A stretch of 62,958 nt of DNA, filler included, from Octopus bimaculoides (Eukaryota): NCBI RefSeq assembly GCF_001194135.2. It is 3 parts of 3 records of this genome, joined end to end, with 100 filler letters (N's around TTAATTAATTAA, not from the genome) between each part and the next. Parts side by side here need not be neighbours in the genome. Positions count along the whole stretch, not along the records: positions 34,144 to 62,958 come from NC_069000.1; 2 more parts are not named here. The stretch is one strand, 5' to 3'. The notes beneath the pieces were generated by a model. That model ran no database searches and was not told where the DNA came from. It saw only the letters and a program-made list of their open reading frames with translations. Made by a program: the position numbers and the translations under genes. Shown here piece by piece: positions 1 through 62,958 of the stretch (position 1 is the stretch's first letter; each line of letters starts with the position of its first letter).

Positions 1-59
1 GAAGAATGTGTATTTTTGTACGCTTGTTGTGCTAAAAGCGTAGTATTATATCCAGGGAA

Positions 60-143
60 ATATATGATATAAATATATGATATAAATATATGATATAAAT
101 ATATGATATAAATATATGATATAAATATACGATATAAATATAG
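60..143. repeat. 13-bp tandem repeat (ATATATGATATAA)n, about 6 copies
   Basis: Unit repeats directly; last copy has a T>C variant. Confidence 0.9.
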
Positions 144-848
144 TGCTTGTATTGCCTTATACATTCATATATGATAGCTTTATATTTGCTTCAGTTCTGT
201 CATGTGCAGATTCATTTGTCATTCTTAGTGAATTCTGAATGAAACTATTCTCGCTTTATTTCTGAAATAATTTCTATGACAAATACATACGCATGCACGC
301 GCGCGCGCCCCCGCACACTCACACGCACACACACATACACACATACACATCCCACACAACATTGATATATGTATATATAAGCATTTTGTTTAGCTTGTGT
401 TTAGGTGCAAATAATCGATGCGTTCGATATATAGAGCGTCAGATGTGTGTAGAATTTACTGGAATTGTGCTTTCGTATTCTGGATAATTTCCTTTTGCCT
501 AATAATTTATTGCGTTGAATTACCTCATAACTAAAGTTTACGGATGGTTAACTGCCGTCAAACGCCAGAAAGTGTTGGATATGAGAAAACAGCCCGGGTT
601 TTATAACACGCGCAGACACATATTTACATACATACATATACACATACGTACATACGCATTTACATTTATGTGTGCCTGTCTGTGTATGTGTGTGTGTGAG
701 AGTTCGCGCACTAGTGTGCGTTTGTAATATTATATCTATAAGCATATTTAGTACACTAAACTAAGACAACCACCATACATACTAAAACATATATAGCCAG
801 GTATTAATGTGTGTGTGCGCGCGTGTATATATATATATATATAATATA

Positions 849-1560
849 TTAGCTGAATGACCCGGCGTTGCCCGAGTTACTGATGTTCTTATTCAGATTA
901 GTAAACAATAAATATGAAGATATATTTATATTTTTTCCTCATAATTATTTCAAAATATCTATATTTTATTTTAAAATATCCAAATCGTAATGATAATAGA
1001 ATTTAGAACTGAAGATTTATCACTCTTGAAGCACCACAGGGTAAGCAATATTCATTGTGTAATTTTTTGTTGCTGTCCAAATGAATAAATTGTTGGAGCT
1101 TCCAACTCGTGAGCAAGCAACATAGAGTTGGCCGTGGGAGAAGTATGTAGTAGAGAGATCAAGTCCAACTACTTTGAGGGATTGACCCTGAGATTTGTTA
1201 ATTGAAAACTTAGTTTGACTGGAATCTGAAGCCTCTTAAATTCAAATGGAACATCTGCAGGTATGAGAGGAGTTTTTGAAATAAAGGCATTTTCTCCTTT
1301 ATGACTACTTGTTATAATTGTTGCCTGTAGGACATGGGGCTTCATGGAAGTAATATTTAACTGAATTCCATTACACAGGCAAGGTGGGTATGGATTCCTA
1401 AGCAACATAATGGGGGCACCCAACTTTAATATCAAGTTATGGGTGGCATTCCAGTCGGTTTAAGTGTGTTCAGAAATTCAACAGCCTAACCTTGATCGAC
1501 TGTTCTGTCAATTGATCAAAAAATCATTTCTGAAGAAGTTCATGATTAAGTTTATCAATT
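849..1560 (-). mobile_element. Helitron 3' remnant: PIF1-like helicase C-terminus (frameshifted) plus canonical 3' terminus
   Basis: Minus-strand peptides EFLNTLKPTGMPP/HNLILKLGAPIMLLRN...LCNG...PFEFKRLQIPVKL and, after a frameshift, INKSQGQSLKVVGLDL...FSHGQLYVACSRVG; GC hairpin at 860-877 followed by CTAA (CTRR) ending at 849 and a flanking T. Confidence 0.92.
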
Positions 1561-1699
1561 ATTTCATTCCAGTATAGTTCTTTCACATAGCCAATTTACA
1601 TCAATGTAATTGATAGATAAATTAGGAAATACTTAGTCCATAAGATCCGTAAGAGAAAGTACCATTTGACCGCATGTAATTTCATGTAACTTGGGTTGA

Positions 1700-3400
1700 A
1701 TGTTGATATCCCACTATCAATCTTAAGAAGCTCCTCTGAGAATCTACCAGCTGTATGATCACCTTGTAGAAGTACTATCGTGTTGCTTGTTTGCTTTCTC
1801 CTTCCTCGTTTTAAGAAGCCTAACTTTTCAAGACGTAGTTTGTTACATAATCTAGCGCCCCAATAATTACGGGTATAAAATCTGAACTTGCAATTCGGGT
1901 AGAGTAGCCCTAAATTCCTCAGTAGTTCAGCACAGGTATTTTTTTATTACGATGATCTTTTGTTTTAGGCTGATACCCGATGGGCAACTGATTTTCACTA
2001 CTGTACATATTTTTGCCTATCTCAAATCACTGTTTCTGATCTGTTATGTTTGCATTTTATTGAGGTTTTCCCTAGGCATTTCCCTAGTACTCATTCATAT
2101 TATGAGTGGTTATGGACTCTACCAAACAATGGGTTCTCATCTCTTTGTCCTCAGGACCATCTTTCCGGTGGATTTCATTGTACTATATCTTAGCTACAGC
2201 ATCAGGTCTCGTTGGTAGATTGGTAGATAATAACTCGATGACATTTTTGGATAACTGCTTATGATGTCGGTGATATCTTCGGTGTTAAACCCACAAAGTC
2301 TGCATCGGTTATCACATTTGAGTATTTTCTCCGTTTTTCTTGCGTCTCTCTTCCTCTTGTGCATCAGGAATTTGGTTGATATTTCCTGTTCTTGGATTGC
2401 AAACGTACGCCCTTTAAAGTTAGAGTTAGTGATCCGGTTGTTGGTCCACGATAGGCTGCTTTGATTATCTATGTTGCAATCACAGTAGATTTTTCTACTA
2501 ATATATCCATGCATGTCTTCTACTGATACGAACTCATCCTTTTATCTAATGATGCGTTACGGTAGAGACGTGAAACGCTTTCAGGCATATATCTAAGGTC
2601 ATCAGACAGGGAATGTTTTCCGAGGAGACGCTTTCCAAGGCTCATAATGTTATTTGCCTCGTATACGTAAACTTGGTTAAGGGATGCACTTCGACATTTG
2701 GCAGTTAAAGGATGTTGCCGACGGAATATGATATTACATTCAAAAGCAGTCTGGATCAGTGTTAAACCTCTCTCTCTTTGTTTTCCTTTTGGGTAGAGAC
2801 TATCTACGTCATCGTTGACATGCAAATTATTTGTACTAGTCAGTATCTTCCAGGTTTTCAAATAAATGGTTCGGATCTCGTCAAGCATGTAATCAAGTAG
2901 CGCATATATGTATGCATTCATGAATGTATGTACATATGTATATATTTATGCATACATACATATAATAAAAGCTTCACTGGGAATTTCATCAATTGAAGTT
3001 CTTTAGAAACAAATAGTATGTCCGTTCGATTTGACAATTGGTACTGAATAAAGAGGTTGTCATCATTTCTAAATAAAGTTGTCATTGTATGATGAGCGAA
3101 GTTCGTTCTCATTGGTTATTTCTAATTATATGGTGTATTTGAATAACACTGACCTAACTATACCTACTGGATGGGTGGTAGTCCAGCCACGAATATATAA
3201 CAGCAGTTCGCTTTTCCCTTATCAAAAATGTAACTATCATTTAACTGCCAGCAAAAGAGCTCTCCGTTGACTAGTTTCTAATAACTAGTTGTAAATGTTA
3301 CATGAACTTTACCGAAAATTCAAATTTTAATGGAATTTCCCCCAAAGGAACAAAGCAGACTACTCTTGTTCGGTAGGTCATTGAGATATCAATTCTATGA
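1700..3400 (-). mobile_element. Degenerate R4/Dong-type non-LTR retrotransposon (RT C-half, CCHC-like motif, restriction-like endonuclease)
   Basis: SWLDY (RT); HVNDDVDSLY..K..RERGL; FAIQEQEISTK..CRLCG..EDITDIIS; KCKHNR-E..ICTVVKISCP; FIPVIIGAL; many stops and frameshifts; clearly related to the copy at 28965-30415. Confidence 0.88.
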
Positions 3401-4239
3401 GTGATCAATCCAAATTGGCCACTCATCGCCCACTGAAATTCAAATTTATTTAAAAGCCACAACCACCACACTATTCACTATCAAGTGGTCGAACGTGCTT
3501 TGAGTGTCTATGAAACTATGAAACTAATACAATTCATAGTAAATGGTAATAAAAATATTTAAACTCCATAAGATGTGTTGATTGTACCTTTCCTTCGTTC
3601 GTATACACACGCACGCGCATATGTGTATGTGCATAAATTCTACATCAAGCTGTATAATTCTAACGTATCCCTTCTGCAATCCATTCTCATCTGAAGATTG
3701 CTTTCAGCTATAAACTGATTAATAAGATATGAGGAAGCCTGAACTAACTTATCTTACCGCAGGTATAGCAGACTTTTCAATTTATCCATAAACTTATTTT
3801 TTATACAGAGTAAATAGAATTAATTGCAAACATCCACGTGATTGTGTGCGCGCGTGCGCGCACGTGTGTGTAACTGTGAACTGATTTTAGTCTAGACTCT
3901 GTATCAAAACAGAAACAATTATAATTAAGGAGACTATCTAACGTAAACATACACGTATACACAAACTCAGAAAGCAACAGCAGCAGCTACAACGTCTACA
4001 ACATCATCAACATTGCATTATTTACCGACACCATTGTAATAATTATTACAACAATAGGCTTCCTTTTAGTAAATAAGTTCATAAATAAATATATAACTAC
4101 ACAAATAAATTAATCATCAAATGACCATATACACATATGTATATATACGTATGTATATATATTACAGACAAAAAAGTAAATTTCGAACGCTATAAAGCTC
4201 TATGAACAACAGAGAAAGATTAGGTATTTACTCATATAA

Positions 4240-4674
4240 ATCAGAAAAATGTTACCATTTCTCGTGCTTGCTGAATCTTCTCATCAGTGGTGGGGGTTGA
4301 TGGGCGTCCTGCTTCCTTTCCGTGCTTCAAGCTTGTCCGGTCACTTTTAAACTTTTTGATCCACTCATACACACTTCTACGTGGTAGTGCACTGTTCCTG
4401 CATTGTGCTAAAAGCTTCCGATGAATATCAGTGCCTGACACACCTTTCGACCAGAGAAAACGGATCACTACAATTTGTTCTTCTTCGGTGCAGATTGCTA
4501 GTGGAGTGGCCATGTTTACACTGTAAAGTCTGAAAGAAAAACGGTGCGATCAGGCTCAAACTTCGATCAAGCAACCACAATAGTACCAACTATAAGCATG
4601 CATGCGCAGAAGGCAGTGTGACAATAACGAAGATATGTTATGGCGAAAGAGCGGATAACTTTTGACTTCCCCTT

Positions 4675-4675
<1 letters not shown>
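4240..4675 (-). mobile_element. Truncated mariner (Tc1/mariner) element: left TIR and transposase N-terminal HTH
   Basis: EQIVVIRFLW..GVSGTDIHRKL..SVYEWIKKFKSDRTSL..AGRPST; minus strand begins TA|CAAGGGGAAGTCAAAAGT (TA at 4676-4677); no second TIR seen. Confidence 0.88.
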
Positions 4676-4716
<41 letters not shown>

Positions 4717-5275
4717 NNNNNNNNNNNNNNNNNNNNNNNNNNNNNNNNNNNNNNNNNNNNNNNNNNNNNNNNNNNNNNNNNNNNNNNNNNNNNNNNNNNN
4801 NNNNNNNNNNNNNNNNNNNNNNNNNNNNNNNNNNNNNNNNNNNNNNNNNNNNNNNNNNNNNNNNNNNNNNNNNNNNNNNNNNNNNNNNNNNNNNNNNNNN
4901 NNNNNNNNNNNNNNNNNNNNNNNNNNNNNNNNNNNNNNNNNNNNNNNNNNNNNNNNNNNNNNNNNNNNNNNNNNNNNNNNNNNNNNNNNNNNNNNNNNNN
5001 NNNNNNNNNNNNNNNNNNNNNNNNNNNNNNNNNNNNNNNNNNNNNNNNNNNNNNNNNNNNNNNNNNNNNNNNNNNNNNNNNNNNNNNNNNNNNNNNNNNN
5101 NNNNNNNNNNNNNNNNNNNNNNNNNNNNNNNNNNNNNNNNNNNNNNNNNNNNNNNNNNNNNNNNNNNNNNNNNNNNNNNNNNNNNNNNNNNNNNNNNNNN
5201 NNNNNNNNNNNNNNNNNNNNNNNNNNNNNNNNNNNNNNNNNNNNNNNNNNNNNNNNNNNNNNNNNNNNNNNNNNN

Positions 5276-5351
<76 letters not shown>

Positions 5352-5419
5352 CATCTATGTATGTATATATATGTATGCATATATATGTATGTATATGTGT
5401 ATATATACGTATATATTTG

Positions 5420-5620
5420 TGTTTCTGTGTGTGTCCCCCTACATCGCTAGACAATTGATGTTGGGGTGCTTACGTCCCCGTAACTTAGAGGTTCGGCAAA
5501 AAGACCGATAGAATAAGTACTAGGCTTACAAAGAATAAGTCCTGGGGTCGATTTGTTCGACTAAAGGCGGTGCTCCAGCATGGCCGCAGTCAAATCACTG
5601 AAACAAGTAAAAGAAAAGAG
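5420..5620 (+). mobile_element. SINE family A, 3' half
   Basis: CCCCGTAACTTAG.GGTTCGGCAAAA...GGGGTCGATTTGTTCGACTAAAGGCGGTGCTCCAGCATGGCCGCAGTC, shared with copies at 41748, 43964, 44548, 58505. Confidence 0.9.
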
Positions 5621-5758
5621 AATAAAAGAATATATATATATGCACACACACAGACATAAATACATGCATTTAAATATATATATATATACATGTGTGTGTG
5701 TGCGTGAGTATATGTGTGTGCGTGCGTGCTTGCGTGCGTGTGCGTGTGTGCGTGCGTG

Positions 5759-5790
<32 letters not shown>

Positions 5791-6526
5791 TGTGTGTGTG
5801 TGTACATATGTATATACACGCATATATCTATGTGTGCATGTCAGTGATTGCCAGTCCATTCATCTAAGATTAGAATCACAAGGTTCTACTACTAGAAGCG
5901 TTGGTGGCAATCTTCGTCATGGAGACGGTGATAGTGGTGGCGATAATCGCTGTATTGCTGGTCAGACGAGTCGTGATTGTGGTATTACTGCTACTGGTAG
6001 AGTTGGTGTTGCTACTGGTGGCAGGCAACGGTAGTGGTGATAGTGGATGTGGTCATAGTAATGATGATGTTGTTAGTAATGTATAGCTGTGATAATAGAT
6101 ACGTTAGTAGCAGTTATGGTTGAAGTAATATCGTAAGTGTTGGAATTGGTGCTGTTGAGGTTTTAATAATCTGTGTTTGTATTTGGTGTTAACCTTAGAT
6201 CAACCCTGATCTTGCATATCTATCAAAGTGTTCCAGATGTAACCACCTGAGACTCCATTATCCAGTGATTATTTTAACACGTGGATGTATTTTGATTCTT
6301 GTTTTTTTTACCCTGATAGAATACACTTATGATCAATGTGTCTTGTTGACACATCTCAATCCTTATAACTCATAATTTATATAGAACTACATTATCCGTT
6401 GTACGGCTTTTAAGACGGGGAGATATGATTTGAGGGTGATTTAACTGTTAGTCTTAACAAATAGAGCGACCCCATAGTAACTACTTCATGTAATGTTTAT
6501 ATTTCTCTTTGCTTTTTTCGTTGTAG

Positions 6527-6533
6527 GTGGTTA

Positions 6534-6571
<38 letters not shown>

Positions 6572-6606
6572 TTCTTGTTGTTGTTGTTGTTGCTGTTTAA
6601 CTCAAG
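6527..6606 (+). other. Candidate 80-nt exon made mostly of CTG/TTG microsatellite
   Basis: Pyrimidine tract TTTCTCTTTGCTTTTTTCGTTGTAG| and donor AAG|GTATGT; no protein identity. Confidence 0.25.
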
Positions 6607-7419
6607 GTATGTCAGTATTAAGCAAATCTATTATCGAAAGTATCTGTGCTTTAACCAATTCCTCTTTGAGGATCATCTAGGAATAAATCCAATGTGTAAA
6701 TTTCGTTTATTATTCACAGTCGGGTGGGAGTTGAGTCTAATTTGGCTGTTATTTCTAGCTGGAAGCATGACCATATAAAATCTCCTTCTCTGGCTCTTGT
6801 TCTGTTCATATTTCTGTAGGTGGCTAGGGCAATGACTTTACTGCTCTTTTTGCTTGCTGTAGATGTTACTACAAGAATATAATAGTAAATCAGAGGGAGA
6901 AAAAAATTATCGATAAGATAAGAAGAAATAAATCAATCAAACCCTCTATACAGGATGTTTGATTTCCTGATAAAATACCAAAGACTTCAAGCAATAATTT
7001 TCTGCACCGAACCGACAATTCACTGTGTGTAGGCGAACGATCAAAGTTAACGTTCGAGTTTTCAAAATACTTATATTTTTTTTCATCCTTAAATGACTGC
7101 GAGAATAATTTAAGCTGCTATCATTGGTGAAGTTGCAGAATAGTTAGAGCTTTGTTCAGCATTCTTTGTGGAATTTGTCACAGTTCTTTACGTTCTGAGT
7201 TCAGATATCCTCGATGCCAATTTTTTTCTTTTCCTCCATCCGTGGTCGATGAATCAAAGGAAAGTTTAATTCTAGGGGAGTACATATAATCAACTGGTTC
7301 CGTTTCCTAAATTTCTGACGTCCTGCGTTTCTAAAAGCAAATATTATTACTCTTGAGTCCCCATCGACTCCGCCCTAAATGAGCAGACGTGCTTTCCAAA
7401 GAACGATAGTCGAAGTAAT

Positions 7420-7540
7420 TGTTGTTTAGCCTCTTATCGGTCAGGGTTGATTACATATTTGATCAAAGACATTCTAACCATGACAATCTTTTCTCTTTGA
7501 CAAAATGTACTACAAACTACATTATCCAATGTATCTTTTC
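7420..7540 (+). mobile_element. Short dispersed repeat family D (unclassified)
   Basis: GTTTAGCC...TGATCAAAG(A/G)CATTC...CTACATTATCCAATGT; similar segments near 25110-25205 (-), 36430-36530, 46060-46110. Confidence 0.5.
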
Positions 7541-8319
7541 TTCTTTGTAATATGGCTGGATGTCATCTCTTAGAGAAATTTGGGTGCGAATTCTAGTAAA
7601 CCGGGTGATCATGTACAGGCCTTCTTGTTGATGGATAGAAGAATTTTCATAGCATTCCACGGATACTGTATCTGGATATGTTGCATTATAGTGTTTTAGG
7701 TCCATGTTATTTAATTTCTCACACTTGCTATCCGCGAAGAATAGTGTTATATTGATCGTATGCAAAAATGTCATCGTTTTTGATGATATATATNNNNNNN
7801 NNNNNNNNNNNNNNNNNNNNNNNNNNNNNNNNNNNNNNNNNNNNNNNNNNNNNNNNNNNNNNNNNNNNNNNNNNNNNNNNNNNNNNNNNNNNNNNNNNNN
7901 NNNNNNNNNNNNNNNNNNNNNNNNNNNNNNNNNNNNNNNNNNNNNNNNNNNNNNNNNNNNNNNNNNNNNNNNNNNNNNNNNNNNNNNNNNNNNNNNNNNN
8001 NNNNNNNNNNNNNNNNNNNNNNNNNNNNNNNNNNNNNNNNNNNNNNNNNNNNNNNNNNNNNNNNNNNNNNNNNTATGTATGTATGTATGTATGTATGTAT
8101 ACAGCTGAAATCGTTTAGGTGAATAAGGATATTTAATTGTTTTTGAAGATTTCTAATCCTCATTGCATTGTACAGCTGAGTAGTCACTCTAGCTGCACGA
8201 AATAGCAGTCGAATATCTCTCAGATCATACCGTACTGTCTTAAAAAGAGAGACAAAATAAAGCCTGATACACTATATCTTAAAATATTTTTTTGTTTGAT
8301 TTAGCCACAAGACCAGAAA

Positions 8320-8480
8320 TTTTCAGGGAAGAGGATTAGTCGATAGCAGCTACACCAGAACACGACTGGTATTTTTATTTTACTAACTCCGAAAGGATGA
8401 ACGGCAGAGTTGACTTCAGTAGAGTTTGAACTCAGAATCTAAAGAGTTGGAATGAATAAAACAATGCTGTATGGTTGTAA
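8320..8480 (-). mobile_element. SINE family B copy (degenerate)
   Basis: GAAAGGATGAACGGCAGAGTTGAC...TTTGAACTCAGAA matches the reverse complement of the copies at 10669 and 48557. Confidence 0.75.
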
Positions 8481-9721
8481 GTATTCTGCCAGCTTGCTAC
8501 CTTGCAGCGTCTGATACTCTATGTCTTACAATAAGAAGACTCCGTCCCACTGGGATAACTTTGATTTATAGAGTAAACCTGCAGCAAAGCAACCACAATA
8601 ATAACAGCCACATGTGCTCGTGTAAATCCGTAGAATACAGAAGACATTCGTTTTTGTTTTTTTTGGGGGGGGGGTCTTTTTGTTTTGTTTTGTTTTGTTT
8701 TTATTTTATCTATTTATTTATTTATTTATTTCGCTGTTTTAAATTCTTTTGGGAGTAGACTCCTAAAAGAAAAAAATATCCGGAATTTAAAGACGAAAAT
8801 GGAAGTCATTGACCGTCAGTAACTACTCTAAGGTTTCACTTGGCAAGATGCCATGCAAAGTCACTTTAATTTTTCAAGCTTAGTTTAACCATTACAAAGC
8901 TTTCTTGGAAGAGTTACCTGCAATAAAGACGTATCACTGATGAGTTTTTTTCCTAGATTTACCTTTCCAGAGCATAGGGCCTCGCAGTGTTTCTTCCGGT
9001 TCCTTACATTCAACATTCAAATTCTGCCAAAGTGAACTTTGGTTATCATTCATCCCGGGTCCATAAAATAAAATACCAGTTAAGTACTGGGGTCGTTAGT
9101 GTCAACTTAACGAAGATACCACTCTAGTCAATCTATTGAATTTTTGAAATGTATTTGTTGTACATTTCTGTAATAGAAAATATAACAAAAGTTTGGGTTT
9201 CTTGAATTTTCTTTATGTTTCTGTGTTTTAGAGTTGGTCGTCATTTTGTGAAAGTTTTCAAAAGCTGAGATTTCAGAAAATGTATGTCTTCTAATTGAAA
9301 GAGAGGAAATAAAAAATATATTGGTAAAAAATTGCAAAGGAAATAGAAAAATAAAGCAACGGTAAAACAAAGAATTTCTTGAAAGAAATATATATAAGTG
9401 AATCTGAAAAACAGAACAATAAAAAGAGAGACAAACAAAAAAACAAAAAAAGAACTACTTGTATGCGACAGCAAGTAGTTATACTAATACTACAAATATC
9501 AATAAGAGAAGAAGAAGGAAAAGAGAATGGAAGACGAATGGGGAGGACAGAAGGAGAAGGAGAAAAACAAATAGAACACAAAAGAAGAGGAAAAGAACAA
9601 TTCACAAGTTATATACACATAATATCAATAGATCTAACGACTGTATATATTTATATGCAAATACACATACATACATTATATATGTGTGTGTGTGTATTAT
9701 GTATGTGTATGTGTACGTGTA

Positions 9722-9765
<44 letters not shown>

Positions 9766-10320
9766 NNNNNNNNNNNNNNNNNNNNNNNNNNNNNNNNNNN
9801 NNNNNNNNNNNNNNNNNNNNNNNNNNNNNNNNNNNNNNNNNNNNNNNNNNNNNNNNNNNNNNNNNNNNNNNNNNNNNNNNNNNNNNNNNNNNNNNNNNNN
9901 NNNNNNNNNNNNNNNNNNNNNNNNNNNNNNNNNNNNNNNNNNNNNNNNNNNNNNNNNNNNNNNNNNNNNNNNNNNNNNNNNNNNNNNNNNNNNNNNNNNN
10001 NNNNNNNNNNNNNNNNNNNNNNNNNNNNNNNNNNNNNNNNNNNNNNNNNNNNNNNNNNNNNNNNNNNNNNNNNNNNNNNNNNNNNNNNNNNNNNNNNNNN
10101 NNNNNNNNNNNNNNNNNNNNNNNNNNNNNNNNNNNNNNNNNNNNNNNNNNNNNNNNNNNNNNNNNNNNNNNNNNNNNNNNNNNNNNNNNNNNNNNNNNNN
10201 NNNNNNNNNNNNATATATGCACACAGATTCTTGTAGAAGAGACACTGTACAGATTTTTGAGATTCATGGAGACGGTGTTGTCTAAAAGTATAAGAATTCC
10301 AACAAATTAAATCATTTATG

Positions 10321-10321
10321 A

Positions 10322-10380
<59 letters not shown>
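10321..10380. repeat. (AGT)n microsatellite
   Basis: About 19 uninterrupted units; one example of dozens of (TA)n, (CA)n, (TACA)n, (AAT)n, (GA)n, (TTC)n tracts in the window. Confidence 0.95.
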
Positions 10381-10668
10381 ATGGTGGGGTGTGTGAGGAA
10401 GCAGCGGCGCCGGCGGTGGCATGCTTTTTATAAACATTTCTCAGTTAAACCATTTCTCTATGATGTTCCTTGTCTGCCCCTTGGTGCCGGTTCTTCTCTT
10501 GAAACTTTGCCATATTTGGGATATTACCAATACAATCATCTTCATTCTGATTCATTAGATTTCGATGTAAGCCTCCACACTTTTTGAAATGTTCTCTCAT
10601 CATTTACTTTTGAACCTATTAGAACATATTTTCCCATTTCAGGAAATATGGTGGACATTAAAATAATA

Positions 10669-10880
10669 AGGCGAAGAGCTGGCAGAATTGTTAGGGTATC
10701 GAAAAATCGTTTTGTTGTAATTGTTCCACCTCTCTACGTTCTGAGTTCAAATTCCGCCGAGGTCGACTTTGCCTTTCGTCCCTTCTGGTTCGATAAGTTA
10801 AGTACCTGTCAAGTACTGGGGTCGATTTGATGGACTTATCCACTTCCTACAAGTTTTAGGTCTTGTCCCTTTAATAGAAA
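10669..10880 (+). mobile_element. SINE family B (tRNA-like head)
   Basis: GGCGAAGAGCTGGCAGAATTGTTAG (A-box-like); GAGTTCAAATTCC (B-box-like); GAGGTCGACTTTGCCTTTC; AAGTACC..CTGGGGTCGAT. Confidence 0.88.
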
Positions 10881-10924
10881 GGAATATCATTATTATTGTT
10901 GTTGTTGCTGCTGTTGTTATGAGG

Positions 10925-11130
10925 GCAAGGAGCTGACAATATCGCTAGCATGTCGGGCGAACTGCTTAGCAGAATGTCGTCTGTCTTTACGTTTTGAACT
11001 GAAATTTCGCCGAGGTCGACCTGGCCATTTATATCGTTATGATCGATGAAATAAGTGCTAATTGAGCACTGAATCGATGTAATCGACTAATCCCTTCCTT
11101 AAAATCCCAGGCCTGTGCCTTTTTGCAAAG
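10925..11130 (+). mobile_element. SINE family B, older tandem copy
   Basis: GAGCTGACAATATCGCTAGCATG..GCTTAGC..GCCGAGGTCGACC. Confidence 0.75.
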
Positions 11131-11149
11131 GATTATTATCATAATTATT

Positions 11150-11880
11150 GAGTGAGAGAGCAGCGCATGCCTTCAAAGTGACACTAGTGTACAAATATAC
11201 GAAGCCCAGTATACCCATCATAACCATCCGTTTGATTAGGGTGATCAGGGAATAAGAATATTGAACTAGTCTAACTTCCTTAAAATATAAGTTTTATAAA
11301 ATAATATGCCAAATTTTTTTCTTATAAGATAAGTTACCATAGGGATAACAGTGTAATTTGTTTCAGAATTCATATTTAAAAAAGAGATTGCGACTTCGAC
11401 GTTGGATTAAAATGAATTGCTTTACACCAAGCACATGCATCACAGCCAATTGTGCGCAATATAGTGACCTCATATCACGATGAACTGCAGATGACCTTGC
11501 TGTGGTGAGGCCCAATTGTAATTTTCTTCAGGTCGTATAGCCCATCCTGCTCCAAAGACCCTGAGTAAGGGTTGTTTAAGAATGGTGAACGAAACACCAA
11601 TGTTTCTATGGGTGAATTATTCAAACCCTAAAGAATTTCTCTCGGCACATGGCTATGATGCTCCCCTACTACTTCTGTTCGTCATGAGAGATGCAGTTAT
11701 CGTTAGCAACCAGGGGACATGCTCAACTGGTTAGGATCAAGCAAATGACAAGCAAATCTGTGGTATTGAGCAGAATATTTGCTGTAGACTATCTTATACA
11801 CCAAGACATGTGCATGTTACACTTCCAATCAGTTAAAATCAGAAGCTATGAGAGTCACTGCTTGGTACTGCATCAGGGTA
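11150..11880 (-). mobile_element. ~0.55-kb non-coding dispersed element (family C) flanked by AAT-type repeats, here carrying a NUMT
   Basis: Both ends colinear with the paralog at 32438-32786; no ORF; orientation inferred from the (AAT)n run following ...GCTGCTCTCTCACTC on the minus strand. Confidence 0.8.
11243..11423 (+). pseudogene. rrnL: Nuclear copy (NUMT) of a mitochondrial large-subunit (16S) rRNA fragment
   Basis: Conserved 16S motifs AAGTTACCATAGGGATAACAG(T)GTAAT (11331-11357) and TTGCGAC(T)TCGA(C)GTTGGATTAA (11388-11410) with mitochondrial-type spacing; segment is absent from the paralogous repeat at 32438. Confidence 0.93.
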
Positions 11881-12069
11881 TATTTTTATTATGATTATTA
11901 TTTTTCTTCTTTCAATTTTGTTTCCATTTCTTACCGAGTGTCTTCCCGACACCTAGGGCAAAGACACTTACTGTATACATTGATAGGCCATTAAAATAAA
12001 CACACCAGAGTGTTTATTTACAAAATTAAATAAAGTTATGTAAAAAAAAAAAACATTACATAGGTGGTA

Positions 12070-13290
12070 TTCGTTATCACGGCGACAATGCTTTTCTCAA
12101 TACGCGTAACATACCAGTTACAACAACCTTTTACAGTTCTTGCAAGGATGGTAAACGTGGGATCATTCTCAAATAATTTTCAGTTCTTATTTTTACCATT
12201 CTACGTGCTCATACAATCACTGGTATTGTAACCGTCTTGAGATTCCACTTTTTGTTTCGATTCCAATGAACAAATCTTTATATATTCTGAGCTTGTCAAC
12301 TTCTTTTGCCGAGAAAAAAATGAAAAAAAAAATGAAACAAAGAAAATAAAGGGGTAAAATAGTTTTCAGTTCCTATTCTGATCATTCCAAGTGCTCCTAC
12401 AATCACTGGTATTGTAACCGCCTTGAGATGCCACATCTTTTCGATTTCACTCAGCAAACCTTTATATTTTCTGAGCTTGTTGTTGTTGTTGTTATTAATG
12501 CAGCTATTTACGGTGTACATTCGTATTTCACACAGCACTATTTAGTAACTATTTCCTTATAGTATTACTTAATGTAATATAAAGGTAATTAAAGTCTGTG
12601 CTGCTAGAAGAACATAGCTGTGATTATCCAGTCTGCTCAACGCAAAGAATTTCTAGACTGTTAGCTGTCTCAACGTAAATATTCTTAGTACATAGCTCCT
12701 CAAAAATTTGTGAATATATTTAGAGAAGCACGCAGGAAATCTCTTGGGACAGATATATTGAATCCATTGCCATGTCAGCTACCAAGAACTTTGGATCTCT
12801 CTTTTGTGCTCGCAAATCTCTCATGCTTGAGAGTATCTTGTATATATATTCGACCTTGCTTTGAATATTTCTATTATATTCGGACATATGCATCCTTTGA
12901 GTGTCTTAGCTTGTTTGATCATGCTCAGAAAGAGCTGTGAACATGCTGAGTCCACTTTCTACTTGGTAGGAGTCTTTGACTCATCATTGGAATGTATCTT
13001 CGTTATGTCTTTATCAGTATTTCCATGGGCATTGCTTTGGTTTAGTAGTCTCTGTCAAGACCTTTTAATATATCACCCGCTTCTCTTCCCAGATACATCG
13101 TTTCTCTGTTGAGCTTCCTGTTATTCATGTCATTTTATTCTAAAAGCTTTTTTGCCTCGAACTGCTGCTCTCTGGAACTCAAGTCCATTGTTGTTTTGTG
13201 TTTTTAGTTTCCTGGGTCTGATATTCAGTCTTTTGAGTTTTCTGTCAATTTACATCTTTTGAATTCATAACCTACTTCTTTTTCTTCTTT
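12070..13290 (-). mobile_element. Fragmented R4/Dong-type LINE 3' portions (RLE C-terminus present twice)
   Basis: KLRKYKGLLSEIEKMWHLKAVTIPVIVGALGMI (12380-12480); related copy at 12210-12300; PSLQEL..LRKALS end near 12080; YVLLAAQ near 12600. Confidence 0.75.
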
Positions 13291-14747
13291 ATAGACCCTT
13301 ACGCTACAGTGGCATCAAGCATTGTGCGGTACAAGATCGTTAAAAAAAATCTGGAGATGTAGTTATGCTCAAATCAAAATAACATGATGGTGAAAGAATG
13401 AGTCTACGCCATTACATAACTGGTCGTTATTTTATCGTTCCTAGAAGAGAAGATACAGAAAGTCAATCATAAGAATATTTGAATTGATAACATTGATTGC
13501 CGAAACTAAAATCTGTATTGTATCTCAACTACTTTCAATGCATTTTCTTTATACTGAAAATGGGAAATTTTTTTTATGTATATCAGTCGACAGCAATTTT
13601 ACGGCCATCATTATTCATATGTCGTATTGCTCACTCATCTCATCCATCATATGTAAAGTTGTAAAAACTTAAATAGAACCGTTTAGCATACTTCTGAAGA
13701 CAACCATTACTTCGTCGTGAAATATATATTAACACATACGCACACGCACGCACACTCATGCATACATCCGCACACACACACACACACACACACACACCTG
13801 CATCCACGGATACATACACCTAGACACATACGCCTACACACATATATAAGCGCATATATAATGGCTATATGTATTATATATGATAAAAATTTAGAGAGAA
13901 AGAGATACACAGATTATATATACCATTCTATACGTTTACATGCATGTATATGAATATATTTGGGAATGTATATGTACATGCATACGTACATACATACACA
14001 CACATATATACACACACGTACGCACATACATATATATATATACATACATAAGTTTATTAGCACAGACAGAAGAAATAGAACTCGCTCCACAAATGTTGGG
14101 CGAAGCTAAATAATATGTGTGAATGTGTGTATATTCGCACGCGCATATGTACACACACACACACATTTACTCAAATACACATGCGTGTATATATGTGTAT
14201 ATGTAGATATGTGTTCCTATGTTGTTAATGCCCTCAAACCGAGCAGGCACTTCATAGTAGCCATATAAACTATAGCATTTATATAACTCAGAAATTTAAT
14301 TATCCATTGAAAGAAAGAAAAGAAACCTACTTTCTAGTTAGTATTTAGTAGACCCACGAGGGTGGGGTCTTTTAGTTTTGTTTTATTTCTATTATAAGAA
14401 AAGATTTCACGATTTAAACGTTGAATGCATTAATGGAACGAACGTTTTTGCAATAAACTACTAAAAGTGTATCTATGTTTTATAGCTTATGATTTACTTT
14501 TTGTGTTTAAGATGAGAGTTTGAAAGGGTTCACAAGAAAAAGATGTTCCATTACTGTTTTTCACATTAAATAACTTTAACATCCAAAGAGACTTTGTAAC
14601 ATTTTTATTCAATAGCAGAATACCATTTTATTGTGAGAGAGGACGTCTAGTCAATTATATTAAACTATCATATACTACTGGTACTCGACAATGGATGAAA
14701 AACAAAAATCGACTCTAGTAAGAATGAACTGTCCACATACGAGTACG

Positions 14748-14789
<42 letters not shown>

Positions 14790-14927
14790 GAAAACCTCAC
14801 ACGCATACACACACATATATATATACATTATATATATACACATATACACACACATACATACATATATACATATACATATAAATNNNNNNNNNNNNNNNNN
14901 NNNNNNNNNNNNNNNNNNNNNNNNNNN

Positions 14928-14939
14928 TTAATTAATTAA
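14928..14939. other. Artificial assembly linker TTAATTAATTAA inside an N run
   Basis: Six-frame-stop palindrome embedded in Ns; identical construct at 34088-34099. Confidence 0.9.
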
Positions 14940-15056
14940 NNNNNNNNNNNNNNNNNNNNNNNNNNNNNNNNNNNNNNNNNNNNTCTCATTTTCAAAAGGT
15001 TCAAAATAGAAAGACACGGCTTGTGTCACCAGTTTGGGATAAAATAACTTTGTTTT

Positions 15057-15099
<43 letters not shown>

Positions 15100-15108
15100 A
15101 AAATAAAT

Positions 15109-15152
<44 letters not shown>

Positions 15153-15189
15153 GAGTGTGGGTGTTTATGTACATATGGTATGGTGAAAG

Positions 15190-16330
15190 TGAGCAAGCCG
15201 ACAGTTTGAAGCCATTGCCAGCCTTTACCTAGGAAATGTTTATACGTAACGCCTGCCACAGACGAGGCAGACTGCAAACTCATCTGCTGACCTTGATTAA
15301 TTCCCAGCAATCCTTCCCAAATCATACAAAACGAACCCTTGCAAAACCACTGAAGCTTCCTTTTCAGAGCTCCCTGGCAAGTGGTAAGCTCCCAGGCAAA
15401 TTGAAGGAGGGGATGATATGCCTTATTCATAACGGAGGATGCAGAGCAAATACTAAAAATTATAGGCCCCTATTTCTCTGACCTTACGCATCAGGGAAGA
15501 AATAGTCGGAAGGAAACTGATTCCATTCCTTGAAAAAGAACGACTTGCTGATTGACACGCAGCATGGCTTTCAACCAGGTAGGGGCTGCCTGACACAGCT
15601 CTTGCAGGACTAGGACAGGGTACTGAAGCGGTTATTCAACAACTTAAATGTAGACGTGATTTATCTCAACTTTGCAAAAGCCTTTGATAAAGTCGATCAT
15701 GTTGTGATATGTCACAAGCTTCGTGACTTTGGCATAGTTGGAAAAGTTGGAGAGTCGCTACATGACTTTCTAAAAGATAGAAGTCAGGTGCTATCTCAAA
15801 GGAAATGCAAATAATGAGTGGTGTTCCACAGGGCACTGTCTGGTGGGGGGGGGGCACTGCTTTCCATAGTAACTCTGACATGCTCTCGGCTGCCCAGAGA
15901 GCGACCTTTGCTAGCTATGTAGACGAAAGGAAAGTTTCTCAAAGGTCACTGAAGCCTGGAAATGTTGCACATCTGCAACAGGAGTTGGACGCAATATACA
16001 GGTGGGCTGAGGACAATAACATGCAATTTAATGCTGGAAAATTCGAAACCCTACCTTACGAACACACGAAGCTGAATGAAATGCAGACAAGAGACACTGG
16101 CCCAGGAGGGATTACAATCACTGAATCAACATCAGTGCGCGACCTTGAGTTTTGATATGAGTGATGAGGCATCTTCCCAAGTGCACATTATCAAGTTGAC
16201 ATTAAAATGCAGACGGTTGGCCGCATCGATCCTCCCAACTTTCAGAACGAGAGAACAGGAAACCATGATGGTCCTCTGGAGGGAAATAGTCCTCAGCCGC
16301 TGAGACAACTGCTCCTAACTATGGCTACCA
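15190..16330 (+). mobile_element. CR1/L2/Jockey-type LINE reverse transcriptase pseudogene
   Basis: LAKPL..FQSSL.SGKLP..K..NYRP; QHGFQPGRGCLTQLL; DVIYLNFAKAFDKVDH; SGVPQGTV; ASYVDE (YADD decayed); LQQELDAIYRWAEDNNMQFNAGK. Confidence 0.92.
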
Positions 16331-16369
16331 GAAAGGCCGAAAGGCAAAGTCAACCCTGGTGGTATTTGA

Positions 16370-16445
16370 ACTTTGAACGTATGGTCGGAAGAAATGCCGC
16401 TAAGCATTTTGTCCGGCATGCTTGAGATTTTACCAGCTCGCCGCC
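16370..16445 (-). mobile_element. SINE family B 5' fragment
   Basis: GAAATGCCGCTAAGCATTTTGTCCGGCATGC..CCAGCTCGCCGCC. Confidence 0.8.
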
Positions 16446-16484
16446 TGAATAATAACAAGAATAATAATAGTAATAATGATAATA

Positions 16485-16534
<50 letters not shown>

Positions 16535-16829
16535 AATTCGAGTTGAACGAAAACATTATGTTAGAAATGCGTTTTTAGTTACGAAAACATTGTTCTTCAA
16601 GAATTCTTTGATGATTTTGTTCTGCTGCTTCTGCGGTGTTATTTCGAGTTCGTTTTGCCAGAGTCTCAGCATGTGTCTAGACAATGTAAAGATCATCAGA
16701 CAATAATCGCTCACGGATGGAGTGAATAAGAAAGAAAGAAGAGCTGGAGATCGCAACCGGAGACAAATATGTGCTGCTGCTGTATCCCTTTTTCTTTCAT
16801 CAAGTATATATAGCATATTAAATTTATGT

Positions 16830-16886
<57 letters not shown>

Positions 16887-17168
16887 TATAAGATCTTCAT
16901 AATCGTTTTCGTCTTCATTTTCTTCCCGACTTTCTTTATTGTTGTTTGTTGTTTATTGTTGTTCGCCTTTGTCTTTATCCTCACTGGTTTCTCTTAGGAC
17001 TTTCTCAGCATCATCATCATCATCATCACCATCACCAACAGTATCAGCAGATCTTCTTCTTCTTCTTCTTCTTCTTCTTCTTCTTCTTCTTCTTCTTCTT
17101 CTTCTTCTTCTTCTTGTCTTTGTGTACTACATCACCAACATCATCATTACCACAATCAAAAGCACCAT

Positions 17169-17217
<49 letters not shown>

Positions 17218-17437
17218 GAGTCCATCGATAACTGATTTCCGCCTTTCCATTTGAATTTTGTTTCACTATATTTCAACTTATGCACTTACTACAAGAATTT
17301 CTATACATATTTTATATACATACATATAAACATATACATTTATACATACACACACAGAGATACACACATACATATATTCATACATACATACATACATACA
17401 TACATACACACACATATGCATAGACATATATACACAC

Positions 17438-17482
<45 letters not shown>

Positions 17483-17487
<5 letters not shown>

Positions 17488-17610
17488 CAGGCTTCTTTGA
17501 GTTTCCGCCTACGAAATACACTCACTTTGGTCGAGCCGAGGCTATAGTAAAACACACTTGTCCAAGGTTCCACGTTGTGGGACTGTACCCGGAACTACGT
17601 GGTTGGGAAT
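17483..17610 (-). mobile_element. SINE family A head
   Basis: GGCTTCTTTGAGTTTCCG..GAGGCTATAGTA..CACTTGTCCAAGG..GGGACTGTACCCGGAAC. Confidence 0.85.
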
Positions 17611-17629
17611 ATATATGTATGTATGTATT

Positions 17630-17662
<33 letters not shown>

Positions 17663-18212
17663 GTTTACATATATACATGTATACGTATAAATATGTTTAT
17701 GAATATATGTATATATATATATACATATATACATAACGCATACACTTTGAAACGCTTATTACAACACACTCTGAAATACACGTATAAAGCCACACATACA
17801 CACACATACTCACACACACACCAGAATACGCGCACACATGTATACACGCACGCACACATATATGCACACACACATACACACACATGCACACACACTTACA
17901 GGCGGGCGCGCACACAATGTTCGCCTAAATTTGTTGTTTTTTTTTTGTCGTGGGATGTATACAGAGTTGGACAACAATAGCTTGTCACGGTGGTGCACCA
18001 CAAATCGCTTAAGGCCCCTGTTACAACTTAGCAGCACATTCTCTTGAATTTCTCTTCTGGCTGCCGACTGATTCGTTAACAGCAGGGGATGAGCAGGGCG
18101 AACAATCTAGAGCTCTTCAACAACTAACGATTCATTAACTTCTATATCTTACATAACTTACGCAAATGAAGCTCTTCAGAAAATCTGGCAAATAATAATG
18201 ATAATAATAATG

Positions 18213-18274
<62 letters not shown>

Positions 18275-19118
18275 TACATACACATAGACATATATATAAC
18301 TTCTCAAGGAAAATTAGTATTTATCACTTGTGTGTTTAATTGTACCAATATTTTTTACGTGTTACTACAGTCCTCTGTTGTTGAACGGCGTTCAGTTTTC
18401 AACAAACGAAAGCATATAGAAAGAATTAAACCCAACAACATGAGCGCCACGTATTGTTAACCACATGACATCCTTGTTTGCTTTTCGTTGCTTCTTATTT
18501 TTTCTTTTAGGATGCATTGTATTTCGGTTTTGATACCTTAAACAGCTTCTGAAGCGAACGAAAGAATAGCGATTCGACGACTGGCTCATGAGAACACGAT
18601 TGGCAAATATTTCGATTTATTCGAAATTTTCTAACTTATTGATTGCTTGATTTGGGAGCTTGGTCGCTTAATGTTTCTCTTTTAGTCAAGAGAAAAGTAT
18701 GGCAGGATTAATGATTGTGCGCTTCGTGGAGTGGTAAGAAAGATGAGGGTTTGAGGCAAATGCTCTCAAAACGAAGACCGCGTACGAATTCTTGGAACCC
18801 ACCAGACCTCCATAAGATACCCGAAAACTAGATGATGGTGTCATATCAGTCGAGGGATGAAGTCTATTGCCCATGTAGGACATGGCGGGAGGATATGAAC
18901 TCAGAAGTCAAAGGGTCGCAATAATTACTGCATGACGTTTCGGAGGACCGTCCAGCATCATTGCTATTGCGCTGATTTGGCAACAAAAGTGTGTCTGAAA
19001 CAGAAATACACACAAAACTCATTAATCAAAGCATGCAAAAAATTTATTTTGTTTCTATGCATATGCATTGACATGTGTGTCTATACATAAGCATGCATAA
19101 ACACACACACACTGATAA

Positions 19119-19186
<68 letters not shown>

Positions 19187-19439
19187 GTGTATATCTTTAG
19201 CAATGGGGTTATGGGTGTATAGATGGACGAGAATAGAAGAGCTAGTTGAATGTTAAAATATTTATGAGTGGGAGTTAGATATTAGGTGATTTATTGGGTT
19301 AAGGTTTAAAAATAAATTAAAGATAAATTAAAGAATTAATATTTATTTCATAAAGTGGTGAGGTAAGGTAGATAGAAAATATGTAAGATATAAGGTAGAA
19401 ATAAGAGATATAGAGGGGTGTGTATTAATGATCATAGGC

Positions 19440-19820
19440 ATTTGTATGTGGGTGCTATTCGTGGGGGGGGGGGTGAGCTTACATTTAGATTTATGAAAGA
19501 ATTTAAAAATGTGGAAGAACTTGTGCTTACACGTAGTGGAGACCTCGTAGTATTCATTAAGCAATTGTGGTGAGTCGAGGGTTAGAATTTTGAGAGCTTT
19601 TTCAAGCAAAGTCTACAACTGGTGTGTTGGGCCTGATATGGGGTACCCGAGTCTTTTATAGCCCAGGAAAGTTTATACTGTATTTTTCTATTAATTAGAT
19701 GGTGTACGTGGCTGTCTAGTGTTGTGAAATTGCTATTCTCCTTTATATTTAAACGAGTTTAAATGTGCATAATACCTTTGTTTCAAATAGGTGCTAGAGC
19801 CAATGTAGTAGCTACAGGAA
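19440..19820 (-). mobile_element. Penelope-like element GIY-YIG endonuclease C-terminal fragment (Naiad-like motif set)
   Basis: YYIGSSTYLKQRYYAHLNSF / TTLDSHVHHL..YKLSWAI..PY..SCRLCL / EKALKIL..LLNE..CKHK across two frameshifts; same motifs as 50600-50930. Confidence 0.82.
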
Positions 19821-19879
19821 TCTATTTATTTACTCTACCTCTGCCTCCTAGTGTGTGTGTATGTGTGTGTAAAGTTCTT

Positions 19880-20024
19880 TCCGCACAAGGCCTGAATTTT
19901 GGGAGGGGCGGCTAGTCAATTACATCGACCCCAGTGCTTAACTGGTACTTATTTTATCGACCTGCAAAGAATGGATGGCAAAGTCGACCTCGGCAGGATT
20001 TGAACTCAGAACTTAAAGATGCAC
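19880..20024 (-). mobile_element. SINE family B
   Basis: ATCGACCCCAGTGCTTAACTGGTACTT..GGCAAAGTCGACCTCGGC..TTTGAACTCAGAA. Confidence 0.88.
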
Positions 20025-20484
20025 NNNNNNNNNNNNNNNNNNNNNNNNNNNNNNNNNNNNNNNNNNNNNNNNNNNNNNNNNNNNNNNNNNNNNNNNNNNN
20101 NNNNNNNNNNNNNNNNNNNNNNNNNNNNNNNNNNNNNNNNNNNNNNNNNNNNNNNNNNNNNNNNNNNNNNNNNNNNNNNNNNNNNNNNNNNNNNNNNNNN
20201 NNNNNNNNNNNNNNNNNNNNNNNNNNNNNNNNNNNNNNNNNNNNNNNNNNNNNNNNNNNNNNNNNNNNNNNNNNNNNNNNNNNNNNNNNNNNNNNNNNNN
20301 NNNNNNNNNNNNNNNNNNNNNNNNNNNNNNNNNNNNNNNNNNNNNNNNNNNNNNNNNNNNNNNNNNNNNNNNNNNNNNNNNNNNNNNNNNNNNNNNNNNN
20401 NNNNNNNNNNNNNNNNNNNNNNNNNNNNNNNNNNNNNNNNNNNNNNNNNNNNNNNNNNNNNNNNNNNNNNNNNNNNNNNNNNNN

Positions 20485-20522
<38 letters not shown>

Positions 20523-20893
20523 CATCTACCTATATATGTGTGTGTATTTATTATAAAATAAAATACCCATATGCTCCGTAAGATGTTAGAAATACTTCAA
20601 TGCCATATTTACCCCCGTCTTCCTATTATTGGAACAGACGTTGTGCAAATACTTTTATAGAAGCGAAATTAAATAGATTTGAGATAATGGGAAAATTAGA
20701 GTTTACCAATTTGACATTTGTAGAGAGGGCTTCATTGCCCTTAGCTTTTTTAAAAGGCATTTTATTTTTCATATTTTAATATCCTTTCTGGGGTTTTTTT
20801 TTTCTCACTGAGGTTTTATCATTTTAAAATTAACAAAATGCGAAGCCGGCGACAATAATACCAAAAGAACAATATAATAACAACAATATATTA

Positions 20894-20956
<63 letters not shown>

Positions 20957-21263
20957 CAACAATACCAATAATCTAAGCAAATAAATGACAAGCAAATAAG
21001 CGGTGTTTATTGCTAATTTGTAATGAAAGCCAATGTGATTCATTGCAAAATATATCCGTGAAGGTGCATTCTTGGAATGCCAAATAGCAACTCTAAACTA
21101 AGCCCCCGAGCATTATTTTGTGAGAATTTAAACTATTCCGATCCCAACCCTGAAATAAAGTACAAAATGTAATCATTTGAATCAATCTTCTACTAATATT
21201 ATCACAAAGCGCAGCATTATTATTATTAACAACAACAACAATAATAATAACATTAATAATAAC

Positions 21264-21323
<60 letters not shown>

Positions 21324-21886
21324 TATAACAATAATAATGATAATTAGTTTTCAATAATTGACAAAAAGACGAGAACATTTCATAGATAAATTACATAAGA
21401 CTAAGGGACCCTATAAGCTGGACGTTGTACCAGAGATTTGACTTGAAATTACGAATGAAATACAGGCGTCATATTTGTTATGAGTCTCTTAGCTTGGATA
21501 AATAGAAGCATTTTGAGAAAGGCGTAGAGCTAGGAGTAGTCGTCTATTTTCTTCCTCAGATATTTTTATACAAGATACACGGCAGCTAGATCATCCAGCA
21601 ACAGCCAAGCAAATTAGAATGTGAGTAAACGAAAGTAATTTGAATGTTGTCAGAAGGTATTCCCGGGCCATCCTAACCCCTCCCCCCAACTCCTACATCA
21701 TACTGAACCATGAATGTCTGACAAAAATAATCAACTGAACAGGCATTGTTAGAATATATACCAACAAAAAGATATTGGCTGTTTGACTAAAAGCCGAGAC
21801 TCTAAATAATGAGAGTTACACTTTATTTCATGGTGATATAGGGAAGAAAAATGAAGGTTGAAACGTTCAAATTAGTAATGATAGCG

Positions 21887-22187
21887 GAGTGGTAATTAGG
21901 TCTTTAAGGTGGATTGTTAGGGAGAGGTGGTTTTGAGAATTTTTTATTGATTAAATCTGGGGTTATGTTATTGCTTAGATTTTATTCATGTATGTGGAAC
22001 TTTGCAATAACTAAAACTACTGCAATGACTAAAACTGAGCCGATCGAACAAAGGAACACACCTACACGCTTGCTTACGAATCCATAAATCAATTCTAAAC
22101 AATAACATAATTCCAAATTTAATCAACATAAAAAATTCTCAAAAACACCTCTCCATAACAACGCAACTAAAAACCTAATTACCACTC
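21887..22187. repeat. ~105-bp imperfect inverted repeat (arms 21887-21994 and 22083-22187), probably Penelope-like 5'/pLTR sequence
   Basis: Arms share AATAACATAA, TTTAATCAA, AAAAAATTCTCAAAA.CACCTCTCC, ACCTAATTACCACTC; the Penelope assignment is inferred. Confidence 0.7.
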
Positions 22188-22386
22188 AAACCCTCACATC
22201 CAAAGAAGATTTCAACTCAACAGAGACAATATAGAGACAAGAACTCAGCTGCGCATATTCCGTATCTTTGTCTCTATTCCCCGTCCTTTAAGTTTTCGTC
22301 TAGTTTCCCGTTTGCTCTGCTTTCGTCTAACTTTTTCTCCATGTTGTGTTTTGCCTGTTCAACTCTTGATACATCCACATCGCGCC

Positions 22387-22426
22387 AACGCCCACCCTTT
22401 CAGGGTTATTTCCCTTCGTCGGCGTT
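22387..22426 (-). ncRNA. Degenerate minimal hammerhead-ribozyme-like motif
   Basis: AACG-CCGACGA-AGGG(aaataa)CCCT-GAAA-...-CGTT: stems I and II form; core U>C; no canonical stem III or NUH. Confidence 0.35.
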
Positions 22427-22662
22427 CGACAGCTGATGACCTTGGTGAGAGAGACAAATCTGGCAAAACCTTATATCTTCTTTTCCAGTGGCATTCTTCA
22501 CTGATATTGAAAAGGTGAAAACAAGCAATGTTAATTCTCTATATGAAGTATTAACAGTAACTGCACGATAAAGTGTAGTATATTGCCACTTAAGTGTGGC
22601 TGACCCCTAGGGGTGGATGTTACTGTTGCTTTTAGCCCCAGGAGGACATCTCCTCCAGCTGG

Positions 22663-22703
<41 letters not shown>

Positions 22704-23122
22704 TGCCAGCTGTGTGNNNNNNNNNNNNNNNNNNNNNNNNNNNNNNNNNNNNNNNNNNNNNNNNNNNNNNNNNNNNNNNNNNNNNNNNNNNNNNNNNNNN
22801 NNNNNNNNNNNNNNNNNNNNNNNNNNNNNNNNNNNNNNNNNNNNNNNNNNNNNNNCCTTTCAGGGTTATTTCCCTTCGTCGGCGTTCGACAGCTGATGAC
22901 CTTGGTGAGAGAGACAAATCTGGCAAAACCTTATATCTTCTTTTCCAGTGGCATTCTTCACTGATATTGAAAAGGTGAAAACAAGCAATGTTAATTCTCT
23001 ATATGAAGTATTAACAGTAACTGCACGATAAAGTGTAGTATATTGCCACTTAAGTGTGGCTGACCCCTAGGGGTGGATGTTACTGTTGCTTTTAGCCCCA
23101 GGAGGACATCTCCTCCAGCTGG

Positions 23123-23164
<42 letters not shown>

Positions 23165-23165
<1 letters not shown>

Positions 23166-23290
23166 TGCCAGCTGTGTGGACAGAGCAACATGGAGTAAAG
23201 TGTCTTGTTTAAGGACACAAAGCGTTGCCTGGAATCGAACTCATGACTTCCGATCGTGAGACAAATATCCCAACCACCCACTAAGCTCAG
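23165..23290 (-). mobile_element. SINE family E (tRNA head, CORE-like)
   Basis: AAAGTGTCTTGTTTAAGGACACAA..GGAATCGAACTCATGAC..GATCGTGAG; related to 57720 and 61380. Confidence 0.75.
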
Positions 23291-23703
23291 TGGCTTCATA
23301 CAAGCTTACACGGGCTTTCTCTCTCTTGCACACGCACATACACATGCACGCACGCACACACACACACGTGAACACATACATAGCCACATATATATATCCT
23401 GTACTTATGTATTTGTGTCTGTTTGTATGAATGCTTCCATACAGATCCACGATGTCGCCTATTTACGTCCGATCCACTTCCCTCGCTTAAAATACGGCAA
23501 AGTGCATTGCACATGAATAGAAAGTAAATATGCAGTCAATGACGTACGTTTCTATACATGCATACATATATATGTGTGTGTATCTACAAACACATACACA
23601 CGCGCGCGCGCACGCGCACACACACATAGACACACGCATGCATATGTAATTACAAACATATATATACGTCTATATTTATTTACATATACTTATATATGTG
23701 TAC

Positions 23704-23745
<42 letters not shown>

Positions 23746-23957
23746 CACATATATACATATACATGCGCATATATATATGTACATATGTATGTATGTATGT
23801 ATATATATGTATATATATATGTACATATGTATGTATGTATGTATATATATGTATATATATATGCATATTCATACATATGTATATATACATGTATATATAT
23901 ATATATGTATATATATGTATATATATACATATTCATACATATGTACATATACATGTA

Positions 23958-23989
<32 letters not shown>

Positions 23990-24033
23990 CATACATATTT
24001 ATACATATGTATATATACATGTATATATACATG

Positions 24034-24076
<43 letters not shown>

Positions 24077-24179
24077 ATGTGTCGTGAGTTTGTGCATTTG
24101 TGTGTTGTATATAAAGATAAAAACAAAAAAATGCAATAAAAACAACACCTCAAACAAGAAGAAAACAAACAAAATCAGC

Positions 24180-24300
24180 GGAACATGCGTATATACACGC
24201 ATTTCGATCGATCGGTTGGTAAATGTTTATATAATGGAAGTGACGGACAGCTACCAAAAATGGCGTCTACGGCCCCGCAGTAAACAGTTAGAGACAGTGT
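24180..24300 (+). promoter_or_regulatory. Candidate RNA Pol II promoter
   Basis: TATATAA 24228-24234; ETS-CRE composite GGAAGTGACG 24236-24245; YY1-type AAAATGGCG 24257-24265; in CpG-enriched non-repeat sequence. Confidence 0.4.
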
Positions 24301-25383
24301 GTGCGTAGCTCTGTTGATAGACACTTATTGCCTGTGAATTCCACAATTAACTAAGTTAGTCATTGAGAAAGTAGCGTTATATTATTCTGCTGCCAGCTCT
24401 CCATCGAACTTGGCCGCCGGCAGTTTTACTGTTAGCGTCACATAGTTTCTATGTACGGCTGAAGGGCGCTGACCCACATCTATGCTAACTTTGTGCCCTC
24501 CGGCGAACATTCGAGAAGCGTATAACAGTAATGGCGAAATTGCTTATTGAACGCGCCACCAATGTTGACACTATCTCTCAGTGTCAATTACTCACCTCTC
24601 TTCTTTCTCTTCTTATTCTCCCTAGTCTTCTTCTTCTTCTTTTCTTCTTCTTCTTCTTCTTCTTCTTCTTCTTCTTCTTCTTCTTCTTCTTCTTCTTCTT
24701 CTTCTTCTCTGTGACTCCTCTTTTCATTCCTTCTCACTCTATATTCTCTTTCTCTCCCTCTTTACTCCTCTTTCTCTCTTTCTCTCTCTCTCACTCATTT
24801 CTGTGGTTATTCCGAAAAACTCTCTTTCCCTCTTTTCTTTCCATATATATATAATAAATGTTTGTCTGTCTGTTTGTATGTATGTATGCATGTATGTGTG
24901 TAGGCAGGTATGCATACACAAATATACACAAAGACGTATATTTACCTGTGAACCACCTCCACTTCCGCTTCATCCTCTCTCCCCAGCATCTTTTTCGAGA
25001 CTCTTCTAACCAAGAAGAGAGAAGCCACCACGCGGTTGCACGAGATGTTAGAAATATGCGCAAATCTCCCGCAAATTACTCTCTGCCATCCTTAGGGGAC
25101 AGACGAGAGGGGCATGGAAGGAATGCCTTTGATCATAGAAGATTAGGATAACGACAGGTTTGTCTTAATCTTCTCGACTTGGATAGGCCTGGGGCTAAAC
25201 AATAACCATAGCAACAATCTATCCTCTTTCATCTTCCATCCGTCTCTCTTTCTCTTTCTTTTTCTCACCCCTTCCCTCTCCCTCTATTACAACGTCTTCC
25301 TTTGTTTCTTCCATTTTCCCAAAAACCTTCCTTCTCTTTGCTCTTTTTTCTTCTCCCTCATTTCTTTCTCCTCTCTCTCTCTC

Positions 25384-25451
<68 letters not shown>

Positions 25452-25531
25452 TCTCTCTATCACTTTTATTTTCTTTCGTTATTGTCTTTATCGATTTTTT
25501 CTTTCCTCTGTCTAAAGCATATTACTCTATC

Positions 25532-25619
25532 TCCGGTATTCGGGTACCCTCCTTCCGGTATTCGGGTACCCTCCTTCCGGTATTCGGGTACCCTCCTTCC
25601 GGTATTCGGGTACCCTCCC
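25532..25619. repeat. 22-bp GC-rich minisatellite, 4 copies (TCCGGTATTCGGGTACCCTCCT)
   Basis: Units start at 25532, 25554, 25576, 25598; only the last base of the final unit differs. Confidence 0.95.
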
Positions 25620-25657
25620 TCATGTACTAACCAATTTCAATCCCCGGTTTCGGTCAG

Positions 25658-25771
25658 CTCGTGGCTATGCCAAATCACGTGCCGACAAAATTCCCCCGGG
25701 AGGCATTTGATTGCGAGGCAGACTGCTGTGCTGCGCCAACCTTGACCAAAACGAGGAAGGGAGGAATAAAG
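25658..25771 (+). CDS. Candidate coding exon, (LVA)MPNHVPTKFPREAFDCEADCCAAPTLTKTRKGGIK, product unknown
   Basis: TACTAAC branch point 25625-25631; CAG acceptor ending 25657; donor AAG|GTAAGA; 114 nt; only one frame open; ATG at 25667. Confidence 0.45.
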
Positions 25772-25869
25772 GTAAGATGAATAGACGGATTAAGAAAAGA
25801 TAAGGAATTGCGCAACCAAATGTCCCCCTTGTTATTCCTTAATTAATATTGGTTTCAAATGTTGGTACA

Positions 25870-26050
25870 TGGCTAGGAATTTCGAGGAGGGGTTAAGTCT
25901 TTTACACTGACCCCTGTGCTCAATTGGTACTTATTTCATCGACCCGAAAGGATGAAAGGTAAAGTCGACCGCAGCGGCGTTTGAACTCAGAACTTCAAAA
26001 CGGACCAAATGCCGCAGACGATTCTGCCTGGAGTCCTAACGATTTTGCCT
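25870..26050 (-). mobile_element. SINE family B
   Basis: ATCGACCCGAAAGGATGAAAGGTAAAGTCGACC..TTTGAACTCAGAA. Confidence 0.85.
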
Positions 26051-26770
26051 TCGCTCATTAATTAATTTCACGCTCTATTTTCACCAAATGCTTACTTAAA
26101 AGCTTACGTATATTGAGTTGCAGCATTGCAACAGCATGTTATTGATATAGCAATGTCTGATCAGCATCATAACATGCACATACGCACACATGCGCGCGGA
26201 CTCACCCATACACATAGATATATGCACATACATACACACGCACATGCATACATACATACATACATACATACATACATACATACATACATACATACATACA
26301 TACATACATACATACATACACATATATATATGGAGATAGATAGATATAGGTGTAAAAGTTTTAGTAAAAAATGATATAGTCATTATATATATCTTTTTAT
26401 TTAAAAANNNNNNNNNNNNNNNNNNNNNNNNNNNNNNNNNNNNNNNNNNNNNNNNNNNNNNNNNNNNNNNNNNNNNNNNNNNNNNNNNNNNNNNNNNNNN
26501 NNNNNNNNNNNNNNNNNNNNNNNNNNNNNNNNNNNNNNNNNNNNNNNNNNNNNNNNNNNNNNNNNNNNNNNNNNNNNNNNNNNNNNNNNNNNNNNNNNNN
26601 NNNNNNNNNNNNNNNNNNNNNNNNNNNNNNNNNNNNNNNNNNNNNNNNNNNNNNNNNNNNNNNNNNNNNNNNNNNNNNNNNNNNNNNNNNNNNNNNNNNN
26701 NNNNNNNNNNNNNNNNNNNNNNNNNNNNNNNNNNNNNNNNNNNNNNNATATATATATATATATATATATA

Positions 26771-26900
26771 GGCGCAAGCATGACTGAGTGGTAAAAAGCT
26801 TGCTTTCCAACCACGTGGTTCTGGGTTCAGTACCTCTGCGTGGCACCTTAGGCAAGTGTCTTGTACTGTAGCCTCGGGCAGTGGATTTGGTTGACGGAAA
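26771..26900 (+). mobile_element. SINE family A head (tRNA-derived, CORE-like motif)
   Basis: A-box-like TGACTGAGTGG; B-box-like GGGTTCAGTACC; GCACCTTAGGCAAGTG resembles the CORE motif CCTTGGGCAAGT. Confidence 0.88.
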
Positions 26901-28062
26901 TATATTACACATATTTATGTCATGCTATGTGTGACGTATGTAAGTGTATAAAATTCAAAGATATTAGTTGCGATCTTACTGAAGTAACATAAAAGTTCTT
27001 CAATCTATAGGAGATCAATTATTTACGAGACTGAATGCGTTCACTACGGCTTTTCTCACTAAATCATTTAAGACTGACAACCTTCAGTCTATAGATTTGT
27101 TGTCCAGAGCGCTATAGTCATACTTATCGAAGCTCTCATATATTTAACATCATTAAAGAAAAAACTCCCTTGTATAGCTGTTGAGCTATCTTTGTACATT
27201 AACAGTAAAAACATAGACACCTTTCGCTTTTTTTTTGTTTTTGATTAGCATCTGGTTAACTTCGGACGACCAAGTCTATGATCGAAGCTTTTTTTCAATC
27301 ATAACTCTCCCAATTGTAATTCAAACACAGCATATCGTAAAACATGCTAACTTATTTAATCCATTGTGCTTCCTTACTTTAAGTATATCAGTCGTAATAT
27401 TAGGGATTCAATTGGTAATTCAAGAGGATTGATCAACCATGTAAAGGTTCCATCTTTGGTACGATGAGCTTTTTTAATTGTTGTTTAGATTAAAATCAAT
27501 CCTAACTGAATACACCTAGTATTAAAGGCGTTCCAAACATGACGAAACAATCTATCTTTTCACAATTGCAATCTAAGATTATATTGATTATTATTTAACG
27601 TGTCTGTCGTTTCCTGATGACAGAATATAATTTGAAGGTGATTTCACAGATCGATCGAAAATTTTGGTGTCTCAAATTACAGTGGATCCATATAGTTTCC
27701 ATATTTCTCTGAAATTAATTCAACAGTTTGATCCAAAAGAAGCGCACGCCAATTTTCCGTGAGCGAAATGTAGCTTCAGGCAGGTTGAGAGAAAAGTCGA
27801 TTGAAGCAAAATTGCCCTTGGTAACAAAGAATCCCCTGCGGCTTCATTTGAACCCGCGACCCCTAGGGCAAAGGGTTCGGCACATTATCAACTTTTGATA
27901 TAAACAGATGCAAATATGAAGGAAATTAGACACGTGTAGAAACATATAATAATGTCTGTAGTAATGCATATGCACACAATTCCGCACATACTCGTGTATA
28001 TATATACACATATATATATTTAAATATACACACATAGATACATATATAAACACATACATATA

Positions 28063-28142
<80 letters not shown>

Positions 28143-28305
28143 AACTTAGATACACACACACACACACACGCATATATATATATTAATAGATATGATATAA
28201 TTCTATTAGGTTGTTAATTATCTAATTAAGCTCGTCTAGCTTATCTGTAGGTCATCTATCTATTTATCCCTCTTCCGACATCACATTTTCGACATGAATT
28301 CTTCC

Positions 28306-28341
<36 letters not shown>

Positions 28342-28494
28342 GTCTGTCTGTCTGCCTGTTTGTCTGTCTGTCTGCATGTCAGTCTGTCTGTCTATCTGCG
28401 TGTCTGCCTGTCTTTATGCAAACATACATACATACATACATACATACATACATGCCGACAGACAGACAGACAGACAAATAGATAGATAGATACA

Positions 28495-28650
28495 TTTCTT
28501 TTATTAGCCACACAGGGCTCAACAAAGATGGGACGAATAAAATGTAGAGCTTTTCTTTTTAGGAGGGGGAAGGAAAAAAAGTAGGGGTGGGTGTCGATCA
28601 AAAGGGATCGTAGGAAGGAAAAAAGTGGGGAGTTCGATCAAAAGGGACCG
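28495..28650 (-). mobile_element. Probable retroelement 3' tail, similar to the tail of SINE family B
   Basis: About 37/47 identity by eye to 39362-39407; internal GATCAAAAGGGA duplication; no ORF. Confidence 0.45.
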
Positions 28651-28658
28651 AGAGAGAG

Positions 28659-28710
<52 letters not shown>

Positions 28711-28964
28711 TTTTATATATGTTTATCAATTCGTTTTGCATGATTCCTGATGTGAAATCGTGTGTTAGAACAGATATTGTTGTATTACGGGATGGTCATT
28801 TTATTTATCATTTTTTTTTTGCCAAATAAACATACGTTTGTGTCCTTGTTTGTGTGTGGATACAAACGCATGCGCACACAAGGTTACACAACTTAGATGA
28901 ACAGAATGGAGTAAGTAGAGCAAGAACACACACGGAAACGAAAAGTGTGACGAAATATTTCCGG

Positions 28965-30415
28965 ACATTGAACAGGCGTTTCACCTTAATATTTATATCT
29001 GCAGGGCAGCTGACCTCTATGATGGTACATATCTTTGCTCCTCTGTCCCAAACAACAATATCCGGCCTGTTATGTTTACATTTTGATGGGAATATTCCAC
29101 TAATATTCCTTGAGTTGGTGTTTATGAATGCATTACATAACAAAGGGATTTTCTAAGTTCATTTAAGGACAGTCTTTTTTGCGGATGCAATTGAAAATTG
29201 TTTTAGCAAAAACATCGTGCCGCATAGGGAGGTATTACCGTGACGACATTTTCGGACAGCTGCTAATCACATGCGTAATGTCTTCCACAGAAACATGACA
29301 TAGCCTACACATGCAGTTGCATGTTGCGATTACTGACTCTCTTGTTCACCATGTACTTTGTGGTGATCTCCTGTTCCTGGATCGGAAACACATAGCCATT
29401 AAAGTGTGATGTGTTGTAGTGGTCTTGTGTCCAAGAGAAGCTGTGCTTCGTGTCAATTCTACTGTCTTCTTCAAGCTTCCGGGCAACATACCCAAGCATG
29501 TTCTTTTTTCTTTTTTGTATGTTTAGTGCTTTCCATCCAGGTCTTCTCTGAAGTAAGAGAGCCCAGATGTTTTGGGGCTGTATAGGAGATCATCAGGAAG
29601 AGAGTGTTTCTTGAGAAGGACTGCATTAACATATTTATTTTTGCTGCTGTTGTTTAGCAGGTAACGCCTGAGTGATACCATACGGCAGTCGAAGGCCGTC
29701 TGCACTGATCTCAGGCCTCTACCACCTTCATTTCTTCTTAGGTAGAGCCTGACAACATCACTGTTTCTGTGGAAGTTTCTAGTTGTTGTCAGGATTTTGC
29801 GGGTTTTGATATCTATGGAGTGGATTTCCTCTACAGACAAATCAAGTATCCCAAATGTTGGGATCAGCACTGGTACTGCAAATGCATTGTGGGATATTGT
29901 TTTGTTGTAAGAGGAGAGTTCCGGCTGCCATATATTCTTAAGTCTAGTGTAATATTCTCGGGTCACTCTATCTTTAGTCACTGTGATTTCATACGATACA
30001 TTTTCGTCTTTGCCTAGGTACTTGTTGGGAGATAAAGGGACCGTTGATGCACAGGTTTTGGGATTTGGGGGACTGACTTTCCTCGTTCTATAACCAAATA
30101 TGAACATTTCTTTTGGCTAAATCAGCTGAAAATGTTGCTATTAATTCCAATTGTTTTTTGGCATTGTTAACACTTTTAGCATAAATCTTCAGGTCGTCTA
30201 CAAAGAAATTATTAGTTACATTGATATTTCTGACAGTTGAAGATTCTAGCATGTAACCACGTATTTTCTGCAGTAGGAACGATAATGGATTCAGTACCAA
30301 AATGAAAAGAAGTACAGAAAGACTATCTCCCTGGAGTCTTCCCTTTGTAACGCCTCTACGATTAGAAACAATTATTTTGCTCTCAGTTGTAAGGGTAAGA
30401 ATAGTTATCCACACC
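28965..30415 (-). mobile_element. R4/Dong-type LINE relic (RT domains 4-7, thumb, RLE)
   Basis: LQGDSLSVLLFILVLNPLS; NNFFVDDLKIYAK; DVVRLYLRRNEGGRGL; FPIQEQEITTKY; KHNRPDIVVWD..IIEVSCP. Confidence 0.93.
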
Positions 30416-31203
30416 TTTTTGAATCTCTCTGTTACAGCAATTTAGTAGGTACCTTTGTGTATGTGTATATATATGTATACGCACACTCACACACACACAC
30501 ACACACATANNNNNNNNNNCATATGTATATGTGTGTGTATATATATATATATATACATACATATTTATGTACATTTGTATGTACATATGTACATATATAC
30601 ACACATAAATATATACATATATATACATATATATACATACATGTACACACGCACGCGCGCACGCACACACACACACACGAACACACACAGATATATATAG
30701 ATAGATAGATAGAGAAATGGGCAAACAGAAAGAAACCCTCAACCACAATTGAAATACAACGACCAACGAAACAAACCGTTAGAATTGAACAGCGGAGTGC
30801 CCTAATCGATCTCCATAGCATCTAGCTGAACAACCAGTTAATGACCGATCGAAGATGGTAGGGAAAAGGCGAAACAAAAATATTCGATAGAAGTCAATTC
30901 TTACTTTTTTAATAAAACTCTACGCCGACTACAGCTTTCTTGTTTTCTATTGTATATTAAGTTAAGTTCGTCACTATGCCAATAGTTTGAGAAAGCCCTA
31001 GGCTGAACAATTTCAGTACATGTTGTCTGATCACGTGCCAATTGCTTCAGAGTTCATTTTGACTCACAACTTAGAGGTCAAAGATGGCGGCCATAATTAT
31101 ACACATATAACTGTTGGGCTGATATTATTTTTTTCATAGGAAATGTCTTTACAAAAGCCGTTGTCGTTTCTTTTAGAAAATATTATTATTAAAAAATAAA
31201 GAG

Positions 31204-31236
<33 letters not shown>

Positions 31237-31353
31237 GTTGTTGTTGTTGTTGTTGTTGTTGTTATTGTTGTTATTATTATATGTTTGACTTTTGCTTTGT
31301 ATTGTTGTTATAATCATCATCACCATCATCATTATAATCATCATCATCATCCC

Positions 31354-31435
<82 letters not shown>

Positions 31436-31510
31436 TAGACGGCGAGGGGGAAGAAACGTTAGGATGCCGGGTAAAATACGTCGTAGCATTTCGTCTGTCT
31501 TTACATTCTG
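31436..31510 (+). mobile_element. SINE family B 5' fragment abutting the LINE 3' UTR
   Basis: GGCGAGGGGGAAGAAACGTTAG..CATTTCGTCTGTCTTTACATTCTGA. Confidence 0.7.
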
Positions 31511-32411
31511 AAAACAAGAAAATTATGAGTTTGTTTTAAAATTTCAGATTACATAGACAGTATTTTACGTAGGATATGGGCAGTTCCCATTAACAGTATT
31601 TCTTGAATTTCTGCCATTTTGGGGTTTCCTGGTATCTGAGCTAGGTAGCAATCAGCCCCTTTTGCTATCATTCCTAGGGCACATATGACAACAGGTATTG
31701 TTTTAGTTTTGCGGTTCCACATTTTGCCAATTTCTATTTCAAGATCTTTATACTTGTTCAGTTTTTGGTAGGTCTTGACAGATACATTTATATCGATTGG
31801 GACAGTCATATCAATGAGGACGCATGATTTTTGTCTGAAGTTTTTCAATATAATGTCTGGCTTATTTGCATCTATCTTTCTGTCAGTTTGAACGGTGAAG
31901 TTCCAGATACCAGCACTGGAAGTGGTTTGTATTCCCACAAGTTTTTATCATGGGGCAGGTCCAGGTTTTTGCAAATTACCCAGTGAATATATTCTGCTGC
32001 TCTATCATGCCTGTTGAGATAATCTNNNNNNNNNNCTGCTGCTCTATCATGCCTGTTGAGATAATCTGTAGGCGCAAGAAGACTGCACATGGAGACAACA
32101 TGATCAATGGTTTCATTTTGTTATTGACATATACGACATGTTGGGAAGCTACCGTTCTTTAATATGTTGGCCTGGTAGTTCCTTGTAGGTAGGCATTGAT
32201 CTTGGGCTGCTATGATGAGCCCAGTTAATGATATTGAAATTGTAAGTCACGATTAGTATGGCTAAAGCATTGATCGCTTCGATCCTATTTCTTGCATTCA
32301 GCTCTGTCTTGAGTATTGCACTTACCCTGCGATAACATTCTCTTCTGATCCTTTCCCTAAACACTGAATGTTTGATTCTGTCCCCTTCAAATACCCCTAT
32401 GTATTTGTAGC
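31510..32411 (-). mobile_element. 5'-truncated, internally deleted R4/Dong-type LINE (second subfamily)
   Basis: YKYIG..ELNARNRIEAINALA; YLNRHDRAAEYIHW; WNFTVQTDRKIDANKPDII..LIDMTVP..KYKDLEIEI..IPVVICALG..GTAHILRKILSM*; (AAT)n runs on both sides. Confidence 0.93.
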
Positions 32412-32437
32412 TATTATTATTATTATTATTATTATTT

Positions 32438-32786
32438 AGAGAGCAGTGCATGCCATCAAAGTGACACTGCGATAAAATATACGAAGCCCAGTATACCCAT
32501 CATGACTACCCGTCTGCTAAGGGTACAACAGGCACATGCATCACAACCATATGTGCACGACATGGTGATCACATATCAAGGTAAACAGCGCAGGACCCTG
32601 CAGGTGAGGCCCAGTTAGAATTCTCTTTACGTCAACTGGTTAAGGTCAAACAACTGATAAGCAAATCTGTGGAATATTCGCAGTAGCCCACCTTTTATAT
32701 CAAGACAAAACAACGTACAGGATAACACTTCCAATCAGTTAGGATCAGGGCCATGAGAGCCACTGCCTGCTATACCATCAGGACAT
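32438..32786 (-). mobile_element. Family C element, internally deleted copy
   Basis: Both ends match 11150-11880; lacks about 190 bp of the centre and lacks the NUMT. Confidence 0.85.
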
Positions 32787-32810
32787 TTATTACTACTACT
32801 ACTACTACTG

Positions 32811-32869
<59 letters not shown>

Positions 32870-33068
32870 GTTGTTATTGTTCTTCTTATTATCATTATCA
32901 TCATCATCATCGACACCATCATTATTGATGCCTTTGTTATTACGTTCAATGCCATTTCTCTTCCACTTTTAATCTTTCACATTCTCCCACTCTTAATCTG
33001 TACTTATACTCTCTCTCTCTCTCTATCTATCTCTCTATCTCTCTTTATCTCTCTCTCTCTCTCTCTCT

Positions 33069-33102
<34 letters not shown>

Positions 33103-33184
33103 ATCTCTCTCTCTCTCTCTCTCTCTCTCTTTATCTCTCTCTCTCTATCTCTCTCTTTATCTCTCTCTCTCTCTNNNNNNNNNN

Positions 33185-33283
<99 letters not shown>

Positions 33284-33396
33284 CTTCCTGCATATGCGCG
33301 CGTGATTGTGTTTGTATGTGTGTGTTTGTATGTGTGTGTGTATGTGTGTGTATGTATGTGTGCCTATGCATCTGTGACTGTATGTATGTGTATTAC

Positions 33397-33431
<35 letters not shown>

Positions 33432-33455
33432 CACATATATGTATATATATATATG

Positions 33456-33493
<38 letters not shown>

Positions 33494-34087
33494 CATACAT
33501 TTGTATATGTGTAATTTTTACTGCCTCCACTGATTGTTTTATTAATATTGATTATAAATTTGTTTTTGCTTTTGCGAATGATTGATGAGTGTATGTATGT
33601 ATGTATGTATGTATGTGTGGATGGATAAGTGTTTATATGTGCGTTTGCGTCTGTGTATGTGCGTATATACGTGCATCTCTGGTGTTGTTCTTGCTTCTGT
33701 TATTGTAAAGAATGATTGGCGTCTGTGGTCGCATCGTTGTTTTCGTGGCTGTTGCTGTTGTTATTGTTGTTGAAGGTGGATATGGAAATGTTTTTGTTAG
33801 AAAATGTGTGATATCGCGGCTTCGGTGATTTTGTTCATTTGTATGTAGATACGCATACGTGTGTGTGTGTGAGATATTATATGTGCGTATTATTCTAAAT
33901 GTGTGTTGAAAGAGGAGGACCATTGCTGTCCATGTGATGATTATTATTTCTTTTTGCGTTTGGCGTCGTGGAGTTAATTTTGTTAGTAGTTCGGTGTTCT
34001 TTATCTGTATTATATGATATATATACATATATATATATATATANNNNNNNNNNNNNNNNNNNNNNNNNNNNNNNNNNNNNNNNNNNN

Positions 34088-34099
34088 TTAATTAATTAA
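34088..34099. other. Artificial assembly linker TTAATTAATTAA
   Basis: Embedded in an N run, same as 14928. Confidence 0.9.
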
Positions 34100-34143
34100 N
34101 NNNNNNNNNNNNNNNNNNNNNNNNNNNNNNNNNNNNNNNNNNN

Positions 34144-34190
<47 letters not shown>

Positions 34191-34659
34191 GTATGCATAT
34201 GCATATGTATATATGTATATATATTATGTTATGTATGTACGTATGCATGCATGCATGCATGCATTTATATAAGCGACAGAAACATATAAACAAAAGTGTA
34301 TATTGCACCAAAAACAAATATGCGAGTTTCTCTCATGGTAACTACCGCAGTATAATTTGTTCTAGCAGAACATCCATGTTTAAGTGAATACATATGGATA
34401 TATATATATATGCAGATCAATAACAAAAGACGAACTCAAAAACAACAGGAGTCCGATGAGACGTTCATTGGGAATATTTGTTAGTCGAAGGAAAAAGCTT
34501 ATGAAATGGAAATTAAGAGTAAAAGTATGTCGCATGCGTATATTGCAACGGTTAAGCTCAACATATTCAACCGAGTTTAATACATTCAAATATATGTAAA
34601 GCGAAATGCTTAAGATTGCTCAAGTTTTAACAAATAATCTTTTCTAATTTAGGCACAAG

Positions 34660-34790
34660 ATCCGAAATTTTGAGTGAGGGTGCCACTCGATTAGATCGAC
34701 CCCAGTACGCAACTGGCACTTAATTTATCGACCCCTAAGAATGAAAGGCAAAGTCGACCTCGGTGGAATATGAACTCAGAACGTAAAGTT
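34660..34790 (-). mobile_element. SINE family B
   Basis: GATCGACCCCAGTACGCAACTGGCACTT..AAGGCAAAGTCGACCTCGG. Confidence 0.87.
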
Positions 34791-35499
34791 TTAACAAATA
34801 ATGAAAACATGCCGCAGTCTATGCGCATTTATGCTCTGGTTTTGCTAAAGGTTTTTGTTATGGTTTTTTTTTTAATTCTTTTATGATAACAGAAGTGTCT
34901 TTTCTTAATAGTACTATATTTAACAACGTTCTAAAGCAGAAATTTTAGTAAATATCTTTTGCTATTTCAATAGCTGATTGTTAACGAAAGAATTTAACAA
35001 GCACCAAATTTAAATTGACCTGAGTATAACAATGAAGGTTTTAAAACAACTAAACAGATTACAACTATTATTTGGAAGGACATTCATGTACTCAAAAAAA
35101 GGTATTAGGTGCCTAATATGATTTCTTACATGTAGAAAACGCTACGAATATATAGTGAAATGATATAGTCGATTGAAGCAACCAGCTACTTAACTGGTAT
35201 GGGTGTCAGTAAATAATTTAAAGTGTGAACAACGTACGCAAAGCATTCTCAGTTAAATGAAATTTCCCGTTTAGCTGGAGAAAAATCTAACGCTAATTGT
35301 TAGCGACCCTAAAAGAAAAGGGAAGAGATTTTCAAAAAATTAAGGATAAATTTCACTAAATTATTCTGTATATTTAGAGAAAAACTTAATCTTAGTTTGC
35401 AAGCAAGGAGACAAGCAAGGACAGTTTTGCTATTATTGGACATCAGCAGTATTGAATTGCTTGGTCAAGCTTTATTTGATCAATTAACAAAGCAATTTG

Positions 35500-35770
35500 T
35501 ATAACCAGCTGAGACAAATAATAATCTCTGCTCCTCGCATCCGGTAAGGCCTATTCTGCCTCCGTTCAGGTATTCCCGATGCACTCGTCTCTCTTCTCTC
35601 ATTCTCTTTGTTGTGTCCAGCTTCCAAGCCCCACCCTGGTCACTACTCCCTGTATGTCCTTCCTAGAATGTCATCGCTCAGAAATTCCTTCCATGCTCAT
35701 GTCTTTTCCCGCGTTTATTGACTTGCAATGGTTCAAAAGCATCAATTTCACAAGCCTCGCCAACCCTCCG
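35500..35770 (+). mobile_element. CR1/L2-type LINE 3' end fragment
   Basis: LPPFRYSRCTRLSS..VQLP..HYS..LPRMSSLRNS.HAHVF..IDLQWFKS; parallels 45480-45700. Confidence 0.65.
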
Positions 35771-37519
35771 GTAGCCAGGAGCACTGTCACCTTCCATAAG
35801 ATCCAACAAGTAAAAGGAGGGTCTCTATACCGGAGATAGATTAAAAAATCTAGAGGTAGCATTGAAAAAGAACAGCACATCACACCATAACTTATCTAAA
35901 TTCATACCATTGATCCATTTCATTGATTTCCCTTAACTCATCTTAAGTNNNNNNNNNNNNNNNNNNNNNNNNNNNNNNNNNNNNNNNNNNNNNNNNNNNN
36001 NNNNNNNNNNNNNNNNNNNNNNNNNNNNNNNNNNNNNNNNNNNNNNNNNNNNNNNNNNNNNNNNNNNNNNNNNNNNNNNNNNNNNNNNNNNNNNNNNNNN
36101 NNNNNNNNNNNNNNNNNNNNNNNNNNNNNNNNNNNNNNNNNNNNNNNNNNNNNNNNNNNNNNNNNNNNNNNNNNNNNNNNNNNNNNNNNNNNNNNNNNNN
36201 NNNNNNNNNNNNNNNNNNNNNNNNNNNNNNNNNNNNNNNNNNNNNNNNNNNNNNNNNNNNNNNNNNNNNNNNNNNNNNNNNNNNNNNNNNNNNNNNNNNN
36301 NNNNNNNNNNNNNNNNNNNNNNNNNNNNNNNNNNNNNNNNNNNTTTTTTTTTTATTTAAATAAATCAGTAGTAGATGATAACATTGCTGGCAGGAGGTTG
36401 TACATGGTGGTGGTGGTGGTGGTGCTGCTGCTGCTGCTGCTGCTGCTGGAGGAAATGGTGTTTAGCCGCAGGTCAAACCAGAGCAGATTGAGCTGACCCA
36501 TGATCAAAGGCGTTCCTGCTGCCTTTTATTCAGACAATGTTTCCCTCAATAAACGAAGTATTCGTTTGTCACCAAATATTTGTTAAATCGGTCTACTTGG
36601 TCTAATAAATCGCTTAATAATAGTAATCAGTTACGAGTAGAATAAACAATTACCAATAAGAATGTAAACACATTTGAAACTATAGTCTAATCGATTCCTT
36701 TTTTCTTGTCCGTGTTGAAACTGTATATAAACATGTCAGCCGTTTACGGCTATCCAGTATATCTAATAAATTCAATTATTTTACCAACATCTATGGATTT
36801 TCCAGCACTGTAATTTGTATAGTGCTTCCGTGACTACATTAGCTATTGTGCCATTCATTTTTTAAAGACAGTGGGATAAGATCTGAGGACATTTACCTGT
36901 TATTTCAAGCAGGTTTAATGACCTGTTATAAGCTCTCTGGAAGGCACTAAGAAGATTCCACCAATTGGTAGAATTCGCCGCTATCAGCTGCTGTACTTGT
37001 GAGTGTTTCGTTGCTCTCATCTCACTTTGTGTGCATATGCATGGGTGCTTATGTTCGATCGCACCCGACTGGTATTTATTTCAGCTGAATGGCCTGCAGC
37101 AACAAATAAATGCCTAAGTGACAATCTGGATTAGCTAGAGTTCTCAGAAAAAGAAATCAACCAGTTAATTCGCACATTGCAAACAAGCTGTAAACGGAGT
37201 AGTAAAAATATGCAAGACTGTTCTCGTTTTCAAATTGTGACATTGTTTTTCTAATATGCAATCCAGTGTTAGAACTTTGTATCTTTGTTAGAAACTAGCT
37301 CCTTCCTCACAGCAAGACTTCAAATAATTAAAAACAGAACAGAACATTCATACATAAAAGAACTTTTGAATCACTTTATTTGTTTATGTAGCTGGACATC
37401 ATTAATAATGTTAAAAACAAATATTCCGTCATCTAGAAGAAATTTCATCGTACTTTCCCAATATGATAAACATTGGCTTCAGATTTTGGTACGAGTCCAG
37501 CAATTTCGGAGAAGGGATA

Positions 37520-37670
37520 AGTCGATCAGATCGACCCCAGTGTTCAACTGGTGTTTCGAAAGGATAAAAGTCAAAGAAGACCTCAGCAGAATTTAAACTC
37601 AAGACCTAATGGCGGACGAAATGCCGCTAAGCTTTTTGCCGGTGTGCTATCGATTCTACCAGCTCGCCAC
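37520..37670 (-). mobile_element. SINE family B
   Basis: GATCGACCCCAGTG..GACGAAATGCCGCTAAGC..CCAGCTCGCCACC. Confidence 0.82.
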
Positions 37671-39360
37671 CTTAATAATAAAAAATATTGAATTGAATTT
37701 CCGATGTTATTAAGAAAAAAGACCTCCCGATTCATGTTAGAGGTACCAGTTCGGTTAATTTCAAAGCATTGAAATCAGTAAGGTCCACCCAAATGAAACA
37801 TGGGACCTCAGAGTTAGTTATTTAGCGATATCAGTGCGGTATTCCATAGCCCGTTGTTGTACTTACTCCAAGTTCAAGTTCAAGTTCAAGATTGTGCAGA
37901 TTTATGATCAAAAAGCACTACATCCATTTTTATGCCGCCTTTTTGAATAGCGATAGTTGCATCGTCCAGTGTAGCCTTCGTTTTTTTAAGACTCTAGGTT
38001 GATATGAGTTGAGTGAGATTTGAGTATTATTTCTAATAAGTCGAAATGAACACGTAGAGGTTCCATTAGTTCCCAGAGGCGCCACTTGATGAGTTCATCG
38101 TAATTAGCCCTTCCAAGTAGGCCGATGGGACAATCTGAATTGAGTACTACAAGCGAATGAAGCATTCGTCTATTATACACAGTTCTCACCCCTTGTAATT
38201 TTGAACAGTATGTACCCCTATGGTTACCATTTACAGCTAAGTGAGTTCATAGTAGTCTTTGGCCATAGATACAGCACAGTACTCCTTTGTGTCTATTTCC
38301 TTGTTGACTTTTCCGTTTGCAATCTAAAAATTCTATCCAAACAGTCATATACTGCTCTCCACCAATTACTATTCCTGCTTATGTGCAGACACATAGAAAT
38401 ACCTGTGTGGAAGTAATCAGTCTCTAGTTCATGTCAGAACAAAAGTTTGGTGACTAGACCCAAATTCAAATTTCCATTCTCTGTGAGTAAGACTGTGGCG
38501 CAAGATTGCCCACTAGAGACCAAATAGTCTCAGTGTCTTGAAAGTGGTAAGACTAGCAAACGGCTGAGGGGGAAATAACCCTGTATTGGAATGAGCCTCG
38601 CAGACGATTTCTTGTCAAACTGTTCAAAGTCTCTTTATACGATCATGAAGCAATGGAGGTGTATTAGCACGGCTGCCTTCTAATCAGCCAATTCGTGCTG
38701 ATACAATATTTTCGAGTCAACGAGAGAGAGCCTTTTCAAGGTTAGTCGACCTGCAAGAAAAAGTAACCTAATCTCATTCAAATGGCGGTCTACTGTCTTA
38801 AAATGGCGGAAGGTCAGATTAAGTAACGTTGACAAAAATACCCCAAAGGCAGGCGACTGACAGAGTCGTTAGAGCTTCGGAGAGTTGTGGCATTTGTTTC
38901 GTCTCTCTACCCTCCGAGTTCAAATCCCTCTGGGGTCAACTTTGCCTTTCATTACCAGCCTAGGGAAAGTTCAGGCCTCCCTCTCACCCAGGTAATACAT
39001 CCTAGATATTCAGCCGAGCCAAAGATAGTAGAGTTGTGAGGATGCTTGTGTCTGGTCTCATGGGCTCCTGGAATATTTCGCGAAAGCATGATATATACTT
39101 TAAAGTCGTACTCGATCGCCTATGATGAATGTTGTATTTTCAGTTTTTGTATTTTTTTTTTATTTCTTTTGTTTGTTTGTTTTTTTTCTATATTCCTAAA
39201 AACGGGGTGGTCACGGTTTGAAATATTTTTATCATAAATTTGCTCAGAGTTAACGTGAGACTAAACAACGACGACGACAACAATATCGCTCACTTTGAAC
39301 GGCTTCCTACAGGTTTCCTCTTTAATACGTATTAGCAACTGTTAGAGTGAAGTCATTATT

Positions 39361-39554
39361 TATTTCTTTATTGCCCACAGGGGGCTAAACATAGAGGGGA
39401 CAAACAAGGACAGACAGGGATTAAGCCGATTATATCGACCCCAGTGCGTAACTGGTACTTATTTAATTGACTCCGAAAGGATGAAAGGCAAAGTCGACCT
39501 CGGCGGAATTTGAACTCAGAACGTAACGACAGACGAAATACCGCTCAGCATCTC
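39361..39554 (-). mobile_element. SINE family B with intact 3' tail
   Basis: TTTATTGCCCACAGGGGGCTAAACATAGAGGGGACAAAC..ATCGACCCCAGTGCGTAACTGG..GACCTCGGCGGAATTTGAACTCAGAACG. Confidence 0.92.
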
Positions 39555-40194
39555 NNNNNNNNNNNNNNNNNNNNNNNNNNNNNNNNNNNNNNNNNNNNNN
39601 NNNNNNNNNNNNNNNNNNNNNNNNNNNNNNNNNNNNNNNNNNNNNNNNNNNNNNNNNNNNNNNNNNNNNNNNNNNNNNNNNNNNNNNNNNNNNNNNNNNN
39701 NNNNNNNNNNNNNNNNNNNNNNNNNNNNNNNNNNNNNNNNNNNNNNNNNNNNNNNNNNNNNNNNNNNNNNNNNNNNNNNNNNNNNNNNNNNNNNNNNNNN
39801 NNNNNNNNNNNNNNNNNNNNNNNNNNNNNNNNNNNNNNNNNNNNNNNNNNNNNNNNNNNNNNNNNNNNNNNNNNNNNNNNNNNNNNNNNNNNNNNNNNNN
39901 NNNNNNNNNNNNNNNNNNNNNNNNNNNNNNNNNNNNNNNNNNNNNNNNNNNNNNNNNNNNNNNNNNNNNNNNNNNNNNNNNNNNNNNNNNNNNNNNNNNN
40001 NNNNNNNNNNNNNNNNNNNNNNNNNNNNNNNNNNNNNNNNNNNAGTGATTATTGACTCTTCTGTCATTTACCCCCTCGACTTGGTGTATTTCGCCTTTTT
40101 GCTTCTTGGTCTCATGCAAATATATACAAATATACGCTAAAAATATCTAATGCCTGCGTCACTGCCAAAACGTTGTCTTTATAATATGTTAGTC

Positions 40195-40248
<54 letters not shown>

Positions 40249-41694
40249 AGAGAGAGTGAGGTAGAATAAAGAAAGAAAGAGATAAAGATGATAGGCAGAT
40301 ATGAAAGAAATTAAAGCCGAGGTGGATGTAGGGATCAAAGGGAGAGGGGTTAACGGTGAATTGTATTTTGATGATTACGCGTTGCGCAAGACCTCAATTT
40401 GACCTGTGTTAATGGGGGTTACATAGTCAGTAGGCAGTGAAAATTCAAGTAATATGATAACCTACGAATCATTAACACACCCGCCCAAACAGAAGTGAAC
40501 AACAACCAGGTCATGTGATGAGACTAATCACTTAACTGCCTTACATTATTGTTTATGAAAGAAAGGCACGAACTAGATTAAAGTGGAAAAAAAAACAACG
40601 AAATAAATAAATAGATAAATAAGCACATTGATAAATAAATGAAAATTAATTGTAGTTCACCAGATCTTGTTGAATTCTCTGGTATATAGTGATAATTGTG
40701 ACTGCTGATAGGTAAAGTAACAAGAACATATCATGATGTACAAGGATGAGCAATATATTTCGTCATTTTAAGTGAAAATTGGGTAAGAAAATTTGAAAAG
40801 GACCTGAAAAATGAAATAAGATTAAGAGCGAAGCTAATTGAGAAAAATACTTTGTATGAAAAATGATCAAGGCGACCCATTTGATTTTATTTGCCAGAGG
40901 ACGTTTTTCAACATGAGGCCGTTCCATGGAACAATTATTCTGCTATTAAGGAAATTCCCATGTGTAGCATCTACATAACATTTTTGCCTTGAGATTATAT
41001 TCTCCCGTACAGTTTCTCTTTCTCCCTCTCTCCCTCTCTCTCTTTCTCTCCCTGTCTCTCTTTCTCACACACACACACATACTCCACACACTCTCACTCA
41101 CACAAACACACATACACAAACACACGTACAAACACAAAACATTCCGTATATTGAGTGGTTAGTTACCGCTAACACTTCAATTCGAAATTATGTACAGCTA
41201 AGAAAATGTAATATTTAAACATTTTCATTGTACAATTTTTTTGTTCGGTGTTAAATTTAGCTGCACGACACTGATTTACAAGAAGATCTGAAAATAAATT
41301 AACCACCAACATCGTTCAAGGTAAGTTTATACTTTTCGTTTGAATGTATTGTTTTATTAATATTGATTTTAAATTTTGGCACATAGCCAGATATTATTTT
41401 ATTAATGCTGAATTATATACTTAATACAGTTTAATCTTATACAGGAACCGCATCGATTTTCCGCAAACTTTGGTTCCATAGATTCTCTGGATAACTGATT
41501 TTTCCGAACCAAGAATGGTCACTTTAGGTCAATACATTCTAAATTAAACAAATATTAAATTTAATCAAATAATTAAATGAAATACAGATGCCTTTACGTT
41601 AGATTAAGTACCTATAAATTACTGTAGACTACAAGAGGTTCCGGATCATCAGTGTCCGAAAAAGTCAGCGCTGTACTCATATATACATGCAGGA

Positions 41695-41744
<50 letters not shown>

Positions 41745-41747
41745 TAT

Positions 41748-42122
41748 CTTTTACTTTTTCAGTCATTAGACTGACTGCAGCCATGCTGGGGCACAACATT
41801 GAAAGGTTTTAGTCGAACAAATCGACCCCAGGGTATTTTTAAGCTTAGAACTTATTCTATCAGCCTCTTTTGCCGGACCGCTAAGGTACGGAGACATAAA
41901 CACACCAACACTGGTCTCAAGCGGTGGTGAGTGACAAGCACACACACAAATACACACACACATATGACAGGCTTCTTTCAGTTTCCGTCAACCAAATCCA
42001 CTCAAAAAGCTTTGGTCGGCCCGAAACTATAGTAGAAGGCACTTACCCAAGGTGCAACGCTGTGCGACTGAACCCGGAACCATGTGTGGTTGGGAAGCAA
42101 GCTTCTTACCACACAGCCACGC
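41748..42122 (-). mobile_element. Near full-length SINE family A
   Basis: Head, CORE-like motif, internal (GT)n and 3' module all present. Confidence 0.92.
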
Positions 42123-42858
42123 ATAATAATATTCTTACCCAGAATAAAACAGAGTCATTCAAATCCTTATAGTTGCTTTGTGCTTCTTTTTGCGTCCTGC
42201 TCTCGTATCTACAGCGCGTCATTTTATTATTGTTAACCTCGGGGAAAAGGACGATATCAAAGTAGTAGGTCCGTGTAATGCACTCTTGGCGAAGCAAGGC
42301 GAGTTTGGAACCCTGTTTGGCTTGACCGTGATTGTTTGCGCACATCGTTTTGCTTATTAATGCTCTTCAAAAAAAGTGCCAGACAATTGCATTCCCAATA
42401 TGTACCTGGTTCCATACAAGACATTATTGCTGTTTAGTTTTATCGAAATTGCCAACCGCTCGATCGGGAAAAGGGAGGGTCGAATAGAAGTGGTCAATAT
42501 TGCCTAATCTGTTTTCAGTTTGTGTGTGTGTATGCGTGTGTATCAGTGAATGTGTTTGCTTGCGTTTGTGTGTGTATGTGTGTGTGTGAATATGTGGTGC
42601 ATGTGTGTGTGAATATGTGGTGCGTGTTGTTGTATGTGTGTGTTTGCGTGTATGACTGTGTAAGTATAATGTGAGTACATTGTATTTGCTTGTGTTTGCG
42701 TGTGGTTTAAATTTAATCAAAATGAAGTGATTAGCTAACGAGTTAAACTGAAAGCTTTGACATATTCGGCTTCCCGTTGTTTCAATACCTCTCTCTTGGT
42801 CTCTCTCCCTCTCGCACCATTTCATACCCTCATTCTGTTCATAGTGTCAAGCTGTCCC

Positions 42859-42909
<51 letters not shown>

Positions 42910-42927
42910 ACACATATGTATGCATAT

Positions 42928-42964
<37 letters not shown>

Positions 42965-43963
42965 NNNNNNNNNNNNNNNNNNNNNNNNNNNNNNNNNNNN
43001 NNNNNNNNNNNNNNNNNNNNNNNNNNNNNNNNNNNNNNNNNNNNNNNNNNNNNNNNNNNNNNNNNNNNNNNNNNNNNNNNNNNNNNNNNNNNNNNNNNNN
43101 NNNNNNNNNNNNNNNNNNNNNNNNNNNNNNNNNNNNNNNNNNNNNNNNNNNNNNNNNNNNNNNNNNNNNNNNNNNNNNNNNNNNNNNNNNNNNNNNNNNN
43201 NNNNNNNNNNNNNNNNNNNNNNNNNNNNNNNNNNNNNNNNNNNNNNNNNNNNNNNNNNNNNNNNNNNNNNNNNNNNNNNNNNNNNNNNNNNNNNNNNNNN
43301 NNNNNNNNNNNNNNNNNNNNNNNNNNNNNNNNNNNNNNNNNNNNNNNNNNNNNNNNNNNNNNNNNNNNNNNNNNNNNNNNNNNNNNNNNNNNNNNNNNNN
43401 NNNNNNNNNNNNNNNNNNNNNNNNNNNNNNNNNNNNNNNNNNNNNNNNNNNNNNNNNNNNNNNNNNNNNNNNNNNNNNNNNNNNNNNNNNNNNNNNNNNN
43501 NNNNNNNNNNNNNNNNNNNNNNNNNNNNNNNNNNNNNNNNNNNNNNNNNNNNNNNNNNNNNNNNNNNNNNNNNNNNNNNNNNNNNNNNNNNNNNNNNNNN
43601 NNNNNNNNNNNNNNNNNNNNNNNNNNNNNNNNNNNNNNNNNNNNNNNNNNNNNNNNNNNNNNNNNNNNNNNNNNNNNNNNNNNNNNNNNNNNNNNNNNNN
43701 NNNNNNNNNNNNNNNNNNNNNNNNNNNNNNNNNNNNNNNNNNNNNNNNNNNNNNNNNNNNNNNNNNNNNNNNNNNNNNNNNNNNNNNNNNNNNNNNNNNN
43801 NNNNNNNNNNNNNNNNNNNNNNNNNNNNNNNNNNNNNNNNNNNNNNNNNNNNNNNNNNNNNNNNNNNNNNNNNNNNNNNNNNNNNNNNNNNNNNNNNNNN
43901 NNNNNNNNNNNNNNNNNNNNNNNNNNNNNNNNNNNNNNNNNNNNNNNNNNNNNNNNNNNNNNT

Positions 43964-44150
43964 TGACAACCGGTGCTGGTGTGTTTACATTCCCGTAACC
44001 TAGCGGTTCGGCTAAGACCGATAGAATAAGCACCAGACTTATAAAAAGAAAATAAGTATTGAGGTCGATACATTCGACTAAAAATTCTTTCAAGGTGGTG
44101 CCCCAGCATGGCCGCAGTCAAATGACTGAAACAAGTAAAAGACAAAAAAT
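43964..44150 (+). mobile_element. SINE family A 3' half
   Basis: TTGACAACCGGTGCTGGTG..CCAGCATGGCCGCAGTCAAATGACTGAAACAAGTAAAAG. Confidence 0.9.
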
Positions 44151-44547
44151 ATTTTTATATGTGTACATTAATTCCTGTATGTTTACGTGTGTTGCGAAGC
44201 TTGTCTTTACGGAGACACCACTGGGAAAAAATTGGTACTCTAAATTCATGTCTTGTATCCTAACGATTTAACAGAAGCAAATGAAATAAATTTTATGGTC
44301 GATATGATAGACTAAAATTCTAACAGCTCTGCTGCACCCCAACGTTTGATCCCATCACCCCCACTCTCTCCCTTTTATATACCAATGACTTGCCTCCCTC
44401 CGGCAAATGATGCTACCATACAATTTTCCTTAGCTTTCCGCAACGAAACATTATTCACATGCAGACTGGATCGTTGTTTCTAACAGAGAGGGGAGTCTTG
44501 TAAGGATGAAAAAGCCGGAGGATACGTTGACAACTTTTATATTTTAT

Positions 44548-44830
44548 CTTTTACTTGTTTCAGTCATTGAAGAAGTTTAAACAAACAAATCAAGTCCAGT
44601 ACTTTTTAAGCCTGATGGTTTCTTTTGCCGAACCGCTAAGTTGCCAAGCGGTGGTAGGGGACAAACACAGACGCAAAGACACACACACATATATACAACG
44701 TGCTTCTTTTAGTTCCCATCCACTAAGTCCACTTACAAGACTTTGGTTGGTCAGAGGCTATAGTAGAAGACACTTGCACAAGGTGCCGCGCAGTGGGACT
44801 GAACCTGCAACCATCTGGTTGGGAAGCAAC
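44548..44830 (-). mobile_element. SINE family A with internal deletions
   Basis: TTTGCCGAACCGCTAAG..CACTTGCACAAGGTGCCGCGCAGTGGGACTGAACC. Confidence 0.88.
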
Positions 44831-45029
44831 CGCAGAACGAAGAAATAATTATATGGACACAGTCTCCACTTTGTCTTCTCATTAATAAAGAGTTAGAGTG
44901 TAAAAATGTTATGTAATATTTTGGATGGCTGCTGGTAACCACTGACCAATAGAACTTGCAAAATCTCCACTTGCTCCAAAAACAAAGACGACAAAAGTAC
45001 TCCTGCAGATTTTGATTCCTTCGACAGCA

Positions 45030-45720
45030 AAAAGAATAAAAAGAAAAACACTGTTCATCTCAAGAAAATATCATCGCACCTCACTCCATTGCACCAACGC
45101 TTAAACATGAGCCACAAGCTACAAGAATTCTTGTAATCGCTCCAAATATTAGGATTCGCCATCACTGAGGGTCTTTCCATAGCAAGAGCACATATTTAGC
45201 ATACGTAAGACTTCATCTTCAAAGACTGGCCCTTCTCTTCAGAGCCAGAAAACATTTCAGCCTCAATAATCGCTGACCCCCTACAAAGTTCATATGAGGT
45301 CCACAAAGGTGGGGGTTCGCTTCCACATATGGGATAGTGCTGCTGCTGCTACACGCATAGATATCCTAGACCTTATCTACAGAAAAGTCACTCATCTGAT
45401 TGGCATAAAGTTAGTTACTGACGCACACCGGCCTCTGGCCCACAAAAGTGATGTTTTCAACCTGCATTTCTCTCACTACTACAACAGCCTTTGCTCCTCG
45501 GAAGTTGCTGGTATTGTGATACCACCTTTGAGATACCAACCTCGTCCCCTTCTGCCCAGAATGATGGCACTTAGAAAATCCCTCCCTGCTCATGTCTTTC
45601 CTGCTGCGTCAATATGCAACAGTTTAATGGGAACGTTAACAATGTCGATCTTACCGGGCACAGAGAGTCTGCAAAAAGGCATGTGCGCGCTGTCCCTTTC
45701 TCCAAACCGACTTTTAAAAA
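45030..45720 (+). mobile_element. CR1/L2-type LINE RT C-terminal/thumb relic
   Basis: ILGFAIT; LLFRARKHFS; HIWDSA..ILDLIYRKVTHLIG; LAHK; HYYNSLCSSEV. Confidence 0.8.
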
Positions 45721-45772
45721 ATTAATGGAAGCAGCAGTAACAGTAACAATAATAACAACAAAGCAGCAGCAA

Positions 45773-45846
<74 letters not shown>

Positions 45847-45854
45847 TGGTGGTG

Positions 45855-45910
<56 letters not shown>

Positions 45911-47136
45911 TGCTGTTGTGTTTGTTGTTTCGTTATTGTCGATGTCGTTGCTTCCACTGCTCTTGATGTTGATGTTTAACGCCGAGTCAACCGAAGGACA
46001 CGTTGCGTAATCAGGCCTTAAATAACCATAAAACGATTGTATCTTCACGGCTGGAATCACTTGAAGAGCAAACTTCCGATCAAGGGCGTTCCAGCTACAA
46101 CCATTCCGTCTTGTGTTTCAGTGACTACAAAAGCCAATTTGCCCTTCATATTTTTTACGACGGTAGGATACAGTTTGTGGCATTTTTTTGCTGACGTCTG
46201 CAACCGCTTAAACAACCGGATCGGTCGTCGACCTTCAGTAGTAGTAGTAGTAGTAGTAGTAGTAAACTCACATTCGAAGCACATTAAATAAGAAACAAGC
46301 ATATTACTGATATAGATCAGGTGTGATATGAAAATAGAACAGCCCAGCAATGTATTTCAATCTCTAGTAACTATTCTTCCAAATCATTGAGCGTTTACTA
46401 AACTTGAATGCTTCTACTCTGGCGTGCAGAGACCGGGGCCGATTTATAGAGGGTGGCGAAGGGAAAAATTGCCCCGGGTCCCTTCCAGCAGTCTTGCATG
46501 AAGAGGCTCTCTTTCAATATACAAACATATCTTTAAAAATGTAATGGATCCTCTTTTTTATTAATAACCATAGATTTCTCCACGTTAGCGACACCAATTC
46601 ATTCAATTAAAAGTAATTTGCTACCCAGTCCCAAAAGCAGACACAATTCCATTGAAAAACTACAAAGCAGACCCGAATCTGTGTGTCTGTGAGAGAGAGA
46701 GAGGGGGGGAGAGAGAAAGAGTATGAATGTATATGAAAATAAAAACATTGATAAAAATAAGTTATTTATTGCCTCTAGTCCAAATTCCTTCTTTCAACGC
46801 ATGACTGAGCAATAACCTTGCAACTGAAGGCGCACACACAAACACACACATTATATTGCTATTCTAAACTACATTATTTCAGTGAAGTATTGAAAACTTT
46901 GGTTATATTTTCCGAAAGAACAAGGAAGGAATATGTTCCGAAATTGAAATTTTGAATTTAGTTCTAATTATAAAACTACATCTCAACAGCTAAAAGCATT
47001 TTATTTATTTATTTATTCATTTATTTGCTTTAGAATTATTGCATATATGTTCAAATGTTTTTCATTAAATGAAACTTTTTCCTTTCTTTAATTTTTCGAT
47101 ATCTTTCGTCATTTTGTCAAATACTTGAAATTAGTA

Positions 47137-47350
47137 TAGGGGAGTGGGCTAAAATTGGTAACTGGGGCAAAATGAGTAATTTCTGATTTCTTGTTATTTT
47201 TTCACTACCTATTTAAAACTATTGCATTTCAACTATTGAATCACCATTTTGTACTATTGAATCATCTTTGGGAATAAAAATTGGTTACCATAGTTGTTGT
47301 TGAAGTTGAGAGAGTTTGAAACATTGTCAAGTAACGGGTACTTTTTTTTC
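47137..47350 (+). mobile_element. Possible end of a TA-targeting (pogo-like) DNA transposon
   Basis: TA|GGGGAGTGGGCTAAAATTGG..GGGGCAAAATG subrepeat; partner TIR not found. Confidence 0.3.
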
Positions 47351-47489
47351 AAAAACTTTTTTCTCAACTTAGACTCAATTGTAATTGAGGTTGATAATAA
47401 AATATTTAGATAACTCTTGATGTTTAACAACCGATATTCTTTTCTCTGTCGGATTGTAAATTAATTTTTTCCGGTATTAATGACCAGTT

Positions 47490-47780
47490 TGATAATTCTA
47501 CCGGTTCATTTTGCCGACCCACTAAGTTATGGGAACGTAAACATACTAACGCCAGTTGTCAAGTGAGGGTGGAGGACATGTGCGTGTGCGCGTGTGTGTG
47601 TGTGTGTGTGTGTGTGTACGACGAGCTTCTTTCAATGTCAGTCTACCAAATCCACTCACGCGGCTTTGATTGGTCCGAGACTATAGGAGAAGACACTTGA
47701 CCACGGTGTCATGCAGAGGGACTGAACCCAGAACCATGTGGTAGGAAACAAGCTACTTACCATACTACCACGCCTGCACT
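47490..47780 (-). mobile_element. SINE family A
   Basis: TTTTGCCGACCCACTAAG..GAAGACACTTGACC..GGGACTGAACCCAGAACCATGTGG. Confidence 0.87.
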
Positions 47781-48556
47781 TGTTGCAATAGTTGTTATTG
47801 TTATTGTTGTTGCTGCTACTGCTGCTGCTACTGCTGCTATGTAGGCCTAAATGAGCTTAAATCGATCAGATCTATGGTGTAAAGTATGATCAACAACTAC
47901 CACGTTATTTTTCGGAAATTGCGTACTTTAAACTACATTATCAAAACAGTTCTTTTTCTTTTAAGATGTAATATATGATTTAAGAGAGGCTCAGTTGCCA
48001 TTTCTAGCAGGTCGAGCTACCAAAAGCATTCTACAACAAAGTGGAATAATTTCGCAGCTGCAACAGTAACGAAAAACTGAAGAAAGTCTCGTTGTTTTCC
48101 TCCAGTTGATGTGTATAGGTTTGAGAGCATTTCTTCCAAAATTCCAGTGCTTTAAAAAGTGAATTTTGGAGATGAATGATTAAAAATCGACGATGTCGAT
48201 AAGCGTATATCCACGTATATCTTTGTCTCCGATATTACCGAACCAGTTAACTAAATTGTTCGTGCTGCTACTCTACCGTATTAATGCGACAGATTTCTAA
48301 TTTTGTTGTTAATGCTGTTTAGGATATATTTGTTTACTCTCCTAAATTTAACAAGGTTAGTAACTTTTCACTTGAAGTAAGATGTAACGTTGACTCCTTA
48401 TGATCCTTTAACGTTATATAGGTTTCACATTTTCCTAAACTTTGTAAATCAATGTCTAATTTTAACCTGGATGCTATGGTGTTATCTTCACATTAATCTC
48501 GTCATAAGTTTTTGTACTTTTCTGTATTCTTGTGTATAATATTATTGTCTAAGTAA

Positions 48557-48770
48557 AGGCGGCGAGCTGGCAGAATCATTAGCACGCAGGACAAAATGAT
48601 TAGCGGCATTTCATCTGTCTTCGCGTTCTGAGTTCAAATTCCGTCGAGGACCACTTTGCCTTTTATCCTTGAGGGGGTCGATAAAATAAGTACCAGCCGA
48701 GCACTGTGGTCGATGTAATCGACTGACACTTTCTCCCGAAGTCGCTGGTCTTGTACCAAGATTTGAAATC
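48557..48770 (+). mobile_element. SINE family B
   Basis: GGCGGCGAGCTGGCAGAATCATTAGC..GAGTTCAAATTCC..GGGGTCGATAAAATAAGTACC. Confidence 0.9.
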
Positions 48771-49129
48771 AATATTATTATTTAAGTATGCAATGTAAGC
48801 TTTATTACCTTGTTCGTACAGCTTTTTAGCTTTGTTGGAGAATACAAATTTCGTTAAATATTTCATTTGCGGATTGATTTCATACTGCATTTTTTAACGG
48901 CGTTCGTTTGCCATTTTAGAAATTCGGCACCAAAATACGGCAGTTCTTTTATCTGTAGCGAAAAATAAATACGAGTTTTAATGCTACAAGATTTGTTGGT
49001 GACTTTTCACTCTTATTTGTATAAGAGTGCACTTTCCAAGTCACTCTCCGAATGACGTTCTTCATTTTACTGATAAGCTGCTTATATACGTCTCGTCAGA
49101 AATTATTGGAATATTCTTCATCAAGTATG

Positions 49130-49270
49130 AAAGTTGCGGAGTTCCAGCTTGAACGGAAGAAGCTTGCTTCCAAGCCATATAGTTCCGGGTTCAGTACCAC
49201 TGCGTGGCACCTTGGGAAAATGTATTCTACTATAGACTCGGGCCGACCAAGGCCCGTCGTATATATGTAC
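49130..49270 (+). mobile_element. SINE family A head
   Basis: TTCCGGGTTCAGTACCACTGCGTGGCACCTTGGG..CTCGGGCCGACCAA. Confidence 0.88.
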
Positions 49271-49415
49271 GTAAATGTCAAACGACGAAAATGAGCGTTC
49301 AACACCGCATTGAAGGATAAAATTTCTCCATTTATGTATTAAGGTTACTATTGATTTGATGTTAAGAAAGATATCTTAATATCTTAATTATTCAAGCCGA
49401 TCACATGGAGGAATG

Positions 49416-51470
49416 GTGTTCATCTCCATTTTGGATGGAAACACAAAAAAGATATTAGATAAGATCATACGACATATTAGAGCATACTCAAACATTACTC
49501 AGTGGATATGTAGTGCAACTATTGAATGGTTTAAAAATAGATGATATGCCCAAATGCAAATTTATCCAATTTGATATCGTGGAGTTTTACCCCTCGATCT
49601 CCAAAAGCTTACTTCAAAAGGCACTTGAATTTAGTAAGGCAAATAACAAACACTGAAAAAAAGTCATTAGTTTACCATAATAAGCAGTGATATAGATATA
49701 ATGAACGCAGAGAAGTTATTACTTTTTCACGATAATTTCTATTGGGTATAAAAGAATGGGGATGAGCTATTTGGTGTGGCAATAGGGAGCTATGATGGAG
49801 CAGAGATAGCTGGCCTTATAAGCCTTTATATCCTAGATATCCTTAGAAAAGAAATAAGAGGCCAACATGGCTTTATATAGGGACGATGGCCTGGGAGTAA
49901 TACACAATAAAAACGGACACGATATGCACAGGATAAGAAAAAATTATGCAAAATATTTAACCAATTCGGTCTAAGAACCACAATTAGGACCAACCTTAAA
50001 AAAGTCAACTTCCTAGATATTAACATGAACCTTAGTACAGGCCAATCTAAAGCCTACCACAAACCAAATGAGGAAGCCTCGTACGTAGACATAGGCTCCA
50101 ATCGCTCACCAGCAGTCATTAAACAATTAACTAATAACATCAGCAGACGCGACTCGAATCTATCCGCCGATAAAGACACTTTTGAAAAAGCTGCCCATAT
50201 CATAATGCTGTATTAGATAGGTCCAACTTCAAGAATAGCATAAACTACATTGAACCAAATGCAGATAGATCAAGAAGACGTAGATGGGGGAAAACTTACG
50301 GTTTAACCCACTTTATAGCATAAATGTAGCCACTAACATAATTAGGAAATTCTTTAAATTAATGGAAAATCATTTCCCATATTCACACAAATACCATAAG
50401 ATCTTCAACAGAAACACTGTTGAAGTTAACTATAGTTGCCTCCCCAATATAGTGTCAATAATACTCAACCACAATAAAAAATAAGCACACCAGAAATACC
50501 CCCGAAAGACTCTGTAACTATAGATCTCCAAACTGCTGTCCTCTAAATAATAACTATCCGCAAAAAGAACTTATATATAAGGCCAAAATCATGGCTCCCA
50601 ACAGAGTAACAAAGACACATATCAGAATAACGAGCAACTTGTTCAAGCAAAGATACACACAACACGTGACGTCATTCAGGAATAAAAATAAAAGACATGT
50701 GACATCCTTATCCAATATGATATGGACATTGAAAGAAGACGAAATAAGCAACTCTTAGATAACATGGAGCATCATTGCTAAAGCCTGAAAATACAGAGAG
50801 CGGTGTACCACATGTGACCTCTGTATCACTGAAAAACTAAATATCATACAGTCAACAGATAACATCCTAAATATTAGGAATGAAACATTTTCTCCCTGCA
50901 TACACAAGCAATATTTCACACTCCGACATTTCAAAGAGGAAGCACCACCCGTGCCGCTAACCTCGCCAGGATAGTTTCTTTCTCTGAACTTGAACATTGA
51001 ATAATATACAACACACGAACTCCTCACATAGAAGAAACACACGTTATGAATTCCCTCAGCACACAAACATACGAACATCACAAATACACAGAATATGATA
51101 CTATATAATACAAATTCATCAACCAACACTTTTTTCTCCAAATGGCAAAATCAAGGGAGATAATCATTCAAAAGGTGTCACCCAAGAGTTGCGCCCCTTG
51201 ATATTATATTTACTTTACGAGGCTTTTTATGAACTTCCGAGATTTTTTCCGAGACCGTTTTGTGTTTTCATCCAAAATGGAGATGAACACAACTTATTAC
51301 ATCTGGTAAAGTACGGAACAAGAAAATTTTTACTTAAAACATTGCAGCTAAGAATAAAATTTCAAATAAAATCTTTGGATTTAGAAAATATTAGCTTTAT
51401 TAAAACTAAAAATTTCATTACAAGTTATTACTTCTATTTGTTATTACTTGTTACTTCAATTAAAAAATAA
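49416..51470 (+). mobile_element. 5'-truncated Penelope-like element: RT + GIY-YIG pseudogene (Naiad-like), 3' pLTR and inverted 5' segment
   Basis: KFIQFDIVEFYPSIS; GSYDGAEI; LYRDDGL; VNFLDINMNL; YHKPN; FNPLYS.NV.TNI; IFNRNTVEVNYSCLPN; CN.R..CCPL..IYKA; FKQRYTQH..SF; CDLCITEKL..CIHK; 33-bp inverted repeat at 49416-49448 / 51258-51290. Confidence 0.93.
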
Positions 51471-51751
51471 TAGTAGTAATAATTAGTTTGTGCAATAAAT
51501 AAAATAATACAAAAATTAGTTATATATTACAGTAAAATCTACCTTAACCAACAAATTCACAGTAAAATTTGCTTGAGCTATCGCCTAAGTTATTGCCAAA
51601 TCTTCACATTTTTAGTCTTGACCCAATGCTTATTTTTTACATAATGAATTTGCCTGCCATATATAGTATTCTTACTTTCCATAAAGCTTTAGCTGTATTA
51701 ATACTTCTGGTTCTCATTTTTTTAGCTGCAATATTTTAAGTGAAAATTTTC

Positions 51752-51838
51752 TTGTTCTGTACTTTACCAGATGTAATAATTTGTCCTGAACTTTTCCAAA
51801 TGTAATAGCTTGTCCTGTACTTTTCTAGATTTATAATC
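51752..51838. repeat. 29-bp diverged minisatellite, 3 copies
   Basis: TTGT(T/C)CTG(T/A)ACTTT..A.AT.TA(A/T)A.. units at 51752, 51781, 51810. Confidence 0.8.
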
Positions 51839-52458
51839 TTAAGAATATCATTTCTCTTGCTCGCATTTTTCCATGTAATCCATGTTTTTAATGTGTCAAA
51901 TGTGTCAATTAGCGGTGTCGTTGATAAATTTTTCCTTACCTTAATGTCGCCGGTGACATATGTTAAAAGTCCCCTAGAATTATATTCATAAAAAAGTATA
52001 GAACTATATTAGCACCCTCAAATTTGAGAAACAAACACTCATAACTTCTTTTCTTTTAAAACTTCATTGCATGAGACTGATACTGTGAAATTCCTCGAAT
52101 TGAGCTCTATCATTTAAGCTTAATTAAGATATAGTTTGCTTTTAAAATAAAAGAGTTAATTATACTTAAATCCAATTGTTTGCCTTACTTATATTTTTTC
52201 CATATTTTACCTCACAACTTTTTTATACAAATTTTTGTTGCATGGGACCAAAACTATGAAATTCTTTACATTTTCTTTTATCGTTGAAGCTACGATAAAT
52301 ATATTTTGCTTTTAAAATAGAAAAGTTATTTAGATCTAAACTTGACTGGTGGCGTTACTTACTCTCCTATAACGTTGCTACAAATTTCAATAAAAAAACA
52401 TTTTTCTACTGGATCAAATCTCAATTTTTTATGCCAAAAATGCAGCTACAGACCTGTC

Positions 52459-52502
<44 letters not shown>

Positions 52503-53126
52503 ATTATAAAGTGTACGACACTAAAGGAGCGGCCATAAAGACATGGGTTTGCAAGTATTTCTACTTACAAAATTACTTTATAGACAAACTGGAAAGAACC
52601 AGTTCCTAGGTAAAAGTAAATTTGTTTATAGTAGCGCCGATCACGTCGCATCTCACCACTGACAGGTTCATACATGAAGGCAATCTTCTGACGTGAATTG
52701 TTGGTGGTGAGAGCTCTAGTACGGTCGGATAGTAGAACAGGAATGATGATTTGTAAGTATAAACGTATGTATATGTATTACCTTATGGAGGCATCTAGAT
52801 ATTTCGTTGCCTTTCAGTGATTCTTCTGATAGCTTATTACATCTTCCTATCTTCACTAAAAGAAATTGAACCATGAATGATGTGATTGGAAAACGAACTT
52901 ATTAACTATTCAGTCATGCCTGCCCCTGAAAAACACTTCCTGTACATGTTTTTACTCTACAAGCATCAACCTTCAAACTTCAATCTAAAAATGATTCGTA
53001 AATTATAAATATATAAGAAAGCTTGTAAAGGTCACAAGCACTTCCCTCTTTCAAGCACGCACGTACACACGCATATACACACACACACAATCGCACACAC
53101 ATACTCACGTTCATGCACACACTGAC

Positions 53127-53183
<57 letters not shown>

Positions 53184-54087
53184 NNNNNNNNNNNNNNNNN
53201 NNNNNNNNNNNNNNNNNNNNNNNNNNNNNNNNNNNNNNNNNNNNNNNNNNNNNNNNNNNNNNNNNNNNNNNNNNNNNNNNNNNNNNNNNNNNNNNNNNNN
53301 NNNNNNNNNNNNNNNNNNNNNNNNNNNNNNNNNNNNNNNNNNNNNNNNNNNNNNNNNNNNNNNNNNNNNNNNNNNNNNNNNNNNNNNNNNNNNNNNNNNN
53401 NNNNNNNNNNNNNNNNNNNNNNNNNNNNNNNNNNNNNNNNNNNNNNNNNNNNNNNNNNNNNNNNNNNNNNNNNNNNNNNNNNNNNNNNNNNNNNNNNNNN
53501 NNNNNNNNNNNNNNNNNNNNNNNNNNNNNNNNNNNNNNNNNNNNNNNNNNNNNNNNNNNNNNNNNNNNNNNNNNNNNNNNNNNNNNNNNNNNNNNNNNNN
53601 NNNNNNNNNNNNNNNNNNNNNNNNNNNNNNNNNNNNNNNNNNNNNNNNNNNNNNNNNNNNNNNNNNNNNNNNNNNNNNNNNNNNNNNNNNNNNNNNNNNN
53701 NNNNNNNNNNNNNNNNNNNNNNNNNNNNNNNNNNNNNNNNNNNNNNNNNNNNNNNNNNNNNNNNNNNNNNNNNNNNNNNNNNNNNNNNNNNNNNNNNNNN
53801 NNNNNNNNNNNNNNNNNNNNNNNNNNNNNNNNNNNNNNNNNNNNNNNNNNNNNNNNNNNNNNNNNNNNNNNNNNNNNNNNNNNNNNNNNNNNNNNNNNNN
53901 NNNNNNNNNNNNNNNNNNNNNNNNNNNNNNNNNNNNNNNNNNNNNNNNNNNNNNNNNNNNNNNNNNNNNNNNNNNNNNNNNNNNNNNNNNNNNNNNNNNN
54001 NNNNNNNNNNNNNNNNNNNNNNNNNNNNNNNNNNNNNNNNNNNNNNNNNNNNNNNNNNNNNNNNNNNNNNNNNNNNNNNNNNNNNNA

Positions 54088-55915
54088 GAAGAAGAAGAAG
54101 AAGAAGAAGAAGAAGAAGAAGAAGAAGAAGAAGAAGAAGAAGAAGAAGAAGACGGGAGTGATATTAGCCAGTAGTAAAGGTTGTTTGTGGAATCTGCTTT
54201 AATGGTCAAGTGGCCTTACGGTGACCTGTTGTGGTTATAGTCTGTTATAAATAAATTCGTGGGTAGCGACTATTCTAAATATATTTATCGTGGGTATTAT
54301 TCCAAGATCCCTGTAGTAATGTCATCTATAGTAAAAGCATTCAAAAGAGGTTTATATTTTGCGATAAAATATGATTCTTTGCTAATGCGCTGGGAGATTG
54401 AGTGACACACGACAAAGAAGTAATACCCCAACACACACACAACAGCAAAGTAATAAGAAATCACTACCCACAGGATAGACATTACAACCTCTCCCTCACC
54501 ATAAGGAGATAGCAACGTAATTTTTGTTCCAACAGTCCACTTAACAACCATGCACAACTAACCCATACAACACGAAATAATTACCAACGACGGTCCTCTA
54601 AAGCACCACATCCGAACATGAAATATAGGAACACACTGTTCAACCCCCATCCAAGAACCTGCACCAGAAATCACAGCAGGGAACTACACAATAAGAGAGG
54701 ACAACTAGATAACAGCTACCGTCCCAACCACCTCAGTCATTTTTTAGACCCAGTACACAGATATAGCACCAGACATACAGGAATAACCAAAAGTGATAAA
54801 AGTCGTCAATGTAACACCTAAAGAACTATCACCAGACCAAATCAACATACTCTCCAAAGGGCTCAAATTTATACCACCACCACCAACACCACCAACACCA
54901 CCAACACCCAACGTCCAAACTACAACGAAATGAAAGACGTCGCGGAAGATTACGACTCGCCGAGGAACTATACGACAAACACAACGAGGACGAATCGTTA
55001 GCCAGAAATAGAACTACACCCCATCAAAAAGTAAGAACACAATTCTTGACCATTTCTGTGAACCCATCATGAATTATCCATATCAACACATACACAGACA
55101 AAAGTACAAGCCAAGCTTCAGCAAGAAAGAATGGGTTGAGCTGAACAGATTAAAGGATGATAAAACAATAACAATCAAAGAGGCTGATAAAAGAAGTGTA
55201 GTTGTCTTAATGAACACGGTATTCTATATAACTCTAGTACTATCCATATTAGAAGACACAGCATATTATGAAAAGGCCCAACACTACAGTTCGCAGAAAA
55301 TAATGAGAAACCTAAAAACTATGTGAAACCTATACAGAGAAGGGCTCACCGACGAGGAATACGACTATAAGACTAACTTCAAAAGTAAATCCAATCAATT
55401 CTACGATATTCCTAAGATACATAAAAGTGAAAAATAAGTAACACACGCAGGGGAATCACAAATATAATAGTCGAGGTACCCCCACCTAATGACCTCAAAT
55501 TAAGACCTATAATAGAAGGCCCCGCATGCGAAACTCACCGTCCCAGTAACTTTCTAGATACCCTCTTAAAACCATTCCTCAAGCATATCAAAACCTACAT
55601 AAGGAACGCTCAGCCACCTCCCTGAAACAATTAATAAAAAAACCCTACTAGTACCCTTCGATGTAGTCAACCTGTACTCTAATATCCCCCGTAACCTAGG
55701 AATAGAGGCAATCCAATTCTGGCTAGAGAACTACTCCAATGACCTCCCAAAGTGCATCGAAAAAGAATTCGTAATAGAAGGGCTAAAATTCATCTTGAAG
55801 AATAATAGCCACTTGACCATTAAAGCAGATTCCAAAACCGGCTTTTACTACTAGGTAATACCACTTCCGTCTCTTTCTTCTTCTTCTTCTTCTTCTTCTT
55901 CTTCTTCTTCTTCTT
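54088..55915 (+). mobile_element. Penelope-like (Neptune/Poseidon-type) relic with inverted terminal arms and an internal deletion
   Basis: Plus strand: ILSKGLKFIP, IKEADKRSVVVLM, FYDIPKIHK, LRPIIEGP, FDVVNLYSNIP. Minus strand: KESYFIAKYKPLLN (EN C-terminus). 27-bp perfect IR at 54188-54214 / 55808-55834 extending into (GAA)n/(TTC)n. Confidence 0.88.
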
Positions 55916-57210
55916 TTCCCCCTCCCTCTTCTTCGCCTTCTCTTTCTTTAGCTGCTGCTGCTTAGACCATCAAACTTCAGAACCAAATATATCTTTGCAC
56001 CCATAAACACACTTTTTCAGATCTGCTACTACCTACCTCCCTTACGAACCTTCACAAAAGAAAAAAGAGAGAGACACAGAAAAAAGGAAAATGTCCCACC
56101 TATTTGGAGACTATGGAAATATTTACAAAACATTTCATTTAAGTTTTTCTTCAATTTAATTGTTTATCGTCTTAATTAATATCCACCTTTGTTTTACTCT
56201 TAGTTNNNNNNNNNNNNNNNNNNNNNNNNNNNNNNNNNNNNNNNNNNNNNNNNNNNNNNNNNNNNNNNNNNNNNNNNNNNNNNNNNNNNNNNNNNNNNNN
56301 NNNNNNNNNNNNNNNNNNNNNNNNNNNNNNNNNNNNNNNNNNNNNNNNNNNNNNNNNNNNNNNNNNNNNNNNNNNNNNNNNNNNNNNNNNNNNNNNNNNN
56401 NNNNNNNNNNNNNNNNNNNNNNNNNNNNNNNNNNNNNNNNNNNNNNNNNNNNNNNNNNNNNNNNNNNNNNNNNNNNNNNNNNNNNNNNNNNNNNNNNNNN
56501 NNNNNNNNNNNNNNNNNNNNNNNNNNNNNNNNNNNNNNNNNNNNNNNNNNNNNNNNNNNNNNNNNNNNNNNNNNNNNNNNNNNNNNNNNNNNNNNNNNNN
56601 NNNNNNNNNNNNNNNNNNNNNNNNNNNNNNNNNNNNNNNNNNNNNNNNNNNNNNNNNNNNNNNNNNNNNNNNNNNNNNNNNNNNNNNNNNNNNNNNNNNN
56701 NNNNNNNNNNNNNNNNNNNNNNNNNNNNNNNNNNNNNNNNNNNNNNNNNNNNNNNNNNNNNNNNNNNNNNNNNNNNNNNNNNNNNNNNNTTATATAGTTT
56801 ATTGAAACTGAATGTTTATCTCGCGAGTATCACGCCACTTCGATCTCCATTTGCATATCTCAATGCGTATACATGCACTTATTACATACTAAATTACTGA
56901 ATGTTTTACAGCGCCATTAAAGGCGTTGTAAATATTCGATGCTAAAAATATTCTAATTTGGCTTGTTCTTTCTTATTGTGTGAAAGCCAGCTTTGCAACA
57001 TTTGTACTGAATCAATTAGGTACATATCCAAGAGCTCCAATAACCATTGGTCAAAATCTAAAGTTATAGACCACATGAGTAACTGCATATATGTATGCAT
57101 GTATGTATGTATGTATGTATGTATGTATGTATGTATGTATGTATGCATGTGTTATGTGTGTGTGTGTTTATGTGTATATATTAATGTATCTGTAAATCTA
57201 TGTGTGTGTA

Positions 57211-57275
<65 letters not shown>

Positions 57276-57502
57276 ACAGTATTAAAAATAAGGATTACTC
57301 CTAAGTACCAACAGCATTACCTTTAATTCTATAATTATATACTGCCTTTTAAGATCAACACATGTTTCAATTGCACCGATTAGTAACCGTTACAATTGTA
57401 ACCCTACTATAAAACGGTGCAATCTCTTCAGAGTTTTAACTTGATATCTCTCGGTATGACTGTTTAATGGTTTTCTTTTATAAACTCTGCATTGTATAAT
57501 GC

Positions 57503-57533
<31 letters not shown>

Positions 57534-57719
57534 TGTATAATGCATATGTGTATATATACAAGAAGCTGGCATACACAACACTGATAATTTCTCCAACTGT
57601 TATATACATTGTATACCACCACAACGTCACGGTTTGAGAACCCACTCAGATAAAGAATACAAGCCAAGAAGAATTGATCATACAAACGAACTACCAACGA
57701 AAACTCATAGACACATGCG

Positions 57720-57958
57720 ACATAATAATCCAACTGCTTGTTCCAATCCCCTCTCCACGCCACCGATGTTATCCAAGGGAAAGGCAAAGGCCGATACAGC
57801 TTGGCACCAGTGACATCGCAACTCATTTCTACAGCTGAGTAAACTGGAGCAACGTGAAATAAAGTGTCTTGCTCAAGAACACAACATGCAGCCCGGGCCG
57901 GGATTCGAATTCACAACCTCACGGTCGTAAGTTCGATGCTCTAACCACTGAGCCACTG
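57720..57958 (-). mobile_element. SINE family E (tRNA head, CORE-like)
   Basis: Minus strand TGGCTCAGTGGTTAGAGC (A box)..ATTCGAATCCC (B box)..TTCTTGAGCAAGACACTT. Confidence 0.9.
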
Positions 57959-58827
57959 AACATTATTATATATAAAGAATAATATTATATGCGTATGTCC
58001 AAGGTGTCCCTCAGTGGGACCGAACCCGAAACCACGTGGCTACAAAGCGGATTTCTTAACTACACAGCCATAATGTATGTACACGCATACACACATTTAC
58101 ATAATATCTGCAGAAATAATAAGTAACCGCAACTTTCACATTACGCCATCCCCAAACACAGATGCACAAACAAGGACTGTCACATGAGACACAGTCAGAC
58201 GTTCACGCGCAGACACAGATGCATATATCTTGTCTGCGCATGAATTCTTCCCTGTATGACACACACACACATACACACACACACACACATCCAGGAACAT
58301 CAGCAAAAGAAATTATTTGTGAGAAAAGACAACAGTAAAAGTAACTCTAGATATAATGAATGTTTACGACAAGGAACGGCTAGCGAGGGGGGGAGATACC
58401 ACGATGCTTCGAAGAGAGAAAGAAATTATAGAGAATCGTTTCACAAAAACGTGTTGTGTGGGAAGGGCAAATTATACAAACGATGAGTAAGAGGGATGAA
58501 AGACTATACATACATGGGCGCAGTCATGATTGAGGGGATTAAGTCCGCTTTGCACCCATCTGGTTTCAAGTTCAGTCTTACTGCATGGTACCTTGGGAAA
58601 GTGTCTTCTACTATAGACCCTGACCGACAAATGCCTTGTGAGTAAATTTGGCAGGCGAAAATTGCGCGCGCGCGTGTGTGTGTGTTTCCCCAACCGCTTG
58701 ATAACTGGTGTTGTTACGTTTATGCCTCTGCAAATTAGCAGTTCGGCTAAAGAACCGATAGGACAAGTACTAGTGCTAAGGTCGATTTGTTTGACTAAAA
58801 CCCCTTAAGGCGTTACCCATGCATGGC

Positions 58828-59673
58828 TGGGATCTTTCTGAATTGACGGGCGCCATTTTTATTTATGTTTTATTTAGTGTATTTTCTACTGAAACACTTT
58901 CAAACTTCGTATACTTGTATATTTTGTGTTATAGAACAGATAAAAAAAATTTTGTATTCGAAGTTATTTCATGTAAAAAAAATTGTCGTATTTCGGAAAT
59001 TACAACCAATCACTGACGTCTATTGAGGTGAAAACAATTACTGCTATGGATTGTAAACAAAATATTGAGCGGTGTAATGGGATCTTTTCCCTTGAATAAA
59101 ATTAGTGCCGTTGTTTGTCAACAACAACTATCCGCGGTACTGTTATTTATAACATCGTTCGTGCGTTTGTACTGGTTTTAGCTTTAGGGTTTTAGGGTTA
59201 GGGTTCGGGTTTTAGAGTTAAGGTTAGTTTTAGAGTTAGGGTTAGGGTTATGATTATTTTTGCCATAACCTAACTCATAACCCTAACCCTAACCCTAACC
59301 CTAACCCTAACCCTAACCCTAACCCTAAAACCCAAACCCTAACCCTAACTCTAAAACCCGAACCCGAACCCTAAAACCCTAAACCCTTACTAGGGAATAA
59401 CGATATAATTACTAGGGAATAACGATCTTGACACCGGCAAAAATTATTGTTTACAAAAACAGCAGTAACTGTATTCAGCTGAATAGACGTCAGTGATTGG
59501 TTGAAATTACAGAAATACGACAACTTTAACATGAAATAACTTGCAATATAGAAAGTTTTGTTAAGAAGGCTAAGAGAAAAAGATGTTTTATATGACACAT
59601 TCTACTAGTATCCCAAGTTTGAAAGTGTTTCGTTGAGAAAACAAGTGGCGCCCGTCAATTCAGAAAGATCCCA
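58828..59673. mobile_element. 846-bp non-autonomous fold-back DNA transposon with a telomeric-repeat core
   Basis: 28-bp perfect TIR TGGGATCTTTCTGAATTGACGGGCGCCA (58828-58855 / 59646-59673); TSD TGGC (58824-58827 / 59674-59677); ~250-bp imperfect arms; no ORF. Confidence 0.93.
59183..59387. repeat. Head-to-head telomere-like array: (TTAGGG)-type 59183-59253, 21-nt spacer, (CCCTAA)-type 59275-59387
   Basis: 8 perfect CCCTAA units at 59281-59328; TTCGGG and TTTTAGAG variants in both arms. Confidence 0.95.
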
Positions 59674-60394
59674 TGGCAGCAATTCAATGACTGGAACAAG
59701 TTAAAAGTTAAAAGATAACAGTAAAGAAGTTTACAACATACGAGTGCAATGATACGAATTTTACAAATCAAAAACACGGAATAAAGGAAGAAGTTTAAAG
59801 CAATAATTCAAAAAGATATCTATATAAAATTTTAAACATCCACCTGTGTTGATCGTGGTACTCCATATTCCAAATTAAGCCACCACTTTGTTTCCTTCTT
59901 GTGATGTTTCTAGCCGGGAAATTCAAGAATCTCCTTTAAGGACTCTTGTAGAGCCATGTTCTCTGCAACGTTGACACATAATTATTTCTTAATGTGTATA
60001 AATAACCAGTCCCTTTTATGCTTTTAAAATATTATTCCATTTACTTCATGGTCCGTGAAATAAATGGAATTTATTGTGTATATCGTATAAATGCCTTAAA
60101 AGAATTTTGTTAGTCTCACAAAAGGTTGCGAAATCCATTTCGTTTTTGGAGGAGCCTAGAAAACCCTCCTCCTCTTATGCGCCTGTGATTGATTATGGTA
60201 GGCTAGCAGCTGCCTTGTAAACATTATGTGCTAGGCTCTCAATGTAGAGCATTTTGGCGGAATTTGAACTCAAAAAGTAAAGGGTAAATTCTACAAGGTA
60301 TTTTGTCCCAAACTCTTGCACTTCTACCAATACGATAAAATATTGGTGCAGATTTAATTAGCACCAATACTTGACACTACTTTATCTTATGAAC

Positions 60395-60540
60395 CGTCGA
60401 AGACACGTGGCCTAGTGGTTAGAGAGCTGCTCTCACGATCCCTAGATCGTGGTTTCAATTCCTAGGCTGGGTGGTGTGTTATGTTCTTCAAAATACTTCA
60501 TCTCGCGATGATCTGCGATCACTTCGACATCTGACGTGTG
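60395..60540 (+). mobile_element. SINE family E-like head
   Basis: GTGGCCTAGTGGTTAGAG..CTCACGATC..GGTTTCAATTCC. Confidence 0.72.
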
Positions 60541-60795
60541 ATAAACACACCACCATCGGTTGTTGTCAAGCTATGTTGGGGAACAAACACAGACACACAA
60601 ACACACATATATATATATGCATATACATATATACGACGGGCTTCTTTCAGTTTCCGTATACCAAATCCACTCATAAGGCTTTGGTCGGCCGGAGGCTATA
60701 GTAGAAGACACTTGCCCAAGGTGCCACGCAGTGGTACTGAACCCGGAACCATATGGTTGGTAAGCATGCTACTTACCACACAGTCACTCCTGCGC
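60530..60795 (-). mobile_element. SINE family A
   Basis: GACGGGCTTCTTTCAGTTTCCG..GACACTTGCCCAAGGTGCCACGCAGTGG.ACTGAACCCGGAACC. Confidence 0.92.
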
Positions 60796-61379
60796 CTATT
60801 TTTTTTTTTTTTAATCCGGGGTGAGGAGTCGGGGTTTTGATAACCCATTTTAAATAGTTAAAATAGTATGATGATAACTTTTAAAGGATTTCGGGTTGGC
60901 GCTTCTTTTTTTTTTCTTCTTCTTTTTTCGTGAGCAAGAATATATTTTGAAATTTGTAGAAAAGACGGTATAACATAACTTTTGGGGTTTTTTTTAAATA
61001 TCGCTAATAACATGCATATGATGTCTGTTGCTATAAACAACTAACTCATCAAAACAAGAACAGGATAAACGTAGCTGCAATAACAACAAAAAGGCAGCGA
61101 CTACACCAAAATCAAATGAGTCATCATCCACAACAACAATAATAACAACAACAAAAATAACAACAAGCAGCCAATAAACAATCAACAATCAGGACAGTAT
61201 GAAGAGCTTCAAAACAGACAAATCTACGTGCTATAAATGACTGCCAAATCCCTTTTGACTCACACCCTATCGCCCAAAAGTTTGAGGGAGAAATGCAATT
61301 AGAAGATAGGAAGATGATGTAAACTTAGATACTACGGGTTTTAAAAAAATATATAAAAAAACACAGATGAAGTTCCTGG

Positions 61380-61580
61380 ATTTTCTGGTGGAAATACTCC
61401 CCCCACTCATCCCAGACGGCTTGTCGCAGGATTACTCATTTTTGCCAGCTGAGGAGACTGAAGCAACGTGAAATGAAGTATTTTGCTCAAAGGCACAATA
61501 CATCGCCCAGTCCAGAAATCAAAACCACAATCTTACGATCGCGAGTCCAACACCCTAACCACTAAGCCACGCGCCTCCAC
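61380..61580 (-). mobile_element. SINE family E
   Basis: GCAACGTGAAATGAAGTATTTTGCTCAA..TACGATCGCGAG..CTAACCACTAAGCCACGCG. Confidence 0.82.
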
Positions 61581-61768
61581 TTAGGCACTATGCTATATCT
61601 TGAAAAACATGATAGGGTAGTCACAGATTCGATCGTAAGTCTGCTCTGTCAGAGCTGACCTGGGGCTTAAAATGAATAATAGCAACAACAACCACCAACG
61701 ACGAACCAACCTCATTTTGCTCGTGACGCGACAGAGCAATAAAGGCAAGAGAGATAGGAGATTATAAA

Positions 61769-62135
61769 CAGCACTGGAATAACCATTAAGCAAAATAAGC
61801 ACGTGCTTAGGGCATCAAGGGAGGTGGTGGGGCATCACAGAAATGGTAAATGGTTTACGGCACAAAAGAAATCACTTTAAACTTGCTAAAATAATATTCG
61901 AAGTGATTTATGTGATCGGAAATATAATTTCGAAGAGTTCATGGTGTCATAGTAAGGATTTGATCGAATATTTTACATTAAAAAATACAAATAAAGTGGG
62001 AGTGAACAAAAATACACATATAAAAATTTTGTTTTTTGGATTATTATTGTCTATATTTTGTATTACATATATATGGGGAAATCAAAATCTTCTAAGTGCT
62101 TAGGGCTTCAATGGGTCTTACTTAATCTGGCCCTC
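61769..62135. mobile_element. hAT-type non-autonomous element (MITE)
   Basis: Degenerate TIRs CAGCACTGGAATAA / TTAATCTGGCCCTC; 8-bp flanks ATTATAAA / GTTATAAG; subterminal GTGCTTAGGGC at both ends. Confidence 0.65.
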
Positions 62136-62289
62136 GTTATAAGACAAAAACAAATAAAGATTAATGTTAACAAACCATAAAAAAAAAACACGCAGCAAAA
62201 AAAATAATAATTAAATAGAAAAAGAAAACTAGGAAAAGAAAGAAACGAATAACATTTTTTTTTTACTCAAAACGTTAAAGCCAGAAATT

Positions 62290-62470
62290 TTTTAAGGCAG
62301 GGAACGAGTCTATTACATGGACCCAGTCCTCAGCTGTTATATATGCCATCGACCCCGAAAGAAGGAAAAGCAAAGTGGACCTCGGTGGAATTCGAACTCA
62401 GAACGTAAAAGCGGGCGAAAGGCCGTTAAGCGTTTTGTCCAGCGAGCTAAAAGTCTGACCGCTTGCCACC
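62290..62470 (-). mobile_element. SINE family B
   Basis: ATCGACCCCGAAAGAAGGAAAAGCAAAGTGGACCTCGG..CGAACTCAGAACG. Confidence 0.83.
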
Positions 62471-62566
62471 TTGATGATTAGCTCTAATAAAATTAAGCCA
62501 CGATAAAATTTTACCTCGAGTAACGTTGTTTTGCAAGCACACACACGTACAACATACACACACAGC

Positions 62567-62606
<40 letters not shown>

Positions 62607-62924
62607 ACACACACGCGCGCGCGCGCGCACACACATCGGTGAGGCAGAAGTGGGGGAGAAACACAGACGTATACTGGCAAGAAAGGTGGGTAGAAAGATA
62701 TACAAATGCAAAAGAAGGGAGGAATACAAAAATACACGCGTAGATAGACATGAGGAAATAGAGCGAGATGGGTGAGTGAGCGAGTGACTGAGTGAGTGAC
62801 TGACTGACTGACTGACTGAGTGAGTGAGTGAATGAGTGAGGGGAGAAATAGAGAAGTGTGTAGAGTGAGTGGGAGAGTGGAGTGAGCGAGCAAGCGAGTT
62901 AAGACCAGCATAAACAAGCCACAT

Positions 62925-62958
<34 letters not shown>

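What the first reader, a model, noticed from the sequence alone, without database searches (positions are those of the whole stretch)
58824..59677. Fold-back DNA transposon with TG...CA ends, 4-bp TSD and a telomeric core, caught inside a SINE
Seen: 28-bp perfect TIRs, TGGC duplication, exact restoration of the host SINE on removal, ~250-bp arms that are clearly homologous but substantially diverged with indels, an internal echo of the TIR start (TGGGATCTTT at 59078), an 18-bp direct repeat (59387, 59409), and no coding capacity. Known: TG...CA termini, long TIRs and 4-bp TSDs are features of Ginger-type transposons, although those usually start TGT; an alternative parse (GGG...CCC ends, imperfect 6-bp TSD) is less parsimonious. 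Inference: a mobile unit, younger than the SINE, that disperses telomere repeats and promoter motifs together. TTAGGG-like internal repeats occur in non-autonomous elements of other animals, so novelty needs checking.
Basis: partly seen in the sequence, partly recalled or inferred. Interest (0 to 1): 0.8.

Follow-up and report, generated by a model that had tools for sequence, protein, structure and literature searches.

The report
Fold-back transposon with telomere-repeat core
An 846-bp non-coding, hairpin-shaped DNA transposon whose middle is two head-to-head runs of telomere-type repeats sits inside an older short interspersed repeat; the structure is real, but its family, copy number and transposase could not be checked, so it is an unusual ordinary mobile element rather than a proven new kind.

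Summary
The element is window 58828-59673 (846 bp). It has perfect 28-bp terminal inverted repeats (0 expected by chance) flanked by a TGGC duplication. Removing it plus one TGGC restores the host interspersed repeat without a gap, judged against two copies of that repeat elsewhere in the piece. The whole unit folds back on itself (z = -25.5). The arms are 74% identical with indels, yet the terminal 28 bp are identical (P about 2e-4). That points to ends kept intact by transposition.

The core is (TTAGGG-like)n then (CCCTAA-like)n, with the G-rich strand running towards the centre from both sides. The two arrays match unit by unit, with variant units on the outside and canonical units next to a 7-nt loop.

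The best reading is a non-autonomous fold-back TIR transposon that makes 4-bp duplications, superfamily unresolved. The Ginger attribution fails the published TGTNR end rule and both Ginger target preferences. Sola1, Kolobok, piggyBac and Mutator- or P-type fold-backs also fail.

No second copy could be retrieved from any collection available here, so mobility as a family, novelty against Dfam/Repbase and the "promoter motifs" remain untested. Interest is moderate to low.

The parts
58517..58827 (+). 5' part of the host short interspersed repeat (SINE-like), interrupted by the element
   Evidence: blastn finds at least 6 other copies in the piece. Alignment A1 with paralogous copies.
58824..58827 (.). 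Left copy of the target-site duplication, TGGC
   Evidence: Sequence. One copy is needed for the host repeat to stay gapless across the join in A1.
58828..58855 (+). Left terminal inverted repeat, 28 bp perfect (TGGGATCTTTCTGAATTGACGGGCGCCA); starts TG
   Evidence: 2 matches, 0 mismatches, 0 expected. Extends to 36 nt at 92% (I11).
58828..59173 (+). Left arm (non-telomeric), homologous to the reverse complement of the right arm
   Evidence: A2. 74% identity outside the TIR, with indels.
59003..59024 (+). 22-nt block identical in both arms (CAACCAATCACTGACGTCTATT), holding a CCAAT motif and a CRE-like TGACGTC; left copy
   Evidence: Run-length test P about 0.06, so conservation beyond chance is not shown.
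59078..59087 (+). Internal echo of the TIR start (TGGGATCTTT), in the left arm only
   Evidence: The counterpart in the right arm is degenerate (A2).
59174..59257 (+). G-strand telomere-like array (TTTAGGG, TTTTAGGG, TTAGGG, TTCGGG, TTTTAGAG ... TTAGGG TTAGGG TTATGA TTAT). Variant units lie outside, canonical units next to the centre.
   Evidence: TRF rows 59174-59250. Unit parsing. Sequence.
59258..59264 (.). Centre of the palindrome, a 7-nt loop TTTTGCC
   Evidence: Sequence: TTATGA-TTAT-[TTTTGCC]-ATAA-(CCTAAC)-TCATAA. The MFE fold reaches the centre.
59265..59387 (+). C-strand telomere-like array, including 8 perfect CCCTAA units; collinear unit by unit with the left array
   Evidence: TRF rows 59269-59387. 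CCCTAA positions and unit order. Inverted pair I5, 55 nt at 89%.
59387..59430 (+). 22-bp tandem duplication (18 nt identical: TTACTAGGGAATAACGAT), in the right arm only
   Evidence: D3
59388..59673 (-). Right arm (non-telomeric)
   Evidence: A2
59482..59503 (-). Right-arm copy of the 22-nt identical block
59646..59673 (-). Right terminal inverted repeat, 28 bp perfect; the element ends CA
59674..59677 (.). Right copy of the target-site duplication, TGGC
59678..59717 (+). 3' part of the host interspersed repeat (…AATGACTGGAACAAGTTAAAAG…)
   Evidence: A1

Best explanation
Window 58828-59673 is one insertion of a non-autonomous class II (cut-and-paste, TIR) transposon with a fold-back architecture. 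Almost the whole 846 bp is one long imperfect inverted repeat.

How it most likely works (inferred): a transposase encoded elsewhere recognises the 28-bp ends, excises the unit, and joins it to a target cut with a 4-nt stagger. Gap repair then gives the TGGC duplication. The target here was an older copy of an abundant short interspersed repeat.

The superfamily cannot be assigned from one copy. It is a 4-bp-duplication element with TG...CA ends that does not fit the published Ginger, Sola1, Kolobok/piggyBac, Mutator-type or P-type fold-back signatures.

The core is two telomere-type arrays head to head, inherited as part of the arms.
- Shown: the two arrays are collinear unit by unit.
- Shown: variant units lie outside and canonical units at the centre.
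- Shown: the G-rich strand runs 5'->3' towards the centre on both sides.
- Shown: the loop is only 7 nt.
- Inferred: a single ancestral half, [TIR - about 300 bp - telomere-like array], was copied in inverted orientation, by fold-back priming or a hairpin at a break, or by sister-chromatid fusion. That gave a unit with two matching ends which a transposase could move.
- Inferred: the arms then diverged in the lineage of source copies, while the ends were held constant by the need to be recognised.
For: - Perfect 28-bp TIR, 0 expected by chance.
- TGGC on both flanks.
- The host repeat is restored without a gap across the join when the element plus one TGGC is removed, judged against two paralogous copies (A1).
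- End-to-end fold, z = -25.5.
- Arms are 74% identical with 4 indels of 3 nt or more in the unique part, yet the terminal 28 of 28 bases are identical, P about 2e-4 under uniform divergence. This argues for constraint on the ends.
- No ORF over 75 aa and no protein relatives, so it is non-autonomous.
- The telomere-like arrays are collinear, with shared variant units TTCGGG and TTTTAGAG in the same order. Canonical units lie next to the centre, and both arrays end in TTATGA (I5, 49, 64).
- The G-strand polarity is that of a chromosome end on each side (PMC9071541).
- A fold-back structure with tandem repeats in the arms and a small non-coding middle is a known, repeatedly evolved transposon form (PMC4079207).
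Against: - Only one copy is visible. There is no second copy in the 28.8-kb piece. None was found in the metagenome, viral or prokaryote-genome scans, and none through ORF-based look-ups. These collections probably hold no DNA from the source organism, so the absence says nothing about copy number.
- No transposase partner is known.
- The duplication length (4, 5 or 6 bp) is not fixed by one copy.
- 4 matching bases on their own have a 1 in 256 chance.
- The origin scenario for the core is inference from one sequence.
Confidence: 0.75

Rival explanations
1. It is a non-autonomous Ginger-type element (Ginger1 or Ginger2/TDD), moved by a Gypsy-integrase-like transposase.
For: TG...CA ends and a 4-bp duplication. 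Ginger1 and metazoan Ginger2 make 4-bp duplications and have long TIRs of 40-270 bp and 50-180 bp (PMC2836005).
Against: Both Ginger groups have TGTNR ends; this element has TGGGA. Ginger1 duplications are CCGG or CCGT/ACGG in 99% of 112 copies. Ginger2 targets AT-rich RTATAY/TATA. Here the duplication is TGGC. No rve-type transposase can be linked to the element.
Confidence: 0.08
2. It is not a transposon. A palindromic piece of extrachromosomal or telomere-fusion DNA was captured at a double-strand break and ligated in, and the 4-bp repeat comes from fill-in of staggered ends.
For: Only a single copy is seen. Head-to-head telomere arrays are the signature of end-to-end fusion. Telomere-type repeats are known to be inserted at break sites during repair, sometimes inside SINEs (PMC8537989).
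Against: A captured palindrome should show the same divergence along its arms. Here the terminal 28 bp are perfect while the rest is 74% identical with indels (P about 2e-4). The ends are TG...CA, and the duplication is clean.
Confidence: 0.08
3. The true ends are GGG...CCC, and the duplication is 5 bp (ATGGC) or an imperfect 6 bp (ATGGCT/ATGGCA). The element would then belong to a different group, for example RR...YY-ended Kolobok relatives such as KolobokP solo repeats, which give 3-5-bp duplications in molluscs.
For: The left flank CATGGCT matches a variant seen in a paralogous copy of the host repeat (GCATGGCTGCAG at 41700-42130rc). KolobokP solo LTDRs have RR..YY ends and 3-5-bp duplications and are common in molluscs (PMC9587614).
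Against: This reading needs a later substitution in the duplication, plus the coincidence that the mismatched T and A are complementary. KolobokP LTDRs are about 450 or 660 bp with 11-18-bp TIRs and were not reported from cephalopods. This element is 846 bp with a 28-bp TIR and a full fold-back.
Confidence: 0.06
4. It is a solo LTR of an LTR retrotransposon (TG...CA ends, 4-6-bp duplication).
For: TG...CA ends and a 4-bp duplication fall in the range quoted for LTR elements, 3-6 bp (PMC10045372).
Against: Apart from the common TG..CA at the extreme termini, LTRs have no terminal inverted repeats (PMC9587614). This unit is inverted-symmetric over its whole length.
Confidence: 0.02
5. It is an assembly artefact: a chimeric palindrome in a gapped short-read scaffold.
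For: The piece is a draft scaffold with 3369 N. Palindromes and telomere repeats are hard to assemble.
Against: There are no N inside the element. The two arms differ at about a quarter of positions and by indels, so they are not one read used twice. The flanks join into one continuous host repeat. The length of the central arrays could still be wrong.
Confidence: 0.01

Closest known systems
Fold-back transposons (Drosophila FB, Galileo, Tetris; sea-urchin TU; Chironomus TFB1; Meloidogyne Tm1)
   Same: Nearly the whole element is a pair of long inverted arms. The arms contain tandem repeats. The middle domain is tiny and non-coding, and the element is non-autonomous. The form is thought to arise independently in different superfamilies (PMC4079207).
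   Different: Known fold-backs mostly belong to Mutator (8-10-bp duplications) or P (Galileo). This element has 4 bp. Their arm repeats are element-specific units of tens to hundreds of bp, whereas here they are telomere-type hexamers whose polarity points to the centre.
Ginger1 / Ginger2 DNA transposons
   Same: 4-bp duplication, TG...CA outermost bases, long TIRs.
   Different: TGTNR ends are not met (TGGGA). The target preferences are not met. No integrase-like transposase is linked to this element.
MITEs / short non-autonomous TIR elements
   Same: Non-coding, AT-rich (35% GC), TIR plus duplication, stable hairpin potential (PMC3845634).
   Different: At 846 bp it is at the upper size limit. 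High copy number and family homogeneity, which define MITEs, could not be tested.
Interstitial telomeric sequences (break-repair type and fusion type)
   Same: Short degenerate TTAGGG arrays at an internal site. The head-to-head (TTAGGG)n-(CCCTAA)n order is that of end-to-end fusion.
   Different: Here the arrays are internal parts of a TIR-bounded insertion and are two copies of one ancestral array. They were not added directly at the break and are not two independent chromosome ends.
Telomere-bearing elements of ciliates (TBE) and telomere-tailed Penelope-like retroelements
   Same: Mobile elements that carry the host's telomere-type repeats (the TBE paper PMC4724952 was listed but not read; telomere-tailed Penelope-like elements are described in PMC4522978).
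   Different: In those elements the repeats sit at the outer ends or the 3' tail and take part in end function or priming. Here they are in the centre, far from the ends.

Membership tests
Class II TIR (cut-and-paste) transposon, generic | Terminal inverted repeats | tested here: met
   28 of 28 perfect, 0 expected by chance
Class II TIR (cut-and-paste) transposon, generic | Target-site duplication of fixed short length; empty site restored on removal | tested here: met
   TGGC on both sides. The host repeat runs without a gap across the join against two paralogous copies. A length of 4 versus 5 or 6 bp is not fully fixed by one copy.
Class II TIR (cut-and-paste) transposon, generic | Multiple dispersed copies and an autonomous partner encoding a transposase | not testable with these tools
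   No copy in the piece. The collections searched do not appear to hold the source genome.
Fold-back elements | Long inverted arms making up most of the element, tandem repeats within the arms, short non-coding middle | tested here: met
   A2; fold z = -25.5; hexamer arrays in both arms; 7-nt loop
Fold-back elements of the Mutator or P superfamilies | Duplication of 8-10 bp (Mutator-type; PMC4079207) or about 7 bp (Galileo/P; my own knowledge) | tested here: not met
   The flanking 7-10 nt do not repeat; only TGGC (or ATGGC) does
Ginger1 | 4-bp duplication | tested here: met
Ginger1 | Duplication sequence CCGG or CCGT/ACGG (99% of copies) | tested here: not met
   TGGC against PMC2836005; a single observation
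Ginger1 and Ginger2 | Ends follow TGTNR | tested here: not met
   The ends read TGGGA
Ginger2 | AT-rich target (RTATAY / TATA) | tested here: not met
   Target ...GCATGGCAGC...
Ginger1 and Ginger2 | Gypsy-integrase-like (rve) transposase in autonomous relatives | not testable with these tools
   No autonomous relative is accessible
Sola1 | 4-bp duplication with AWWT preference; TIR starting GG | tested here: not met
   TGGC, and the TIR starts TGGG, against PMC3845634. Sola2 and Sola3 preferences could not be looked up.
Kolobok / piggyBac | TTAA duplication | tested here: not met
   There is no TTAA at either junction,
KolobokP solo LTDR | RR..YY ends, 11-18-bp TIR, length about 450 or about 660 bp, 3-5-bp duplication | tested here: not met
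   The ends fit only under the alternative GGG...CCC reading. The TIR is 28 bp and the length 846 bp.
MITE | Small, AT-rich, non-coding, TIR plus duplication | tested here: met
   846 bp, 35% GC, no ORF over 75 aa
MITE | High copy number and homogeneous family | not testable with these tools
   See the searches above
Fusion-type interstitial telomeric site | Head-to-head (TTAGGG)n-(CCCTAA)n derived from two different chromosome ends | tested here: inconclusive
   The orientation is met (polarity rule). However, the two arrays are unit-by-unit copies of one another, which indicates inverted duplication of a single array rather than two independent ends.

The most novel reading that the evidence does not exclude
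Each half of the element is a fossil chromosome end. A transposon, or its terminal part, was broken and healed by telomerase, or lay next to a telomere. It then carried proximal variant repeats and distal canonical repeats. Fold-back replication or sister-chromatid fusion turned that end into a palindrome with two identical transposon ends, creating a new mobile fold-back family. That family now spreads paired interstitial telomere arrays through the genome, possibly together with a subtelomere-like CCAAT/CRE promoter pointing into the repeats (TERRA-like).
Probability: 0.15. Interest if true: 0.6.

Novelty: new member of a known kind. Interest (0 to 1): 0.33.

Why it matters
If the element belongs to a family of many copies, it would be a concrete vehicle by which telomere-type repeats become scattered at internal sites without any chromosome fusion. 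That matters when interstitial telomeric sites are read as relics of karyotype change. The layout of the core also offers a testable example of how a fold-back transposon can be born from a single transposon end at a broken or healed DNA end. The relevant features are variant repeats outside, canonical repeats at the centre, a 7-nt loop, and two arrays that match unit by unit. If it is a single or low-copy element of a family already catalogued, it is ordinary repeat annotation.

Tried and rejected
**Attempts to fetch more copies all failed.**
- Exact scans for the first 20-22 nt of the TIR in metagenome, viral and prokaryote-genome collections: 0 hits.
- Exact scans for the 22-nt block shared by both arms in the metagenome and viral collections: 0 hits.
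- Look-up of the two longest element ORFs as called genes: none on record.
- Protein search with 418 aa of concatenated open frames from both arms, including WDLSELTGA, the only open frame through the TIR: 4499 word-sharing candidates, none significant.
- Protein search with an ORF derived from the host repeat, meant to identify the organism and pull in more of its DNA: 1 candidate, none significant. This suggests the collections hold no ORF calls from this organism's repeats or non-coding DNA.

**Other checks that gave nothing.**
- Rfam with permissive thresholds over 57800-60900: only sub-threshold miRNA-precursor matches on the telomere palindrome (45 bits against a gathering score of 95). 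I reject these as an effect of the hairpin.
- No tRNA genes in the piece.
- No credible Pfam domain in 10 ORFs of the surroundings, so no transposase is nearby.
- k-mer search for subterminal repeat arrays: only the single TIR-start echo.

**Literature.** Ten searches found no description of a fold-back or TIR element with a head-to-head telomere core, in cephalopods, other molluscs or anywhere else. That is absence in an open-access subset, not proof of novelty. Papers on Sola, on AcademH and the Yuan and Wessler classification were not held.

**Host organism.** From memory, the host repeat looks like the abundant octopus SINE. I could not verify this and do not use it as evidence.
Full report
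**1. What is there**

- The 28-mer TGGGATCTTTCTGAATTGACGGGCGCCA occurs exactly twice in the window, at 58828-58855 on the plus strand and 59646-59673 on the minus strand. None was expected in 100 dinucleotide-preserving shuffles.
- With mismatches the inverted match extends to 36 nt at 92% (I11).
- TGGC lies directly outside both ends, at 58824-58827 and 59674-59677.
- The element proper is therefore 58828-59673: 846 bp, 35% GC, in a piece that is 37% GC.

**2. It is an insertion into an older interspersed repeat**

The flanks belong to a repeat of about 350 bp. blastn finds at least six further diverged copies of it in the 28.8-kb piece.

I aligned the host copy, with the element and one TGGC removed, against other copies of that repeat (A1).
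- The host reads ...CCCATGCATGGC|AGCAAT....
- It runs without a gap across the join against GCCCCAGCATGGCCGCAGT (43930-44190).
- It does the same against GCCCCAGCATGGCTGCAGT (41700-42130rc), which carries its own 4-nt insertion a few bases further on.
- A third copy, 44500-44870rc, is deleted at this point and gives no information.

Keeping both TGGC copies, or neither, would introduce a 4-nt indel. This is direct evidence for insertion with a short target duplication, and it shows the element is younger than that repeat copy.

Two less parsimonious readings remain possible from a single copy:
- a 5-bp duplication, ATGGC, with asymmetric ends;
- GGG...CCC ends with an imperfect 6-bp duplication, ATGGCT/ATGGCA. 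The T at that position also occurs in one paralogous copy.

I call the host repeat SINE-like because of its size and copy density. ARAGORN found no tRNA gene in the piece, and Rfam gave no tRNA match over 57800-60900. From memory it resembles the abundant octopus SINE. I could not verify that and do not rely on it.

**3. Fold-back anatomy**

The left half aligns with the reverse complement of the right half over its whole length (A2).
- As single-stranded DNA the 846 nt pair from the outermost bases to the centre. The energy is -216 kcal/mol, against -74 +/- 5.6 for shuffles, z = -25.5.
- Outside the TIR the unique part of the arms is only 74% identical (157 of 213 aligned bases), with indels of 21, 19, 3 and 8 nt.
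- If that divergence were uniform, the chance that the terminal 28 positions are all identical is about 2e-4.
- The ends are therefore under a constraint the rest of the arms do not feel. That is what transposase recognition predicts, and what a passively captured palindrome or an assembly duplication does not.

The other long identical runs are weaker evidence.
- The 17-nt run arises by chance in about 26% of simulations.
- The 22-nt run CAACCAATCACTGACGTCTATT arises in about 6%.
Its conservation is suggestive at best, and no function is shown.

The only short word present three times in the arms is the TIR start, TGGGATCTTT, echoed at 59078 in the left arm. Its counterpart in the right arm is degenerate. 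There is no array of subterminal repeats. The 18-bp direct repeat at 59387 and 59409 is a 22-bp tandem duplication private to the right arm.

**4. The core**

- From 59174 the plus strand reads TTAGGG-type units towards the centre.
- From 59265 it reads CCCTAA-type units away from the centre.
- So on both arms the G-rich strand runs 5'->3' towards the middle. That is the polarity of a chromosome end (PMC9071541).

Parsed into units, and read from the outside inwards, the two arrays are collinear:
- left: (C)TTTAGGG, TTTTAGGG, TTAGGG, TTCGGG, TTTTAGAG, TTAAGG, TTAG, TTTTAGAG, TTAGGG, TTAGGG, TTATGA;
- right: TTTAGGG, TTTTAGGG, TTCGGG, TTCGGG, TTTTAGAG, TTAGGG, TTAGGG, TTTGGG, TTTTAGGG, (TTAGGG)x8, TTATGA.

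The unusual units TTCGGG and TTTTAGAG occupy the same places in both arrays, and both arrays end in TTATGA. The palindrome then closes on a 7-nt loop, TTTTGCC, at 59258-59264.

Two conclusions follow.
- First, the arrays are two copies of one ancestral array. They are not two unrelated telomeres joined together.
- Second, variant units lie on the outside and canonical units next to the centre. By my own knowledge of human telomeres, that is the proximal-to-distal order of real chromosome ends.

There are no other telomere dimers in the piece.

**5. Mechanism**

Shown:
- TIRs, a duplication and restoration of the host repeat;
- ends constrained relative to the arms;
- no coding capacity (longest ORF 75 aa, longest open frame 76 aa, no protein relatives).

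Inferred:
- The unit is moved in trans by a transposase that binds the 28-bp ends and cuts targets with a 4-nt stagger.
- The fold-back form arose when one half, [end - about 300 bp - telomere-like array], was duplicated in inverted orientation at a DNA end. Fold-back priming or hairpin formation, or sister-chromatid fusion, could do this, and the very short loop fits such routes.
- That gave two matching ends, and the arms later diverged in the source lineage.

**6. Comparison with known families**

| Family | Defining features (source) | This element |
|---|---|---|
| Ginger1 | 4-bp duplications, 99% CCGG or CCGT/ACGG; TGTNR ends (PMC2836005) | TGGGA ends, TGGC duplication; only the 4-bp length and TG...CA agree |
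| Ginger2 | 4-bp duplications (5 bp in TDD); TGTNR ends; AT-rich RTATAY/TATA targets | Same mismatches |
| Sola1 | AWWT duplications, GG-starting ends | Not met |
| Kolobok, piggyBac | TTAA duplications | Not met |
| KolobokP solo repeats | RR..YY ends, 3-5-bp duplications, about 450 or 660 bp, 11-18-bp TIRs; bivalves and basal gastropods | Poor fit, and only under the alternative end reading |
| Classical fold-backs | Mutator-type, 8-10 bp, or P-type (about 7 bp, my own knowledge) | Not met |
| Solo LTR | TG...CA and 3-6-bp duplications, but no inverted repeats beyond the extreme TG..CA | Inverted symmetry over the whole length argues against |

Sola2, Sola3, Academ and Chapaev-type elements also make duplications of about 4 bp (my own knowledge). 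I could not check their end signatures because the papers were not held.

The honest assignment is: TIR transposon, fold-back form, 4-bp duplication, superfamily unresolved.

**7. What could not be done**

Those tests are copy number, consistency of the duplication, an autonomous partner, and comparison with Dfam/Repbase. Neither resource is available here.
- DNA pattern scans of the three public collections found nothing.
- ORF-based routes found nothing.
- Even an ORF from the highly repeated host element found nothing. These negatives therefore reflect what the collections contain, not the element's copy number.
- Ten literature searches found no description of a TIR or fold-back element with a head-to-head telomere core.

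The nearest published phenomena differ in layout:
- telomere repeats added at break sites, sometimes inside SINEs, where the authors concluded that transposons did not spread them (PMC8537989);
- elements that carry telomere repeats at their outer ends or tails (the ciliate TBE paper was listed but not read).

**8. Verdict**

The element is best filed as a new member of a known kind, a non-autonomous fold-back TIR transposon, with an unusual and informative core. Interest is modest unless a genome-wide search shows a family and one-armed relatives at chromosome ends.

Noticed in passing
window 51289-51354 and 51719-51784 (tandem units to 51837): A second inverted repeat has 66-nt arms that are 92% complementary and 364 nt apart. 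The outer 29 nt of the right arm is triplicated in tandem. I saw no clean target duplication. It may be another small TIR or fold-back element.
   Followed up: partly
window 41738-42082(-), 43963-44151(+), 44533-44827(-), 47643-47727(-), 49175-49254(+), 60648-60765(-), host copy about 58517-59717(+): At least seven copies or fragments of one interspersed repeat of about 350 bp, 64-79% identical (87.5% for one 40-nt fragment), lie in 28.8 kb. The repeat has an internal (TG)n/(TATG)n stretch, which suggests a very abundant SINE-like family. From memory it resembles the octopus SINE; this was not verified.
   Followed up: partly
window 58547-58664 and 60648-60765: The host repeat copy and the next copy downstream are in inverted orientation about 2 kb apart (118 nt, 77%). 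They bracket the fold-back element in a larger potential hairpin (I2).
   Followed up: no
window 34144-62958: The piece is a gapped draft scaffold with 3369 N, and it is unusually rich in microsatellites (57 TRF rows). Examples are (TAG)46 at 45773-45910, (AGA)22 at 54087-54152 and (TATG)47 at 57090-57271. No credible Pfam domain was found in 10 ORFs of 93-143 aa.
   Followed up: no
window 59215-59325: The telomere-repeat palindrome gives sub-threshold Rfam matches to miRNA precursor families (MIR8706 at 45 bits against a gathering score of 95; also mir-61 and mir-331). This is most likely a generic hairpin effect. It is also a reminder that such cores could be processed into small RNAs if transcribed.
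   Followed up: partly
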